Below the pieces are notes generated by a model that searched no databases, had not been told where the DNA came from, and saw nothing but the letters and a program-made list of their open reading frames with translations. Shown piece by piece: positions 1 to 64,000 of a stretch of DNA of 64,000 nt. The position numbers were made by a program, and so were the translations under genes. Source of the stretch: Treponemataceae bacterium. GTDB taxonomy: Bacteria; Spirochaetota; Spirochaetia; Treponematales; Rectinemataceae. Where the stretch lies: the NCBI GenBank assembly GCA_963667725.2, contig CAXXHO010000005.1, positions 544,001-608,000 on the forward strand, written 5' to 3'. Numbering within the stretch: position 1 is the stretch's first letter; each line of letters starts with the position of its first letter.

Positions 1-206
1 CAACATACATTTCATAAGGACCATTCCATTTTCCGAATTCTGATTTTGATCTCTTCTTTGGATATGCCTCTATAACCAGATACCCTTTCTCTTTTGAATC
101 TTCAATAATTCTACTTAAGAGTTGCTTTGCTATACCTTTTCTTCTGTACTCTTTTTGAACTATAAAGCAGACTATTGATAACACTTTCTCTGAAGCATTA
201 TAGATA
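1..206 (-). pseudogene. 3' part of GNAT acetyltransferase cassette gene split by the IS5 element (continues past window start)
   Basis: Minus-strand translation IYNASEKVLSIVCFIVQKEYRRKGIAKQLL...VIEAYP contains the GNAT acetyl-CoA motif RRKGIA and joins in frame to ORF 1847-2131 when the IS and one TAGATA copy are removed. Confidence 0.9.
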
Positions 207-1847
207 GGGATTCCTGAAGAACCCGCTTTTCAATCTTTCAAGCCGCTCTCAACAGCCCCATTGGTATAAATTTTAATCGTTCTGCTATTTCAATAATCGT
301 ATCAATGAGCAACACAAAAAGGGCTTTCGCCTTTCTCCTTGCCAACACCATGAGGTTCATCACCAAGAATACCATCATGATGGAAGTCTCGCTCGTTTCC
401 TTAAGCTTCGTTCCAATACTATCGAGCGTATAACGTCGTTTCGCTTCTCCAAACTTGCCCTCTACCGCGATCCTCATGCTCTCATCTTCTCGCTCGATTC
501 TTTTTTGTTCACGTATTCGTTCTTTATTCTTGCCGTTAACCTTGAACGGCCTTCCCAGCTTCGGCCCCGATAATCGTATCCCATACTCTTGGCAGTACTG
601 CAGATTCTCCCTCGTCCTATAGATCTTATCGGCGCATACCGCTTCTGGATATCTCCCATATCGCCGCTTATAGCTTTCTATTTGCCCTTTCAAATCTTTG
701 CATTCGTTGTAGGAATCCCATGAGAGCCTATAGACTTCCGCCATTCCATCAACAAGGCTCAACGAGAGCTTCGCTCCAAACTCATACATTCCTCGGGCCT
801 TTCCTCTCGCGATCGGACGCACCCAAGGCTTACTTATGCTTAAGATCCTTCCTTCTATCGACCAGGTGTCACTGCGGTACAATTCTCTCTGCTGGCGGAC
901 CAATTCTCCGATTACCCACAGATCCTGCCGCTGCTTTCTCGAGAGCGAAGTTATCCCTACTTTGTCCTTGTATTCATTGATCAACCGCAGGTTCCGCTCG
1001 ACATATTGGATCTGCGTTTTCAACGCTCTCCTTATCGTATTCACTCTCGGCTTTCGGTTCCGTATGAAGGTCAGAAACTCTTTTCTCGCCTTCTTCCTAT
1101 ACGTCCTTGGTTTTTCCCAACCCTCCGGCATTTCTTTCTGGAGCGTATCGATGATACTTTCAGTCTTCCTTCTCGCTTCATCCAGCAAGGTCACATCATG
1201 GGGGAATCTCATATCTTCGGGAGCGCAGGTAGCATCAACGATCAAGGTCCCTTTATTCTCTTGCCCTTTCTCTTCTCCATCCCCTGCGCCGTTGCCTTTA
1301 TCTTCATCATCATGGTGTTCATCGTCGGCTTTGCTCTTCTCGATGATCAATGAATTCACTTCTTTCAGGACGTCAGCAGATAATCGTTTCCTGAAATGCA
1401 CCATCATGCTCGGATCGAAAGGTATCTCATATTTGTATCCTTCGTATCCTAAGAAGAACTGTAGATAAGGACTCTCTCGAATATCCTCCACCAGTTCTTC
1501 ATCTGAAAGATTCTTCTTCTCTTTTATTATGAGAGCGCCTAACGCGACTCTCACCGGTATCGCCGGCCTTCCATTATTAGCGACGAACAGCTTTGAATAT
1601 TTCTCTTCGACATCTTTCCAAGGGATCAGGCTTGCCAAGATTACCCAACGATTATCCGCTTTCAAGCTGCCGCCGAACACCATGTCGAACTGATCAAACT
1701 CAGGCGTATACTTTGGTATTCTGTACATCTTCGCCTTCCAAGTGCACGACTTTTTCACGCTTTTCTTCAATTTCCGTGCACTTTTCCGGTCCATTATATC
1801 ATATATTCCTTTAACTGATTTGACTTTATTTCTTTTTCAGGAGCCCC
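207..1847 (-). mobile_element. IS5-family insertion sequence, 1641 bp
   Basis: Imperfect 15-bp terminal IRs (GGGATTCCTGAAGAA at 207-221; GGGGCTCCTGAAAAA on minus from 1847, 12/15 match), flanked by direct repeat TAGATA at 201-206 and 1848-1853; one transposase ORF; GC higher than the flanking cassettes. Confidence 0.92.
238..1794 (-). CDS. IS5-family DDE transposase
   Basis: 518-aa ORF with NRWV..A..IPW, GRP, LSDEELV, SPYLQFFLG, VDAT, YEFGAK, ADKIY and R..VEGKFG..KR motifs typical of IS5 transposases; the true start may be ATG at 1728. Confidence 0.92.
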   Translation of the reverse strand: MDRKSARKLKKSVKKSCTWKAKMYRIPKYTPEFDQFDMVFGGSLKADNRWVILASLIPWKDVEEKYSKLFVANNGRPAIPVRVALGALIIKEKKNLSDEELVEDIRESPYLQFFLGYEGYKYEIPFDPSMMVHFRKRLSADVLKEVNSLIIEKSKADDEHHDDEDKGNGAGDGEEKGQENKGTLIVDATCAPEDMRFPHDVTLLDEARRKTESIIDTLQKEMPEGWEKPRTYRKKARKEFLTFIRNRKPRVNTIRRALKTQIQYVERNLRLINEYKDKVGITSLSRKQRQDLWVIGELVRQQRELYRSDTWSIEGRILSISKPWVRPIARGKARGMYEFGAKLSLSLVDGMAEVYRLSWDSYNECKDLKGQIESYKRRYGRYPEAVCADKIYRTRENLQYCQEYGIRLSGPKLGRPFKVNGKNKERIREQKRIEREDESMRIAVEGKFGEAKRRYTLDSIGTKLKETSETSIMMVFLVMNLMVLARRKAKALFVLLIDTIIEIAERLKFIPMGLLRAA

Positions 1848-2131
1848 TAGATATCATCTAATCTAGGATAGTTCTTCTTTTCATTGGCATTTACCCAACC
1901 TACTACTTTCTCATCTTCATATGCCAAGTATCCTTTCATTCTGCCTGTTTCTATAAGCCATTTTGCATATTCTTTTCTTCTATCTGATTGGTTTACATAT
2001 TCTCTTGGTTTTGGGTAATAAAAAGCAGTACAGTAGCAGCCATTCCAATCTTCATGATCTAAAAATGCCCGATTATCAAAGAAATCAAACCAATCAGACA
2101 TTGTAACTGGGCTTAACTCTTTAATTATCAT
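1848..2131 (-). pseudogene. 5' part of IS-disrupted GNAT cassette gene
   Basis: 94-aa ORF (CYC motif, GYLAYEDEKVVGW) with AGGAG RBS; its TAG stop is created by the target duplication plus the first IS base. Confidence 0.88.
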
Positions 2132-2164
2132 TGTAAGCTCCTAGGGCGCGCGTTAAGCGCGTCC

Positions 2165-2288
2165 GTCCAACATTGGCTTAACCTTTAAATCCGTGCCTGA
2201 GCTATTGCGAAGGCTTGGCGTGGTTTGTGCATGGGCTTTCTGCACAAACCATGACAAAGGATTTATAAGGTTGAAGCAGGTGTTGGGC
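2165..2288 (-). mobile_element. attC site (124 bp)
   Basis: GTCCAAC...GTTGGGC core boxes with an imperfect palindrome between them; homologous to the other five sites. Confidence 0.93.
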
Positions 2289-2296
2289 GCATATTT

Positions 2297-2983
2297 CTAC
2301 CATATATAAGGTATTAATCTATATTTTACTCTCTTCGTATATTCTAAATATCCTTCCAAACCTTCTACTAATACTTTTTCTTCATTTTTGATTCTTAGTA
2401 TCAAAGTAAACGGAAACAGGATCCCAGGTATTAAAGCTATGAATGATCCAAGGAGTAATGGTGAAAATATATATATGGGAATGATGGCTAAGTACATGGG
2501 ATGTCTAACAAATGCATATAGTCCAGTATCGATAAGCTTTTGTTTTTCTTGTACTTCTACTACTCTTGATGCATAACTATTCTGTAACATGACACAAATG
2601 TTCATACTATACCCAAGACTAACCATTATCCATGATACTGCTACAAGCCAATTAGGTACTTTTGACCATTTGAATCGATAATCAAGCCCAGGTAATATAT
2701 ATATTAATAGTATGAGAATTCCTGATACTATAACAAATACAATCTGCTTCTTTTGCTTTTCAGATGTTTTCATTCTTTTTTCTAGTAAAGACTTATCTTT
2801 CTTGTAGAGTACTATGAATCCTATGCCCATCAATAAAAGCATGGTACCGATGTAAAGCCACCCATTTAAATATGAGAAGGAACCGGCTGTCAAGAAAAAT
2901 AATAAACCAAGCATTATGCCAACAGTTATATATCTTAAAAGAACTGCAATAATGAGTTTTCTATTTTCTTGGGTATTTGCCAT
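2297..2983 (-). CDS. Isoprenylcysteine carboxylmethyltransferase-family membrane protein (gene cassette)
   Basis: 228 aa, hydrophobic, LIDTGLYAFVRHPMY and RIKNEE...GY.EY..RVKYRLIP motifs; AGGAGG RBS; bounded by attC sites. Confidence 0.88.
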   Translation of the reverse strand: MANTQENRKLIIAVLLRYITVGIMLGLLFFLTAGSFSYLNGWLYIGTMLLLMGIGFIVLYKKDKSLLEKRMKTSEKQKKQIVFVIVSGILILLIYILPGLDYRFKWSKVPNWLVAVSWIMVSLGYSMNICVMLQNSYASRVVEVQEKQKLIDTGLYAFVRHPMYLAIIPIYIFSPLLLGSFIALIPGILFPFTLILRIKNEEKVLVEGLEGYLEYTKRVKYRLIPYIW

Positions 2984-3040
2984 AAAGGAACCTCCTAAGA
3001 TTTTTGTTATTTAGGTATTCTTGCGCGCGTCAGCGCGTCC

Positions 3041-3154
3041 GCCCAACATTGGCTTAACCCTTAACGCGTACTTTGGCGTGGTTTATGCTTCGCGAACGCA
3101 GTGAGCTGCACAAACCATGACAATAGCGTTATAGGGTTGAAGCAGGTGTTGGAA
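3041..3154 (-). mobile_element. attC site (114 bp)
   Basis: GCCCAAC...GTTGGAA; arms GCTTAACCCTTAACGC and GCGTTATAGGGTTGAAGC pair with an extra G and T on the plus strand. Confidence 0.95.
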
Positions 3155-3159
3155 GTCTT

Positions 3160-3717
3160 TTACTCTACTACCAACTTCATCAACATAACATTATGTTCAT
3201 CAAAGCCATCAAATCTAAATCCTATACTCTCCCAAAACCGTTTATTCCTTTCATTTGAAACATTGAGCTCAAAGTACTTTGCTCCCTGTTCCATTACAGA
3301 CTTTTTAAGAATCATAAAATACTCTTTCCCTAAACCTCTATTTCTATACTCTGGTAGTATACAATATTCTGATATAAAGCATTTTCCATCTTCTGAAAGA
3401 TACGTACCATAATACGCAAACCCAACTACTTCTTCTTTCAGCATAAGAAATGCAAAAAAGAATGTATCGATATCTCTTTTTGAAAGTGCATGGAGTACAT
3501 TTCTATACTCAGAAGAAAAGAACCATTCTTTATCTTCTTGTGATAACACTCTACCAATAGATGAGTTAGGTAAAATATCTTTTACCATGTATTCATCCAT
3601 CATAATCCAAAATTCCTTTAGCTCTTCTTCAGTGTCCAATATTTTGATTGTCATGCTTTTGTAACCAATAGTCACATACTCTCCTATATGAATACAGGAC
3701 AATAAATAACTTAACAA
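3160..3717 (-). CDS. GNAT-family N-acetyltransferase (gene cassette)
   Basis: YCILPEYRNRGLGK motif A and RFWESIGF motif; start more likely GTG 3675 or ATG 3654. Confidence 0.88.
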   Translation of the reverse strand: MLSYLLSCIHIGEYVTIGYKSMTIKILDTEEELKEFWIMMDEYMVKDILPNSSIGRVLSQEDKEWFFSSEYRNVLHALSKRDIDTFFFAFLMLKEEVVGFAYYGTYLSEDGKCFISEYCILPEYRNRGLGKEYFMILKKSVMEQGAKYFELNVSNERNKRFWESIGFRFDGFDEHNVMLMKLVVE

Positions 3718-3778
3718 ATTAATTCTACCGCTAATTTTGTATAGAAAGACTTTATCTTCCCCTGCGCCGGAGGCGTCC

Positions 3779-3891
3779 TTCCAACATTAGCTTAACCCTT
3801 AACGCGTACATTGGCGCGGTTTGTGCTTGCGAGCGAAGCGAGTTGCACAAACCGTGACAATAGCGTTATAGGGTTGAAGCAGGTGTTAGCT
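3779..3891 (-). mobile_element. attC site (113 bp)
   Basis: TTCCAAC...GTTAGCT; nearly identical to the site at 4532. Confidence 0.95.
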
Positions 3892-3927
3892 GCCAGTACT
3901 CTACTTATTAACTTTTACAGTAACGAT

Positions 3928-4485
3928 TTATAAAGTTCTACTCTTAACCCAATCTTCTCTCAAGATTGCATACAAGCATGAATCTTTCCATTCACCGTTC
4001 TTATACTCAGTCTGCCTAAAGTAACCTTCTCTTCTAAACCCTAACTTCTTCAGCAATCCTATTGATGCTTTATTATTGTAATCAACTCCTGCTTGTATTC
4101 TGTTTCGCTTCATTACATCAAACATAAAACCTAGTAATGCATTTACTGCTTCAAATCCATACCCAAGTCTTTGATACTCTGGCCGTATCGCATACCCTAT
4201 AGCACTTCTTTCATTGTTATAATCCCAATAGCTTATAGCTATATCTCCTATAACCTTATCTCCTAAAAGTATAACAAAGACTGAATATCCATTATCTTTA
4301 TTGAACTCGGTAATATTGCTTTTTAAATACTCTTTTAAATCTTCAACAGAATCTTGTTTCTTCGTATACCATACGTAGACTCTTGGATCTGAACGGTACT
4401 CGAATAGTTGTTCTAGATAGTGATCAGAGTATTCACGAATCAGCAATCTATCTGTTTTAATATCTTCAAACTGCATGATTTTCAC
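3928..4485 (-). CDS. RimJ/RimL-type GNAT acetyltransferase (gene cassette)
   Basis: IKTDRLLIRE N-terminus, IGYAIRPEYQRLGYG and N.AS..LL.KLGFRREG motifs. Confidence 0.9.
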   Translation of the reverse strand: MKIMQFEDIKTDRLLIREYSDHYLEQLFEYRSDPRVYVWYTKKQDSVEDLKEYLKSNITEFNKDNGYSVFVILLGDKVIGDIAISYWDYNNERSAIGYAIRPEYQRLGYGFEAVNALLGFMFDVMKRNRIQAGVDYNNKASIGLLKKLGFRREGYFRQTEYKNGEWKDSCLYAILREDWVKSRTL

Positions 4486-4531
4486 TCTATTTAAGTTACA
4501 GATTCAAAATATCCAAGCGCCGAAGGCGTCC

Positions 4532-4644
4532 AGCTAACATTGGCTTAACCCTTAACGCGTACATTGGCGCGGTTTGTGCTTGCGAGCGAAGCGAGCTGCA
4601 CAAACCGTGACAATAGCGTTATAGGGTTGAAGCAGGTGTTAGAT
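4532..4644 (-). mobile_element. attC site (113 bp)
   Basis: AGCTAAC...GTTAGAT with conserved arms. Confidence 0.95.
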
Positions 4645-4651
4645 TTCTTCT

Positions 4652-5149
4652 TTAATTAACTACCTTATCTATATATAATCCGCAATCTGGTACAAACTTA
4701 TTTTCCTTTAAAAGTTCTAGTACTTCTTCTCGTGTTGCAATTATTGCTTCTTCAACTTCAGTTTCTTGACATTTTATTGCCATTTTATCTATTTCTTGAT
4801 TAAAGACCCATACATCAACAAAATGCGGACTAAAGCCATTATCACCTTTATATTGGTATACGATCTTTCCTCTTTCTTTATCCAAATCAAGTCCTAATTC
4901 TTCTTTTACTTCTTTCAAAGCAGTTTTTAAGCTATCATCTCCAGATACAGCCGAACCACCCGTACATTCCCATAACCCAGGGTAAGGATATTTATCTTTC
5001 TTTCTTTTTGAAATTATAAATTCATTCTTTGAATTCTTTATCCATACATGTACGATAAGATGATATTCATTCTCTTTGAATGCATCGCCACGAAGGATAA
5101 CTTTACCAGTTTTATTTCTATTTGAATCTAATACATCCCAGTATTCCAT
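4652..5149 (-). CDS. Nudix hydrolase (gene cassette)
   Basis: Nudix box GGSAVSGDDSLKTALKEVKEELG preceded by YPGLW. Confidence 0.9.
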   Translation of the reverse strand: MEYWDVLDSNRNKTGKVILRGDAFKENEYHLIVHVWIKNSKNEFIISKRKKDKYPYPGLWECTGGSAVSGDDSLKTALKEVKEELGLDLDKERGKIVYQYKGDNGFSPHFVDVWVFNQEIDKMAIKCQETEVEEAIIATREEVLELLKENKFVPDCGLYIDKVVN

Positions 5150-5274
5150 AATTGTCCCTTACATTGAACTAAAGACTCTAAAAACTTTTAGTCTTGTTAT
5201 CATCATCTGAATAGCCAATTTTGCATTGGCAATAAAAAGTTAAGCATATATCTTTATCCGCCCGCGCAGCGTGA

Positions 5275-5399
5275 ATCTAACATTGGCTTAACCCTTAACG
5301 CCTGCTCCTGAGCGAAGCGAAGGATTGGCGTGGTTTTTGCATTGTTGTTCTGCAAAAACCATGACAAAAGGCGTTATAGGGTTGAAGCATTTGTTATAT
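5275..5399 (-). mobile_element. attC site (125 bp)
   Basis: ATCTAAC...GTTATAT with conserved arms. Confidence 0.93.
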
Positions 5400-5876
5400 G
5401 CTTTTCTTTTATCAATAATCTTCTATGCTTTCGTTTTCTTAATTACTATTCAATTTTTTATTATAGTTTTCTATAATCTTATTTCTATTTATTCTCTTAT
5501 TATCATATATTATTCATTTTTACTATAATTTTCTTGAAGTAAACTTAAAATATTGAAGCGCTATACTTTTAGATCATGAAGAATACGAAAGCATCCTTCA
5601 ATCGAAAGCCAGCTTTCATATTCGGCTGCTTTCGTATTCTTCAATATTCTTGTAAGTATTCTTATAATATTTTTGATTTTTTTAGTCTTCTATTATTTCT
5701 TTTAAATATTTATCGCAATAATAGAAAATATGACACACTATCACAATGGAATCATAAAAAGGATTTCGAGGACCAAGGCACAAGATAAAATATAGTATTA
5801 TCAAAGAGATCACTAAAAATCTTTTACCGATGCACTCAATCTTTGGTCTTTCTTGCGCGCCGCGTCAGCGGCGTCC
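5400..5876 (-). other. ORF-less integron cassette containing a long hairpin
   Basis: Bounded by complementary cores GTTATAT/ATATAAC; no minus-strand ORF of 60 aa or more in the track; perfect 17-bp inverted repeat at 5577-5593 and 5627-5643. Confidence 0.8.
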
Positions 5877-6001
5877 ATATAACATTGGCTTGACCCTTAA
5901 CGCCCGCTCCTGAGCATAGCGAAGGATTGGCGTGGTTTGTGCATTGTTGTTCTGCACAAACCATGACAAAGGGCGTTATAGGGTCGAAGCAGGTGTTAGA
6001 C
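5877..6001 (-). mobile_element. attC site (125 bp)
   Basis: ATATAAC...GTTAGAC with conserved arms. Confidence 0.95.
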
Positions 6002-6659
6002 GAATTCCCCTTTTAATAAACTCTTCTATAGTTTTACTGATTGTTTTTAGTATCTCTATATCTTGATCTACTTTTCCTATCTCTAATATGTGATTCGCAC
6101 CCTCTATCTCAAGTACCTTAATATTTTGTCTCTTATAAAGTTCTTCTAATCCCTCTATCTTATAATTACTATCTGCCATACTTCCAATTACTAGCATAGC
6201 ATTATCAATTGTTATGATCTTTTTAAGAATTCTATCCCATTCCGTACCTGGCGTTATTAGGATAAAAGAACTCTTTTTCATTATCTCTTCATCAGTAAAC
6301 AATCTACTGATGATACTCGTACCCATAGATTTGCCAATAAAGATAATATTCCTATAAGCTTTACTTATTTTATCAATATAGTCTTTTACCAAGACATTAT
6401 CTTCTTCAAAATAAGTATCTTGATCTGACTCAAGCATCTTTAGAAAAGAAGTATTTTTTGAATAATCAAAATCGATCCCAACATAATCACACTTGAGCTC
6501 TTTTGCTATACTTTTTGAATAATATAGTATTGGATGATTGATAGTATAGCTAAAGCCTCCAATAATAATTATGAGTGTATCAATACTCTTGTTAAGTTGA
6601 GATTCAATGATAATACTCGTTCCATCTTTTCTTTCAATGCCCATATTATTTACCCACAA
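5976..6659 (-). CDS. Alpha/beta-fold hydrolase (first cassette after attI)
   Basis: GKSMG nucleophile elbow, GSMAD and EGANH motifs; stop codon lies inside its attC; start may be ATG 6644. Confidence 0.82.
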   Translation of the reverse strand: MWVNNMGIERKDGTSIIIESQLNKSIDTLIIIIGGFSYTINHPILYYSKSIAKELKCDYVGIDFDYSKNTSFLKMLESDQDTYFEEDNVLVKDYIDKISKAYRNIIFIGKSMGTSIISRLFTDEEIMKKSSFILITPGTEWDRILKKIITIDNAMLVIGSMADSNYKIEGLEELYKRQNIKVLEIEGANHILEIGKVDQDIEILKTISKTIEEFIKRGIRLTPASTL

Positions 6660-6711
6660 TGAATATTTCTTTATGAACTAATTAATGTAAAATTTGCTCC
6701 CCGTAGGGTGC

Positions 6712-6740
6712 GTCTAACATTTATTGGACAGATCGAAGAA
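6712..6740 (-). mobile_element. attI site (extent approximate)
   Basis: Core GTTAGAC on minus (6718-6712) complements the first cassette's attC core; upstream TCCAATAAAT lacks the attC hairpin; lies between intI and the array. Confidence 0.8.
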
Positions 6741-6876
6741 AAGAGAAGATTTCAATTTTTGCTGAACCATGTAAGATGCTGGATAAAATGGGAAAATAGG
6801 GGCAAATAATTTTAGGGAAATAAGATAGGTACATGGTTGAGAGAAAAAGTCAGGAATTTAGACAGTTTAATATAGT

Positions 6877-8109
6877 TTAAAGACCGTCTGCGGGGCTGCG
6901 GACGCCTCCTGGGCCTCGGTTGAGAACGTGCGTGTAGATCATCGTCGTTTTGACGTCGCTGTGGCCGAGAAGTTCCTGTACGGTGCGTATGTCATAGCCG
7001 CTTTCTAAAAGATGTGTGGCGAAGGAATGGCGGAAGGTGTGGCAGCTAGCGCGTTTGGCGATGCCGGCTTTCACTATGGCTTCGTGAACGGCGCTTTGCA
7101 GAATGCTCGGGTCCATGTGATAGCGCCCTTGCTGGCTGGTTGCGGAATTTTTCCAGCGGCGTTCTTGCGGGAAGACCCATTGCCATGCCCAATCGGTTGA
7201 TGCGTTTGGGTATTTTTTTTCGAGGGCGTTGGGGATGGGGACTCGACCCCATCCTTCTGCCAGGTCTTTGTCATGTATTATTTTGACTTGTAATAGATGG
7301 TCGCTCAAGGCTTTTTTCAATGTTTCGGGGAGCATAGTGACGCGATCTTTTGCGCCTTTCCCGTTGCGGATCAGGATTTCATTGCGGGAAAAATCGATGT
7401 CCTGTACACGGAGTTCAAGGCATTCCATGATCCTGATGCCTGTACCGTACATGAGAGATGCCGCGAGCCATTTGTCGCCTTTGAGGCCGAGTAGGACTTC
7501 CCTTACTTCCTGTCTGCTCATCACGACGGGGAGGCGTTTGGGTTTCTTGGCCCTGATCACTTCGCCGACATCTCCGACGGGTATGTTCATTACATTTCGG
7601 AAGAAGAAGAGCAGGGCGGCAAGCGCTTGGTTTTGCGTGGAGGCGCTCACGTTCTCGGTGACAGCCAGGCGGCTGAGGAAGGTGTTGATTTCGGCGCCGC
7701 CGAGGTTTTTGGGAGATTTCCCCTTGTTGGATTCCAGAAAGCGTCGAAGCCATTTTTCGTAGGATTCCTTCGTCCGGTCGCTGTAGTGGCGAGCGGAGAG
7801 GGCCGCAAGATATCGCTGGAGGTAGGGTGCTTGTGTATCGGGCGCTGCTTGGCGGCAAGGTTCGACAAATAGTTCCTTGAGGCCAATTTTTTTTTGTGGG
7901 TCTACTTCGATGGCGCTGAAGAGGCCGGTATCGTAAAGGGCTTTTAGAAGTTGGCGTACATTGCCTTTGTTGTCGGGAAGGCGGAATACTTTTCGAATTT
8001 TGTCCCAACGGCTGTCAGCGATTTTCCGCACGACATCGAAAAGTTTCGGGTCATAGGGCAGGCTGATGGAAAGGTAACCGTTTTCCGATCCAGTGATTGA
8101 AACGATCAT
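6877..8109 (-). CDS. intI: Integron integrase with N-terminal extension, co-oriented with cassettes
   Basis: Tyrosine recombinase motifs YGTGIR, GKGAKDR, HTFRHSFATHLLE, LLGH, TTMIYTHV, plus integron-type VSASTQNQALAAL and the insertion ALEKKYPNA..W.WQWVFP; GGGAGG RBS before ATG 8109 (410 aa). Confidence 0.96.
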   Translation of the reverse strand: MIVSITGSENGYLSISLPYDPKLFDVVRKIADSRWDKIRKVFRLPDNKGNVRQLLKALYDTGLFSAIEVDPQKKIGLKELFVEPCRQAAPDTQAPYLQRYLAALSARHYSDRTKESYEKWLRRFLESNKGKSPKNLGGAEINTFLSRLAVTENVSASTQNQALAALLFFFRNVMNIPVGDVGEVIRAKKPKRLPVVMSRQEVREVLLGLKGDKWLAASLMYGTGIRIMECLELRVQDIDFSRNEILIRNGKGAKDRVTMLPETLKKALSDHLLQVKIIHDKDLAEGWGRVPIPNALEKKYPNASTDWAWQWVFPQERRWKNSATSQQGRYHMDPSILQSAVHEAIVKAGIAKRASCHTFRHSFATHLLESGYDIRTVQELLGHSDVKTTMIYTHVLNRGPGGVRSPADGL

Positions 8110-8295
8110 GACGATACCTCCCTTGTTCCGAGGAAGTGAAGGGCTGTGATATAGGCTTCGCAGCACCGAGGCGCGCAACGCAAACGGGTTTCGGGAGGAG
8201 GTGCGGGGGATACGCGGCGCTTTCTTCGCCGAAACAGAATAAAAGGCCGGACCGTATCTTTTGTAATCGTTCGAAAAATAAAGTTGCTCATACAC

Positions 8296-8323
8296 ATCAT
8301 ACGCCGATGGAGAGCGAAGTCAA
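8296..8323 (-). promoter_or_regulatory. Candidate sigma70 promoter for intI
   Basis: TTGACT-N16-TATGAT on minus, about 185 nt upstream of ATG 8109. Confidence 0.5.
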
Positions 8324-8326
8324 TTG

Positions 8327-8355
8327 AAAAAAGGCTCCACTGTTGAAGCCTTTTT
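8327..8355 (-). terminator. Rho-independent terminator after the M16 peptidase operon
   Basis: Minus strand AAAAAGGCTTCAACAGTGGAGCCTTTTTT hairpin with U tract. Confidence 0.55.
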
Positions 8356-8431
8356 ATCAAATTTTTTCCGGATCGCTGGCTTCGGTTATTTTTTGCCGCG
8401 CCGAGCGGCTTTTTTCATAACGCCATTTCCT

Positions 8432-9925
8432 TCACTTTATCGTGAAGGAAACGAAATCTTCCTTTGGTAGCTTGTCGATAAGGGCCGGGTCGCCGACTGC
8501 CACCCATGTGAAGGATCCGTCGAGAATGTAATCGGAGAAGGCTTTCTCCACGTCGATGGGCTTGATGGCCGCTATCCTGACGACATCGCGCACCCAATCG
8601 GAGGGGTTGCCCGTGTTTATGGCGGAATTTATCATCAGGCTCGCTATAGCGGCGTTGGTGCGCACGGCTTCGAAGTATTCGTTGGCGAACATCAGTTTGT
8701 AGGTTTCCAGGGCATCGGCGATTTTCATGTACTTCGCTTCTTCTCCGGGACGGCCGGGGTCGACCGATACGCAGCGTCCGGAAGCGAAAATGGCGGCGGC
8801 TTCGTCGATGTATGTCTTGATCTTGTCCGTGGCCGATGTTTTATAGATGGATATCGAGCCGTAATTGGCGCTGAATGACCTGATGCCCGCGCCGGGCGAA
8901 TATACGGCGCCGTACTGGTCGCGCACGACGGTGAAGAGAAGGTCGGAGAACAGTTTCATGGCAAGGTTGGCGGCCATGAAGTCGGTCGCCCCGGGGGCAG
9001 GCGCCGCGAAGTCGCCGCGCAGGTAGGCGACGCCTTTCGATTGGTTGTGGCCGGCGGTGTAGAGTCTGCCAGGCGCGCCGCGCCCGAATTCCGGGGGAAG
9101 GGGTATCGCCCCGAGGCCGCGGTCGGGTATTTTCCCGATGGAATTCTCGAGGGCGGCGCGAAGGGCGAACGCATCGAAATCGCCTACCGCGACGACGAAG
9201 ATCCGGTCGGCCGAGACGTTTTCTTCATGCCATTTCTTCATAGCCTGCACGGTGGTCGGTCCGATCGTGGCTTCCGTCCCGTCGGCGTTCACCGCGTATG
9301 GGTGTCCCTCGAAGTATTTTTCGTTCGCCAGCTTGTTCGTCACCGACCAGGGGTTCTGGTCTTTGGATTGTATGGCGAGTTCGATTTCGCTCTTGGCCTG
9401 CTCGAAGTCGAGGGGATCGAATGCGGGGGAAACGATCATGTCGCTCCATATGGGGAGAAGTTTGTCGAAGTATTTGTCGAGGACGTTGAGGCTCAACGTC
9501 GAATACTCGAACAGGCTGGCGGCCGAGATGGAGCTGGAGCTGCTGTCGAGAAGTTCGGTGACGGCTTTGTAGGAGTAATTGGCCGATGCGCGAGCCATGG
9601 TGGCGAAGGCGAGTTTGGACCAGCCGGCTTCTTCGGGCGGGCTGGCGAGAGAGCTGCCGCGCAGAACGAGGCTGATGTTGCGGACTCTGTTGGCCTTGTT
9701 GTACTTGATATAGACGGGAATTCCGTTCGAGAGGGTCAGGGAGGCGAAGGTAGGGAGGTTGTCGCGGACGAAGGCCGGTTCGGTTTGAGGCGCGGCAGGA
9801 ACGGTCTGAGACGCGCCCTGGCCGGCCTGCGCCGAGAGTCCCATTGGTACAGCAAGCGCCGCGAACGCGATGAGCGCGATCGCCGGTACGAATTTCAGTT
9901 TAGCGGGTTTCATCATTTTCCTCAT
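8432..9925 (-). CDS. M16 (insulinase/pitrilysin-like) peptidase, non-catalytic subunit, secreted
   Basis: Signal peptide, TLSNGIPV, GHPY, VVAVGDFD, VRDQYGAVYS; lacks HxxEH; ATGA overlap with the upstream gene. Confidence 0.82.
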   Translation of the reverse strand: MRKMMKPAKLKFVPAIALIAFAALAVPMGLSAQAGQGASQTVPAAPQTEPAFVRDNLPTFASLTLSNGIPVYIKYNKANRVRNISLVLRGSSLASPPEEAGWSKLAFATMARASANYSYKAVTELLDSSSSSISAASLFEYSTLSLNVLDKYFDKLLPIWSDMIVSPAFDPLDFEQAKSEIELAIQSKDQNPWSVTNKLANEKYFEGHPYAVNADGTEATIGPTTVQAMKKWHEENVSADRIFVVAVGDFDAFALRAALENSIGKIPDRGLGAIPLPPEFGRGAPGRLYTAGHNQSKGVAYLRGDFAAPAPGATDFMAANLAMKLFSDLLFTVVRDQYGAVYSPGAGIRSFSANYGSISIYKTSATDKIKTYIDEAAAIFASGRCVSVDPGRPGEEAKYMKIADALETYKLMFANEYFEAVRTNAAIASLMINSAINTGNPSDWVRDVVRIAAIKPIDVEKAFSDYILDGSFTWVAVGDPALIDKLPKEDFVSFTIK

Positions 9926-11427
9926 TTCTGCCACCAGAACGCGTTGTCCGCGCCCACATTTAAATAACCGTATTCGCGCATCTTCTCTCCCAGCGTCGCG
10001 TCCGTTTCCAGGGTGCTCGCGCGGATTCGCATGAGGGTGGCCGCTTCCGCTGCCTTTCCCCTGCCTACGATGTAACGCGTCGTAAGGTCGGCTATATCGG
10101 TCCAGTTTACTTTGCCGCAGCTTCCCTCATAGGCGAAGAAATAATCGGCGGTGGCGGTGGACCACCAGAAGGTGAGCGTGTCGGTGACGAAGCTCTGGGC
10201 GCTTTCCATGGCGTAGATATTCTGATCGATGAGTTTTGTCTTCGCTTTCTCGAGTTCGCCGGCGCCGAAATAGCTTTCGGGATCCTCAGCGAGAAGGGCG
10301 AACTCGTCGAGGACGGCGGAACGCAGGGCTTCAGTCCTATCGAGAATGGCTCCTTCGGCGGCGGGATCCTGGATCACCATATAAGCGGTAAAGACGAAGT
10401 TGCCTCCGTCGCGGGCGGTGGGATAGGAAAAATCGATGTATTCGGCATCGTAGAGTCCATCGAATTTCTCCATAATAGCAGTCTTGAAGCGGCCGACGGG
10501 CGACGAGAGGAGAAAGAGGAGCACGTCGGAGGTGTAAGTATCCTTGGTCTGGCGAAGCACGTCGGGGCCTCTCCATCGGTACTGGATCTGGGCAAGGCCC
10601 CTATAGAAGAGCTCTTCGGCCGACACAAGCTTTATGTCCGCGGGGAAAGCGCCATGGGGCGGTTCTCCGATCAGGGGCGCGGGCGCCCCGGCCCAATCGC
10701 CGAAAAGTCCGCCCGCGAGGGCGAAGACTTCTTCGGGCCTGCAGTCGCCTCCTACGATGAGGGTCATGTTGCTCGGTATGTAAAAAGCGTTTTGCATCGT
10801 CTTCAATGTGTCTACGTTGGCCGATTCTATATTGCTTTCCGGTCCGTCGACGTTCTTTCTCCAGGGATAATCGGCGAAGATGCGCGACTCGAGAGCGTTG
10901 TTGGCTATACGGGCGGGGTCGCTGTGATAGCCCCTGATTTCATTGAGCACGACTTGTTTTTCGTTTTCCAGGGTTGCCGGATCGAAGACTGGATAGCGAA
11001 CCGCCTGAGCCCAGAAGTCCATGCCTTCGGAGAGTCTTTCCGAGGGTACGGTGATGTGGTAGTTGATGAATTCGGTGCCGGTGGCGCCGTTCCAAGCCGT
11101 CGTGCCCATGTTATTGAGAGCAGCGTTGAACGATTTCTTCGTGGGGTACTTCCGGTTCCCGGCGAAGAGCATGTGCTCGTAGAGATGGAAGAGTCCAGCG
11201 GTTTCCGGCGTCTGCGCGCTTGCTCCTCCCCTGAACGCCAAGCATATGGTGACGAGGGGGACCGAGCGGTTTTCCACAGCGAACACTTCCAGACCGTTGG
11301 GCAATATCGTGTGGGAAATGCTGTCGCCGCCCTGAGCCTGTGCCGACGCCGAAAGCAGAAGAACGGCGAACAGGATTGTCGCCGCGATGCGTTTCATCGG
11401 GCTTCTTGTTCTTCTTAGGCTAATCAC
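9922..11427 (-). CDS. M16 peptidase, catalytic subunit, secreted
   Basis: LPNGLEV, AGLFHLYEHMLF (HxxEH), NGAT, EKQVVLNE; signal peptide; start probably at MKRIAA. Confidence 0.9.
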   Translation of the reverse strand: MISLRRTRSPMKRIAATILFAVLLLSASAQAQGGDSISHTILPNGLEVFAVENRSVPLVTICLAFRGGASAQTPETAGLFHLYEHMLFAGNRKYPTKKSFNAALNNMGTTAWNGATGTEFINYHITVPSERLSEGMDFWAQAVRYPVFDPATLENEKQVVLNEIRGYHSDPARIANNALESRIFADYPWRKNVDGPESNIESANVDTLKTMQNAFYIPSNMTLIVGGDCRPEEVFALAGGLFGDWAGAPAPLIGEPPHGAFPADIKLVSAEELFYRGLAQIQYRWRGPDVLRQTKDTYTSDVLLFLLSSPVGRFKTAIMEKFDGLYDAEYIDFSYPTARDGGNFVFTAYMVIQDPAAEGAILDRTEALRSAVLDEFALLAEDPESYFGAGELEKAKTKLIDQNIYAMESAQSFVTDTLTFWWSTATADYFFAYEGSCGKVNWTDIADLTTRYIVGRGKAAEAATLMRIRASTLETDATLGEKMREYGYLNVGADNAFWWQK

Positions 11428-11441
11428 GGGATTTCTCCTCT

Positions 11442-12644
11442 TTAGAGCATCAAGCGCAGAATGCCCGTCAGTTCGGCCGCGTCCAGGATGACGGGTACGG
11501 GATAGGGAGTGCCATGCGCTTCCCTGAAAGCGTCGACGACGATGCCTGCAATATCTTCTTCCTTGAGGAACACGGCTTTTTCCGGGATGCCTACGTCAGC
11601 GTTGAGCGCGCGAACCGCTTCGACGAAGGCGAGCGCGCAGGTCTTGGCGTCTTCGCTATTGCCGCGCCTTCGGATACCGGCTGCCTCGGCGAGGTCGGCC
11701 AGGCGTTCGGGGCAGACGCTTCGGTAATAGTCGAGAAAGTACGGAAGCGCTATGGCGTTGGCAAGGCCATGGGGGATGTGGTAGCGCTCGCCGAAGCGAT
11801 GCGCGACCGCGTGAACGTAGCCGACGAATCCCCTCGTGAAAGCGCGGCCAGCCAGATGGGAAGCCCGCAGCATGGCTTCGCGCGCTTCCACCTTGGTTCC
11901 GTCGTCGCAGGCGACGCGGAGATTCGAGAAGATGAGATGGACCGCTTCTATCGCCTGAACGTCGACATCGGAATAATGGAGGGTATTGGTATAGGCTTCG
12001 ACAGCATGCGTGAGCGCGTCGAGCCCCGTGGCCGCCGTCATCCCAGGCGGCAACCCGAGCGTGAGCAGGGGATCGAGTATCGCCGTGTTGGGGGGGAGCC
12101 GCGGATCGAGGACCGTCGTCTTCCTCTTTTTCTTGGTGTCCGTGATGACGGCGGCGGCCGTGGCTTCGCTGCCTGTGCCGGCTGTCGTGGGAACGCATAT
12201 GAAGGGCAGGCCTCCATTACGGAAGGGCATGAGGCCCGAAAATTTCGCGATGCTCTTCTTGTGCGTGGCCCCCATCCTGATGAGTTTGCCCGCGTCGATC
12301 ACCGAGCCTCCTCCGATGGCTATAACCATGTCGCAGGCGTTCGCCTTGAGAACGGCGAGGCCTTTTTCGCAGAGCTCGAAGGAGGGATCGGGAAGTATCT
12401 CATCGAATATGGCGTAGGGAATTCCCGCGCCGGCGAGAATGTCGGTGAGTTTGGCCACGACGCCCGTCTTGACGAGGGTAGCATCGGTGACGATGAGCGG
12501 TTTCCTGGCGTGATGCACGTCGAGTTCGGAGGGAACCAGTTTTATGCTTCCAGGCCCTGTCAGAAGCGTCGGAATTTTCTGCGGCAGGATGGTGAGCACT
12601 CTCGCGGCCACATTGAACCAGATCCATTTTACAGCATGTTTCAT
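11442..12644 (-). CDS. Iron-containing alcohol dehydrogenase
   Basis: GGGSVID, PTTAGTGSE, DALTHAVE, HA.AH and HG.ANA motifs. Confidence 0.93.
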   Translation of the reverse strand: MKHAVKWIWFNVAARVLTILPQKIPTLLTGPGSIKLVPSELDVHHARKPLIVTDATLVKTGVVAKLTDILAGAGIPYAIFDEILPDPSFELCEKGLAVLKANACDMVIAIGGGSVIDAGKLIRMGATHKKSIAKFSGLMPFRNGGLPFICVPTTAGTGSEATAAAVITDTKKKRKTTVLDPRLPPNTAILDPLLTLGLPPGMTAATGLDALTHAVEAYTNTLHYSDVDVQAIEAVHLIFSNLRVACDDGTKVEAREAMLRASHLAGRAFTRGFVGYVHAVAHRFGERYHIPHGLANAIALPYFLDYYRSVCPERLADLAEAAGIRRRGNSEDAKTCALAFVEAVRALNADVGIPEKAVFLKEEDIAGIVVDAFREAHGTPYPVPVILDAAELTGILRLML

Positions 12645-12697
12645 AATTCCTCCCGACGGCGGTCGGTTCTCCGCCGTCGAGGCGGGCCGACCTCGAC

Positions 12698-13048
12698 TCA
12701 GTTTTTCAGGAAACGGAGGAAGCCGCTCCTGTCGATGTAATTGCTTTCGTGGACGAGCGCCCCGTTCCTGTAGTAACGGATATAGGGGACTTGATCGTTG
12801 CCGAAGGTTTCTTCCTTGAAGCCGAGGAACTCATCGAAAAAGGGTTCCCTGTCGTATTCTATCCAATAAATGTCGCAGCCCGCTTCCTTCGCCACATCTT
12901 CGATGTATCGTTTCATCCAGGCCCATTGGGGACACCAACTCTGAGTGAGTATGATGGCGGCGGCCGGGGAGGAGGCTTTTATCGAGGAATCGAAATCGCC
13001 CGAGGCGATGGCAGCCCGGCATTCTTGCTCCGTCAGTTTCTTTACCAT
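12698..13048 (-). CDS. Small thioredoxin-fold-like protein (WCPQW)
   Basis: 116 aa from ATG 13048; IILTQSWCPQW and VPYIRYYRNG resemble thioredoxin-fold elements but with one active-site Cys. Confidence 0.6.
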   Translation of the reverse strand: MVKKLTEQECRAAIASGDFDSSIKASSPAAAIILTQSWCPQWAWMKRYIEDVAKEAGCDIYWIEYDREPFFDEFLGFKEETFGNDQVPYIRYYRNGALVHESNYIDRSGFLRFLKN

Positions 13049-13250
13049 GAATCCATGATATACGCGCGGTTTCAGGCGCGCAAGGGAAGAACCGAGGAGG
13101 CTTTCCCGGAGAAAACTGTCCGCGGCCGAGTCCTCGATAACCCCGGGAAAGGCGCGGCGCCGATTATGCTTGTAAGTTTTTCCGCTTTTGGTACAATAGC
13201 CGGAGCAAAGCTGAGTCGATTTTACCGGCGGGAACACTGGAGATTGCTAT

Positions 13251-14819
13251 ATGTCGACGATTGATATCCGAACGGTAAGCATCATGATGGTGATGACCGA
13301 TCTGCTGAGTGCCTTCCTCCTCACCCTGCTATGGCTTCAGGCGCGATCGAGGTTCAGGGGTCTCGGTTACTGGACGGTCGACTTTGTCCTTCAGGCGGTC
13401 GGGATGTTCCTCATCCTTCTGCGCGGCTCCATTCCGGACAGTCTATCCGTCGTGGCGGCGAATATCTTCATCGCCAGTGGCTCCCTGCTGGGTCTTCTCG
13501 GCTATGGCCGCTTTTTGGGGAAACAGATACGCCTTCGCTTCAATATAATCCTCCTTATTCTATTTTCGGCCATCCATTTCTGGTTCGGCCTGGTAGATCC
13601 CCATATCGGGCCGCGCAATATCAATATAGGAACCTATCTGCTCATTCTGGATGCCGAGGCCTTGTGGCTTTTCTTCAGGCTGACGGAAAAATCGAAGCGA
13701 CGAATCCTTACGGCTCCCATCGTCGTCCATACCCTCTTCGCCCTGCTCGGGTTCGTGCGTTTCATAGCGTACTTCACGGGTCCCGGCAACACGAGGGAAG
13801 ACAGCTTCTTCGCGGTGAACGCCGTTTCTTCCTTTGGGTTCCTCATCTACCAAATCCTCCTCATCGCCCTTACCTACAGTTTCGTCATCATGGTGAGTCA
13901 GCGTCTTCTCGCCGAGGTCTGGGGCGAGCATCAGAAGTTCTCCAAGTCTTTTTATGGCGCTCCCTATGCCATGATCCTCGCCCGGTTGCCTTTGGGGGTC
14001 ATTGTCGAAGTAAATAAGGGATTCGAGCTTCTTACGGGCTATGGTTCCGCCGATGTCATAGGAAAGCAGATTCTCGACCTCGGCATATGGGAAGATTTGG
14101 AGGAGAGGAAAGCGGTTCTTGCTGAGCTGGAAAAGACGGGGAGAACCCTGGAAAGGGAGGTGATCCTCAGGAGGAGGAACGGTTCCCTGGCGGACGTGCT
14201 CCTTTCTTCCGAAACCTTGTCGATCGAGGGCGAGGCGATGGTCCTCGCCGCCATTTCCGATATTTCCGAACGCAAGCGCATGGAAGAAAAGATCCGCGAC
14301 CTTTCGAGAAGGGATTCTCTCACCGGCGTATTCAACAGGCGTTATGCCTTCGAGCTGCTAGAACGCTTGGTGGCTAACGCGAATGACGGGGATGCGGAGG
14401 ACGGTTTTTCCATCGCCCTGCTCGATATGGACTTTTTCAAGGGGATCAATGATCGGTATGGACATTTGGCGGGAGATCTGGCGCTGACGAGCCTGACCGA
14501 GACTATCCTTTCGCATATTGGCGGCCTTAAGGCGGGGGCGGCAGCCGCGAGGTACGGCGGCGAGGAATTCGTCGTCTTCTTCCCTGGTCTGGGGAAAGCC
14601 GAGGCCGCGACGGTGATGTCCGGTATACTGGAAAAGTACCGTTCCACCGCGATGGATCAGGCGGGAACTAAGTTTTGCTGCACTTTCTCCTGCGGCATAG
14701 CGGAAAGCACCGAGCTGGGGTCTGCGGAAGCCTTGACGGTCGAATCCATCGTGGCCCTCGTGGACAGGCGCATGTACGAAGCCAAGCAAGGCGGCCGAAA
14801 CAGGATCAGCGCGGACTGA
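13251..14819 (+). CDS. Membrane sensor-PAS-GGDEF diguanylate cyclase
   Basis: About seven N-terminal TM segments, PAS (VNKGFELLTGY...VIGK), DSLTGVFNRR, DMDFFKGINDRYGH, RYGGEEF. Confidence 0.92.
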   Translation: MSTIDIRTVSIMMVMTDLLSAFLLTLLWLQARSRFRGLGYWTVDFVLQAVGMFLILLRGSIPDSLSVVAANIFIASGSLLGLLGYGRFLGKQIRLRFNIILLILFSAIHFWFGLVDPHIGPRNINIGTYLLILDAEALWLFFRLTEKSKRRILTAPIVVHTLFALLGFVRFIAYFTGPGNTREDSFFAVNAVSSFGFLIYQILLIALTYSFVIMVSQRLLAEVWGEHQKFSKSFYGAPYAMILARLPLGVIVEVNKGFELLTGYGSADVIGKQILDLGIWEDLEERKAVLAELEKTGRTLEREVILRRRNGSLADVLLSSETLSIEGEAMVLAAISDISERKRMEEKIRDLSRRDSLTGVFNRRYAFELLERLVANANDGDAEDGFSIALLDMDFFKGINDRYGHLAGDLALTSLTETILSHIGGLKAGAAAARYGGEEFVVFFPGLGKAEAATVMSGILEKYRSTAMDQAGTKFCCTFSCGIAESTELGSAEALTVESIVALVDRRMYEAKQGGRNRISAD

Positions 14820-14876
14820 GTCCTGGAACCGCGGTCCGGCGTCCTACCGTTTACGTCTTTTCGCCGCGCGGGCCGC

Positions 14877-16241
14877 CTATACTTTGATGTGAACCCACTT
14901 CCCTTTTCTGTAGCGTATGGCTATGAAAACAAACCTCGCCATCTGGTCCACGGCCAGGGCCAGCCACGCGCCGAACAATCCCATGGAAAATACGTTTATC
15001 AGGACATAGGCGAGACTGGGCCTTATGCAGAGGATGCCGATAGCCATCGAAATGGCCGGGTAGAGGGAATCGCCAGCCCCCCGGAGGGCGCCGGCGTATA
15101 TCTGGAATGAGGCCAGGAATGGCTGGACGAAGCCGGAGAGGATCATGACGCCGGCGCCGAGGGCGACGATCTCTGGATCGCTGGTAAAAAGCTGTACGAG
15201 CTGTTTCCTGAAAAGGAACATGCAGAGGCCCATGAAGGCCGAGGTCAGGGCGCCCATTTTTTGGCAGGCGGCCGACGCCGTTTTGGCCCCATCGAGGTCC
15301 CCGCGACCAAGGGCTTGGCCCGTAAGGCTGGTGGAGGCAATCCCGAATGCCTGTCCGTTGACGAAGGAGAGGTTGAGGATGGCGAGGGCTATCTGATGGG
15401 CGGCGAAGACTTTCGTGCCCAAGGCCGTTATCGTGAGGGTGTAGAGGAGAAGCCCGACGCGGAGCGCGAGCTGTTCAGCCGCCGAGGGAAGGCCGATTTT
15501 AAAAAGACGTTTCAGCATCGGGAAATTGGGGACGCAGTTTTCGCGGGTAAAATGCAGTTCGATGAATTCCGAGGCCGCTTTGCCCGGCTTGCGGAAGGGG
15601 CTGCCCAGGATTGCCCATATGGCCATCCCGCAGCCGACCGTATTCCCTATGACGGTGGCGATGGCGGCGCCCGCCACTTCCAGCCGGGGGAAGCCGAACT
15701 TGCCATAAATCAGCAGGTAGTTGAAGAGAATGTTCACGAGGTTGGCGGTGAGGTTGTACTTCATCGAGATGCGCGTGTCGCCGACGCCTCGCAGGAGCGC
15801 GGAAATGGCGATGGGAAGGACGGTGGGCACGAAGCCGAACATCAGGATCCTGAAATAGCTGGTCGCGAATTCTATGGTATCGGGGCCGGCGCCCATGAAT
15901 CGCACCATAGGGCGGGCGAAGATTACCCCCAGCGCGCCGAGCAATACGGCGATGATGAAGGCGAGCAGAAAAGACTGGGTGGTGACGAGTTCGGCGTCCT
16001 TTTTGTTTTTCTGTCCCTTGAAGCGCGCGACGAGGGCCGTGGTTCCGACATTGAGGGCGATGAAGGTGGCGAGCATCACGAAGCGAGGCTGGCTGGTAAG
16101 GCCGACCGCCGAAATAGCGTAGGCGCCGAGCTTGCCTACCATGATCGTGTCCGCGAAGGAGGTGGCCGAGGTGAGGACGAGTTCCACGACCGCGGGCGCC
16201 GCTATGGTCAGGACGGTTCTATAGAGCGGACTGATTTTCAT
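14877..16241 (-). CDS. MATE-family efflux transporter
   Basis: 454 aa, DTIMVGKLG, LRGVGDT and LRGAGD repeats, GVAGAAIAT-like motif. Confidence 0.93.
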   Translation of the reverse strand: MKISPLYRTVLTIAAPAVVELVLTSATSFADTIMVGKLGAYAISAVGLTSQPRFVMLATFIALNVGTTALVARFKGQKNKKDAELVTTQSFLLAFIIAVLLGALGVIFARPMVRFMGAGPDTIEFATSYFRILMFGFVPTVLPIAISALLRGVGDTRISMKYNLTANLVNILFNYLLIYGKFGFPRLEVAGAAIATVIGNTVGCGMAIWAILGSPFRKPGKAASEFIELHFTRENCVPNFPMLKRLFKIGLPSAAEQLALRVGLLLYTLTITALGTKVFAAHQIALAILNLSFVNGQAFGIASTSLTGQALGRGDLDGAKTASAACQKMGALTSAFMGLCMFLFRKQLVQLFTSDPEIVALGAGVMILSGFVQPFLASFQIYAGALRGAGDSLYPAISMAIGILCIRPSLAYVLINVFSMGLFGAWLALAVDQMARFVFIAIRYRKGKWVHIKV

Positions 16242-16331
16242 GTGCTGTCACTATACCCATTTGCCTGATCTTTGCTCAATCCTGTGAGCCTCCGAGAGAC
16301 TCACTGTGAAATGAGCCTTGGGGAGCGATCC

Positions 16332-18488
16332 TTAAATGTGCTTCCGGACAACCTCCAGCACTTCGGGCAGATCCATGCCTATCTCGGCCAGGTGCTCAGG
16401 CGTGGGCACGCCGTCAGCGGTCCAGCCGCGGCGCTTGTAGACGGCGTCGACGAGGCTTTCGTACCTCGACTCACGGTAGGCGCGCTGGGCGGCGACTTTC
16501 TCCGCGAGGCTCATGGCCGCGGGGTCGACGCCGACTTTTTCGCGCAGCTGCTTGTCGTAGCGTTCGGCGCGGGAGAGGTATTCCTTCTCAGTGACGGGGC
16601 CCATGGCGCGGTAGGGCGGGTAGTCGTCGGCGCGCAGGCCGTGGCCGCAGCGGAGGTTGAAGACGCGCTGGAAGTTGTAGACGCGCTCCGACTGGAGGAT
16701 GAGTTCGGGCCAGGAGAGGGGTTCGCCCGTGATGGCCGTGTAGAGTTCGCGGTAGTTGCCGACGTGCTCGGGCACCTTGTTGGGTTCGTCCCAGCGCGCG
16801 TTGTCGGCGGGTTCGATATCGTTCCAGGGGAGCTTGCAGATGCCTTGGAGGCCGAACCAGGTGCGGAACATGGGGAAGTAATGCAGGGCTTCGGCTTTCT
16901 GCTCGAAGCTGGGGATGCGGTTGTTCACCATGTCCATGAAGATGAGCCAGGCTTCGTCGTGCTGGGGGCCTTTGTTGGTGAGGTAGTAGCCGCCCTGCTG
17001 GGCGAGGGATTCCTTGGAGATGTACTGGCTCTGCTCGAGGCCCTTGCCCTGGAGGGCGATGTCCTTCATGAGCCGGGGGTCGGCGCCGTACTGGCTGGTC
17101 AGGTATTCGGCCATGAAGCGGGAGCCGCGGCCGGCGAGCATGCCGAAGCCTTTGCCCTCGGCCATCTGGTGCATGAGCTCGCAGACGCCGCGCCAGTTGC
17201 CCCATTCGAGGTTGACGCCGCCGGTGCGGGCTTCGTTGAGGATGCCGTATTCCCAGCATTCCATGAGGAAGCTGCTGATGGTGCCGATGCTGATGGTGTC
17301 GATGCCGTAGGTGTCGCAGTAAAAGTTGATTTCGAGGATGCCTTCGGGTTCCCATACGGCGAGGTTGGAGCCGACGCCGGCGGCGGTTTCGTATTCGGGG
17401 CCGTCGACGCAGACTTTCTGGCCGGCGTAGGGGCCGGTCTGGAGCTTGAAGTTGTCCACGGCGTGGGCGCAGGCGAGGGTGCAGCCGTACCAGCAGCCGT
17501 CGGGGAGGCCCTGGGAGAAGAGTTTTTCCCAGACCCAGGAGGCGACTTCGGGGCCGCGGGGATCCTGGCCGTAACGGTGGTTCTGGACGGGCAGGAGGTC
17601 GTAGTCGTTCATCACTTCCATGAGGTGTGCGGTGCCGATCCTGCGCATCTTGCACTGTTTGTCGTCTTCCTTGACGATTTCGCGGTGAAGTTTGAGGCCG
17701 AGGCGCTGGACGGCGGCCGGGTCGGCGGCGCCGTTGGAGTCCTGGGCAAGGGTGGAATAGCGGCAGACGAGGGCTTTGATGCCCTTGTTCCGGAAGACGG
17801 TGCCTATGCCGCCGCGCCCGGCCTGCTTGACGCGGCAGCCGCCGCGGCGCCGGTCGTAGAGGCTGAAGTTGAGGAGGCCGAGGACGGTGTGCTCGGCGCC
17901 GCGGCCCGCCGACACCACGGACACCGAGGCGAGGTCGGCTTCAGCTTCGGAGGCAGCGAATGCGTGGGTGAGCTTGTCGGCCAGGATGTGGGTGTCGGAT
18001 TCGAGGCCTTCGGGGGATTCGAAGATTTCCACCGTGCCCGCGTCGCCGTTGAAAAAGACGATGAGGTCGCGATCGGATTTGCCGGTGAGCTCGAGGGCGT
18101 CGAAGCCCGAAAACTTGAGGAAGGGGCCGAAATAGCCGCCGACGTTGGAGTCGATGGGGACGCCCGTCATGGGCGACAGGCTGACGACGAGGCTCTTGCC
18201 CGATCCGGGGTAGTTGGTGTTACCGCAGACGGGGCCCATGGCGATGACGATTTCGTTCTCGGGATCGTCCCACTTGGTCGAGGGTTTTGTGCCGTCCCAG
18301 AGTAGCTTAAGGCCAAAGCCCTTCCCGCCCACGAATTTCTTCTTCATTTCGGCGCTGACAGGTTTTTCGGCGAAACCCAAGGCACCAACATCGATGGAAA
18401 GGGTGCGCATATTGTAGCCGCGCGACAGGGGTTTTTTCTCGTAGCGCCATTCGGCGATCTTATGGAGAGAATTCATGGTAAGGTTCAT
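16332..18488 (-). CDS. aor: Aldehyde:ferredoxin oxidoreductase-family protein (tungstopterin)
   Basis: GGKGFG, DSNVGGYFGP.LK..G.DA, AGRGG.G.V, CWYGCTLAC, DGPEYET, CDTYGIDTIS, YKRRGW..DGVP; start ATG 18488 overlaps the ferredoxin stop. Confidence 0.92.
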   Translation of the reverse strand: MNLTMNSLHKIAEWRYEKKPLSRGYNMRTLSIDVGALGFAEKPVSAEMKKKFVGGKGFGLKLLWDGTKPSTKWDDPENEIVIAMGPVCGNTNYPGSGKSLVVSLSPMTGVPIDSNVGGYFGPFLKFSGFDALELTGKSDRDLIVFFNGDAGTVEIFESPEGLESDTHILADKLTHAFAASEAEADLASVSVVSAGRGAEHTVLGLLNFSLYDRRRGGCRVKQAGRGGIGTVFRNKGIKALVCRYSTLAQDSNGAADPAAVQRLGLKLHREIVKEDDKQCKMRRIGTAHLMEVMNDYDLLPVQNHRYGQDPRGPEVASWVWEKLFSQGLPDGCWYGCTLACAHAVDNFKLQTGPYAGQKVCVDGPEYETAAGVGSNLAVWEPEGILEINFYCDTYGIDTISIGTISSFLMECWEYGILNEARTGGVNLEWGNWRGVCELMHQMAEGKGFGMLAGRGSRFMAEYLTSQYGADPRLMKDIALQGKGLEQSQYISKESLAQQGGYYLTNKGPQHDEAWLIFMDMVNNRIPSFEQKAEALHYFPMFRTWFGLQGICKLPWNDIEPADNARWDEPNKVPEHVGNYRELYTAITGEPLSWPELILQSERVYNFQRVFNLRCGHGLRADDYPPYRAMGPVTEKEYLSRAERYDKQLREKVGVDPAAMSLAEKVAAQRAYRESRYESLVDAVYKRRGWTADGVPTPEHLAEIGMDLPEVLEVVRKHI

Positions 18489-18889
18489 TCGGCGCCCTCC
18501 TTCGTCATTATTTCGAGAGCTCCCTTGGGGCAGGCTTTGGCGCAGGCGCCGCAGGATATGCATTTGAAGGGCATGGGGTTGCCGGGGAACCAGCGCATCG
18601 CGCCGATGGGGCATACGGCCACGCAGGCCAGGCAGCCGACGCATTTCTTGCTGTCGATAACGATAGCGCCTGCCTTGTTGCGCGAGATGGCCCGCGTCGG
18701 GCATTCGCGGACGCAGGCCATGCATTCCTGGTCGCAGACGACGAGGTGATAGGCCATCGCCGGCATCTCGTTCACTTGGATGCGGGATTTGGCGGGGTTG
18801 TCTTCCTTGAAATAGAGTTTCGAGCAGACCGACGCGCAGGTCATGCAGCCGACGCATTTTTTGTCGTTGGTGGCCAGATATTTGATCAC
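18485..18889 (-). CDS. Multi-[4Fe-4S] ferredoxin-like protein
   Basis: Repeated CxxCxxCxxxC(P) motifs; AGGAGG RBS; coupled to aor. Confidence 0.92.
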
Positions 18890-19061
18890 GGTGGCAGGTC
18901 CTCCTTGCTTTACGGAACAAGCTCGCCATCAGGTCATTTTTGGTAGAGGACGTTATTATAGTATGGTTTTGGCGCGGAGGCAATGAGAAAGAGCAATGTG
19001 GTATATCAGATTCAGATGGAAGACGACGGCTTCGCGCATCCACCGGCGGCGGCGAACAAGC

Positions 19062-19796
19062 TTACAGAATATGTTCCAGAAACCTACGGGTGCGCTCTTC
19101 GCGCGGAGAGGTGAAGAAGGTCTCGGGCGGAGCCTCTTCCACGATCTGCCCCGCGTCCATGAAGATGATGCGGTGGGCGGCCGCCCTGGCGAAGCCCATC
19201 TCGTGCGAGACGACGAGCATGGTCATCCCCTCTTTGGCGAGGTCGGTCATGACGTCCAGCACTTCCTTGATCATTTCGGGATCGAGGGCGCTCGTCGGTT
19301 CGTCGAAGAGCATGACTTTGGGATTCATGGCGAGGGCGCGCGCGATGGCGACGCGCTGCTGCTGGCCGCCCGAGAGCTGTTCGGGCCAGGCTTTTTCCTT
19401 GTCTGAGAGGCCGACCTTGGCGAGAAGCTTGCGCGCCAGGACTGCCGCTTCTTCCTTACCCTGCTTGAGGACGATGATGGGCGACAGCGTGATGTTGTCG
19501 ATGACGCTCAGGTGAGGGAAGAGGTTGAAGCTCTGGAACACCATACCCACTTCCTCGCGGATGTGGCGGATATCGGCTTTTTCGTCCGTGACGCTTTCGC
19601 CGTCTATGGAAATGGAACCGGAGTCGAGGCGCTCGAGGCGGTTGACTGAACGCAGAAGCGTGCTCTTGCCCGAACCCGAGGGGCCGATGATGAGGACAAC
19701 CTCGCCTTTCTTGACGCTGAGGTCGACGCCCCTGAGGGCCTGGACTGTACCGCCGAAAGTTTTGACGGCGTTCTTTATCTCAATGTACGTTTCCAT
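19062..19796 (-). CDS. Polar amino-acid ABC transporter ATPase (GlnQ-like)
   Basis: [41 protein letters not shown]. Confidence 0.95.
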
Positions 19797-20604
19797 TATG
19801 TCTCAGCCTTTCTTCCATGATCGCGACGAGGCGCGAGAAAAAGAGGGTCATCACCAGATAGATGAGCGCGATGACCGTGTAACTCTCGAAATACCTGAAT
19901 GACGTGGACGCGTATTCGCGGCCGCGGCGCAGGAGGTCGGAGACGGCCAGTATCGAGACGAGGGAGGAGTCCTTGAGGAGGGCGATGAACTCGTTTCCGA
20001 TGGGCGGCAAAATCACCCTTATGGTCTGGGGGATAATGACTCTCCGCATGGCGGCCGAGCGGGAAAGTCCGAGGGCGAGCGCGGCTTCCATCTGCCCCTT
20101 CGGTATGGCCTGAATGCCGGCGCGGAAAATTTCCGCCATATACGCCCCGTAGCAGATGGACATGGCCAGAATGGCGGCGGGCGGTCCCTGGAGTTTCAGG
20201 ATGGGGCCGAGGGCGTAATATATATAGAAGAGTTGGACGAGAAGCGGTATTCCGCGGATGATTTCCACGTAGATGGTCGAGATGAGGTTGATGGTTTTAT
20301 TCTGGGAAATACGCCCGAGGCCGGCAAAGAGCCCTATGATGAGGGCAAAGAAGATGGAGATGATCGTGACGGCGAAGGTGGCCATCAGTCCGTCGGGCAC
20401 GAAGGACAGGATTCGGAGGTAGGGATCGGGGCTGACGAAAGGTAAGAGGATGAGGAGCCCCACCGCGCCGAAAAACGAGATATTCCAGGCGGAAATGACA
20501 TGACCCTCATTCCTGAGGGGAATGAGGGTGCCATCGGTTACGTTGATGGTTGTCCGGTCGGAGTCTTTTTGGCTCCGGCCGGAAAACGGAGAACCCTTCG
20601 TCAT
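19780..20604 (-). CDS. Polar amino-acid ABC transporter permease
   Basis: [45 protein letters not shown]. Confidence 0.95.
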
Positions 20605-20605
20605 G

Positions 20606-21370
20606 CTATTTGAGCCATTTCGCCGTCAGCTCGTCGAGCTTGCCCGATGACTTGACCTTGGCGAGTCCGTCGTTGAAGAGCTTGAGGGTTTTCTCGTCGC
20701 CTTTCTTGAAGGCGAAGCCGAGCCACTCATCGGTGAAGGGAACGCCTACGATCATGAGCTTGTCTTTGTAGGTGGGATTCTGGAGGGCGAAGTTGGCGGC
20801 GATGGGGGAGTCGGCGACGACGCCATCGATGTTGCCGTTCGCGAGATCCTGGTAGGCGAGTCCGACTTCGTCGTAGGTCTTGAGTTCGACGCCGGCGGCC
20901 TTGCCGATTTCCATGACGCCGGTGGTGCCGATCTGTCCGCCCACTTTCTTGCCCACGAGGTCGGCAAGGGTGGTGACGCCGGTGGTTTCCTTGCGCACGA
21001 CGAGGACCTGGCCCGCGTTGACGTAGGGCTCGGAGAAGTCCATGGTGGCCTTGCGTTCGTCGGTGATGGTAACGGAGGAGGCGATGGCCTGATAGTTGCC
21101 CGCGGCGAGTCCGGCGAAGATGCCGTCCCAGGCGGTGTTCTTGATTTCGACTTCGAATCCGCCGGCCTTGGCGACTTCGTTGACGAGGTCGATATCGAAA
21201 CCGACAACGTTTTTATTCTCGTCGACAAATTCCATGGGAGGCCATGTGGCATCGGAGGCGACGACGATTTTCGTGGTTTTCTTGGCACAGGAGGAGAGAC
21301 CTGCCGAGCCTATGGCGACTACGGAGGCGAGAAGGATGAAGGCGATGAGTTTTGACCAGGATTTCTTCAT
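20606..21370 (-). CDS. Basic amino-acid ABC transporter substrate-binding lipoprotein
   Basis: Lipobox LSSC, DATWPPMEF, GFDIDL, TITDERK..MDFSEPY. Confidence 0.92.
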   Translation of the reverse strand: MKKSWSKLIAFILLASVVAIGSAGLSSCAKKTTKIVVASDATWPPMEFVDENKNVVGFDIDLVNEVAKAGGFEVEIKNTAWDGIFAGLAAGNYQAIASSVTITDERKATMDFSEPYVNAGQVLVVRKETTGVTTLADLVGKKVGGQIGTTGVMEIGKAAGVELKTYDEVGLAYQDLANGNIDGVVADSPIAANFALQNPTYKDKLMIVGVPFTDEWLGFAFKKGDEKTLKLFNDGLAKVKSSGKLDELTAKWLK

Positions 21371-21427
21371 TACGGCGCTCCTTGGTATCGTTCCGCTTGA
21401 TTCTGCACATGCGGAAGATTTCCTGGG

Positions 21428-21456
21428 AGAATACGGTAAATGGCATATAGTGTCAA
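21428..21456 (-). promoter_or_regulatory. Sigma70 promoter of the amino-acid ABC operon
   Basis: TTGACA-N17-TATTCT on minus. Confidence 0.7.
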
Positions 21457-21472
21457 TAATCCTGCATAAATT

Positions 21473-21511
21473 CTTGCAATAAAATGCATAGACTAAGTAT
21501 ATTTATACATA
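21473..21511. promoter_or_regulatory. Tandem ARG boxes (ArgR-type operator)
   Basis: Cores TGCAATAAAATGCA (21475-21488) and AGTATATTTATACA (21496-21509), 21 bp start to start, the canonical 18+3 arrangement. Confidence 0.6.
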
Positions 21512-21600
21512 TATTCGTTCTGATCGCCGCTACCCTTCCCTCTTCTTATCATTAGGTTGTCCCGCTTGCGGCGTCCAAGCCGCGCTGATACCATCGAATC

Positions 21601-21804
21601 ATGAAAGTCACGATCAATCTTGAAGACCACGAATTCCCCGAAAAGGAACTCAGCGTCTCCGAGATCATGAAACGGATGAAGTACACCTTCCCCCATATCA
21701 TAACCAGGTTGAACGGGCATCTGGTGGATCGGGAAAACCGCGAAGCCACCTTGGCGTCGAACGGCGATGATCTGGAAATCTACCATCTCATAAGCGGAGG
21801 CTGA
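21601..21804 (+). CDS. ThiS/MoaD-family sulfur carrier protein
   Basis: 67 aa, RLNG, GDDLEI and C-terminal GG. Confidence 0.88.
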   Translation: MKVTINLEDHEFPEKELSVSEIMKRMKYTFPHIITRLNGHLVDRENREATLASNGDDLEIYHLISGG

Positions 21805-21910
21805 ACGGAAGCGCTTGATGAATCCATTCGCCGAGTTACGCGATCCCGATGGGAAAATTTAAAAGCCGTGCTATAATCGTAAAGAAATCTATATAAAAGG
21901 ATGCTTAGCG

Positions 21911-23686
21911 ATGAAAAAAGCCCTGCTTCTGTTGTTCGCGATTTGCCTTCTGGCCGGCTCGGTTTCGGCCGCCGACGGCGCGAAAAATCTTCAGAAAATC
22001 TACGCGGTGGACTCGGATGTCTACAAAGCCCTCACCTATCTGTATCTGGATCAAGGGTATTCACTCCCATCCACGACAGGTCCCTGGAGCGCCGACGAAC
22101 TCCTGAAAATGCTCGACAAGATCAATCCCGCCGCGCTTAAAAGCGGAGCGGTGACCACCTATGACTTCGTCCTGGGCGAACTGGACCAGAAGCGGAAGGC
22201 GGTCAAGTTCGGGCTGACAACATCGGCGGAGGCCTATTATCATACCAATACAGACTTCAACGACGAGAGTGATTGGATCAGGGGCTTTGACGAACGCAAT
22301 CCCGTCCTTGATATTGTCCTCGAGACCTGGCCATCGGAGCACTTCTACGGGTACAGCTCCCTTTCCGTGGGAAACAGCCGCTACAACAGCTGGAGCACGA
22401 CCGAAGGCGCGGTTTCGACTCTTTGGGGCGCGAGCGCCTTGACCACGAACATACCATTGGTCGCTCCCGCTGTCCTGACCGATCTCGACTTCAATATTCC
22501 CTACAGGGCTTTCGGCTCGATCGGCGGAGATGGATGGAGCGTTCAGGTCGGCCGCGACAAGATGTCCTGGGGTCCGGGAGAAACAGGCAACTTCGTGATG
22601 AGCGACAATTTGCTGTATCAAAACATGGGGAAGCTGACGACCTACGGCAAGAATTTCAAGTATACCTTCGCCACTTCCTTCTTCCCCTACCCTGAAGAAT
22701 ACTATCCAGTCATAGATGACACGACCGGGGCTTTCATCAACAACGGAAGCCAGGCCACCCTGGCTTCGGGACTCAACATGTTCATCGGCCATCGTCTCGA
22801 AGGAAGGCTCTTCAATAACAAGGTTGGCCTTGTCGTCACGGAAGCGATTATGTACCAGTCGGCCGACAATACGCTCGACCTGCGCGTCCTGAGCCCCACG
22901 GCCATATTTCACAACTACTACATCAGGAACAACGCGAACTCCATCATCTCCTTCGAGCTCGACTACACTCCCTTCCGCTTTGTGAACCTTTACGGCCAGG
23001 CGGTTGTCGATGAGTTCGCCCTTCCCGGCGAACCCGTGCCCGGCGTGGACAACGATGCCCTCCCCAACGGCTACGGCTTCATGGCAGGAGCCAAAGGCTC
23101 CTATCCGCTCGGCAAGGGCATGCTCTTCGGTTCGGCGGAGTGGGCGAAGACCGACCCCTACCTCTACCTTCGCGACATCGGTACCTGGGCCCATTCCCAA
23201 GACCAGGGTAAATACGGCATCAACTGGGTCGTCGCCCTCCGCGAGTTTTCCCAAGGCACGACGAGCTATACCGAGGATTTCCTCGGCTACCAGTACGGCG
23301 GCGACGCTATCGTCTACAACGCCAACATGGGCTACAAACAGTTCGGGAAATGGTCGTTCGAGGGGAACGTTTTCTTCATGATCCACGGCACCCACGACAA
23401 GTGGACCACATGGAGCGAAGTGGGCGCGGGCACGGGAGATGTACCGAACGTTGAGACGCCGACCACTACCCACTACACCGCCAACAACGGCGACCTGAAC
23501 GCTAACCTGCGCGACAGCACCAGCCAAACCTTGGTGGTAGGCGTGCGCGGCGGATATACGATAGTAAAGGGTCTCGATGCCTATGCCCAGGCTGATTACA
23601 TCTACATCAAGAACCCGGGCAATCTCAGCAGCGCCGCGCCTATCAGCGACATCCAGCTGACAGTGGGCTGCTCCTACTCGTTCTGA
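21911..23686 (+). CDS. Secreted putative outer-membrane beta-barrel protein (Wzi-like), paralog 1
   Basis: Signal peptide, VGRDKMSWGPG..GNF, HRLE, P.AIFHN, YGQ..VDE, GYQYGGDA, C-terminal YSF. Confidence 0.6.
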   Translation: MKKALLLLFAICLLAGSVSAADGAKNLQKIYAVDSDVYKALTYLYLDQGYSLPSTTGPWSADELLKMLDKINPAALKSGAVTTYDFVLGELDQKRKAVKFGLTTSAEAYYHTNTDFNDESDWIRGFDERNPVLDIVLETWPSEHFYGYSSLSVGNSRYNSWSTTEGAVSTLWGASALTTNIPLVAPAVLTDLDFNIPYRAFGSIGGDGWSVQVGRDKMSWGPGETGNFVMSDNLLYQNMGKLTTYGKNFKYTFATSFFPYPEEYYPVIDDTTGAFINNGSQATLASGLNMFIGHRLEGRLFNNKVGLVVTEAIMYQSADNTLDLRVLSPTAIFHNYYIRNNANSIISFELDYTPFRFVNLYGQAVVDEFALPGEPVPGVDNDALPNGYGFMAGAKGSYPLGKGMLFGSAEWAKTDPYLYLRDIGTWAHSQDQGKYGINWVVALREFSQGTTSYTEDFLGYQYGGDAIVYNANMGYKQFGKWSFEGNVFFMIHGTHDKWTTWSEVGAGTGDVPNVETPTTTHYTANNGDLNANLRDSTSQTLVVGVRGGYTIVKGLDAYAQADYIYIKNPGNLSSAAPISDIQLTVGCSYSF

Positions 23687-23741
23687 AGCAAGGCTTCACG
23701 CCTCCATGAAGGGGCTGCGAGTAAGTTGAACACAGTATAGA

Positions 23742-23769
23742 AAAAGGGCTGTCCTCGGACAGCCCTTTT
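23742..23769. terminator. Bidirectional intrinsic terminator
   Basis: AAAAGGGCTGTCC-TC-GGACAGCCCTTTT between convergent genes. Confidence 0.85.
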
Positions 23770-23795
23770 CATTTCTATCGAACCCCAGGCTTCCG

Positions 23796-25217
23796 TCAGG
23801 GAGCGGAGCCCGTGGCGAAGCGGCGCGCAAATCCCAGGGTGAGGGAGAGGATGGCCGCGTCGGCTCCGCGCTTGGAGAATCCGGCGTTCACCGTGCCCAG
23901 GGAGTTGTGTCCGAGGATGATCTCCGCGCCAAGCGAAACGTCATAGCCCATGGTGATGGGAGTCTGCGGACCCAACCAATTCTCTGAATATGGCGACGCG
24001 TAGGTCGTTTCCCCGGACTCCGCGCCCAGAAAAGCCACCCTGACTTCACCGGCAAGCGACAGGCCGGGAAGCGTATAGCTCAGATTGCCTCTGACCAGGA
24101 TCCTGTCCGGCCCCAGCGGGTAGGAAAACCACGAGGGGATCGTGTTCCAGCTCGAATCGGTCTGCATGAAATAGCGCGTGGAATATGCTTGCCCTGGGTT
24201 AGTTCCGTTTCGACGATAGAGGTAGGTGGACGCCCAATACCCGTCCAGCGTCGCCACGAGGCCGCCTTCCAGGGCCTTGCCGTCCAGGGCGAGGCTATAA
24301 TCCTCGTGAAAATAGCGGGGGCGAATTATTACGGCGCTATCCAGAATCCGCCATTGGGCTCCGGCGGAAAATCCGAAGGCGCTGGGATTGGAGCCCGAGC
24401 CCTCGGCGCCGAGCTGGAAATCATCCATGAGAATTTCCGCGTATATCCTCAAGGGCGAAACAGGTCTCCATTCGCCGTCCAGATGGAACATGACGTTCGA
24501 ACCATCGGCGAAGAGATGGTGATAGATGAGGAAAGGGGCGAGATCCTGAAGATCGAGATCGACGCCGGTGACGAGATTGTATTCGGCAAAGCCGAAGGAG
24601 AGGGTAGGGAAATCGATGCCGAGCCGATGAAAGAAGAGGCTTTTAGCGTCATCGGCGGCTCCGGACGTGCGGGCCACGCTGATCGCGAGAAAGTCGTAGC
24701 CCAGGGAGCCTTTGCCGAACGGAGCCGACAGTCCCGCCAGAATATGATCGTAGCGGGGATTGCCGCCCGACACGGAAAGCGAACCGACGCCGCGCCCGAT
24801 ATTGATGGCGCGCCGGCCGAGCGAAAGCCGCCACCAGTCGCCGGAACCCTCGACGAAGCCGACGTTGGGATAGTTGTTGGAAAACATAAAAGTCGAGGCA
24901 TCTCGCGATAAGGGCAGATTCGTCAGCTCCCCGCCGCGAAGCATCTCGCCCATATCCTGCTGCAGTTCAACAACCATAGCCGCGCCGAACGGCCCCGCGG
25001 AGAGGGAGAATCCTCCCGAAAGAAAGGCAGGCCTGGCCATATAGGCGCTGAGATCGTCGATGGTGGGAACGTAGCTGTCGGATTCGGCGGGCCGCCCCGA
25101 AAAGTACAGAATGGGCGCTATATCGGCCCAGAATCCGGTTCCGAACGCTGTATTCTGGGCCGCCAGAGGCGCGGCGGCCGCGATGACAATCAGGACAAAT
25201 AGCGTAAATCGCTTCAA
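23796..25217 (-). CDS. Secreted putative outer-membrane protein (Wzi-like), paralog 2
   Basis: Signal peptide, WRLSLGRR..IG.G, FHRLG, PFLIYHH, YAEILMDDF, SYPLGPD. Confidence 0.55.
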   Translation of the reverse strand: MKRFTLFVLIVIAAAAPLAAQNTAFGTGFWADIAPILYFSGRPAESDSYVPTIDDLSAYMARPAFLSGGFSLSAGPFGAAMVVELQQDMGEMLRGGELTNLPLSRDASTFMFSNNYPNVGFVEGSGDWWRLSLGRRAINIGRGVGSLSVSGGNPRYDHILAGLSAPFGKGSLGYDFLAISVARTSGAADDAKSLFFHRLGIDFPTLSFGFAEYNLVTGVDLDLQDLAPFLIYHHLFADGSNVMFHLDGEWRPVSPLRIYAEILMDDFQLGAEGSGSNPSAFGFSAGAQWRILDSAVIIRPRYFHEDYSLALDGKALEGGLVATLDGYWASTYLYRRNGTNPGQAYSTRYFMQTDSSWNTIPSWFSYPLGPDRILVRGNLSYTLPGLSLAGEVRVAFLGAESGETTYASPYSENWLGPQTPITMGYDVSLGAEIILGHNSLGTVNAGFSKRGADAAILSLTLGFARRFATGSAP

Positions 25218-25230
25218 TTAAATTTTCCGA

Positions 25231-25743
25231 TCATCGTTTCGCCATGGAGTCGTGGAAATCTATGTCCTTGGCGTCCCAAGGGTAGACAATCCAGACATCG
25301 CCGAGTTCCTCCCCTACGATATAGTGGGAAACCTGCTCGGGGATGGTTCCGCGTTTGGGCTTGTTTTTGTTGTGCAGCACCGACACGGCGATTTCGGCCG
25401 GATGATGGCTCAAGAGTTCCTTGATGCAATACTCAAGGGTGGTGCGCGAATCATCCACCTCGTCGATGAGAAGAATCTTCTTGCCCCTGAGCTTGCGTTC
25501 GGCTTCTTCGATCCACTGGACTTTACGCGGGAACTCCGTGGGTTTATCGTTGGCGTCGTAGTAGGCGATGCCGACGGCCAGGATGGGTGCGCCCAAAAAG
25601 GTTCTGATGATCCTGGCGGGGATGAAGCCGCCGGTTCCGATGGCTACGATGACGTCGGGGGAAAAGCCGGCCGCGGTGATCCGTTCGGCCATGCTTTTCG
25701 CCGTTCTATGGATTTCCTGATAACTGAAGTAACGCTTTTCCAT
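25231..25743 (-). CDS. Type I phosphoribosyltransferase (purine PRTase-like)
   Basis: AIGTGGFIPA, PRPP motif ILLIDEVDDSRTTL, WIVYPW; start ATG 25743. Confidence 0.9.
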   Translation of the reverse strand: MEKRYFSYQEIHRTAKSMAERITAAGFSPDVIVAIGTGGFIPARIIRTFLGAPILAVGIAYYDANDKPTEFPRKVQWIEEAERKLRGKKILLIDEVDDSRTTLEYCIKELLSHHPAEIAVSVLHNKNKPKRGTIPEQVSHYIVGEELGDVWIVYPWDAKDIDFHDSMAKR

Positions 25744-25857
25744 GGAAAGATTGTAAGGCAAGTCGTCATCTTGGGCAATGGTGGGGCTCGCCCTTTCCTT
25801 TTCGGATTTCCCGGCTTTTTGGAGAGATCTGCTTTAGAATGTAAATCGAGGACGACG

Positions 25858-27612
25858 ATGATCAGATACATACTTTCAATCGTTATGGCTTTCGGGTTCG
25901 CGCTCTTCGCCTTCGCCCTTCCGGGACAGGGAATCCAGGGACAGATAAACAGGCCCGTTTCGCAGGAGATGATTCCGCTCTCATCGTCCATCTACATGGA
26001 CATGGACGCTCTCTATCTGGCGACCGGGAATGGAACCCCTTCCAACGCCCGCCCCTGGAGCAAGACGGAAGCCAACCTGATTCTTTCCCGTCTGGACAGG
26101 GCCAGCCTAAATCGTACAGGACTCGTCTTGTACGATTCCATCGCGGCCGCGATCGCGCCTGGCCTGAAATTCGCTTTCAGGGACGGCTTCGGGTTCGGCG
26201 CCTCGCTGACGGCCAGTTTCGAGGCTTACTCGCACAGCAACGCCGACTACGACCTGGAGTCGGACTGGATCTACGGCTTCGAGCGGCGCGCGCCCATGGC
26301 GAAGCTGTCGCTGGACTTTTCGGTCAAGGATTTCTTCTATGCCTACTGCGACATGCAGTACGGACGCAACCGCTTCAACATAGCGGACGACCTGTTCGTG
26401 GCCACCACGCGCTACGGCGCCGGAATCGGCGCCATCATCGACCCCACGGACACGAACGCGATCCTGGGCGCCCACTCGTCCATCTTCAGCCAACCTTTCC
26501 TCACCAACATCCTCGAACACAGCATCGATTTTGACTTCCAGTGGCCCAAAAGGGCGGTGTCGGCCATCGGCGGGGCGAACTGGAACATCTCCCTCTCCCG
26601 CGACAAGCTGAGCTGGGGAAACGGCCACTCAGGCAATTTCGTCGTGGACGACCACGTCGACTATCAGGAATTCGCCAGGCTCGTCGCCTTCACCGATGCC
26701 TTCAAATACGATTTCCTCAACATTTTCCTCGACACGAACACTTCTCCCGGCGAAAATCCCGACAGCGAATTCAAGCTGCTCATGGCGCATCGGCTGGAAT
26801 TCAGGATCCTCAAGGGGCTGACCTTCGCGATCTCCGAAAACGTGATGTACCAGAACACGGTCTTCGATTTGAGATATCTCAATCCGGCCTTCATCTACCA
26901 CAACTTGAACAACAGCGGCATCTTCAACGCGATCGCGCACGCTGAGCTCGATTACAGCTTCGCGAAAGGCTTCAACCTCTACGCGCAGTTCGTGATGGAT
27001 CAGGCCATGGCCCCGAACGAGGGAACGGCCCAGGCCGACGCCAAGGGCTATATGGGCGGCATCGAATACGCTTCCTTGGCCGGACCCGGCATCTTCACCT
27101 CGTCCCTGGAGTTCGTGTCGACCGACCCCCTGCTCTATCGCCGCGAAAAGGTGGACTTCCTTATGTTCCGAAAATACTTCACCAACGGCAACCCCGGCGG
27201 CCCAGGCTATGTCCTCAGCCTCGACTATATCGGCTACCAGTATGGCGGAGACGCCCAGGTGCTGCAGTGGGATGCCGCCTACCGCCTTCCCGACAAAGGG
27301 ACCATAGGTCTGCGGCTGTTCGGGATGCGCCACGGCGAGATGAATTTTTTCAAGTCGCACAACTCCGGCGGCAACAATGCCGGCTATGCCGACTACGCGG
27401 GAATCACTCCCTCGGGCGATCTGATCGCCGAAACTATCGCCGCGAGTCTCATGGGGGAATTCCGGGCGCCCACGCCGCTGTCATGGGTCGAAGCCAAGCT
27501 ATGGGCCGAACTGGACTGGATCCACCGGAGAACCTGGACGAAATCGACCGACAGCCGCACGGCCTGGAGTTCCGATCTGCAGCTGAGCGCCGGCTGCTCA
27601 CTGACGCTCTAG
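25858..27612 (+). CDS. Secreted putative outer-membrane protein (Wzi-like), paralog 3
   Basis: ATG 25858 with signal peptide; clearly similar to 21911-23686 (MDALYL..G..PS..RPWS..E, RDKLSWG.GHSGNF, HRLE, P.FIYHN, GYQYGGDA). Confidence 0.6.
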   Translation: MIRYILSIVMAFGFALFAFALPGQGIQGQINRPVSQEMIPLSSSIYMDMDALYLATGNGTPSNARPWSKTEANLILSRLDRASLNRTGLVLYDSIAAAIAPGLKFAFRDGFGFGASLTASFEAYSHSNADYDLESDWIYGFERRAPMAKLSLDFSVKDFFYAYCDMQYGRNRFNIADDLFVATTRYGAGIGAIIDPTDTNAILGAHSSIFSQPFLTNILEHSIDFDFQWPKRAVSAIGGANWNISLSRDKLSWGNGHSGNFVVDDHVDYQEFARLVAFTDAFKYDFLNIFLDTNTSPGENPDSEFKLLMAHRLEFRILKGLTFAISENVMYQNTVFDLRYLNPAFIYHNLNNSGIFNAIAHAELDYSFAKGFNLYAQFVMDQAMAPNEGTAQADAKGYMGGIEYASLAGPGIFTSSLEFVSTDPLLYRREKVDFLMFRKYFTNGNPGGPGYVLSLDYIGYQYGGDAQVLQWDAAYRLPDKGTIGLRLFGMRHGEMNFFKSHNSGGNNAGYADYAGITPSGDLIAETIAASLMGEFRAPTPLSWVEAKLWAELDWIHRRTWTKSTDSRTAWSSDLQLSAGCSLTL

Positions 27613-27631
27613 GCGGCCGCGCTGACGCCGC

Positions 27632-29290
27632 TCAGTACCTCCACAGCACCCCGCCGGAATAGAGGAAGAACTGCTGGGAATTCCCTGAAACGTTCCTGTA
27701 GTTCCTATGATTCCAGTACTGAATGCTGGCGTTCAACTCGAAGCCCTTGGGAAGCGGCATCATCCCTTTTAAGGTGACGCAGTGGCTCAGCTGGTCGGGA
27801 AGAGCCTGGATGGCCGCGAGCGTCGTGGACCGCGTGATGTCCGTCCTCGTGTCGTAGTCGTAATAGATCGGGTTCCCGTTCGCGTCCATCATGCCCAGGT
27901 AGATGGGACCCTTGACCAGGTACTCATAACCCAGCTCGACATTCGCGCCCGTGGGCAGGCTCGCGTTCACGAACACGCCCAGATGCTTGGCGTCGGGTCC
28001 ATAGGCGAAGCCGAGAGGCCAGTCCGTCGCCCAGCTCGGTCCCTGGATATGGCGATCGTACATGGTGAGATAGGGCTGCCACCGGCAGTAGGCCCACTCG
28101 TTGGCGAAGGTATATTCGCCGCCCGCGGTCAGTATGAGACCGTCGGCCGGCTTGAACGAATAGCGCCCTCCGGCCTGCCAGGCATATTGGGCCGGCTTGC
28201 CGCCGCTCCCCGCCTCGTCTCCCACGAGGAAGTCATCCACGGTGAACTCGCCGAAGAGCTGCAGCCCGTCGAGAGGCACGACGGAGGCGCTCAGGGACAT
28301 CATGACGTTGGTGAAGCCGGCCGAGTAGGCATTGTGGAAGAAGGAAGTAGGGAGGATATCGAGAAGGCCGGGGACCTTGCCGCCGATCATGGCCATCTCG
28401 GCCACGCCGAAACGGAATCTGTCCCAGAACCTCGCCTCCACCTGGTGATAGGCGTACATCTTCACCGCTTCCATCTCGGGGACGAGGTCGTGGTCGTTGA
28501 TGGGATCCCAAGGATTGACGCTGTTGTTCCCCGCGTCATAGGTGTCCCGAGGTCTGTACTGGATATCGGCTTCGGCCTTGTTGAGGAAGGTCGAGGAGGT
28601 GCCGATTATGGAGGTGAAGCGGAAATTTTCGCCGCCGACGGCGCCCTGCACATGGTCGTAATACTCGGCCTTCGTGTTGAGAAAGGTGTTGCTGAAGTGC
28701 CCGTCGCCCAGGCCCGACTTGAAGCGCCCCGCCGCGATCCAGGCATTCTTGCCGCCCGCCGAAACCCAGCCTTCCTGCGGAAATTTCCAGAACATCAGGT
28801 ACCTGAGCATCGCGTCCAGGTTCCAGGGAGCGATGAGGGAGAGATCGTTTACTCCCACATAATTCTGCCGCATCGAAAGATCGATCTTCACCTTGCCCGC
28901 GAAGGAATCGCCGATCGACATGTCCGCTCCAAGCTCGAGGAAGAGGGGCAGGCCGTCAAGGAAATACAGGAGGGTGGGATCGGCGCTGGGGGAGAGGCCA
29001 TAGGTCTGGATGCCGGTGACGCCGGTCACGGACGTCGGGTCGGCTGAGAAGATGAGGCGGCTCCTGAATTCCGGGGTTTTCGCCTGGCGGCCGTCGTAGC
29101 CGATGATTTCCGCCGCCTCGTTGCCCGAGAAAACGAAACCGTTGGTGACGGGAACCATTCCTTCCATTATATACTCGGCGAGCGCTCGGGCCATGTCGGG
29201 ATCATCGCGAAACGCCAGCTGGGCGCCCTGGGCGCCGAGCCTACAGACCAAACCCAGGAACAGGAAAACGCCATAGACCCAACGCTTCAT
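27632..29290 (-). CDS. Secreted putative outer-membrane protein (Wzi-like), paralog 4
   Basis: Signal peptide, AGRFKSGLGDGH, YHQVE, PTSFFHN, FGEFTVDDF, LGFAYGPDA, C-terminal WRY. Confidence 0.55.
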   Translation of the reverse strand: MKRWVYGVFLFLGLVCRLGAQGAQLAFRDDPDMARALAEYIMEGMVPVTNGFVFSGNEAAEIIGYDGRQAKTPEFRSRLIFSADPTSVTGVTGIQTYGLSPSADPTLLYFLDGLPLFLELGADMSIGDSFAGKVKIDLSMRQNYVGVNDLSLIAPWNLDAMLRYLMFWKFPQEGWVSAGGKNAWIAAGRFKSGLGDGHFSNTFLNTKAEYYDHVQGAVGGENFRFTSIIGTSSTFLNKAEADIQYRPRDTYDAGNNSVNPWDPINDHDLVPEMEAVKMYAYHQVEARFWDRFRFGVAEMAMIGGKVPGLLDILPTSFFHNAYSAGFTNVMMSLSASVVPLDGLQLFGEFTVDDFLVGDEAGSGGKPAQYAWQAGGRYSFKPADGLILTAGGEYTFANEWAYCRWQPYLTMYDRHIQGPSWATDWPLGFAYGPDAKHLGVFVNASLPTGANVELGYEYLVKGPIYLGMMDANGNPIYYDYDTRTDITRSTTLAAIQALPDQLSHCVTLKGMMPLPKGFELNASIQYWNHRNYRNVSGNSQQFFLYSGGVLWRY

Positions 29291-29485
29291 GATATCCTCC
29301 CTCCGACTCGGCGGTTCCGCGTTTCCGCGGTTCCGCTTTTTCCGCGGCTCCGCGGAAAAAGCTTTAGCTAAGTGTCGGCCTTTCTTCAGGTTCCGTCAAA
29401 CAGAATAGATTCCAGCCAGGTTTCTCGACGCCAGGAAACGATAATTCCCTTGCGCAGAATGGACGAAACCGCTAGAGTATCGCCC

Positions 29486-29749
29486 ATGAGTATCTTCGAG
29501 ATCATCATGCTCGTATGCTTCGGCGCGGCGTGGCCATTTTCGATTTACCGCTCCTACACCTCCGGAAAAACCGGCGGGAAAAGCGTGTTTTTCCTGATCA
29601 TCATCCTCGCGGGCTACGTGGCGGGCATCGCCAACAAGATCTTCTATCGCTTCGACAATGTCGTCTACCTCTATGCTCTCAACTTCGCGATGGTGGCCAT
29701 AGATACCGCCCTTTGGTTCCGCAACAAGAAAAGAGAAAAGAATTCCTGA
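29486..29749 (+). CDS. Small three-TM membrane protein (PQ-loop/SemiSWEET-like)
   Basis: 87 aa from ATG 29486: FEIIMLVCFGAAWP.SIYRSY.S..TGGKS, three hydrophobic helices. Confidence 0.65.
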   Translation: MSIFEIIMLVCFGAAWPFSIYRSYTSGKTGGKSVFFLIIILAGYVAGIANKIFYRFDNVVYLYALNFAMVAIDTALWFRNKKREKNS

Positions 29750-29797
29750 ACGGCGCGTTTAGCGCCCGCTTTAGCGCCCGTTTTAGCGGGCATCCTC

Positions 29798-29827
29798 TTG
29801 ACAGCTTTATTGATAATGATTATCAAT
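29798..29827 (+). promoter_or_regulatory. Fur box overlapping the fur-feoAB promoter
   Basis: TTGACA at 29798-29803 then palindrome ATTGATAAT-G-ATTATCAAT (29809-29827) containing a perfect TGATAAT-N-ATTATCA. Confidence 0.88.
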
Positions 29828-29844
29828 ATCAATAAGGAATAACA

Positions 29845-30342
29845 ATGAACGAAGAACGGATTCTTTTCGAAGACTATCTGCGGACCAGGAATCTCAAAAT
29901 GACATCGCCCAGGGAGACTGTCCTCAAGGCTTTCCTGGAAAACGAGGGACACTTGAGCGCCGACGATATTCTGGCCGCCGCGCGCGCTCTGGATCCGGGC
30001 ATCGGGCAGGCGACGGTCTTCAGGACGGTCAAACTGCTGGCCGATGCGGGTCTCGCGAGGGATGCCTGCCAGGACGATGGCCCCCGACGCTATGAACACG
30101 CCTATCACCATTCCCATCACGACCATCTCCTCTGCATGCGATGCGGGAAGATCATAGAGTTCTGCGACCCGGCCATAGAAAAGGCACAGGAAAAAATATT
30201 CCGCGCCTATGGATTCAAGGCGGTGGGCCACACGATGGAGCTCAAGGGGCTCTGCGCCGACTGTTCTAGAGAGGCCGGCGATTTTTCCGGACGACAACCT
30301 GCTCGTTCCGCCAACAAGGAGTCCTTAAATGCGGCTTTCTGA
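29845..30342 (+). CDS. fur: Fur-family ferric uptake regulator
   Basis: T.PRE.VL, HLSADDI, ATVFRT..LL, HHDHLLCMRCG.IIEF, GLCADC. Confidence 0.9.
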   Translation: MNEERILFEDYLRTRNLKMTSPRETVLKAFLENEGHLSADDILAAARALDPGIGQATVFRTVKLLADAGLARDACQDDGPRRYEHAYHHSHHDHLLCMRCGKIIEFCDPAIEKAQEKIFRAYGFKAVGHTMELKGLCADCSREAGDFSGRQPARSANKESLNAAF

Positions 30343-30850
30343 TTTAATCCCGGGAACGCCTTTCGTGGTATCAAGGGTGCTCGTGGGCGGAGAGATAGGC
30401 AAGAGGCTGGCCGATATGGGGTTCACGGATGGAGCCGCAGGAATTCTCGTGCGGGGAGCCTTCTTGCGCGGACCGATTCAGGTGCAGATCAGGGGCTACG
30501 ATCTCCTCATCAGGCGGGGGGAGGCGAAGCTCATAGAGGTGGCGGCGATGGAAGGCGCCGTCGGTGGCACCGGCGCGGACGTGGACAGCGGGGGTTCGGA
30601 GGAGGCCGCCGGCGCCGCCGGGGCAGGTCAGGAAAACGAAGCGGCAGGCAGGCCATACAGAGCGCGCCGAGGCCGCGGCGGCTTGTTTCGGAGCCTGTTC
30701 GCCGAACCGGATTGCTGCGGCGGCGCCAGCCAAGGCAGGCGCGCCAGCCAAAGCTGTAGCGCCGATCAAGGAAAGCGCGCCAATCAGGGCAGCGGCGCCC
30801 GTCAACGCGGCGGCACCCGCCATGATCCAAACGACAGGAAGTCAGCATGA
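30329..30850 (+). CDS. feoA: FeoA with low-complexity C-terminal extension
   Basis: RLADMGF..G, GPIQVQIRGY.L.IRR.EA in the first ~75 aa; directly upstream of feoB. Confidence 0.85.
   Translation: MRLSDLIPGTPFVVSRVLVGGEIGKRLADMGFTDGAAGILVRGAFLRGPIQVQIRGYDLLIRRGEAKLIEVAAMEGAVGGTGADVDSGGSEEAAGAAGAGQENEAAGRPYRARRGRGGLFRSLFAEPDCCGGASQGRRASQSCSADQGKRANQGSGARQRGGTRHDPNDRKSA
30723..30821 (+). repeat. Degenerate 18-bp tandem repeat, about 5.5 copies, in the feoA tail
   Basis: Units GCGCCAGCCAAGGCAGGC, GCGCCAGCCAAAGCTGTA, GCGCCGATCAAGGAAAGC, GCGCCAATCAGGGCAGCG, GCGCCCGTCAACGCGGCG. Confidence 0.7.
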
Positions 30851-32925
30851 TGAAAACGATACGCGTCGCCCTGGCCGGCAATCCCAACGCGGGCAAGACA
30901 AGCCTTTTCAACGCCATAACGGGCGCCCACCACAAGGTGGGCAACTACCCCGGCGTGACAGTCGAAAAGCGCGAAGGCCTCCACGAGTATAAAAACATAC
31001 AATTCCGGTTCATCGATCTTCCCGGAATCTACAGCCTCACCGCCTACTCCCTCGACGAGGTGGTGACCCGCGATTTCCTCCTGGAGGAAAAACCCGACAT
31101 CGTCATAGACGTCCTCGACTCCACGAACCTCGAGCGGAACCTCTACTTATGCCTCCAGTTCCAGGAACTCGGCATCCCCGTCGTGGGCGCCCTCAATATG
31201 ACCGACGAGGCCGAAACCAAGGGCCTTCGCATCGACGCGAAGATTCTCTCGGACACCCTGGGCATTCCTCTCGTCAAGACTGTCGGGACGAGCGGCATCG
31301 GCATCGAGAGACTCCTCGACGCCGTGCTCGCCACCCTGGAAAAGGCCGAATTGACCCCCGGGAAGGGACAGGACAAGGCCCCGAGCTATGGCGACGAAAT
31401 CGAGTCGCGGCTCGGCCCCCTCCAGGAAGCGATAGCCTCCGACAAGACCTTCGTGGCGCGGTATCCCGCCCGCTGGATAGCCATCAAGCTTCTCGAGAAC
31501 GATGCCAATGCCCTCAAAAAACTGGAACAGCATGAGCGGGGCACCGAGGTCGGGGAGAAAGCCGCCGCCGACAGGGCCTGGCTTTCGAAACATTACGGCA
31601 AGGATTCGGAAATCGTCGTCACCGAACAGCGCTATGGCTATATCAGGGGCGCCCTCAGGGAAGCCGTAAAAAAAGTGCCGGTGAACCATGTCCAGGTGAC
31701 TGAAATCATCGATAAATTCCTGATGAGTCCCATCGTGGGCCTCCCCATCTTCTTCCTCATAATCTGGGGCATTTTCAAACTCACCTTCGCCCTGGGCGAA
31801 TTGCCCGCCCAGATCCTAGAGCACTTCTTCGGCCTCCTGACTTCGGCCAGCCAGGCCCTCATCCCGCCCGGGCTCCTGCAGTCCCTCATCGTTGACGGCA
31901 TCATAGGAGGCGTGGGCGGCGTTTTCTCCTTCGTCCCCCTCATAGTCATCCTCTTTCTCTGCATCTCCATACTCGAGGATACAGGCTACATGTCGCGCGC
32001 GGCCTTCCTTACCGACAAGGCCCTTCACGCCTTCGGCCTTCACGGCCAATCCTTCATGCCCATGATGCTCGGCTTCGGCTGCACCGTGCCCGCCATTATG
32101 GCCACGCGCACGCTCAAGAGCCCCCGGGACCGGATCGCGACCATACTCGCCGTCCCTTTCATGAGCTGCGGCGCCAAGCTGCCCGTCTACGTTCTATTGG
32201 CAGGCACCTTTTTCCCGAAAAACGCCGACAATGTCGTTATGGCAGTCTACCTGGCCGGCGTCGTACTCTCCATGCTCTCCACCGTTTTTCTGCGCAAGAC
32301 CGTGCTGAAAGGTCAGACCACGCCCTTTGTCATGGAGCTGCCGCCGTACCGCCTGCCCACCTGGCGGGGAATATTCTGGCATGTATGGGGAAAAACCTGG
32401 AACTACATAAAGAAAGCGGGAACGGTCATCCTCGCGGCCTCGGTGCTGATCTGGGTGATCACCACCTTTCCCCAGCCAAAGGACGCGGACGCGCAGCCTG
32501 AATCGACACGGAGCGAATATCGCCTGGAATACAGTCTGGCGGGACGGATAGGCAAGTTCATCGAACCGGCCATAAGGCCGCTGGGCTTCAACTGGAAAAT
32601 CGGCGTGGCCCTCATCCCGGGATTCAGCGCCAAGGAACTCGTCGTATCGACGCTCGGCATCCTCTATGGGGCGGAAACCGTCGATGGCGAAGAAACGGAG
32701 TCGCTTCGGTCGGCCCTGCGGCGCGACCCGGACATGAACCCCCTCACCGCCATCGTCCTCATGATGTTCATCCTGATAATGCCGCCCTGCTTCGCGAGCC
32801 TCGCGACGATAAAGGCCGAGGCGGGCAACAAATGGCTCATCTTCCAGGTAGTCTATTCGTTCACGCTGGCCTGGCTTGTCTCATTTATTGTGAAAGTGGC
32901 CGGCGGGTTCCTGACCGGCGCCTGA
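30847..32925 (+). CDS. feoB: Ferrous iron transporter B
   Basis: GNPNAGKTSLFN, VGNYPGVTVEK, DLPGIYSL, NMTD, LEDTGYMSRAA, GFGCTVPA, PFMSCGAKLPVY, FVMELPPY. Confidence 0.97.
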   Translation: MMKTIRVALAGNPNAGKTSLFNAITGAHHKVGNYPGVTVEKREGLHEYKNIQFRFIDLPGIYSLTAYSLDEVVTRDFLLEEKPDIVIDVLDSTNLERNLYLCLQFQELGIPVVGALNMTDEAETKGLRIDAKILSDTLGIPLVKTVGTSGIGIERLLDAVLATLEKAELTPGKGQDKAPSYGDEIESRLGPLQEAIASDKTFVARYPARWIAIKLLENDANALKKLEQHERGTEVGEKAAADRAWLSKHYGKDSEIVVTEQRYGYIRGALREAVKKVPVNHVQVTEIIDKFLMSPIVGLPIFFLIIWGIFKLTFALGELPAQILEHFFGLLTSASQALIPPGLLQSLIVDGIIGGVGGVFSFVPLIVILFLCISILEDTGYMSRAAFLTDKALHAFGLHGQSFMPMMLGFGCTVPAIMATRTLKSPRDRIATILAVPFMSCGAKLPVYVLLAGTFFPKNADNVVMAVYLAGVVLSMLSTVFLRKTVLKGQTTPFVMELPPYRLPTWRGIFWHVWGKTWNYIKKAGTVILAASVLIWVITTFPQPKDADAQPESTRSEYRLEYSLAGRIGKFIEPAIRPLGFNWKIGVALIPGFSAKELVVSTLGILYGAETVDGEETESLRSALRRDPDMNPLTAIVLMMFILIMPPCFASLATIKAEAGNKWLIFQVVYSFTLAWLVSFIVKVAGGFLTGA

Positions 32926-33303
32926 GTTCCTGCCCATGCAGTCGGCGCAGATGCCCGTGGCGTAGAGCGTGTGGCTGCGGATCTCGACGCCCGAGTCCTT
33001 TTCCATGTCCTTCAGGAGAGGTTCCACCCTGCAGGCGCCGAGGTCCACGAAGCAGTGGCAGCGTTCGCAGTGGAACCAGTGCCTGTGCCGGGCGCCGCAT
33101 GAAACGTAGTAGCGCTCGGTGCCATGGACGGCGCAGTGGAGCACGAAGGACTCGGCGAAGCCATTTTCTTCCAGATAATGGAGCGAACGGTAAATCGTCG
33201 CCGTGTCGCAGATACTTCCCGTGATAGCCCCCACATCGAGGGCGCAGAGCGGTTTGCCCGCCGCGTCCAGGATATCCTGAACCGCTTTTCTCGCCTTGGT
33301 CAT
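32881..33303 (-). CDS. Second Fur-family regulator, probably Zur
   Basis: 140 aa from ATG 33303: ATIYRSL..L, HRHWFHCERC, GICADC; last gene of the metal ABC operon. Confidence 0.82.
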   Translation of the reverse strand: MTKARKAVQDILDAAGKPLCALDVGAITGSICDTATIYRSLHYLEENGFAESFVLHCAVHGTERYYVSCGARHRHWFHCERCHCFVDLGACRVEPLLKDMEKDSGVEIRSHTLYATGICADCMGRNSGAGQEPAGHFHNK

Positions 33304-33311
33304 CGCTTCGC

Positions 33312-34151
33312 CTAAGCCTTGCGTCGGATTCTGAGCGCCGAGACGACGAGGAACGTCGCGCCGGCGACAAGGACGACGACGGCGCCCGAAGGCAGGTCCA
33401 ACCCCCAGCTCACGATGAGGCCGGCCGCCGAAAACGCCACCGAGAAGACCGTTCCCAGCACCATCATGCCTGCGAGATTCTTCGAAAAATAACCGGCCGT
33501 GCCCGCCGGCAAGGTAAGCATCGCGATCACCATCACGATGCCAACGAAGGTCTGGAGGAGGACGATGGCGACGGCGGTGACGGCGAGAATGACGAAGAAG
33601 ACGACATCGGTATTCACGCCACGCGTCTTGGCGAACTCCTCGTCGAAGGCGCTCGCCTCGATCTGCGGGTAATAGCTCCAGGCGAGGACGATGACGACGA
33701 TGTCCAGGACGGCGAGGAGGACGAGGTCTCTCGCGGACACGAGGAGTATGTTTCCGAAAAGGTAGCTCATGGGGTCGGCGTAGCCCGGCGTCTTGGCGAT
33801 GAAGACGATGCCGATGCTCATGCCGATGGCCCAGAGCGCGTTGATGACGGTGTCCTCTCGCTGCTTGGCCTTGAGGGAGACAAAGCCGATCAGGGCAGCC
33901 GAGATTATGGCGAAGACGAGCGCCCCCAGGATGGGAGACAAGCCCGGCACGATGTTCTTCGCCGAGAGGTAGAGGGCGAGCCCGATGCCCCCCAGCACGG
34001 CGTGCGATATGGCGCCGGCGAGGCCCGCGATGCGTTTCACCGTGACGACGGAGCCGAGGACTCCGAAAAGTACGCTGGACAGAAGGCCCGCGACCAGGGC
34101 GTTCCTGACGAAGGGCATGGCGGGATCGAAAAGCGCCGAGAAGAAATTCAT
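33312..34151 (-). CDS. znuB: Zn/Mn ABC transporter permease
   Basis: AISHAVLGG, SYLFGNIL, FDEEFA, VGIVMVIAML..PA. Confidence 0.9.
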   Translation of the reverse strand: MNFFSALFDPAMPFVRNALVAGLLSSVLFGVLGSVVTVKRIAGLAGAISHAVLGGIGLALYLSAKNIVPGLSPILGALVFAIISAALIGFVSLKAKQREDTVINALWAIGMSIGIVFIAKTPGYADPMSYLFGNILLVSARDLVLLAVLDIVVIVLAWSYYPQIEASAFDEEFAKTRGVNTDVVFFVILAVTAVAIVLLQTFVGIVMVIAMLTLPAGTAGYFSKNLAGMMVLGTVFSVAFSAAGLIVSWGLDLPSGAVVVLVAGATFLVVSALRIRRKA

Positions 34152-34990
34152 GACCGCCCTCCTGTCGTGTTTTCCCGCGCCGCGACGGGATTGCCGCAGG
34201 ATTCCCCGTCTTCGGGATCGCAGCAGGCGTCGGGCAGCTCGGTGTCGTGGAGGACCTGGAGGACCGTGCCTCCATAAAGGCCCGAGGAAACGTGCTCGGC
34301 GGGGCCGGAGGCGTGACGCACGACACTGAGGGGATGTTCGCGGCTTTCACCGACGCAGAGGACCACGTCGGTGAGCGAGGACACGAAGGCGGTGTCGTGG
34401 GTGGCTATGAGAATCGTCGTTTTGCCTTTCAGGTTTCCGAGGACGGAAAAAAGCCTTTCCTCGCTCTCGCGGTCCATGTTGGCCGTCGGTTCGTCCAGAA
34501 TGAGCAGGTTGGGCGCGCTCGCGAGCGCCCGCGCCACGAGGACTCGCCGGCGCTGGCCGCCGGACAGGGCCGTATAGGAACGCTTGCGGAGATCGGCGAC
34601 GGCGGCCAGCTCGAGGGCCGTGTCTATATCGGAACAGGAGGCCTCGGCGCCCCTGCAGCCCTTCCCGAAGCCCTCCAGCCGCCCCATCCTCACCACCTCT
34701 TCCACCGAAATGGGAAAGGCCGGATCGAAGCTCATGTATTGGGGCACATAGCCTATGCCGCCTCTCGCCGCTTCCGGACGCTTGCCGAAGATCTCGACCT
34801 TTCCCGCGCCCGGCTTGGCCAGCCCCATGATGAGGCGGAGGATGGTCGTCTTGCCGGAGCCGTTCGGCCCCACGAGGGCGACAAGCTCGCCAGCGTGGAC
34901 ATGGAAGGAACTGCCGCGCAGGACCTCCACCTCGCCGTGGGCGAAATCCACGCCGGCGAATTCTATGGCGATTTTCTTGTGTTCGCTCAT
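34148..34990 (-). CDS. znuC: Zn/Mn ABC transporter ATPase
   Basis: GPNGSGKTT, IGYVPQ, FPISV, LSGGQRRRVLVARAL, LDEPT. Confidence 0.9.
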   Translation of the reverse strand: MSEHKKIAIEFAGVDFAHGEVEVLRGSSFHVHAGELVALVGPNGSGKTTILRLIMGLAKPGAGKVEIFGKRPEAARGGIGYVPQYMSFDPAFPISVEEVVRMGRLEGFGKGCRGAEASCSDIDTALELAAVADLRKRSYTALSGGQRRRVLVARALASAPNLLILDEPTANMDRESEERLFSVLGNLKGKTTILIATHDTAFVSSLTDVVLCVGESREHPLSVVRHASGPAEHVSSGLYGGTVLQVLHDTELPDACCDPEDGESCGNPVAARENTTGGRS

Positions 34991-35002
34991 GATTTCCCGA
35001 TC

Positions 35003-35965
35003 TCAGCGGGTCGCGGCCTGCTTGAGCGCAGCCCGCTTGAGAGCCTCTCCCATGATTCCTATATTCTCGAGCCAGTTCTCTGCCAGGGGATCGATCTGGA
35101 CGACGACCCCGCCTATAGCCGCGGCCACCGTCTGCGCAGCGGCCGACGAGAATTGTTTCTGCACGAAAATCACCTTGGCCCCGTCAGCTTTCGCGTTCTT
35201 TATGAGGAGGGCGAGGGTTTTCTGCGTCGGCTCCTTGCCGCCGACCTCCACCGCCTCCTGCCTGATCCCGAAGTTGTCCAGAAAGTAGCCGAACGAAGGG
35301 TGATACACGAAGGCGGTGGCGCCCCTCAGCGGCGCGAGCTGCTTCGAGAGGTCGGCGAAGAGGGTGTCGATTTCCCCGCGGTACGCGTCGTGGTTGGCCC
35401 TGAAATATGCCGCGTCGGCGGGTTTGAGGGCAATCAGGGTATCCCTGATCGTGGCCAGCTGGAGCCTCACGGCATCCAAGCCTAGCCAGACATGGGGATC
35501 AATGCCGCCTTCGTCGTGATCCTCATCCGCCGCCCGAGCCTCTGGAGCCTCCTCCTCATGGTCATGCGTTTCGAGCGTCCTATAAGAGATGCCCTGGGCG
35601 CTGTTGACGATTTTGAGTTTGGGATAGAGGGATTTGACCTTGGGCAGAAGGGCGTTCTCGAACTCGACGCCTATGGAGAACCAGATCGCCGCCCCGCTCA
35701 GCTCCGCCATTTGGCGGGGCGTCGGCTCGTAGCTATGGGGGGATGCGCCCGGCCCAACGAGGGTGAGAATCCTCACCCTGTCGCCGCCTATCCTCGCGAC
35801 GAATTCGGACTGGGGAAGGATGCTGACCGCGATCGTAGGAACGGCCTGGCCCGCCGCGGACGCGGAAGCGATACAGAGGGCGGCGAATACGGGGAGAAAA
35901 ACGGCGCGGAAACCTCGAACGGATGGCCTTGTCTTGGTAAAATGAATAGTGTATTTGCGAATCAT
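35003..35965 (-). CDS. znuA: Zinc ABC transporter substrate-binding protein
   Basis: SPHSYEPTP, His/acidic loop HDHEEE...DEDHDE, DPHVWL, YHPSFGYF; ATG 35965. Confidence 0.9.
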   Translation of the reverse strand: MIRKYTIHFTKTRPSVRGFRAVFLPVFAALCIASASAAGQAVPTIAVSILPQSEFVARIGGDRVRILTLVGPGASPHSYEPTPRQMAELSGAAIWFSIGVEFENALLPKVKSLYPKLKIVNSAQGISYRTLETHDHEEEAPEARAADEDHDEGGIDPHVWLGLDAVRLQLATIRDTLIALKPADAAYFRANHDAYRGEIDTLFADLSKQLAPLRGATAFVYHPSFGYFLDNFGIRQEAVEVGGKEPTQKTLALLIKNAKADGAKVIFVQKQFSSAAAQTVAAAIGGVVVQIDPLAENWLENIGIMGEALKRAALKQAATR

Positions 35966-36000
35966 TCGCAAAATATAGCGTCAAGAGCGTAAAAAGGCAA
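35954..36000 (-). promoter_or_regulatory. znuA promoter with 9-1-9 palindromic operator
   Basis: TTGCCT-N17-TATATT (36000-35972) and perfect palindrome TTTGCGAAT-C-ATTCGCAAA (35954-35972) covering the predicted start site and ATG. Confidence 0.72.
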
Positions 36001-36022
36001 GCGCTTGGCGCATCGGTTCGCC

Positions 36023-36814
36023 TTATCGCACTTTAGCAGTGAGGCGATCGATGATGAGAATGGAGCAAACCGAGGCCGCATAGGCTAGAAGGGTGCCCAG
36101 CCAGGGTCCCAAGGCCACGAAAAAGAGGCCGGCGCAGGTCGAGAAGACAATTATATTGCATGAGGAGAGTATGAGGATCTTGCCGGTGGCCTGGGCGAAA
36201 TCGGGACCCTGGCTCATGGTCAGTATCACCATCGTGGAAGTCATGACGGCGGGAAAGGTGGCGAGCACTCCCGTCATGTAGGGAGGGGCCACCTGGGCGA
36301 TCGCGACAGCCCCGGCCACCACGCCGCCCGCGAAAAAAGCCCGGACCATGGAAACCTTCCAGGAAAACTTCACGGGCTTCTTTTCGACGCGCTTCGCGCC
36401 GAGTTTCGCGCTCACAAGAAAGAAAAGCGCGGCCGTGACGACGGCATACGCGGCTATGGAAGCGAGAAAATTGAGCGGCGGGAGGACGGCCAGCACAAGG
36501 ATCGCCGCTAGAGCCCAGGCGGCGAATGAGGCCGGCAGGGCGATTCGAAGCCCATACGGTATGGTAAAGACAAAAACGGCGAGGAATATCGTATCGATCA
36601 TCATCCCCATGGGAACGCCCGCCGTGGAAGCCGCGGCATACTCAGGTCCCTTGGTGATGCCCATAAAGAGGAGGGAGATGAGGATATTGGAAGGCATATT
36701 GCCGAGAAGACCGGCCTTCCGGCTGCCCAGACGCTCGCCGAAGTAGGTGACGGACGCTATCCAGGCGCCGGCGATGACAAAGGAGAGCGCAATGCGTATC
36801 AATACCATATTCAT
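36023..36814 (-). CDS. Multi-pass membrane protein with two internal repeats (DUF3147-like)
   Basis: Repeated G..AG.L..(M/F)P and GP.(Y/F)A segments; highly hydrophobic; start ATG 36814 or 36808. Confidence 0.6.
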   Translation of the reverse strand: MNMVLIRIALSFVIAGAWIASVTYFGERLGSRKAGLLGNMPSNILISLLFMGITKGPEYAAASTAGVPMGMMIDTIFLAVFVFTIPYGLRIALPASFAAWALAAILVLAVLPPLNFLASIAAYAVVTAALFFLVSAKLGAKRVEKKPVKFSWKVSMVRAFFAGGVVAGAVAIAQVAPPYMTGVLATFPAVMTSTMVILTMSQGPDFAQATGKILILSSCNIIVFSTCAGLFFVALGPWLGTLLAYAASVCSILIIDRLTAKVR

Positions 36815-36965
36815 ACCGTAAATAACCTTTTCGATGCGGGATGTCGGGACAGGAAACCGAATCAGTATAGCCCGCATGGCCAAACGGCGCCACCTCGCGA
36901 TCCATGGTTTCGGGCGCCTGGAGACTATGATAAAATCCAGGATCGGATAAAAACTGGAGGTCGCC

Positions 36966-37955
36966 ATGGATTATATTCGATGGGGAATTCTCTCCGTTTC
37001 CAACCACTACAGGCTGCGGGTACACGACCAAGTCAAGGAATCCCCCCTCGCCAGGGTCCTGGGCATAGCGTCGCGGGACGCGGAAAAGGCCGCCCAGGAA
37101 GCGCGCAAGCTGGGAATCCCCAAGTCCTATGGTTCATACGAAGCACTGCTCGCAGATCCCGAGATCGATGCCGTCTATATTCCCTTGCCGAATCATCTTC
37201 ATGCCGCCTGGGTGAAGGCCGCGGCCGACGCGGGCAAGCATATACTCTGCGAAAAGCCCTTCGCCCTGAACGCCGGGGAAGCCAGGGAGGCGATAGAGTA
37301 CGCGCGGTCCAAGGGCATTCGCGTCATGGAAGCCTTCATGTACCGCTACCACCCGCAGTGGGCGCGCGCCAAGCAGATCGTGGAATCGGGGGAAATCGGC
37401 AAGGTCGTCTTCGTGCAGGCGCATTTCGCCTTCAACAACAAGGATCCCAAGAACATACGCAACATGAAAGAAGCAGGCGGCGGCGCCATCATGGATATAG
37501 GCTGCTACGCCGTGTCCAGCGCGCGCTTCATTATGGGAGGGGAACCCAAACGCGTGATTTCACTCGTCAAACGCGATCCGCAGCTCGGCATAGACATGCT
37601 CAGCTCAGGCCTTCTCGACTTCGGAGGGGCGCAGGCGCAGTTCTCGGTTTCGACGCAAGCCTTCGCCGCCCAGAGGATCGAAGTGGTGGGCAGTTCGGGC
37701 AAGCTGTCATTCCAGATTCCCTTCAACATGTACCCTGATGTTCCCGCCGAGCTTTCGGTGACGACGAGCGTAAGCACCAGGACGGTGCTGTGCGGTCCAG
37801 CGGGCCAGTACAGGCTTATGTTCGACGCCTATTCCGCGAACCTGCTCGCCGGGAAGCCCGAGCCGACGCCTGCCGAAGACGCGACAGCGAATATGGAGAT
37901 TCTGGACACGCTCTTCCGCTCCGAGGCTTCGGGGAGATGGGAGGAACTGGGCTGA
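36966..37955 (+). CDS. Gfo/Idh/MocA-family oxidoreductase
   Basis: IRWGIL, DAVYIPLPNHLH, GKHILCEKP, GGGAIMDIGCY. Confidence 0.93.
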   Translation: MDYIRWGILSVSNHYRLRVHDQVKESPLARVLGIASRDAEKAAQEARKLGIPKSYGSYEALLADPEIDAVYIPLPNHLHAAWVKAAADAGKHILCEKPFALNAGEAREAIEYARSKGIRVMEAFMYRYHPQWARAKQIVESGEIGKVVFVQAHFAFNNKDPKNIRNMKEAGGGAIMDIGCYAVSSARFIMGGEPKRVISLVKRDPQLGIDMLSSGLLDFGGAQAQFSVSTQAFAAQRIEVVGSSGKLSFQIPFNMYPDVPAELSVTTSVSTRTVLCGPAGQYRLMFDAYSANLLAGKPEPTPAEDATANMEILDTLFRSEASGRWEELG

Positions 37956-38034
37956 AAAGCACTACCCTGGCCGTCCTGGCCGGGGAGTCCAGGGCGGCAG
38001 CCAATCCTGTTCGTACTTTTTTTACATTTTTTTA

Positions 38035-38122
38035 TTGACAGAATCTAAAACTCGATCAAGAATACATTCTGTAAATGTAAACGTATACATTCATTCACTG
38101 AAGCTAGGTAAACGTATACATT
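38035..38122 (+). promoter_or_regulatory. Sugar operon promoter with two LacI-type operators
   Basis: TTGACA-N17-AAGAAT (38035-38063); near-palindrome AATGTAAACGTATACATT (38074-38091) and second copy GTAAACGTATACATT (38108-38122). Confidence 0.75.
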
Positions 38123-38153
38123 AGCTGACTGATAGTAAATAAGGAGCTCGTCC

Positions 38154-39674
38154 TTGACAGAACCGTTGATTATTGTCAAGAACCTCAACAAATCTTTCCC
38201 CGGCGTGCGCGCGCTGAAGGACATACAGTTCGACCTCTACCCCGGCGAAGTCCATACCCTCGTCGGCGAAAACGGCGCGGGAAAATCCACCCTCATGAAG
38301 GTGCTCTCCGGCGTATACCAGAAAGACTCCGGCGAAATCCTTCTGGACGGAAAACCCGTCGTCATCCCTAACCCGAAAGCCGCCCAGCGCCTGGGCATTT
38401 CTATCATCCATCAGGAACTTAACCTGATGAACCACCTGACCGCCGCCCAGAACATTTTCATAGGACGCGAACCGAAAAAAGGACCCTTCCTCGACGAGAA
38501 GGCGCTCAACAGGAAAACCAGCGAACTCTTCGCCATGCTCAGGATGGACATCGATCCGCGCGTGAAGATCGGCGAACTCACCATCGCCAAGCAGCAGATG
38601 GTAGAAATAGTGAAAGCCCTCTCTTACGATGCCCGCGTCCTCATCATGGACGAGCCTACGGCCGCCCTCAACGAGGCGGAAATCGAAGAGCTCTTCACCA
38701 TCATCCGCCAGCTGCGGAGCAAGGGCGTCGGGATCATCTACATTTCGCACCGCATGGACGAGCTTTTCAAGATTTCCGACCGCATCACGGTGATGCGCGA
38801 TGGCCAGTACGTCGATACCCTGAATATCGCCGACACCAGTCTGGACCACATCATCGCCCTCATGGTGGGCCGCAAGATCGACGCGAGCGCCCCCCAGCTG
38901 GACCTTTCCGCTGACAGGCCCGTCATGCTCAAGGTGAAGGGACTCTGTCAGGGTAAAGTGCTCAAGGACATCTGCTTCGAAGCGCGAAGGGGCGAAATTC
39001 TCGGCTTCGCCGGCCTCATGGGAGCGGGACGCACGGAAGCGGCGCGGGCGATTTTCGGCGCCGATCCCATCGACGCGGGCGAAATCTGGGTGAACGGCGT
39101 CAGGACGACCATCCGACGCCCCAGCGACGCCGTGCGCCATGGCATAGGCTACCTTTCGGAGGACAGGAAGCGCTTCGGCATCGCCATCAGCATGGACGTG
39201 GAGCAGAACTCCGCCATGGCCTCGATGAAGAAGTTCACCGGCTTCGCCGGTTTCATCAAGAACAAGGAAATCAGGAAGGCGGCCGCCGAAGTCGTGGAGA
39301 AGCTCTCGATCAAGACGCCCAGCCTCCAGCAGAAGCTCAAGTTCCTCTCGGGCGGCAACCAGCAGAAGGTAGTCGTCGCGAAATGGCTGATCCGCAACTG
39401 CGACGTGCTCTTTTTCGACGAACCGACGCGGGGCATCGATATTGGAGCAAAGCAGGAAATCTACGCCCTTCTCAACGAACTGGCCCGGGCGGGCAAGACC
39501 ATCATCATGATTTCCTCGGACCTGGCCGAGATCCTGAGACTGAGCCACAGGATCGTCGTGATGTGCGAGGGCCGGGTTACGGGCGAACTTCCGGCATCCG
39601 AGGCGACGCAGGAAAAGATAATGAAGCTGGCCACCCAGCGTGAAACCATGGTCAAGGCCGCCGCAAACCAATAA
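38154..39674 (+). CDS. Monosaccharide ABC transporter ATPase (RbsA/MglA type)
   Basis: Two ABC domains, [28 protein letters not shown]. Confidence 0.95.
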
Positions 39675-39689
39675 GTCAAGGAAAGAACA

Positions 39690-40688
39690 ATGGCAGAGAC
39701 AATCACCGCCAAGGCGGAGAAAGCGAAAGACAGCGCCACATCATCCCAGGCCAAGCAGAAGATACTGGCATTCTCCAGCCTCGTGATCCTGATCGTGGGT
39801 TTTTCGCTGGCCTCCCCCAACTTCTTCCAGGCGAGCAACCTCGTGGCCATCATGCTGGCGACGGCCGTCAACGGCGTCCTGGCCGTGGGCGTGAGTTTCG
39901 TCATCATAACGGGCGGCATTGACCTGTCGATCGGCACCCTTATGACCTTCACCGCCGTAATGGCCGCCCAGGTGGTCGCCAACATGCATCTCCCGGTCTT
40001 CCTCGGCGTGATCGTGGCCATCCTGACCGGCATAACCTGCGGCGGAATCTCGGGCGTCATGGTTGCCAAGCTCAAGCTGCCGCCCTTCATCGCCACCTTG
40101 GGCATGAACATGTTCACGAAGGGGCTTTCCCTCATCATCGCCCATTCGAAACCTATCTATTTTACCGAAACCCCGGTCTTCAGCCAGATATCCATGGGAT
40201 CCGTTCTCCACTTCGGCGAGGATTTCCAGATACCGAACGCCGTCATAATATTCCTCCTCGTCGCCGTCGCAGCCGCCGTCATCCTGAACAAGACAACCTT
40301 CGGGCGCTATACCTTCGCGATCGGATCCAACGAGGAAGCCGTCCGCCTTTCGGGCATCAACACCGACCGCTGGAAGATAGCCGCCTACGCTTTTTCGGGA
40401 GCCATCTGCGGCATAGCGGGCATCCTGATAGCCTCCAGGCTCAATTCGGCCCAGCCCGCGCTTGGACAGGGCTATGAACTCGACGCCATCGCGGCCGTCG
40501 TCATCGGCGGCACCTCGATGTCGGGCGGCGAGGGCACCATCATCGGCACGGTGATCGGCGCCTTCATCATCAGCACGCTGACGAACGGGCTGCGCATTCT
40601 CTCGGTGCCCCAGGAATGGCAGATCGTGACTACGGGCATCATCATCATCTTCGCCGTATATCTCGACATACTGCGCCGCAGAAAGTAG
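39690..40688 (+). CDS. Monosaccharide ABC transporter permease
   Basis: GGIDLSIG, PPFIATLG, AIGSNEEA.RLSGI, YELDAIAAVVIGG. Confidence 0.95.
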   Translation: MAETITAKAEKAKDSATSSQAKQKILAFSSLVILIVGFSLASPNFFQASNLVAIMLATAVNGVLAVGVSFVIITGGIDLSIGTLMTFTAVMAAQVVANMHLPVFLGVIVAILTGITCGGISGVMVAKLKLPPFIATLGMNMFTKGLSLIIAHSKPIYFTETPVFSQISMGSVLHFGEDFQIPNAVIIFLLVAVAAAVILNKTTFGRYTFAIGSNEEAVRLSGINTDRWKIAAYAFSGAICGIAGILIASRLNSAQPALGQGYELDAIAAVVIGGTSMSGGEGTIIGTVIGAFIISTLTNGLRILSVPQEWQIVTTGIIIIFAVYLDILRRRK

Positions 40689-40769
40689 CGCGTCAGTAGA
40701 CGCGGCGCGTTGATTTTGTGCCACACCGGGCCCTTCCGGGAACCGGAGAGATTTCATGAGGAGGTTGCT

Positions 40770-41717
40770 ATGAAAATCAGAAAGCTCACCGCGAGCCTGA
40801 TCGTAGCAATGCTGTTGATCACCGTATCGGGGGTTTTCGCCCAGCAGACGCTGTACATTCCCCTGATTTCCAAAGGTTTCCAGCATCAGTTCTGGGTCGC
40901 CGTAAAACAGGGCGCGGAACAGGCTGCCAAGGACTTCAAGGTGAACATCACCTTCGAAGGTCCGGAATCGGAAACCATGGTGGACAAGCAAATCGATATG
41001 CTGTCGGCCGCCCTGGCTAAAAAGCCATCGGCCATCGGGTTCGCCGCCCTCGACAGCAAGGCCGCCCTTCCCTATCTGCAGCGAGCGCAGAAGGCCGGCA
41101 TTCCCATCATCGCCTTCGACTCAGGCGTCGACAGCGATATCCCCGTCACTACCTGCGCGACCGATAACATCGCCGCGGCAGCCTACGCCGCCGACATGAT
41201 GGCCAAGCTCATCGGCAACGAGGGCGAAGTGGCCGTCATCGTCCACGACCAGACCAGCCGCACCGGCATCGACCGCCGCGACGGTTTCGTCAACAGGATC
41301 AAGGAAAAGTATCCCAAGATCAAGATCGTAAGCGTCCAGTACGGCGAAGGCGATCACCTCAAATCCACCGACCTCGCCAAGGCCATCATCCAGTCCCACC
41401 CGAATCTCAAGGGATTCTTCGGCGCGAATGAAGGCTCGGCCATCGGCGTGATGAACGGCGTCAAGGAAATGAGAAAGATCGGCAAGATCGTGGTGATCGG
41501 CTACGACTCCGGCGCCCAGCAGATCGCGGCCATCCGCGCCGGCGAGATGAATGGCGCCATCACCCAGAACCCGGTCGGCATAGGCTACAAGACCGTCGAA
41601 AGCGCGATCAAGGCCCTCAAGGGCGAAAAGCTCCCTAAAGTCGTCGACACCGGTTTCTACTACTACGACAAGACCAACATCGACGATCCCAAGGTCGCCG
41701 CCGTTCTCTATCAGTAA
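40770..41717 (+). CDS. Monosaccharide ABC transporter substrate-binding protein
   Basis: GAGGAGG RBS, signal peptide, SKGFQHQFW, ATDN.AA, QNP.GIGY. Confidence 0.92.
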   Translation: MKIRKLTASLIVAMLLITVSGVFAQQTLYIPLISKGFQHQFWVAVKQGAEQAAKDFKVNITFEGPESETMVDKQIDMLSAALAKKPSAIGFAALDSKAALPYLQRAQKAGIPIIAFDSGVDSDIPVTTCATDNIAAAAYAADMMAKLIGNEGEVAVIVHDQTSRTGIDRRDGFVNRIKEKYPKIKIVSVQYGEGDHLKSTDLAKAIIQSHPNLKGFFGANEGSAIGVMNGVKEMRKIGKIVVIGYDSGAQQIAAIRAGEMNGAITQNPVGIGYKTVESAIKALKGEKLPKVVDTGFYYYDKTNIDDPKVAAVLYQ

Positions 41718-41829
41718 GTAGTCACTTTTCTAGGAATCAGGCTATGCTTCCTCTTGCCGTAAGGGCTGGGGAAGCATGGCTTCCCATTTCGCTTTTTTTC
41801 CACTACCTTCGTTTTTCTGGAGCTGCGTC

Positions 41830-42798
41830 GTGATAATCTGCTGCGGAGAAAATCTGATCGACATGGTGCCAATCGAAGGCGCCGACAATGCCGAACGAGC
41901 GCCGTACGGCGGCTTCCGTGTCGCCCCGGGCGGCTGTCCCTACAATAGCGCCATCGCGGCGGCTCGACTGGGCGCCGACGTGCAGTTCCTCGGCGCCATG
42001 GCTTCGGACTTTCTCGGCGACAAGCTCTATTCCAGGCTCGTCGAAAACAAGGTGGGCACGAAGCTGCTGATCCGTTCGCGGCGCCCCGTTACCCTCGCCT
42101 TTGTCGAGAAAAACTCAGGCGGCGAAGCGCGCTACGCTTTTTACGCCGAGGGAGCGGCCGACCGTTCCTTCTCCGCGGCCGACCTGCCGGCCGCGCTGCC
42201 GCCCGACGCGCATTTTCTCCTCGTCGGATCTATCTCCCTCGTCCTAGAGCCGGCGGCCGGCGCCATCGCTGCCCTTATCGAAAGAGAAAGGAACAGGCTC
42301 CTCGTCAGTCTCGATCCCAACATCAGGCCTTCGCTCATTCCGGACAGAAAAGCCTATCGCGAAAAATTCGAAGCCCTCTGCGGCGCCTGCGCCATTCTCA
42401 AGGCTTCGGATTCGGATATCGAATGGCTCTACGGTCCACTCCCCGAGGAAGAGATCGTTTCGCGTTTGCTGGATTTCGGACCCGAGGTCGTCTTCCTCAC
42501 GAAGGGCGAAAAAGGAAGCCTTGCGGCCACGAGGAGCGCCATAGCTTCGGTCGGGGCCTTTCCCGTTTCCGTGGCGGACACGATTGGCGCCGGGGATTCT
42601 TTCCACGCGGCCGTCCTCGCCGCGCTGGAAAGAAAAGGGATATGGAACCGGACTGGCCTGGCGGATTTGGAGGAAGACGATCTCAGGGCTTTGCTCCGTT
42701 TCGCGTCAGCGGCCGCGGCCATCAACTGCACGAGAGAGGGAGCCGACCCGCCCCGTCTGGATGAAATTGAGCGTTCGTACCCCGGCTGCGGCATATGA
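41830..42798 (+). CDS. PfkB-family carbohydrate kinase (fructokinase-like)
   Basis: CGENLID, PGGCPYN.A..AARLG, DPNIRP, DTIGAGDSF; GTG start 41830. Confidence 0.9.
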   Translation: MIICCGENLIDMVPIEGADNAERAPYGGFRVAPGGCPYNSAIAAARLGADVQFLGAMASDFLGDKLYSRLVENKVGTKLLIRSRRPVTLAFVEKNSGGEARYAFYAEGAADRSFSAADLPAALPPDAHFLLVGSISLVLEPAAGAIAALIERERNRLLVSLDPNIRPSLIPDRKAYREKFEALCGACAILKASDSDIEWLYGPLPEEEIVSRLLDFGPEVVFLTKGEKGSLAATRSAIASVGAFPVSVADTIGAGDSFHAAVLAALERKGIWNRTGLADLEEDDLRALLRFASAAAAINCTREGADPPRLDEIERSYPGCGI

Positions 42799-42835
42799 AC
42801 CTGGATTACCTGCAGCGCTTTTATAGGAGGCCAGC

Positions 42836-43270
42836 ATGCTTATCGGCATAAAATCCTGCATCTCGCCCGATCTCCTGTCCGTTCTTTTCAGGATGGGGCA
42901 CGGCGACGAAATTGTCCTGGCCGACGCCTTTTTTACTGGCGACGCCCTCAACGCGAGGGTGATCCGCGCCGACGGCATCAGGATTCCCGACTTGCTGGAC
43001 GGAATCCTGCGGCTCATCAACCTCGACAGCTATTCGGAATCGCCCATCGTCATGATGCAGCCGACGCCCGGCGACATCCTCGACACAAGCGTGGAAAAAA
43101 GCTACAGGGAAGTAGTTAACCGTTATTGGCCCGATACGCCCGCCTTCGCCCGCATGGAACGTTTCGCCTTCTACGAGCGGACGAAAAAAGCCTTTGCCGT
43201 CGTCATGACGGGAGAAACGGCCACGTACGGCAATATTATCCTAAAAAAAGGGGTAATTCCTGTCCGATGA
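42836..43270 (+). CDS. fucU: L-fucose mutarotase (RbsD/FucU family)
   Basis: ISPDLL..L..MGHGDEIVLADA.F, ERFAFYER, TGET..YGNIILKKGV. Confidence 0.9.
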   Translation: MLIGIKSCISPDLLSVLFRMGHGDEIVLADAFFTGDALNARVIRADGIRIPDLLDGILRLINLDSYSESPIVMMQPTPGDILDTSVEKSYREVVNRYWPDTPAFARMERFAFYERTKKAFAVVMTGETATYGNIILKKGVIPVR

Positions 43271-43334
43271 ACTATAGTAGATGAAGATCGATTCAGTGAA
43301 TGGAGGGGTGGTTTCGATGCAGTCTTTCGTCTTG

Positions 43335-43460
43335 GGAGGCATCGCCTCAGGAGGCATCGCCTCAGGAGGCATCGCCTCAGGAGGCATCGCCTCAGGAGGC
43401 ATCGCCTCAGGAGGCATCGCCTCAGGAGGCATCGCCTCAGGAGGCATCGCCTCAGGAGGC
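43335..43460 (+). repeat. Perfect 15-bp tandem repeat (GGAGGCATCGCCTCA) x8 plus GGAGGC
   Basis: Read directly from sequence; ends 5 nt before the GTG of the LacI gene. Confidence 0.97.
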
Positions 43461-43465
43461 GCGGC

Positions 43466-44473
43466 GTGATTCATAAAAGCATCACGATACGCGACGTCGC
43501 GAAGCATGCCATGGTCTCCACGGCCACCGTTTCGCGCGTGCTCAACAACGACGACAAGGTGACCGCCGCCACGAGGGACAAGGTGCACAAGGCGATGGCG
43601 GCCTTGGGCTACAAGGTCAATTTCGTGGCGAGGAGCCTCAAGACCTCGAGGACGAAGACGATCGGCATCATGGCGCCAGACCTCTCGGGCGATTTTTTCA
43701 TGTATATCGCCGAAAGCATGGACAAGGAACTTTCCGCGCATGGCTACTCCCTCGTCGTCAGCCTCTCCCACGATTCAGCCGAGGAGGAAGCCAAGCGGCT
43801 GCGCCACCTCGCGGAGCGTCTCGTGGACGGGATCGTGATGATTCCGGCCACCGACAAGGGCGCCCATTTCGCTTTCCTGAAAGACTACGACATTCCGGTG
43901 GTCTTCGTGGACCGCACGGTCAACGACATGGACGCCGATTCCGTCCTTACGGAGAACGAGGAAGGCGCCTTTGAGGCGACGAAAGCGCTTATCGACGACG
44001 GCTATTCCCGCATAGGCTTCATCGGCGGCAAGCCCGAAATATCGACGTCGATCGAACGTTATGCGGGATATAAAAGAGCCATGGAGTCATCGGGACTTGT
44101 CATAGAACCGGAGTTCGTGCGTTTCGGCCCACCGACACTGCCCTTCGGCTACCATGCCATGGAAGAAATGATGAAGAGGGACGATTCGCCGGACGCGTGG
44201 TTCCTCGTCAACGCCTTCACGCATATAGGCGCGACGAATTATCTCATTAGCGAGGGGAAGGCGAAGGCGCAGCGGATCGTCATTTCAGCCTTCGACGAAA
44301 TGCCGTACTCACCTCTGCTCCGCTATTGTCGTTATGCGATTCAGCAGCCGATCGCCGAGCTGGGCAAGACGGCGGCGCGGCTCATCCTAAAGCGCATAAT
44401 GGAGCCGGAGACGCTGGAAACACAGGTCGTCAGGCTCAAGACGCGGCTCATACGGCACGTGTATAAACCATAG
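43466..44473 (+). CDS. LacI-family transcriptional regulator
   Basis: TIRDVAKHAMVSTATVSRVLN HTH, LGYKVN..ARSL hinge, sugar-binding domain. Confidence 0.95.
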   Translation: MIHKSITIRDVAKHAMVSTATVSRVLNNDDKVTAATRDKVHKAMAALGYKVNFVARSLKTSRTKTIGIMAPDLSGDFFMYIAESMDKELSAHGYSLVVSLSHDSAEEEAKRLRHLAERLVDGIVMIPATDKGAHFAFLKDYDIPVVFVDRTVNDMDADSVLTENEEGAFEATKALIDDGYSRIGFIGGKPEISTSIERYAGYKRAMESSGLVIEPEFVRFGPPTLPFGYHAMEEMMKRDDSPDAWFLVNAFTHIGATNYLISEGKAKAQRIVISAFDEMPYSPLLRYCRYAIQQPIAELGKTAARLILKRIMEPETLETQVVRLKTRLIRHVYKP

Positions 44474-44526
44474 ACAATGAACACGGGGCCATGGCCCCCA
44501 TAAAGCTATAAATCGGGAGGATCCAT

Positions 44527-46335
44527 ATGTCAGATTTTAAAACACAGTCGCCAACGATGAGATTGCAAGGAAGCCTGCCCAAGATCGGCATCAGGCCCGT
44601 CATCGACGGCCGCCGCCGCGGCGTGCGGGAAAGCCTTGAAGAGGTGACGATGGGCATGGCGGCGGCGGCTTCCAAGCTCATATCCGAAAACCTCAGGCAC
44701 GCTTCAGGCCAGGGCGTCGAATGCGTCATCGCCGATACGACGATAGGCGGCGTCGCCGAGGCGGCGGCCTGTCAGGCCAAGTTCGAGCGCGAAGGCGTAG
44801 CGGTCACCCTGACCGTGACGCCCTGCTGGTGCTACGGCTCCGAAACGATGGACATGGACGCGACCACCATCAAGGCCGTCTGGGGCTTCAACGGCACGGA
44901 CAGGCCCGGCGCCGTCTACCTCGCCGCCGTCCTCGCCGCCCACAGCCAGAAAGGCCTCCCGGCCTTCGGCATCTACGGCCACGACGTGAAGGACATGGCC
45001 GACATCGAGACGATTCCCGCCGACGTGGCCGAGAAGATCTTGCGTTTCGCGCGCGCCGGCATCGCGGCCGCCACCATGCGCGGCAAGAGCTACCTTTCTG
45101 TGGGCTCCGTGTCCATGGGCATAGCCGGCTCGACCGTCGACCCCGATTTCTTCCAGGAATACCTGGGCATGAGGAACGAATTTGTCGACATGAGCGAGAT
45201 CACGCGCCGGCTCGAGGAAAAGATCTACTCCGAAGCCGAGTACAAACGCGCCCTCGCCTGGACCAAGGAATTCTGCAAGGAAGGCCCCGACAACAACCCG
45301 CCCGAACAGCAGCACTCCCGCGCGCGCAAAGACAAGGTCTGGGAAACCTGCGTGAAGATGACCCTCATCATGCGGGACCTCATGGTGGGCAATCCTGATC
45401 TCCGCAGGAAAGGCCTCGACGAGGAGGCGCTGGGACACAACGCCATCGCTGGCGGCTTCCAGGGCCAGCGCCACTGGAACGACCACTCCCCGAACGGCGA
45501 CTTCCTGGAGACAATCCTCAACTCCAGCTTTGAATGGAACGGCATCCGCGAACCTTATATCGTCGCCACCGAGAACGATTCGCTCAACGGCGCGGCCATG
45601 CTTTTCGGCCACCTTCTGACGGGCGAGGCGCAGATCTTCTCCGACGTGCGCACCTACTGGAGCCCCGAGGCTGTCGAACGCGTGACCGGCTGGAAGCCCG
45701 GAGGCCTCGCCGCCAACGGCTTCATCCACCTCATCAACTCGGGCGCCACGACGATGGACGGCACGGGCGCCCAACGCGACGCCGCGGGCAAGCCCGTGAT
45801 GAAACGCTGGTGGGAAGTGACCGACAAGGACGCGAAGGCCTGCCTCAAGGCGACCAGCTGGCGTTACGCCAGCCTCGGCTATTTCCGCGGCGGCGGCTAC
45901 TCATCCGACTTCCTCACCGAGGGCGGCATGCCCGTCACGATGATGCGCGTCAACCTTGTAAAAGGCCTCGGGCCGATGCTCCAGATCGCGGAAGGCTTCA
46001 CGGCCACCCTGCCCGAATCCGTGCACGAAAAGCTCGACCTGAGGACGGATCCTACTTGGCCGACCACCTGGTTCGCGCCCAGCCTCACCGGCGAAGGCCC
46101 CTTCAAGGACGTCTACTCCGTCATGGCAGCCTGGGGAGCCAACCACGGCGCCATCTCCTACGGACACATCGGCGCCGACCTGATCACCCTCGCCTCGATA
46201 TTGCGCATTCCCGTCTGCATGCACAACGTCTCCGAGGACAGGATTTTCAGGCCGAGCTACTGGAAAGCCTTCGGCATGGACCCGGAAGGCTCAGATTACA
46301 GGGCCTGCGCCGCGCTGGGACCTCTGTACAAATAG
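44527..46335 (+). CDS. fucI: L-fucose (D-arabinose) isomerase
   Basis: [63 protein letters not shown]. Confidence 0.96.
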
Positions 46336-46366
46336 GGCTTGCAGCGCCGCTTCGGCGGGTAAGGAT

Positions 46367-46404
46367 AAAAAAGGTTGCCAGCATATGCCGGCAACCTTTT
46401 TTTT
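46367..46404. terminator. Bidirectional intrinsic terminator
   Basis: AAAAAAGGTTGCC...GGCAACCTTTTTTTT between convergent fucI and ADH genes. Confidence 0.85.
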
Positions 46405-46437
46405 CGCGAATTTTAGCGAAGGAGGCGGCGAGCGCCC

Positions 46438-47610
46438 TTATTCCGCCAGGCGATAGATCTTCTCGATGTCGACGCTCGTCAGCTTCACGAATTGACCGGT
46501 GGTATGCCTGTCGCCGTCGGTGCATTTTTTCGCCATCTCGGCGACTCGGTCGACGCCGATGCCGAGGCCAGAGAGGCGGACCGCCTGGCCAATGCTCTTC
46601 CAGAAGGCTTCGAGGCGGGCGATCCCTTCCCGGGCGACCGCTTCCTTGTCGAGATAGTCCGGTTCGACTCCCCAGACGCGGACGGCGAACTGGGCGAAGC
46701 GGGCTATGTCATGCGAAAGGTTATACTTCATCCAGGCGGGGAAGATGACGGCGAGGCCGGCTCCGTGGGCGATGTCGTAGAGACCAGAGAGCTCATGCTC
46801 GATGTCGTGGGAGGCCCAGTCGCCCATGCGCCCGCGGTCGAGAAGATTGTTGTGGGCAATGGATCCGGCCCACATCACTTCGGCCCAGGCGTCGTAGTCG
46901 GTCCTGTCCGCCATCACGCGGGGGGCGGCGGCGATCACCGTGCGTAGGGTCGCCTCGATGAGGCGGTCGGAGAACTCGACATGGGTGACGTTGGTGAAGT
47001 ACCGCTCCATCAGGTGGGCCATGATGTCGGTGACGCCATTGGCGATCTGGCTGGGCGGCAGGGTGAAGGCGAGTTCGGGATTGAGCACTGAAAAACGCGG
47101 AACGATGCAATCCGCGTTCACCGCCCTTTTAAGGGCGCCTTCTTCGTTGGTTATGACGCTTCCGGTGCTGGATTCGCTTCCCGCGGCGGGGATGGTGAGC
47201 ACGGTCGCGACGGGGAGGGCTTTTTCCGGATTGGGAGCCGCCCCGGTGTAGAAATCCCAGACGTCGCCCTGATAATGGAATCCGATGGCTATCGCCTTGG
47301 CCGAATCGATGACGGAGCCGCCGCCCACGGCCAGGATGATGCCGACATTCTCGGCCCTGCAAAGCGCCACGCCCTCGCGTACCAGGCTGATGACGGGATT
47401 GGGCTTGACGCCGCCCAGTTCCACCCATTCGACGCCGGCTTTCTTCAGCGAGGCGCGCACGCGGCCGAGGAGACCGGATTTCTCCGCGCTCGATCCGCCA
47501 TAATGGAGGAGGGCCTTGCGGGAGTAGAGCGCCGCTTCCGCGCCCACCTCGCTTTCCATCCCTCGCCCGAAAAATATCTTGGTCGGCAGCTGAAATACGA
47601 AATTATCCAT
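46438..47610 (-). CDS. Iron-containing alcohol dehydrogenase (butanol dehydrogenase-like)
   Basis: MDNF.F..PTKIFFG, YGG.S, GGGSVIDSAK, TIPAAGSE, D..AH..E.YF, H.IEHELS, HGAGLA; AGGAG RBS at ATG 47610. Confidence 0.92.
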   Translation of the reverse strand: MDNFVFQLPTKIFFGRGMESEVGAEAALYSRKALLHYGGSSAEKSGLLGRVRASLKKAGVEWVELGGVKPNPVISLVREGVALCRAENVGIILAVGGGSVIDSAKAIAIGFHYQGDVWDFYTGAAPNPEKALPVATVLTIPAAGSESSTGSVITNEEGALKRAVNADCIVPRFSVLNPELAFTLPPSQIANGVTDIMAHLMERYFTNVTHVEFSDRLIEATLRTVIAAAPRVMADRTDYDAWAEVMWAGSIAHNNLLDRGRMGDWASHDIEHELSGLYDIAHGAGLAVIFPAWMKYNLSHDIARFAQFAVRVWGVEPDYLDKEAVAREGIARLEAFWKSIGQAVRLSGLGIGVDRVAEMAKKCTDGDRHTTGQFVKLTSVDIEKIYRLAE

Positions 47611-47752
47611 GGTTGATCTCCTACCGCGGCCCATCGAGGCAACTTTACGGTAAACGCAAGTATAGCTCAGGAAATCGGCCTTGTCAGCAAACATGCCTTC
47701 TATTGACAGGAGAGAGGGACGGCCCTATTGTTTTTCGGGAAAGGAAGTCCAC

Positions 47753-48682
47753 ATGCCGAAGAAGTACCTCACCGTCTGCCTCAATCCCGTGATCCAGAAA
47801 ACCCTCGTGTTCGGCCGACTCGAACTGGACCATGTGAACAGGGCGAACATCGCACGCACCGACGCGTCGGGCAAGGGCGTCAACGTCGCGCGCGTCCTCT
47901 CCCAGCTCGGCGCCCAAGCCGTCCACCTCACGCACGCGGGAGGGCCGAACCGCGAATGGTTCCTCTCCCTCTGCGCCGCCGACGGACTCTCCGTCGAGTG
48001 GGCGGATTCGGGCTCGGAAGTGCGCATCTGCGCGACGGTGATCGATTCGGAGGCCAAGTCGGCTACCGAGCTCGTCGAGGAAGCCGCGGCCGTCCAAGAA
48101 GGGACCGAAGCGCGGCTTTTGGCCCTCTTCGACAGCCTGCTTCCTTCCTTCGATGTCCTCGTCATATCGGGGACGAAGGCCGCCGGCTATTCGGATGCCA
48201 TGATTCCCACGATGGCGAAGCGCGCCTCTGGGCGCGGCCTGACCATCTTCCTCGATATCAAGGGCAAAGATCTCGTCACCAGCCTGCCTTCCCGCCCCAC
48301 CGTCGTAAAGCCCAATCTGAGCGAATTCCTCGCCACCTTTCCCGCGCAGGGCGGCGCCGGCGAGGCCGCCCTGCGAGCCCATGTCCACGACTACGCGAAA
48401 TCATGGAAGGAACGATACGGCACCGACCTCATCGTCACGCGCGGCACCGCGCCTATCTGGTTCGAGGAAGGAGGCCGCGCCGCCGAAGAGCCGACCCGAA
48501 GCGTCCAGGCCATCAACCCCACCGGTTCGGGCGATGCCTTTACGGCAGGCCTCGCCTATGTCCTCTCCGAAGGCGGAAGTCTGCGCGAAGCTATCCGTGA
48601 AGGCGCGCGACTGGGAGCGCTCAACGCGACGAACCTCAAACCTGGCTCGATTCTCCGGCAAGAGGGGCAATCTCTTCCCTGA
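47753..48682 (+). CDS. 1-phosphofructokinase/tagatose-6-P kinase-family hexose kinase
   Basis: TVCLNP, SGKGVNVARVL, VKPNLSE, NPTGSGDAF. Confidence 0.88.
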   Translation: MPKKYLTVCLNPVIQKTLVFGRLELDHVNRANIARTDASGKGVNVARVLSQLGAQAVHLTHAGGPNREWFLSLCAADGLSVEWADSGSEVRICATVIDSEAKSATELVEEAAAVQEGTEARLLALFDSLLPSFDVLVISGTKAAGYSDAMIPTMAKRASGRGLTIFLDIKGKDLVTSLPSRPTVVKPNLSEFLATFPAQGGAGEAALRAHVHDYAKSWKERYGTDLIVTRGTAPIWFEEGGRAAEEPTRSVQAINPTGSGDAFTAGLAYVLSEGGSLREAIREGARLGALNATNLKPGSILRQEGQSLP

Positions 48683-49208
48683 TCCAGCCGAGAGCGGCTT
48701 CCACCTGGCGCAGCCGGAAGGCCGCGGAAAGCGCTTCGATCTCGTCAAAACGTATCCCTTCCCTTCGCGCCGCCTTTAGCCTGTTTATTTCCGTGGAAAG
48801 GGTGCCAGTCTGGTCGGCCACCATCCGGGCCATGTTGTCGGGACAGAGACCGCGGGCGAAATACAGCCTTGTAGTGAATTCGAGGTGCAGCAACCGCGGG
48901 CTGGAAGCCGTCGGTTCCATGATCCATTCATCGAAGCGGCGCTGTCCGGCTGGAGTCAGGGAGAGGAGGCGGCGTGACGTGCCTTCGCCTTTCCGCGGGG
49001 CCAAACCTGTCACCAAACCATGCTTTTCGGCTCGCTTGAGAATGGCGTAGAACTGGCTCTCGCTGATATGCCAGAGCCGGTCGAGCGAGGTCTCGAATCT
49101 GCGAAAAAGTTCGTATCCATGCGAAGATCCCTGCGCCAGAAGGCCGAGAGCCAAAAATTCCGGCCTCAGTTCCGATATGCGCTGTAGTTCATCATCTCTG
49201 TCATTCAC
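48636..49208 (-). CDS. PadR-family transcriptional regulator
   Basis: LGLLAQGSSHGYEL, W.ISESQFY..LKR.E..GLV, LTPAG...F.EW, with AphA-type C-terminal helices. Confidence 0.88.
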   Translation of the reverse strand: MNDRDDELQRISELRPEFLALGLLAQGSSHGYELFRRFETSLDRLWHISESQFYAILKRAEKHGLVTGLAPRKGEGTSRRLLSLTPAGQRRFDEWIMEPTASSPRLLHLEFTTRLYFARGLCPDNMARMVADQTGTLSTEINRLKAARREGIRFDEIEALSAAFRLRQVEAALGWIREEIAPLAGESSQV

Positions 49209-49272
49209 GTGCTATATGTAAGAATCGCGATCGCGCATTGTCAAGTGGCGCTGTATTTTTAGGCGTTTTCAC

Positions 49273-49321
49273 TTGACGGCGAGCTTTCCTCAAGCTATTA
49301 CTCACTCAGTGAGTAATAGCT
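49273..49321 (+). promoter_or_regulatory. Selenium operon promoter with perfect 14-1-14 palindrome
   Basis: TTGACG (49273-49278), N17, TATTAC; AGCTATTACTCACT-C-AGTGAGTAATAGCT at 49293-49321. Confidence 0.75.
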
Positions 49322-49361
49322 CTTTCCTTGAATTACTATCGTTGTAAGCAAAGGAGACCGC

Positions 49362-50432
49362 ATGAGCAATGATGTTATCCATGCGATAGCGGCCTGCGCG
49401 GATTCCGTCGTCGTAGCCACAGTAACGGGGCTCAAGGGCTCCGCCCCGCGGCACTCAGGCACGATGATGCTTTTCCGGCCCGACGGCAGCGCGGCGGGCA
49501 GCGTCGGTGGCGGCATCGTGGAACTCAAGGCCGCGGCGGCTGCCATAACCGCCTTCGAGCGGCGCCAGTCTTTCGGGATCGGCATCGATATGATCGGGAT
49601 GGAAGCGACCGGCAGCGAAGCAATATGCGGCGGGGAAGTCGAACTCACCATAGAATACGTCGCCGATACAGGCCTCTATGCCGCGGCGGACAGGCAACTC
49701 GAAAAGGGCTCGGGGATCATTCTCGTCGGCGAGCCAGTACAGCCGGGACAATCGAGGGAAGGCGGCTGCCTGCGCGCGGTGCTCGACCCATCGGGGAATA
49801 CCGTCGCGGGGGAATTACCGGAGAGCGTCCGCGGGAAGGTTGCGGCGATGGCCGCCGCAGCCTCGGCGAACGGCTTCGCAGCTTCCTCATCGGGCTGTTT
49901 TTTCAGCTTCATCCAGCCGGCAGATAAGCTCCTCATTCTCGGAGGAGGCCATGTCGGGCTGGCCATCGCCCGTTTCGCGGCCGAACTGGACTTCCTCGTG
50001 ACCGTCGTCGATCACCGCCCGGAATTCGCCGCGGCGGAACGTTTCCCGGAAAAAGTGCTGACGCGCTGCGGCGATTACCTCGACATCGTCGATCAGTTCC
50101 TCTTCGGCGATTCCACCTATATCGTCATCGCGACGCCGAGCCACCAGTTCGACCTTGAATGCGTGCGGGCCATTCTGGGAAAACGATACCGCTACGCGGG
50201 CTTCGTCGGTTCGCGGAGAAAGACGAAGATGGTCCTCGAAACCCTCATCGGCGAGGGCTTCGACAGGAACGAAGTCATCTCGCTTCGCGCCCCCATCGGA
50301 GCCAACATAGGCGCCCAGACGCCGGCTGAAATCGCCGTCTCGATACTGGCCGAAATCATCGCGGCGCGAAGAGGTTCGCCTGCCCTCGCCGCGATGGACG
50401 CGGATCGAATCCGTCGGAGGGCGGAGGTCTGA
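49362..50432 (+). CDS. XdhC/CoxI-family molybdenum-cofactor accessory protein
   Basis: GSAPR..G, GSVGGG..E, ICGG, ILGGGHVG, Y.GFVGSRRK, APIG.NIGA.TP.EIAVSI.AE. Confidence 0.9.
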   Translation: MSNDVIHAIAACADSVVVATVTGLKGSAPRHSGTMMLFRPDGSAAGSVGGGIVELKAAAAAITAFERRQSFGIGIDMIGMEATGSEAICGGEVELTIEYVADTGLYAAADRQLEKGSGIILVGEPVQPGQSREGGCLRAVLDPSGNTVAGELPESVRGKVAAMAAAASANGFAASSSGCFFSFIQPADKLLILGGGHVGLAIARFAAELDFLVTVVDHRPEFAAAERFPEKVLTRCGDYLDIVDQFLFGDSTYIVIATPSHQFDLECVRAILGKRYRYAGFVGSRRKTKMVLETLIGEGFDRNEVISLRAPIGANIGAQTPAEIAVSILAEIIAARRGSPALAAMDADRIRRRAEV

Positions 50433-51280
50433 TGGACCTCGCCGGCGCGCTCGACATAGGGGAAAGGGATGGCCGGATTCCCTTGATCGCGGCTTTTGTG
50501 GGAGCCGGAGGCAAGACGAGCGCGATATTCGCCCTTGCGGACGCTGCCGCCGACTTCGGCGTGACCATCACGACGACCACCCATATCAGGGATCCGAGGC
50601 TCGAGAAGGGCAGGCGCTTCGGCCGCGTCCTCATCGATCCGGAACTGGCTGAGCCGCAGGCGCTGCTGTGGCGGATTTCTTCGATGTCGCCCCACCGCTT
50701 CGCTTCAATGAGAGGAGCCCCTCCCCTCATCGTCGCGTCGGGCGTGATCGCGGAAGAAGGAAAACTTGTCGGCATCCACCCGGAAAGGGCCGATGAGATA
50801 GCCGCCCAATGCGACATTCTCCTCGTCGAGGCCGACGGGTCCAGGGGGCGCCCCATCAAGGCGCCGGGCGCTCACGAACCCGTCATTCCCCCTCGCTCGG
50901 CCATCGTCGTGGGCCTCGTCGGCCTCGACTGCCTTGGCGCGCCATTGTGCGCGGCGACGGCCCACAGGCCCGAACTGCTGGCGAGCCTCACGGGATGCGC
51001 CGAAGGGGAGACTATCGAGGCAGGGCATATAGCCGCCCTCATCCGGTCTCCCGACGGGCTCTTCGGCCACTGTCCACCGGGAAGCCGGCATGTCGTACTT
51101 CTAAATAAGGCTGAGCTGCTTTCGCCTGGGCGGATTTTCGCCCTGCTCGACCTGATTCGACATGATCCAGGCAGAGCCGATCGCGTCGTCGTATGCTCCC
51201 TCGCGGAGCGGAAGATCTTTGAGATACTGGAACTGTCGGGTACGGGCTCGAAAAATCAGAAAGGAGGGGTCGGTCTATGA
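50432..51280 (+). CDS. yqeC: Selenium cofactor biosynthesis protein YqeC
   Basis: VGAGGKTS, TTTTHI, LVEADGS.GRPIKAP..HEPVIP, HRPE, LLNKA. Confidence 0.9.
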   Translation: MDLAGALDIGERDGRIPLIAAFVGAGGKTSAIFALADAAADFGVTITTTTHIRDPRLEKGRRFGRVLIDPELAEPQALLWRISSMSPHRFASMRGAPPLIVASGVIAEEGKLVGIHPERADEIAAQCDILLVEADGSRGRPIKAPGAHEPVIPPRSAIVVGLVGLDCLGAPLCAATAHRPELLASLTGCAEGETIEAGHIAALIRSPDGLFGHCPPGSRHVVLLNKAELLSPGRIFALLDLIRHDPGRADRVVVCSLAERKIFEILELSGTGSKNQKGGVGL

Positions 51281-52098
51281 GTACGCAAGTCAGATCGCTC
51301 ATTCTCGTCCGCGGCGCGGGCGACCTCGCGACAGGGACCATAGCCCGTCTATCTTCGGCGGGATTTCTCGTCGCCGCCCTCGAAATCGGCAGGCCAACGG
51401 CCATCCGGCGCAGCGTCGCCCTTTCCGAATGCATGTACGACGGCGCAGCCAGGGTAGAGGGGATCAGTGCCGTGCGCGTATTCAACCCCGGGGAACTGAT
51501 CGCGAAGGCGGCGCCTGGCATCGTGCCTATTCTCGAGGATCCCCGTTGCGCGTCGCTGCGGGAGATCGCCCCCATGGCCCTCGTGGACGCCATTCTCGCC
51601 AAGAGAAATCTCGGGACGCGAAAAGACATGGCGCCCATCGTCATCGCCCTCGGTCCCGGCTTCGAGGCGGGCATCGACGCCCATGCCGTCATCGAGACAA
51701 ATCGCGGCCACGATCTGGGGCGCCTCATCCTTTCGGGTTCCGCGGAACCCGATACCGGCTGCCCGGGCCTCATCGGCGGCTATGGCGCCGAGCGTGTGGT
51801 CAAGGCGCCCATAGCCGGCGTCGTGAAACTCCTGCGCGACATCGGCGATCTCGTCGAAAAGGGCGAAGCCCTTCTCGCCGTCGAGGCCGGCGGTGAAAAA
51901 GTCGAGGTGCTTTCCCCGCTCAAGGGCGTGGTCCGCGGGATCATCAGATCGGGAAGCGAGGTATCGGCCAGGATGAAGATCGCTGACGTGGACCCGCGCG
52001 GCGTCGTGGAAAGCTGCCGATCCATCTCAGACAAGGCGAGGGCCATAGGCGGAGGCGTCCTCGAGGCCGTCATGCGTTTCGGGGGACGTCCGTTATGA
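51277..52098 (+). CDS. yqeB: Selenium-dependent molybdenum hydroxylase system protein YqeB
   Basis: VRGAGDLATG, PTAIRR.VA, VDAILAKRNLGT, LGPGF.AG.D, ETNRGH.LG, ISDKARAIGGGVLEA. Confidence 0.92.
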   Translation: MSTQVRSLILVRGAGDLATGTIARLSSAGFLVAALEIGRPTAIRRSVALSECMYDGAARVEGISAVRVFNPGELIAKAAPGIVPILEDPRCASLREIAPMALVDAILAKRNLGTRKDMAPIVIALGPGFEAGIDAHAVIETNRGHDLGRLILSGSAEPDTGCPGLIGGYGAERVVKAPIAGVVKLLRDIGDLVEKGEALLAVEAGGEKVEVLSPLKGVVRGIIRSGSEVSARMKIADVDPRGVVESCRSISDKARAIGGGVLEAVMRFGGRPL

Positions 52099-53267
52099 TC
52101 TATCTGAACAACGCGGCGACGAGCTTCCCGAAGGCTCCGGGCGTGGCCGAAGCCCTCTTCGCGCAAGTCTCGTCCATGGGAGGAAATCCGGGCCGCGCGG
52201 GCCTGGGGAGCGCCCTGGGGAGCAGCCTGGACGCGGACAGGCTACTTCTCGCCGCGCGGGAAGCCCTGTGCCGGCTCATTGGCGTTCCCGATGCCTATTC
52301 CGAACGCATGATATTCACGAAGAACGCCACGGAGGCCATAAATATCGTCCTTCTGGGCATCGTCCAGCCGGGCGACACCGTCGTCACCAGCTCCCTCGAA
52401 CACAACGCCGTCATGCGGCCGCTCCGCTGGCTCGAGAAAACGCGGGGGACGAAGATTCTCGTCATCCGCTGCGACGAAGGCGGCACGCCCGACAGGGCCG
52501 ATCTCGCCGCGGCCCTCGCCCGAAGCCCCAACCTCGCCGTCTTTACGATGGCGAGCAACGTCTCGGGCGCCCTTTTGCCTTGGGAAGAACTCGCCAGGCT
52601 ATTCAGGAAGGCTGGATCCCTTGTCTGCCTCGACGCGAGCCAAGCCATCGGCCATATGGAAATCTCGGCGGCCTCCGATATCGACTATCTCTGTTTTCCC
52701 GGCCACAAGGGCCTTCTCGGCCCTACGGGCACCGGCTGCCTCTATATCGCGGGCGACACCATCCCGGAAGCGCTTATTCGAGGCGGCACGGGGAGTCGCT
52801 CAGACCTGGAAATCCAGCCCGGGGAACTGCCCGACCGCTTCGAGGCGGGCACGCAGAACCTGCCGGGCGCGGCGGGCCTTCTGGCCGCGACCGCCTTCCT
52901 CGCCTCCAAAGGCGTAAAGACCATCGGCGCCCGCGAGTCCGCGCTGACGGAGCGCCTGATCGGGGGACTCGGCGCTATCTCTGGGATACGGGTACACGGT
53001 CCCCTGCCGGGATTCCCTCGCGCGCCCGTCGTCTCCATATCTTCCGAAAGACCGCCGCTGGACGAATTAGCGCGGGGGCTCGATCTCCGAGGCATCGCCG
53101 TCCGAATGGGCCTCCACTGCGCCCCGGCCGCGCATCGATCGATTGGCACTTTTTCCACTGGCGGAACGATTCGCTTTTCGCCCGGCTTCTTCACGACCGA
53201 AGCCGAGATCGACGAAACGATCAGGGCCATGGAGGACATCGTCGCCCGAGGAGGATCGGATGACTGA
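52095..53267 (+). CDS. Cysteine desulfurase/selenocysteine lyase-family class V aminotransferase
   Basis: IYLNNAATSFPK, NATEAIN, EHNAV.RP, GHKGLLGPTGTG, EAGT.N, R.GLHCAP.AH. Confidence 0.9.
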   Translation: MIYLNNAATSFPKAPGVAEALFAQVSSMGGNPGRAGLGSALGSSLDADRLLLAAREALCRLIGVPDAYSERMIFTKNATEAINIVLLGIVQPGDTVVTSSLEHNAVMRPLRWLEKTRGTKILVIRCDEGGTPDRADLAAALARSPNLAVFTMASNVSGALLPWEELARLFRKAGSLVCLDASQAIGHMEISAASDIDYLCFPGHKGLLGPTGTGCLYIAGDTIPEALIRGGTGSRSDLEIQPGELPDRFEAGTQNLPGAAGLLAATAFLASKGVKTIGARESALTERLIGGLGAISGIRVHGPLPGFPRAPVVSISSERPPLDELARGLDLRGIAVRMGLHCAPAAHRSIGTFSTGGTIRFSPGFFTTEAEIDETIRAMEDIVARGGSDD

Positions 53268-54324
53268 GTTAAAAGGACCGCTTCCCGAAAGCGACGCGCG
53301 TCTGACACAGTATACGCGCTTCTCGGGCTGCGGCGCGAAGCTTGGCCCCGGCGTGCTCGAAAAAGCCCTCTGCGGTCTGGCCCAGCCCGCCTATCCGGGA
53401 CTTCTGGCCGACTTTTCCGGCTGCGAGGACGCGGGCCTATTCCGGATTGCGCCGGGGCTCGTCATCGCGCAGACCGTCGATTTCTTCCCACCCATCGTCG
53501 ACGACCCCTTCCTCTTCGGAAGAATAGCGGCAGCCAACGCGCTTTCGGACATCTACGCGATGGGCGGCAGGCCGATTAGCGCCTTAGCCCTCGTATGCTT
53601 TCCCGTAAAATCCCTGGGCATGGAAACGCTGCGTTCGATGATGAAGGGCGGCCTGGACGCCCTCATCGAAGCCGACTGCGCCCTTCTCGGCGGCCACAGC
53701 ATCGAGGATCCCGAGCCCAAGCTCGGCTACGCGGTGACCGGCCTCGTGGACGAGGGGAAGGCCTGGCGGAACAACAGCCTTCTGCCAAGACATGCGATCA
53801 TCCTCACGAAACCCATCGGGACGGGACTGATCAATATGGCCGTCCGCGCCGGCTGCGCCTCGCGGGAGGCCGAGAAGGCTGCCGAAACCTCGATGGCGAC
53901 CCTCAACAGACGCGCCGCGGAAATCCTTTCGGCATACAGGGTGTGCGCCTGCACCGATGTCACGGGCTTCGGGCTCGCGGGTCACGCCGCCGAGATGGCG
54001 GCGGGCTCCCTGTGCGGGCTCAGGCTGTTTTTCGGCGAAATTCCCCTCTTGCCGGAAGCGCTGGAGTACGCATCCATGGGTCTCGTGCCCGAAGGCACCT
54101 ACAGAAATCGCGCCGGCAGGGCCCATGCGCTCAAGGGAGCCGAGGAACTCGACGCCGTCCAGTCCGACATCCTCTTCGACCCCCAGACCTCGGGAGGCCT
54201 TCTGGCGGCCGTGCCTCGGGAGGTCGCTGCCGAAGCCCTCGCCGCGCTTCTCGCGGCGGGCGTCGCGGCGGCCATTGTCGGCGAGAGCGGCGGAGAAGCG
54301 GGGACGGTGGAAATTGTCCGCTAG
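53260..54324 (+). CDS. selD: Selenide, water dikinase (Cys form)
   Basis: SGCGAKL, EDA, QTVDFFPPIVDDP..FG.IAAANALSDIYAMGG, GGHSI, TKPIGTG, TDVTGFGL.GH, DPQTSGGLL; ATG 53260. Confidence 0.95.
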   Translation: MTELKGPLPESDARLTQYTRFSGCGAKLGPGVLEKALCGLAQPAYPGLLADFSGCEDAGLFRIAPGLVIAQTVDFFPPIVDDPFLFGRIAAANALSDIYAMGGRPISALALVCFPVKSLGMETLRSMMKGGLDALIEADCALLGGHSIEDPEPKLGYAVTGLVDEGKAWRNNSLLPRHAIILTKPIGTGLINMAVRAGCASREAEKAAETSMATLNRRAAEILSAYRVCACTDVTGFGLAGHAAEMAAGSLCGLRLFFGEIPLLPEALEYASMGLVPEGTYRNRAGRAHALKGAEELDAVQSDILFDPQTSGGLLAAVPREVAAEALAALLAAGVAAAIVGESGGEAGTVEIVR

Positions 54325-54664
54325 CGGGCATGCCCTTATAGTGACCTTTCGCACGACGCATGCCGCCCTGCGCGCGGAACGGGCTTTCCTCGCCAAAGGA
54401 TACACCATCGAACTCATACCCGTTCCGCGCGGCATTTCGAGCGACTGCGGCTTCTGCGTCAAGGCAGCCCTGCCCGACGGCCGCGAGTCCGACGGCCGCC
54501 GGATACGCGGCGCCGCGTTCGACGTCGCGGAGCCTTGTTCTTCGATGATGGCTATGACCGCGGCACTTTCGTTCGAGGCGGTCTGGATGGAAACGACGGA
54601 AGCGGCGGCCAACGAAAGCCACGGAAAGGAGAAACGATATGAGCGAATCGACGCTGGTCATTGA
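54314..54664 (+). CDS. DUF3343-like putative Se/S carrier protein
   Basis: VTF.TTH.A.RAE, LIPVPR.ISSDCG.C motif; TTG start 54314 inferred; lies between selD and yedF. Confidence 0.75.
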   Translation: MSASGHALIVTFRTTHAALRAERAFLAKGYTIELIPVPRGISSDCGFCVKAALPDGRESDGRRIRGAAFDVAEPCSSMMAMTAALSFEAVWMETTEAAANESHGKEKRYERIDAGH

Positions 54665-55274
54665 CGCGCGGGGACTCCCCTGTCCCCAGCCGGTCATACT
54701 GACAAAGAAGGCTATCGAAGAAGGGGCTGCCGGACGGATCGAAGTCCTCGTCGACAATGAAGCCGCCAAAGAAAACGTCCTGCGCTTCGCCGGATTCTCC
54801 GGCCGCCCCGCGGAAGCCCAGCCGGCCGAGGGAGGCGCCACGCGCGTCGTCATCAGGGAAGCCGCCGAAGCCGCGCCCGGAGAAACCACGTCCAGCGAAG
54901 CCGCTCCCGTAAAAATCGCGCCCGGAGAAACCCGGCCGGACGGAATAGACACCCTCTTCATTCCCACGGACAGACTCGGCCATGGGGACGACGATTTGGG
55001 CGTCCTCCTCATGCGCGGTTTCATCTACGCCCTCGCCGAGGGCGGCGAAAAACCCTCGCGGATCATTCTCATGAACGGAGGCGTCAGGCTCGCCGTCGAG
55101 GGTTCCGAATGCCTGGCCAATCTCCGGCGGCTCGCCCAGGAGGGAGCTGAAATACTCGTCTGCGGCACTTGTCTCGATTACTTCAAACTAAAAGAGAGAC
55201 TGGCTGTGGGAAGAGTATCCAATATGTATGAAATAACCGAGCTGCTCATGAAGGGGAATGTCCTCAGACCATGA
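54639..55274 (+). CDS. yedF: Sulfurtransferase-like selenium metabolism protein YedF (TusA plus DsrE domains)
   Basis: IDARGLPCPQPVI.TKKA, LG.GD..LG..LM..F, MNGGV.L, VCGTCLDY, G.VSNMYEI. Confidence 0.9.
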   Translation: MSESTLVIDARGLPCPQPVILTKKAIEEGAAGRIEVLVDNEAAKENVLRFAGFSGRPAEAQPAEGGATRVVIREAAEAAPGETTSSEAAPVKIAPGETRPDGIDTLFIPTDRLGHGDDDLGVLLMRGFIYALAEGGEKPSRIILMNGGVRLAVEGSECLANLRRLAQEGAEILVCGTCLDYFKLKERLAVGRVSNMYEITELLMKGNVLRP

Positions 55275-55299
55275 AGCGGAGGACATCCGCGCCCATATC

Positions 55300-56193
55300 T
55301 CAGTCGTCCTCCGGTCCCTTGCGCAGAAGAACCCTCGAGATCTCGCCCGCCCCCGGATTTTTCCCGCCTTTCGCGCTCTTCTCCACCACAAAATCGACCT
55401 TCTGGAGAAACCTGTCCCTGTAGTCGGTAGGCGAGATGCCCGTCGCCCGCCGGAAGGCCCGCGAAAAGGAAAACTGGCTGTCGAACTCGAGCTTGTCGGC
55501 TATCTCCCCCACGTGAAGATTCGTGCTCGAAAGCATGGCTCTCGCCGCCTCGATCTTGAGGCGTGCATAGTAGCGCATCGGCGGCATCCCCATATAGCTG
55601 GAAAAAAGCCTGACGAAATGCTCCCTCGAGACATCCAGATAGTCGCAGAGCTCGCTCAGGTCGAGGTGGCGCTCTATCCTCGCCTGCATGATGGCAATGG
55701 CCTTTCCGATGTGGGCGTTGTCTGGCGTGGCCCAGCTCGGTCCCTTGCCTGCCGCGATCTGGTACAGCATCGAAATGAGGGCGTGGCGCGCGGAAAATTC
55801 CAGCTCGGGCTCCCTGGAAAGATGCTTCTCGAGAATATCGGCGAAGAAGAAGCGGTAGCCGTTGCCCACGATACGCCCCTCGCCCCGCCCCACGAGACGA
55901 TCGAGGAGGGCGGACGTTTCCCCGTCCTCCGAGACGTCGATGAGAAGGGCGTAATAGGTTATGGGTTTTTCGAGGACCGTGGCGAGTATCTGATGCCACA
56001 TGCCGGGCGCGCTGAAGTAGAGGCTCCCTCGCTCGATCGCATAACGCGTCTTGTCGTTGCGGAAGCTGCCTTCGCCCGAAACGAAGTAATGGATTTCGTA
56101 GAGGTTTTCCCCATGGCAATGATCCCTGCCGTGCCAGGCTATCTGCCCCGGGTCGTTCAGGTGATAGACGAATACGATATCCTCGAAACGCAC
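55300..56193 (-). CDS. AraC-family transcriptional regulator
   Basis: N-terminal cupin (H.H, EIHYF..GEG, PG.WH) and C-terminal HTH pair (SREHF.RLF, FDSQFSFSRAFRR.TG.SP); GTG 56193. Confidence 0.92.
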   Translation of the reverse strand: MRFEDIVFVYHLNDPGQIAWHGRDHCHGENLYEIHYFVSGEGSFRNDKTRYAIERGSLYFSAPGMWHQILATVLEKPITYYALLIDVSEDGETSALLDRLVGRGEGRIVGNGYRFFFADILEKHLSREPELEFSARHALISMLYQIAAGKGPSWATPDNAHIGKAIAIMQARIERHLDLSELCDYLDVSREHFVRLFSSYMGMPPMRYYARLKIEAARAMLSSTNLHVGEIADKLEFDSQFSFSRAFRRATGISPTDYRDRFLQKVDFVVEKSAKGGKNPGAGEISRVLLRKGPEDD

Positions 56194-56396
56194 CGATTTC
56201 CCCCCGTAAACGTCAATAGTACCCCAGCCCGGGGTCCGCCGCAACCAATATCACTTTGGGACATTAATTATCAATTCCCGCCATTCCGGTATCACAAAAG
56301 TTGACCAAAGATAAAGTGAGGCCGATGGGCTCGAGCTTAGGTTCGCGTCCAAGACCTTTATCGCTGCCAAAAAAAATGGCAAAAGGAGGAATTGCG

Positions 56397-57449
56397 ATGA
56401 AAAAAACCCTATTGGTGATTCTGGGCATCGCGATCGTAGTTTCGGGCGTTTGGGCGCAGAAGAGCGCTCTCATCGGCGTCGCCATGCCGACGCAGTCGCT
56501 CCAGCGCTGGAATCAGGACGGCGCGAACATGAAGGCCAAGCTCGAGGAAAAGGGCTACAAGGTCGTGCTCCAGTACGCGAACAACGACGTGAATACCCAG
56601 GTCCAGCAGCTCGAGAACATGATCGTGCAGGGCTGCAAGGTCCTCGTGATCGCCTCGATCGACGGCTCGGTGCTCTCCGATGTCCTGAAGCAGGCCAAGG
56701 AATACGACATCAAGGTCATCGCCTACGACAGGCTGATCATGAACACGCCCGACGTCGACTACTACGCCACCTTCGACAACTTCAAGGTCGGCGTGATCCA
56801 GGGCCAGTACATCGAAAAGGCTCTCGGACTCAAGGAAGGCAAAGGCCCCTACAATCTCGAACTCTTCGCCGGCTCCCCCGACGACAACAACGCCGTGTTC
56901 TTCTTCAACGGCGCCATGAGCATCCTCAATCCTTACATCGCCGCCAAAAAGTTCGCCATTCCCTCGGGACAGAAGGACTTCACCGTCATAGCGACCCAGA
57001 GCTGGGATTCCGCCAAGGCTCAGGCCAGGATGGACAATCTCATCACCGCCAACTACGCCAAGGGCGCCAAGCTCGACGTCATCCTCTCGCCCAACGACTC
57101 GGTGGCCATCGGCGTCATCGCCTCCCTCAAGAACGCGGGATACGGCGCCGGGAAACCCTACCCCGTCCTGACAGGCCAGGACTGCGACAAGGCGAACGTG
57201 AAGGCCATGATCGCGGGGCAGCAGTCCATGTCGATCTTCAAGGACACCCGCACCCTCGCCGCCCAGGTCGTCGACATGGTCGAGTCCCTGATGGCGGGCA
57301 AGTACGCCACGGTGAACGACACCAAGACCTACTTCAACGGCGTGAAGACCGTGCCGTCCTTCCTCTGCGACCCCGTGTACGCGGACAAGAACAACTACAA
57401 GGCCCTGCTCATAGACAGTGGCTATTACAAAGAAGCCGATTTAAAATAG
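56397..57449 (+). CDS. chvE: ChvE-type multiple monosaccharide-binding protein
   Basis: IGVAMPT.S..RW..DG, IAYDRLI, YYATFDNFKVG, ELFAGSPDDNNA, LSPND, TGQD, IFKDTR.LA; AGGAGG RBS. Confidence 0.9.
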   Translation: MKKTLLVILGIAIVVSGVWAQKSALIGVAMPTQSLQRWNQDGANMKAKLEEKGYKVVLQYANNDVNTQVQQLENMIVQGCKVLVIASIDGSVLSDVLKQAKEYDIKVIAYDRLIMNTPDVDYYATFDNFKVGVIQGQYIEKALGLKEGKGPYNLELFAGSPDDNNAVFFFNGAMSILNPYIAAKKFAIPSGQKDFTVIATQSWDSAKAQARMDNLITANYAKGAKLDVILSPNDSVAIGVIASLKNAGYGAGKPYPVLTGQDCDKANVKAMIAGQQSMSIFKDTRTLAAQVVDMVESLMAGKYATVNDTKTYFNGVKTVPSFLCDPVYADKNNYKALLIDSGYYKEADLK

Positions 57450-57467
57450 ATGATAACAAAATAGCGT

Positions 57468-57500
57468 AAAGGGCTGGCCCGCGACGCGGGCCAGCCCTTT
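57468..57500 (+). terminator. Strong stem-loop after the binding-protein gene (attenuator or mRNA stabiliser)
   Basis: AAAGGGCTGGCCCGC-GAC-GCGGGCCAGCCCTTT. Confidence 0.7.
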
Positions 57501-57564
57501 GCGTGGGTCGGCGCCAGGACGGCGCGTTCCGCCGTCACCGTGTATCGACAAGGAGCAAGCTGCC

Positions 57565-59115
57565 TTGGCTGACATCATTCTCGAGATGAAGGACATCACG
57601 AAAACCTTCCCCGGCGTTACCGCGCTGAGCCGAGTGAATCTGGCCATTCGGCGGGGCGAGATCCACGCCCTCGTCGGCGAGAACGGAGCGGGAAAATCCA
57701 CCCTCATGAATATCCTCTCGGGCGTCTATCCGCAGGGTACCTATTCCGGTTCCATCATATTCGAGGGGTCCGAATGCTCCTTCAAGGAAGTGCGCGACAG
57801 CGAGAAAAAGGGCATCGGCATCATCCATCAGGAACTTGCCCTCATCCCCTACCTGTCCATCGGCGAGAACATTTTCCTGAGGAATGAACGGGCCAAGGAT
57901 AACATCATCGATTGGGACAGGACTTATCAGGACGCCAAAAAATACCTGGACCTCGTAGGCCTCAAGGAAAATCCCCACACACCCATCAAGGACATTAGCG
58001 TGGGGAAGCAGCAGCTCGTCGAGATAGCAAAAGCTCTATCGCGCAACGTCAAGCTCCTCATCCTGGACGAGCCGACGGCTTCGCTCAACGAGGACGATTC
58101 CGCGCACCTGCTCGAACTCCTCCTCGATCTCAAGGCCAAGGGACTCACCTCCATTCTCATCTCGCACAAGCTCAACGAGATAGCCCGTGTGGCCGACTCC
58201 ATCACCATCATCCGCGACGGACTCACCGTCGAAACCCTGGAGAAGGGCAAAGATTCGATGGACGAAGACCGCATCATCAAGGGCATGGTCGGACGGGAAC
58301 TCATCGACCGGTTCCCCAAGCGTACGCCGAAGTTGGGCGATATCGCTTTCGAAGTCGTTGACTGGAACGTGTTCAGCCCTCTGAACCCCGAGCGGCAGAT
58401 CATAAAGGGCGCTAATTTCAACGTGCGCAAGGGCGAAGTGATAGGGCTCGCCGGCCTAATGGGCGCGGGACGCACCGAGCTGGCCATGAGCATTTTCGGC
58501 CGATCCTACGGGCTCCATATCAGCGGCCAAGCCTTCAAGCACGGGAAGAAAGTCGATCTCGGCAATGTCCGCCAGGCTATCGAGCAGGGTATCGCCTACA
58601 CCACCGAAGACCGCAAGACCGCGGGCTTGAATCTGATCGGCGACATAAAGGAAAACATCACCATCGCGGGACTCAAGAAACTTTCGAAGCGTTGGGTGAT
58701 CAACAGAAGCCGTGAAATTGGAGTCGCGGAGGAGTACCGCGCGAAACTCAACATCCGCTCGTCGAGCATCCTGCAGAAAGCCGGCAACCTGTCGGGCGGA
58801 AATCAGCAGAAGGTAGTCCTGAGCCGGTGGATATTCACCGAACCGGACGTCCTCATTCTCGACGAACCGACGCGCGGCATCGACGTCGGCGCCAAATTCG
58901 AAATCTACACGATCATCAACCAGCTCGCCGACGAGGGCAAATCAGTGATCTTCATATCGTCGGAACTGCCGGAAATCCTCGGCATTTCCGACCGCATCTA
59001 TGTAATGAACGACGGCCGCATCGTGGGCGAGTTCTCTCGCGGCGAGGCGACACAGGAAGGCATCATGAAGTGCATCATGCAGAGCGCGGCGGAGGGCGGA
59101 AATGGAAAGCATTAA
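57565..59115 (+). CDS. gguA: Multiple monosaccharide ABC transporter ATPase (GguA/MmsA)
   Basis: [47 protein letters not shown] 57565. Confidence 0.9.
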
Positions 59116-60274
59116 AAATCTGTTCAAAAAAAACATAAGTCAGTACGCGATGCTCATCGCCCTCGTTTTCATCATGCTTTTCTTCCAGATACTGACGAAC
59201 GGAATACTGCTCGTCCCGATGAACGTGACGAACCTCGTGCTCCAGAACGCCTACGTGTTCATCCTCGCGATAGGCATGACGCTCTGCATCCTGACAGGCG
59301 GCAACATCGACCTTTCCGCCGGCTCGGTGGTAGCCTTCATAGGCGCGTTGTGCGGCACCTTCATCATAAACCTGAAGATCAACACGGGGCTTTCGCTCGT
59401 CCTCGCCCTGGCTATCGGCATAGCCATCGGCGTCTGGCAAGGCTTCTGGATCGCCTATGTGCGGATACCGGCTTTCATCGTGACGCTGGCGGGCAGCCTC
59501 GTTTTCCGAGGGCTCACGCTCTTCATCCTGAAAGGCCTCACCCTGGGACCTTTCCCCGAATCCTTCCAGCGCATAAGCTCCGGTTTCGTCCCCGACATTC
59601 TGGCCAGGCCCAAGGGAGCGCTCAACGGAACGGCCCTCATCGTCGGCATCGCCGCCGCCGCGCTCTACGCGCTCTCACAGATAAGGCGCCGCGTTTCTCA
59701 CCGAAAAAGCGGCTTTGAAACAGCAGCTTTCCCCGTCTTCATCGCGCAGATAAGCTTCATCGCGGCGGCTATCATGGCCATAACCGTATGGTTCGCGCGG
59801 TACAAGGGTCTGCCCATCATCTTCATCATCATCGGGCTGCTGATACTGGCGTATTCCTTCTTCACGATGCGCACGGTTCCCGGCAGGTATCTCTACGCGA
59901 TGGGCGGCAACGAGAAGGCCGCCCAGCTTTCGGGGATCAACACCAACAAAGTGCTTTTCCTCGCCTACGTCAACATGGGGGCGCTCGCCGCGGTAGCGGG
60001 CATCGCCTTCACCTCGCGGCTCAACGCCGCGTCTCCCCAGTCAGGCATGAACTTCGAACTGGACGCGATCGCCTCTTGTTTCATCGGAGGCGCATCGGCA
60101 TACGGCGGCGTAGGCACCGTCATCGGCGCGATCATCGGGGCCCTCGTGATGGGCGTCCTGAACAACGGCATGTCGATACTGGGCATAGGAAGCGATGTGC
60201 AGCAGATAGTGAAAGGCCTCGTGCTTCTTCTCGCCGTGGCCTTCGACGTCATCTCGAAAAAGAAGGCGCGCTGA
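59102..60274 (+). CDS. gguB: Multiple monosaccharide ABC transporter permease (GguB/MmsB)
   Basis: P.NVTNLV.QN, IDLS.GS, IP.FIVTLAG, YA.GGNEKAA.LSG, FELDAIA.CFIGG. Confidence 0.9.
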
Positions 60275-60326
60275 TCCAGGAAACGCCGAGCTAAGGTACC
60301 CGACCAACACGTTACGGGTTAAAAAT

Positions 60327-62072
60327 TTAGCCCGTAACGCTGCAGTTCTTGCCGCGATGCTTGGCTTCGTACATGGCGCCGTCCGCGCGCGCGAGCAGGG
60401 CGTCGCCTGTCTCATCGCCGTCGAACTCCGCCACGCCGATGCTCACCGTGACTTTCATGTCCTTGCCGTCGATGCAGCGTACGCTGTCTATGGCGAATCG
60501 GCTCCTCAGGCATTCGGCGACGCGGAAGGCATCGTCGCGGGTGGTTTCATGCATGACAATGACGAATTCATCGCCGCCGGAACGGCAGCAACTATCTTTT
60601 TCCCTTGTGCAGCTGTTCATGAGATGCGCGAGGGAAGCGAGGATGTCGTCGCCGACGCTGTGGCCGAAGGTATCGTTCACCGTCTTGAAGTCGTCGATGT
60701 CAAGAAGGAGGAGCGAAAGCGGGGTCTTCGTTTCCCTGGCCTTGGCGGCGGCCAGCTCCAGCTCGTTGAAGAGGAAGCGCTTGTTGCGCAACCCGGTGAG
60801 CCCATCCGTCAGGCTAAGTTCGCGATAACTGCCCTCGATTTTTTCCAGCTTCTTCGTTTCCGCCTCGAAGCGCTTGAATCTGTCAGCCAACGCTATAGAG
60901 AGCAGGACAGCCTCGGCGGCCATGCCTATGGCCACGCCGTTGACCGTAAAAAAGTTAACGGGCAGAACCTTGAGGTCCATGAGGGAAAAGACGAAACCGC
61001 CGAGGGCAAGGAAGAACCAGGCGATCAGGAAGTAGACGGCCGAGGGGAAACCTTGGATCATGCGGGCTATCGCGGCGCCGATAATGAAAACGGGCAACGC
61101 GAGTCCCAGGTAATTGGAGAGCGAGAACGCGATATCGTGCCATCCGATGAGACCGGTCAGCGATACCACGAAGCCGAGGGCTGAAAGGGAAAGGAAGACA
61201 TGGTAGAGGATGGGCCGGCCTTCCTTGAGCCGAAGGAAAAAGCTCGCGAAAAAAGCTCCCCAGGTGAGCATGCTTCCCGCCCAGAACCAGAGCATCGTCT
61301 GGTCGAAACCCGGGTTCTGACCAAAGATGAGCTTGGCGAGTCCCTGGACGAAGAAGACCCAGAGCGCGGCGGAAAGGATGTAGAGAATGTAAAAAAGATA
61401 GGTCAGATCCTTGAGCGAGAAAAGAAGGAAAAAGCTGTAGAGGACCATCGCGAGAAGAATGCCGTAGAGAAATCCGAAGGCCATGTATTCCCGGCCTTCG
61501 CGTTGCGCGAAACTGATTGCCGTTTCGATATAGAAGTTGACTTTGACGTCGGTATTGCCCGAAAGGCGAATATAGCAGGGCTGGCCTTTAAATGCCCCGG
61601 AAGGCAGTTCGAAAGCGAAGAATCTCGAGAGGGGCTCGTCCGGACGCCTTTCGGCTTGGGCTCCTGACCGGATTTCCTCGAAGCTCCCGTCGCCGCGCGG
61701 GACATAGAGGGAAACGCGCTCCAGAATGATGGAAAAGCTGGGCCTCACGACGAGAAGCCATTGGGAGGCGGGCGCGCCCGTCCCGGGAGCTTTCTGCGCC
61801 GAATCGAGCTCGGAGACGGGAATGGTGAAGCGAAGCCATGCGGCGGGCGCGGATTCGCCCACCCAGATCATTCTTCCGTCAACCGGCGTAAAGCGCGGGG
61901 CGAGTTCCGGTCCGGAAACATCGGCTATGCCGAGTTCTGGGCCGGCGTTGAAGAAGAAATCGCTCCGCTCATCGAGCTGGATAATGGACCGCTTGCCCTC
62001 GGACAGAGGAGCGGCTCCGGACTGAAGGCCGAGGAATACCGCGAAAAACAACAAGACAACGTTCTTCTTCAT
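60327..62072 (-). CDS. 7TMR-DISM-type sensor diguanylate cyclase
   Basis: Signal peptide, extracellular domain (AAWLRF), seven TM region (LYGILLAMVLY, YFLIAW), DGLTGL.N, DIDDFK.VND.FGH, RSGGDEF. Confidence 0.9.
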   Translation of the reverse strand: MKKNVVLLFFAVFLGLQSGAAPLSEGKRSIIQLDERSDFFFNAGPELGIADVSGPELAPRFTPVDGRMIWVGESAPAAWLRFTIPVSELDSAQKAPGTGAPASQWLLVVRPSFSIILERVSLYVPRGDGSFEEIRSGAQAERRPDEPLSRFFAFELPSGAFKGQPCYIRLSGNTDVKVNFYIETAISFAQREGREYMAFGFLYGILLAMVLYSFFLLFSLKDLTYLFYILYILSAALWVFFVQGLAKLIFGQNPGFDQTMLWFWAGSMLTWGAFFASFFLRLKEGRPILYHVFLSLSALGFVVSLTGLIGWHDIAFSLSNYLGLALPVFIIGAAIARMIQGFPSAVYFLIAWFFLALGGFVFSLMDLKVLPVNFFTVNGVAIGMAAEAVLLSIALADRFKRFEAETKKLEKIEGSYRELSLTDGLTGLRNKRFLFNELELAAAKARETKTPLSLLLLDIDDFKTVNDTFGHSVGDDILASLAHLMNSCTREKDSCCRSGGDEFVIVMHETTRDDAFRVAECLRSRFAIDSVRCIDGKDMKVTVSIGVAEFDGDETGDALLARADGAMYEAKHRGKNCSVTG

Positions 62073-62129
62073 TTACCCGCAGTATAGCAGGGCAGACGCC
62101 GACGGTGAATCTCCTTGCCGGGCAAACCT

Positions 62130-63392
62130 TCAGATTCCGGGCGCGTTGGCCAGGAGATAGTCCTCCGCCGCCTTGCACCAGAGCCCGTCGTTCGCTTCCG
62201 TGATATCGGCAAGCGCCGCGTAGAATGCGTCAGTCTTCCCCCTTTCGCGGAAATCGGCGATGGCGACGAGGTCCAGCTTCTTGTGCGTGTAGATGAGCTT
62301 CTTCGCGCCGGGAATCTTGTCGAGACGAATCGTGGTGTCGGCCACGGCGTTGAGGCCGCCGATATGCGTGATCATCACTTCGGGCTTCAGCGTTCGCTTC
62401 GCCATCATCGACAGCGATTCCACGATGTCGTCAGTGTTCCCGCCCGAGGTTCCGACGAGATGGTGCGCCGCGTAGTGGACGTCGTAGAAATTGAACGAGG
62501 CGGAAAAAGCGGGGTCTGTAGGACCGGCGAAAAAGTTGAGGCAGCCGTCCTGACCCAGAAGCCTGTCGGCCAGTTCCACCACGGGCTTTACGGGAGCGAA
62601 GCAGAAGACATCGTCGAATTTCCTTCCGCCGTTGAGCGAGGTCAGATAAGCGACGGGATCGGCCATATCTTTCGTGTTGACGTAGCGCAGCGTTATGCCG
62701 TTGCGTTTGGCTTCCTCGACGGTGATGAGGGAGGCGGCGCGCTTGAGTCGCGCATCGTCGATATCGGTCGCCACGATGAGGCCTGGCTTGCGGTCGGCGT
62801 GGATGGCGTAATCGATGGCTCCCATGCCCATGGGACCGACCGACGCGAGGAGGGCTAGACTGCCGCCCGGCACTATTCCCATCTCATGTTCGTAGGAGCC
62901 CGCCTTCGTATGGTACTGAGCGTGGTAGGCGCCGACGATGCACGACATCGGCTCGGAGAGGGAGCCCATGAAAAACGCGTCCGCCTCGTAATCGAGGAGG
63001 CAGCCCATCTCCATCACTTCGTTCGGGATGATGATGTAGGTGGCGTCGCCGCCTATCCACCGATAGGAATAGCCGGGCGCCCAGAGCGTGCCCTCGTAAT
63101 TGAGGGCGGGCTGGATGGCGAATTTCTGGCCGGCGGCGAACTGGGAGGCCCATTTGGCGCCGACTTTCACCAGTCTGCCGCAGAATTCGTGCCCGATGAC
63201 AACGGGATTGGAGGCAAGGGGCGCCCTCACCCGCTTGTGCCCGTCGCCCTGCATCGCGAGCTTGTGGCTCGACATGCATATGGAGTCGGATATAACTTCG
63301 GCGAGGATTTCGTCGTCGCCCAGTTCCGGCAACTCGAGTTCCTCGAGCCTGAGATCGTCTATACCGTGGAGTCGCACCATTTTCGTTTTCAT
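62130..63392 (-). CDS. Zinc-binding (MDR) dehydrogenase, L-sorbose-1-phosphate reductase-like
   Basis: RLHG..DLRLE, SDSICMSS.K, IGHEFCG, LSEPMSC, GPMG.G, GTSGGN.DD, THIGGL.A; ATG 63392. Confidence 0.85.
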   Translation of the reverse strand: MKTKMVRLHGIDDLRLEELELPELGDDEILAEVISDSICMSSHKLAMQGDGHKRVRAPLASNPVVIGHEFCGRLVKVGAKWASQFAAGQKFAIQPALNYEGTLWAPGYSYRWIGGDATYIIIPNEVMEMGCLLDYEADAFFMGSLSEPMSCIVGAYHAQYHTKAGSYEHEMGIVPGGSLALLASVGPMGMGAIDYAIHADRKPGLIVATDIDDARLKRAASLITVEEAKRNGITLRYVNTKDMADPVAYLTSLNGGRKFDDVFCFAPVKPVVELADRLLGQDGCLNFFAGPTDPAFSASFNFYDVHYAAHHLVGTSGGNTDDIVESLSMMAKRTLKPEVMITHIGGLNAVADTTIRLDKIPGAKKLIYTHKKLDLVAIADFRERGKTDAFYAALADITEANDGLWCKAAEDYLLANAPGI

Positions 63393-63490
63393 CACAGTCT
63401 CCTTCCGTTCAAAATACTGATTCATCAGGGCTTGCGGCCACCTGGATCGGCTCAGGGCGCGCCGCATGACGCCGGGTCAGGACGCCGGGC

Positions 63491-64000
63491 TCATCGCTTT
63501 TCGGCGATCAGCCTCAGCCATTCCTTTTTATATGCCTCGAAGCCGCCGAGGTTTCGCATCGGCGGCGCCGGGATCCGCGCAATGGAAAAAAGCCCTGCCA
63601 AATCCGACGGACTTTTGCCCTCGAGAGCGGCGAGTCCCGTGAGCGCCGTTCCGAAGGAAGTCGCCTCGCTCATGTCCGTGAGAAAGAGGGGATTTTCGGG
63701 CAGCGCCGCGGCCAGGATGGCGTTGTATTCGGCATTGTTCCTGAACCCGCCCTCGGTGAAAATTTTCTGTCCCGGCGCGAGCCCCGCCCGCTCGAGCGCG
63801 ACGATGGTCTGCAGGGCGAGCGAAAGGTTGAGAACCGCTTCCGCCTTGACCGGATCGGCGAGAAAGGCCGGCTTCGCCCTACCCGCCTCGATGTCGGGAA
63901 GCCTGTAGCGGATTCCGCTCTCGACGGCCTGCGGTATGGATCCGGGAAACTGCCCCGATCCGGGCACGATTTCGGGGAGGATGAAGGACGAACATTCATC
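63491..64000 (-). CDS. C-terminal part of FGGY-family carbohydrate kinase (truncated by window end)
   Basis: Frame open to 64000; IFTEGGFRNN..Y and EATSFGTAL motifs typical of FGGY C-termini. Confidence 0.65.
   Translation of the reverse strand, partial: DECSSFILPEIVPGSGQFPGSIPQAVESGIRYRLPDIEAGRAKPAFLADPVKAEAVLNLSLALQTIVALERAGLAPGQKIFTEGGFRNNAEYNAILAAALPENPLFLTDMSEATSFGTALTGLAALEGKSPSDLAGLFSIARIPAPPMRNLGGFEAYKKEWLRLIAEKR

What the first reader, a model, noticed from the sequence alone, without database searches (positions are those of the whole stretch)
2147..6711. Every cassette 5' end carries a C-G...A-G mini-hairpin ending exactly 3 nt from the recombination core
Seen: on the plus strand, just outside each RYYYAAC core, there is a GC-rich hairpin in AT-rich DNA: CGCGC-GTTAA-GCGCG (2147-2161), CGCGC-GTCA-GCGCG (3024-3037), CGCC-GGA-GGCG (3765-3775), CGCC-GAA-GGCG (4518-4528), CGC-GCA-GCG (5263-5271), CGCCGC-GTCA-GCGGCG (5858-5873) and CCC-GTA-GGG (6700-6708). 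In 7 of 7 cases a 3-nt spacer follows (TCC in five), the loop starts with G and ends with A, and it is closed by C-G, while stems vary. Known: d(cGNAg) and related loops form unusually stable single-stranded DNA hairpins through a sheared G.A pair; attC recombines as a folded bottom strand, which here is the plus strand (it carries the extrahelical G and T). The standard attC model ends at the core and has no such element. Inference: an accessory strand-specific ssDNA structure that travels with each cassette and affects attC folding, integrase recognition or cassette genesis. I do not know of a description but cannot check the literature.
Basis: partly seen in the sequence, partly recalled or inferred. 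Interest (0 to 1): 0.85.

Follow-up and report, generated by a model that had tools for sequence, protein, structure and literature searches.

The report
Extra flipped-out thymine beside integron sites
In one group of spirochaete bacteria, mobile gene cassettes carry a previously unnoticed folded-DNA mark (a looped-out thymine held by a tiny hairpin, or by the cassette's own two ends) right next to the site where they are cut and pasted, probably as an extra handle for the integrase enzyme.

Summary
The seven hairpins are real and generalise: 154 of 243 held-out attC sites of this superintegron have one ending 3 nt from the core, against 8.7 in shuffles. 'Every cassette' is wrong (103 of 145 cassette families), and the hairpin is half of the element. 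The base 5' of it pairs with position -2 (G:C 299, C:G 10, of 324), looping out the T at -3. Hairpin-less cassettes bulge the same position by pairing their own two ends (37 of 42; 2 of 42 with the array neighbour). One fold or the other is present in 139 of 145 families, never both. This T sits at the two-fold mirror position of the known extrahelical T23. Loops and stems follow DNA mini-hairpin rules on the bottom strand only. The element tracks one integrase clade (Treponematales-type) and stays on such cassettes inside class 1 integrons (3 of 3; 0 of 9 others). Best reading: an extra extrahelical base read by the R-box integrase monomer; function untested. Not found in ten paper searches or earlier scan notes.

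The parts
2146..2163 (+). Element 1: closing G2146, hairpin 2147-2161 (loop GTTAA), bulged T2162, C2163; belongs to the cassette whose ORF (1847-2131, minus) abuts the IS
3023..3039 (+). Element 2: closing G3023:C3039, hairpin 3024-3037, bulged T3038; 5' end of ICMT/PEMT-family cassette (ORF 2297-2983, minus)
3764..3777 (+). Element 3: closing G3764:C3777, hairpin 3765-3775, bulged T3776; GNAT cassette (3160-3717, minus)
4517..4530 (+). Element 4: closing G4517:C4530, hairpin 4518-4528, bulged T4529; GNAT cassette (3928-4485, minus)
5262..5273 (+). Element 5: compensated closing pair C5262:G5273, hairpin 5263-5271, bulged T5272; NUDIX cassette (4652-5149, minus)
5857..5875 (+). Element 6: closing G5857:C5875, hairpin 5858-5873, bulged T5874; cassette without a long sense ORF
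6699..6710 (+). Element 7: compensated closing pair C6699:G6710, hairpin 6700-6708, bulged T6709; 5' end of the first cassette, next to the attI core
2165..2288 (+). attC (bottom strand = plus)
3041..3154 (+). attC
3779..3891 (+). attC
4532..4644 (+). attC
5275..5399 (+). attC
5877..6001 (+). attC
6712..6718 (+). attI/first-cassette core, complementary to the R'' of the attC at 5877-6001
   Evidence: sequence
6877..8106 (-). Integron integrase IntI, same orientation as the cassettes (Treponema type)
   Evidence: TIGR02249 446 bits, cut-off 265; PDB 2A3V match E 8e-77
7885..8106 (-). N-terminal HARP-like domain of IntI (candidate accessory reader, not shown)
   Evidence: alignment A1; Pfam HARP weak hits in 7 of 12 members, best E 8e-5, the window member itself not among them
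238..1794 (-). DDE transposase inserted in the array, ending the run of cassettes visible in the window

Best explanation
Treponematales-type cassettes extend the folded attC bottom strand beyond the R box so as to expose one more extrahelical base, a T 9 bp out from the central spacer on the R' arm: the two-fold mirror of the canonical T23 on the L'' arm. Two folds present it. Fold B: the cassette's own ends pair (-1:+0, -2:+1, T-3 looped out, -4:+2, -5:+3), possible only in the excised circle. Fold H: a fold-back supplies the partner strand in cis (G:C or C:G pair at -2, T-3 looped out, 3-7 bp stem, usually capped by a DNA-stable G(N)1-3A loop), possible in the circle and in the array. SHOWN from sequence: both folds, their exclusivity, strand, covariation, lineage, and that they belong to the cassette. 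INFERRED: the integrase monomer on the R box docks this T as the L-box monomer docks T23, which raises binding and bottom-strand choice for cassette circles of this lineage and so favours their integration at attI.
For: Closing pair across the T is Watson-Crick in 309 of 324 hairpins, with G:C 299 and C:G 10 from 7 sources (Fisher p 1e-15; 1e-9 on 129 distinct elements; kin not independent); -3 is T in 312 of 324. A opposite the T is avoided (1 of 103, 25 expected). Fold B: 39, 37, 2, 37, 33 of 42 pairings for -1:+0, -2:+1, -3:+2, -4:+2, -5:+3 against 15, 14, 2, 19, 19 expected; repeated in other genomes (24, 19, 0, 20, 17 of 24); own ends 37 of 42, array neighbour 2 of 42. 139 of 145 families have one fold, 0 both. 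Homologous genes occur with either fold (9 pairs, up to 73% protein identity). Mirror geometry: T23 is a bulged T 9 bp from the spacer in 164 of 171 scorable attC types, in context R[T]M, the same context as T-3. Core-like repeats on the platform next to attI carry TC at -3,-2 in 70 of 115 hits (7 expected; no bias in 79 in-gene hits). Literature passages: T23/T24 is held in cis by P232/H240/H241 (PMC3053210); extrahelical bases favour integrase binding and add up (PMC5027507). H241 is kept in 30 of 30 clade integrases. DNA rule: second stem pair GC or CC in 191 of 191 G...A loops, non-G...A loops have longer stems (5.3-6.2 vs 3.5-3.9 bp), as in PMC13037366 section 2.3.
Against: No binding or recombination data. 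By the published structure, docking of T24 disables the monomer that holds it (PMC2727003), so the same docking at the R box could brake rather than help; P232 is eroded in the clade (6 of 30 vs 96 of 137), which may or may not uncouple this. ViennaRNA often prefers a G.T wobble to the G:C pair plus bulge (-3 unpaired 0.59, -2 unpaired 0.84), so fold H as drawn would need protein to hold it. First-position cassettes are not enriched for either fold (19 of 24 hairpin, cores picked by eye, vs 237 of 326). This genome's own attI regions lack clear TC repeats, and that those repeats bind IntI is inferred. Bulge-like junctions also occur in 14 of 96 non-spirochaete cassettes (9 with T). 18 of 104 cassettes of family f3 fit neither strict fold (many are hairpins with one mismatch). 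IntI1 integrons carry such cassettes too, so IntI1 at least tolerates the element.
Confidence: 0.5

Rival explanations
1. Same docking, opposite sign: T-3 in the R-box monomer's pocket damps cleavage. Fold H would lower excision inside the large array; fold B, formed only on the product circle, would act as a ratchet against reversal of excision.
For: T24 bound in cis pulls the catalytic tyrosine away (passages of PMC2727003 and PMC5027507); exact mirror position; array of about 260 sites needs stability.
Against: A brake on nearly all circles (139 of 145) is hard to select, since circles must integrate to be seen; no positional trend along the arrays or at first position.
Confidence: 0.17
2. 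The element is the mark of, or substrate for, the unknown cassette-building step or an accessory reader such as the integrase's N-terminal HARP-like domain, which could bind the double-flap junction that fold H creates.
For: Near-universal in the clade and independent of cargo; HARP-like domain in all 12 Treponema-family integrase regions L155-L166; spirochaete integrases with a different N-extension have 0 of 24 hairpins. That HARP binds DNA junctions is recalled and comes from note e1-7898699.
Against: HARP-type integrases outside the clade (L152, L213, L214, L223, L269, L030) have no hairpins and ungapped junctions where scorable; L143 has 3 of 3 hairpins with a degenerate N-domain; loop swaps that keep G...A among homologous cassettes point to continuing selection, not a relic; link to own attC subtype is weak (one of four features, p 0.01-0.03).
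Confidence: 0.2
3. The mini-hairpin helps attC fold or keeps SSB off its base; the T is incidental.
For: SSB binds mini-hairpins poorly (PMC13037366 section 4) and melts attC (PMC8946536 passages); selection for stability is clear.
Against: No modelled gain in R-box pairing (0.994 vs 0.993; equilibrium only); does not explain the bulged T, the G:C/C:G covariation, or fold B.
Confidence: 0.07
4. An RNA leader structure on the sense strand that tunes translation or mRNA stability of cassette genes.
For: It lies between attC and the ribosome-binding site; hairpin-less cassettes can have shorter leaders (from 13 nt vs from 22 nt).
Against: G...A loops are on the antisense strand only (0 T...C loops; GNRA = GNYA, 11 vs 12 and 10 vs 10); distance is fixed to the core, not to the start codon (22-901 nt); present on 16 of 107 cassettes without a sense ORF; fold B needs the two cassette ends joined.
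Confidence: 0.04

Closest known systems
Canonical attC site (R and L boxes, UCS, VTS, extrahelical G16 and T23/T24; PMC2727003, PMC5027507)
   Same: Bottom-strand fold, RYYYAAC/GTTRRRY cores, G16 then 6 bp then T23 (164 of 171), own-end core complementarity (145-153 of 153 per position).
   Different: Published extrahelical bases lie by definition on the R''-L'' arm; here an extra one lies on the R' arm outside the R box, with a fold-back hairpin in about 70% of cassettes.
Extended own-end pairing of cassettes, 9-11 consecutive nt (stated in PMC2727003)
   Same: Fold B is own-end pairing beyond the 7-nt core; non-spirochaete cassettes here show the known ungapped form (80, 67, 46, 43 of 96).
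   Different: In the clade the pairing is interrupted by a bulged T at a fixed place (ungapped in 1 of 42, 0 of 24, 0 of 23) or replaced by the hairpin.
Treponema 'same-orientation' chromosomal integrons (Wu 2013, PMC3607928)
   Same: intI in the direction of the cassettes, one integrase clade, attC of 63-68 and over 100 nt.
   Different: That paper (parts 1-3 of 4 read, supplement term-searched) describes only the R/L stem-loop and no flanking structure.
d(GNA)/d(GNNA) DNA mini-hairpins at phage G4 origin, ssiA, N4 promoters (PMC13037366)
   Same: C-G closure, GC or CC second pair, G...A loop, GAA commonest.
   Different: Here the loop caps a scaffold beside a recombination site; the review's section on biological roles names no integron; long-stem variants drop the G...A loop.
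Hairpin next to the IMH site of diversity-generating retroelement targets (recalled, not read or tested here)
   Same: Short GC stem at fixed distance from a reaction site.
   Different: No reverse transcriptase or template repeat was looked for or implicated; no bulged T or alternative fold is recalled for it.

Membership tests
Integron attC site | R'/R'' cores with AAC/GTT, L boxes, unpaired spacer | tested here: met
   independent structure-based finder recovers 130 of 168 sites with 130 of 132 correct
Integron attC site | Extrahelical G16 and T23 on the 3' arm of the bottom strand | tested here: met
   171 of 205 attC types scorable, T23 bulged T in 164
Integron attC site | Cassette ends complementary to each other, adjacent intI and attI | tested here: met
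   210 of 229 cassettes 7 of 7; TIGR02249 over cut-off
Integron attC site | Recombined by IntI | not testable with these tools
   Read laying gave no raw reads on the array
Extrahelical base (EHB) of attC | Single unpaired base in the folded bottom-strand stem | tested here: met
   Covariation on both sides of T-3 in both folds; energy model less clear for fold H
Extrahelical base (EHB) of attC | Located on the R''-L'' arm (definition in PMC2727003) | tested here: not met
   It is on the R' arm outside the R box, so it works like an EHB but is not one of the defined ones
Extrahelical base (EHB) of attC | Contacted by IntI | not testable with these tools
   Pocket residue H241 kept 30 of 30, H240 H or aromatic, P232 6 of 30
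DNA mini-hairpin d(GNA)/d(GNNA) | G...A loop, C-G closure, GC or CC second pair | tested here: met
   191 of 191 centred G...A loops among 237 hairpins; closure C-G 103 of 103, 53 of 53, 74 of 81
DNA mini-hairpin d(GNA)/d(GNNA) | High melting point, sheared G.A pair | not testable with these tools
   from PMC13037366 and the abstract of PMC3201870 only
Known structured RNA family | Rfam match at gathering score | tested here: not met
   3 sub-threshold hits only in 1800-7200
RNA GNRA tetraloop leader | GNRA loops on the transcribed strand | tested here: not met
   G...A on antisense strand only, GNRA = GNYA

The most novel reading that the evidence does not exclude
Treponematales integrons use a longer, two-fold symmetric single-stranded recombination site, and the T-3 mark (with its double-flap junction, possibly read by the integrase's HARP-like N-domain) is a lineage licence that is installed when a cassette is built. 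Cassette 5' ends would then record both where a cassette was made and how the ends of a new gene are joined to attC, giving a direct handle on the open question of cassette genesis.
Probability: 0.22. Interest if true: 0.9.

Novelty: new variant of a known kind. Interest (0 to 1): 0.76.

Why it matters
attC is one of the best-dissected recombination sites and is described as having three unpaired features, all inside the R boxes. A fourth, outside the R box, built in two interchangeable ways and kept across an order of bacteria, changes where the site ends and predicts a new integrase contact that standard attI x attC assays can test with a few point mutants. It also gives a second, independent origin tag for cassettes: three cassettes in class 1 integrons of enterobacterial plasmids that have a spirochaete-type attC still carry it, in line with the spirochaete origin proposed for some such cassettes (PMC8352920). 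The strict geometry of cassette ends constrains models of how cassettes are made.

Tried and rejected
Rfam: nothing at gathering score. Folding aid: no modelled effect. G.T versus A.C wobble inside stems as a strand test: too few cases (0/0, 0/0, 1/4), and the 4 A.C cases lean the other way; not used. My first reading of the conserved G as a terminal G.T pair was replaced by G:C(-2) after covariation; one search used a register rule that mis-set some loops (8,4,10,302), a rule blind to the closing pair (10,2,2,310). Strict link to the HARP-like domain: rejected. Link of hairpin type to own attC subtype: weak. Idea that hairpin-less cassettes are antisense genes: rejected (40 of 46 sense). Direction of effect from array position or first position: no signal. 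Reads for excised circles: raw run X24 laid 0 reads, contig runs are confounded by repeats. Second plasmid search with another attC: no match; in L305 no 5' end was found. L032 (Nitrospira) has plain hairpins with A opposite the T, and L048 looks like chance; only L188 is a true-type element among 212 non-spirochaete flanks from 59 loci. No structure prediction was run, as the question is protein-DNA.
Full report
SETTING. The window is G000:C5:544001-608000. [quoted passage not shown] A profile of the six attC finds 262 sites at E<1e-3 (of 273 loci) on four contigs, and there are three integrases in the genome. The closest integrase loci are titled Spirochaetaceae, Treponema or Treponematales; I call the lineage Treponematales on that basis. 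The plus strand is the recombining bottom strand (G16 and T23 on the 3' arm). Below, -1, -2... count bottom-strand bases 5' of the RYYYAAC core (the cassette's 5' end) and +0, +1... bases 3' of its own GTTRRRY.

OBSERVATION. 7 of 7 hairpins are as described. Held out: 154 of 243 sites, 114 of 175 distinct flanks, against 8.7 and 6.6 in local shuffles; 1 of 235 at the opposite flank. At cassette level 103 of 145 families (from 210 of 229 cassettes with fully complementary ends) have it. Genome-wide, 135 of 177 copies of the commonest element patterns are followed by a core. Homologous cassettes swap loops (GAA, GGA, GTAA, GTAAA) and keep G...A.

STRAND AND CHEMISTRY. Loops begin with G and end with A on the bottom strand in 95 of 103, 47 of 53 and 51 of 81 hairpins (this genome; same and neighbouring families; family f3) and never on the top strand; GNRA and GNYA are equally common. 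In 191 of 191 centred G...A loops the two stem bases before the loop are GC or CC, and hairpins without such a loop have longer stems. These are the rules given for d(GCGNAGC)-type DNA mini-hairpins (PMC13037366, section 2.3 read; abstract of PMC3201870). So the structure is selected as single-stranded bottom-strand DNA.

WHAT IS REALLY CONSERVED. Pairing a cassette's own two ends, as in the excised circle, splits cassettes into two classes. With hairpin (n=103): -1:+0 pairs in 101, -2:+1 in 0. Without (n=42): -1:+0 39 (15 expected), -2:+1 37 (14), -3 unpaired, -4:+2 37 (19), -5:+3 33 (19). This needs own ends: 37 of 42, against 2 of 42 with the neighbour in the array. Other genomes repeat it (24, 19, 0, 20, 17 of 24); in family f3 it is rarer (5 of 23, most of the rest being imperfect hairpins). 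Position -3 is T in 138 of 145, 75 of 77, 97 of 104 cassettes, but 33 of 96 outside. In hairpin cassettes the base just 5' of the hairpin is G in 99 of 103 (background 6%) and -2 is C; where -2 is G the facing base is C, including both TG cases of the window: G:C 299, C:G 10, Watson-Crick 309 of 324; the next pair out is at chance level, 87 of 324. Hence both classes loop out -3 between a pair at -2 and a pair at -4; the hairpin supplies the partner strand in cis. 139 of 145 families have one fold and none has both. Homologous genes occur with either fold (9 pairs). Against: the energy model often draws G.T instead of G:C plus bulge.

MIRROR OF T23. On the L side, three pairs, G16, six pairs, then T23: 9 bp from the spacer (164 of 171 scorable attC types). 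On the R side seven core pairs plus two, then T-3: 9 bp from the spacer, on the opposite arm, 8 paired bases 5' of the scissile AA/C. The local context is R[T]M in both. Published passages say that T23/T24 is held in cis by P232, H240, H241 of the non-attacking monomer (PMC3053210), that this disorganises its active site, that extrahelical bases lie on the R''-L'' arm, and that own-end pairing reaches 9-11 consecutive bases (PMC2727003), and that these bases favour binding and add up (PMC5027507). In the alignment to 2A3V the window protein has S321, Y329, H330 there; in the clade H241 is kept 30 of 30, P232 6 of 30 against 96 of 137. Core-like repeats on the platform downstream of intI carry T-C at -3,-2 in 70 of 115 hits from 70 of 197 loci; that they bind IntI is inferred from spacing like attI1 direct repeats (recalled).

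DISTRIBUTION. With a structure-based finder, 179 of 248 distinct flanks from other Treponematales-type arrays carry the hairpin at the same place, beside attC of 66 to about 130 nt, in 129 distinct forms overall. Six metagenome contigs (L247, L252, L256, L257, L264, L267) were put in this set after I saw their hairpins; four of them are in the integrase tree and fall inside the 41-tip clade (support 0.67). Spirochaetes of other classes: 0 of 24. Non-spirochaetes: 3 of 212 flanks from 59 loci, one of true type; their junctions are mostly ungapped, though 14 of 96 look bulged. In class 1 integrons on plasmids, the three cassettes whose own attC is of this type (aphA16, aac(6')-F72, a hypothetical gene; L303, L304, L306) have the element at their own 5' end, and 0 of 9 other cassettes do, including those that merely follow such an attC. 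Kin are not independent, so p values overstate.

HARP-LIKE DOMAIN. Note e1-7898699 pointed to an N-terminal domain of these integrases. It is present in the clade (weak Pfam HARP hits in 7 of 12) and absent from hairpin-free spirochaete integrases, but HARP-type integrases outside the clade mostly have no such cassettes. It is not sufficient, and remains a candidate.

MECHANISM. Most likely (0.5) the R-box integrase monomer docks T-3, improving capture of circles; the sign could be negative (0.17); a genesis mark or accessory reader (0.2), a folding or SSB role (0.07) and an RNA role (0.04) follow. All functional steps are inferred.

NOVELTY. Ten searches listed no paper on this. Read: PMC3607928 parts 1-3 of 4 and a term search of its supplement; passages of PMC4909258, PMC6557892, PMC3053210, PMC2727003, PMC5027507, PMC9668308, PMC8352920, PMC8632094, PMC5737381, PMC7439510, PMC8946536; abstract and two sections of PMC13037366; abstract of PMC3201870. 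Not available: Coleman 2004, Wu 2012, Stokes 1997, MacDonald 2006 and most subscription papers; their figures, and supplements of the papers above, could mention a flanking repeat. Verdict: real, not universal as a hairpin, part of a larger undescribed attC feature; new variant of a known kind; interest 0.76.

Noticed in passing
G000:C5 about 495900-543800 (outside the window): A 148-151 nt gene-less cassette recurs many times (family of 15 in the clustering, which includes some longer bodies) and a 213-215 nt one 6 times; both use the bulge fold.
   Followed up: no
L030, L032, L033, L192, L194, L223, L233, L243-L245, L262 (intI end to attI): Repeats of consensus RTCC-GYATAAS at about 24 and 55 nt from the attI core and as a palindrome just after the intI stop; they look like accessory integrase sites, shared by many same-orientation integrons.
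   Followed up: partly
L129, L132, L134, L139, L144, L145: Integrases of other spirochaete classes have a different 100-165 aa N-terminal extension (motif like W-Q-V/I-x-Q-A); many integrases in the class of G348 have open frames of 460-520 aa that may be the same.
   Followed up: no
L188 near 8719: A textbook element (G:C closure, bulged T, GTA loop) in an array of a genome from the class of a gammaproteobacterial MAG: possibly a cassette of spirochaete origin.
   Followed up: no
L032 / L151 (Nitrospira): Plain GNA hairpins that run right up to the core with no bulge, at both the attI junction and an attC.
   Followed up: partly
L190, L232, L290, L246: Some non-spirochaete cassettes show a one-base bulge at -3 (T in 9 of 14), so fold B may exist sporadically elsewhere.
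   Followed up: partly
window 2165-6001, inside attC: The long attC sites contain side arms with GCGAAGC-type loops on the bottom strand, so the attC body is branched rather than a simple hairpin.
   Followed up: no
L170 near 3132; G000:C5 479751: Possible intermediates: a decayed or short hairpin together with own-end bulge pairing.
   Followed up: no
window, 3' ends of cassettes: A pyrimidine-rich run follows every R'' on the bottom strand (T at +3 in 95 of 107 hairpin cassettes).
   Followed up: no
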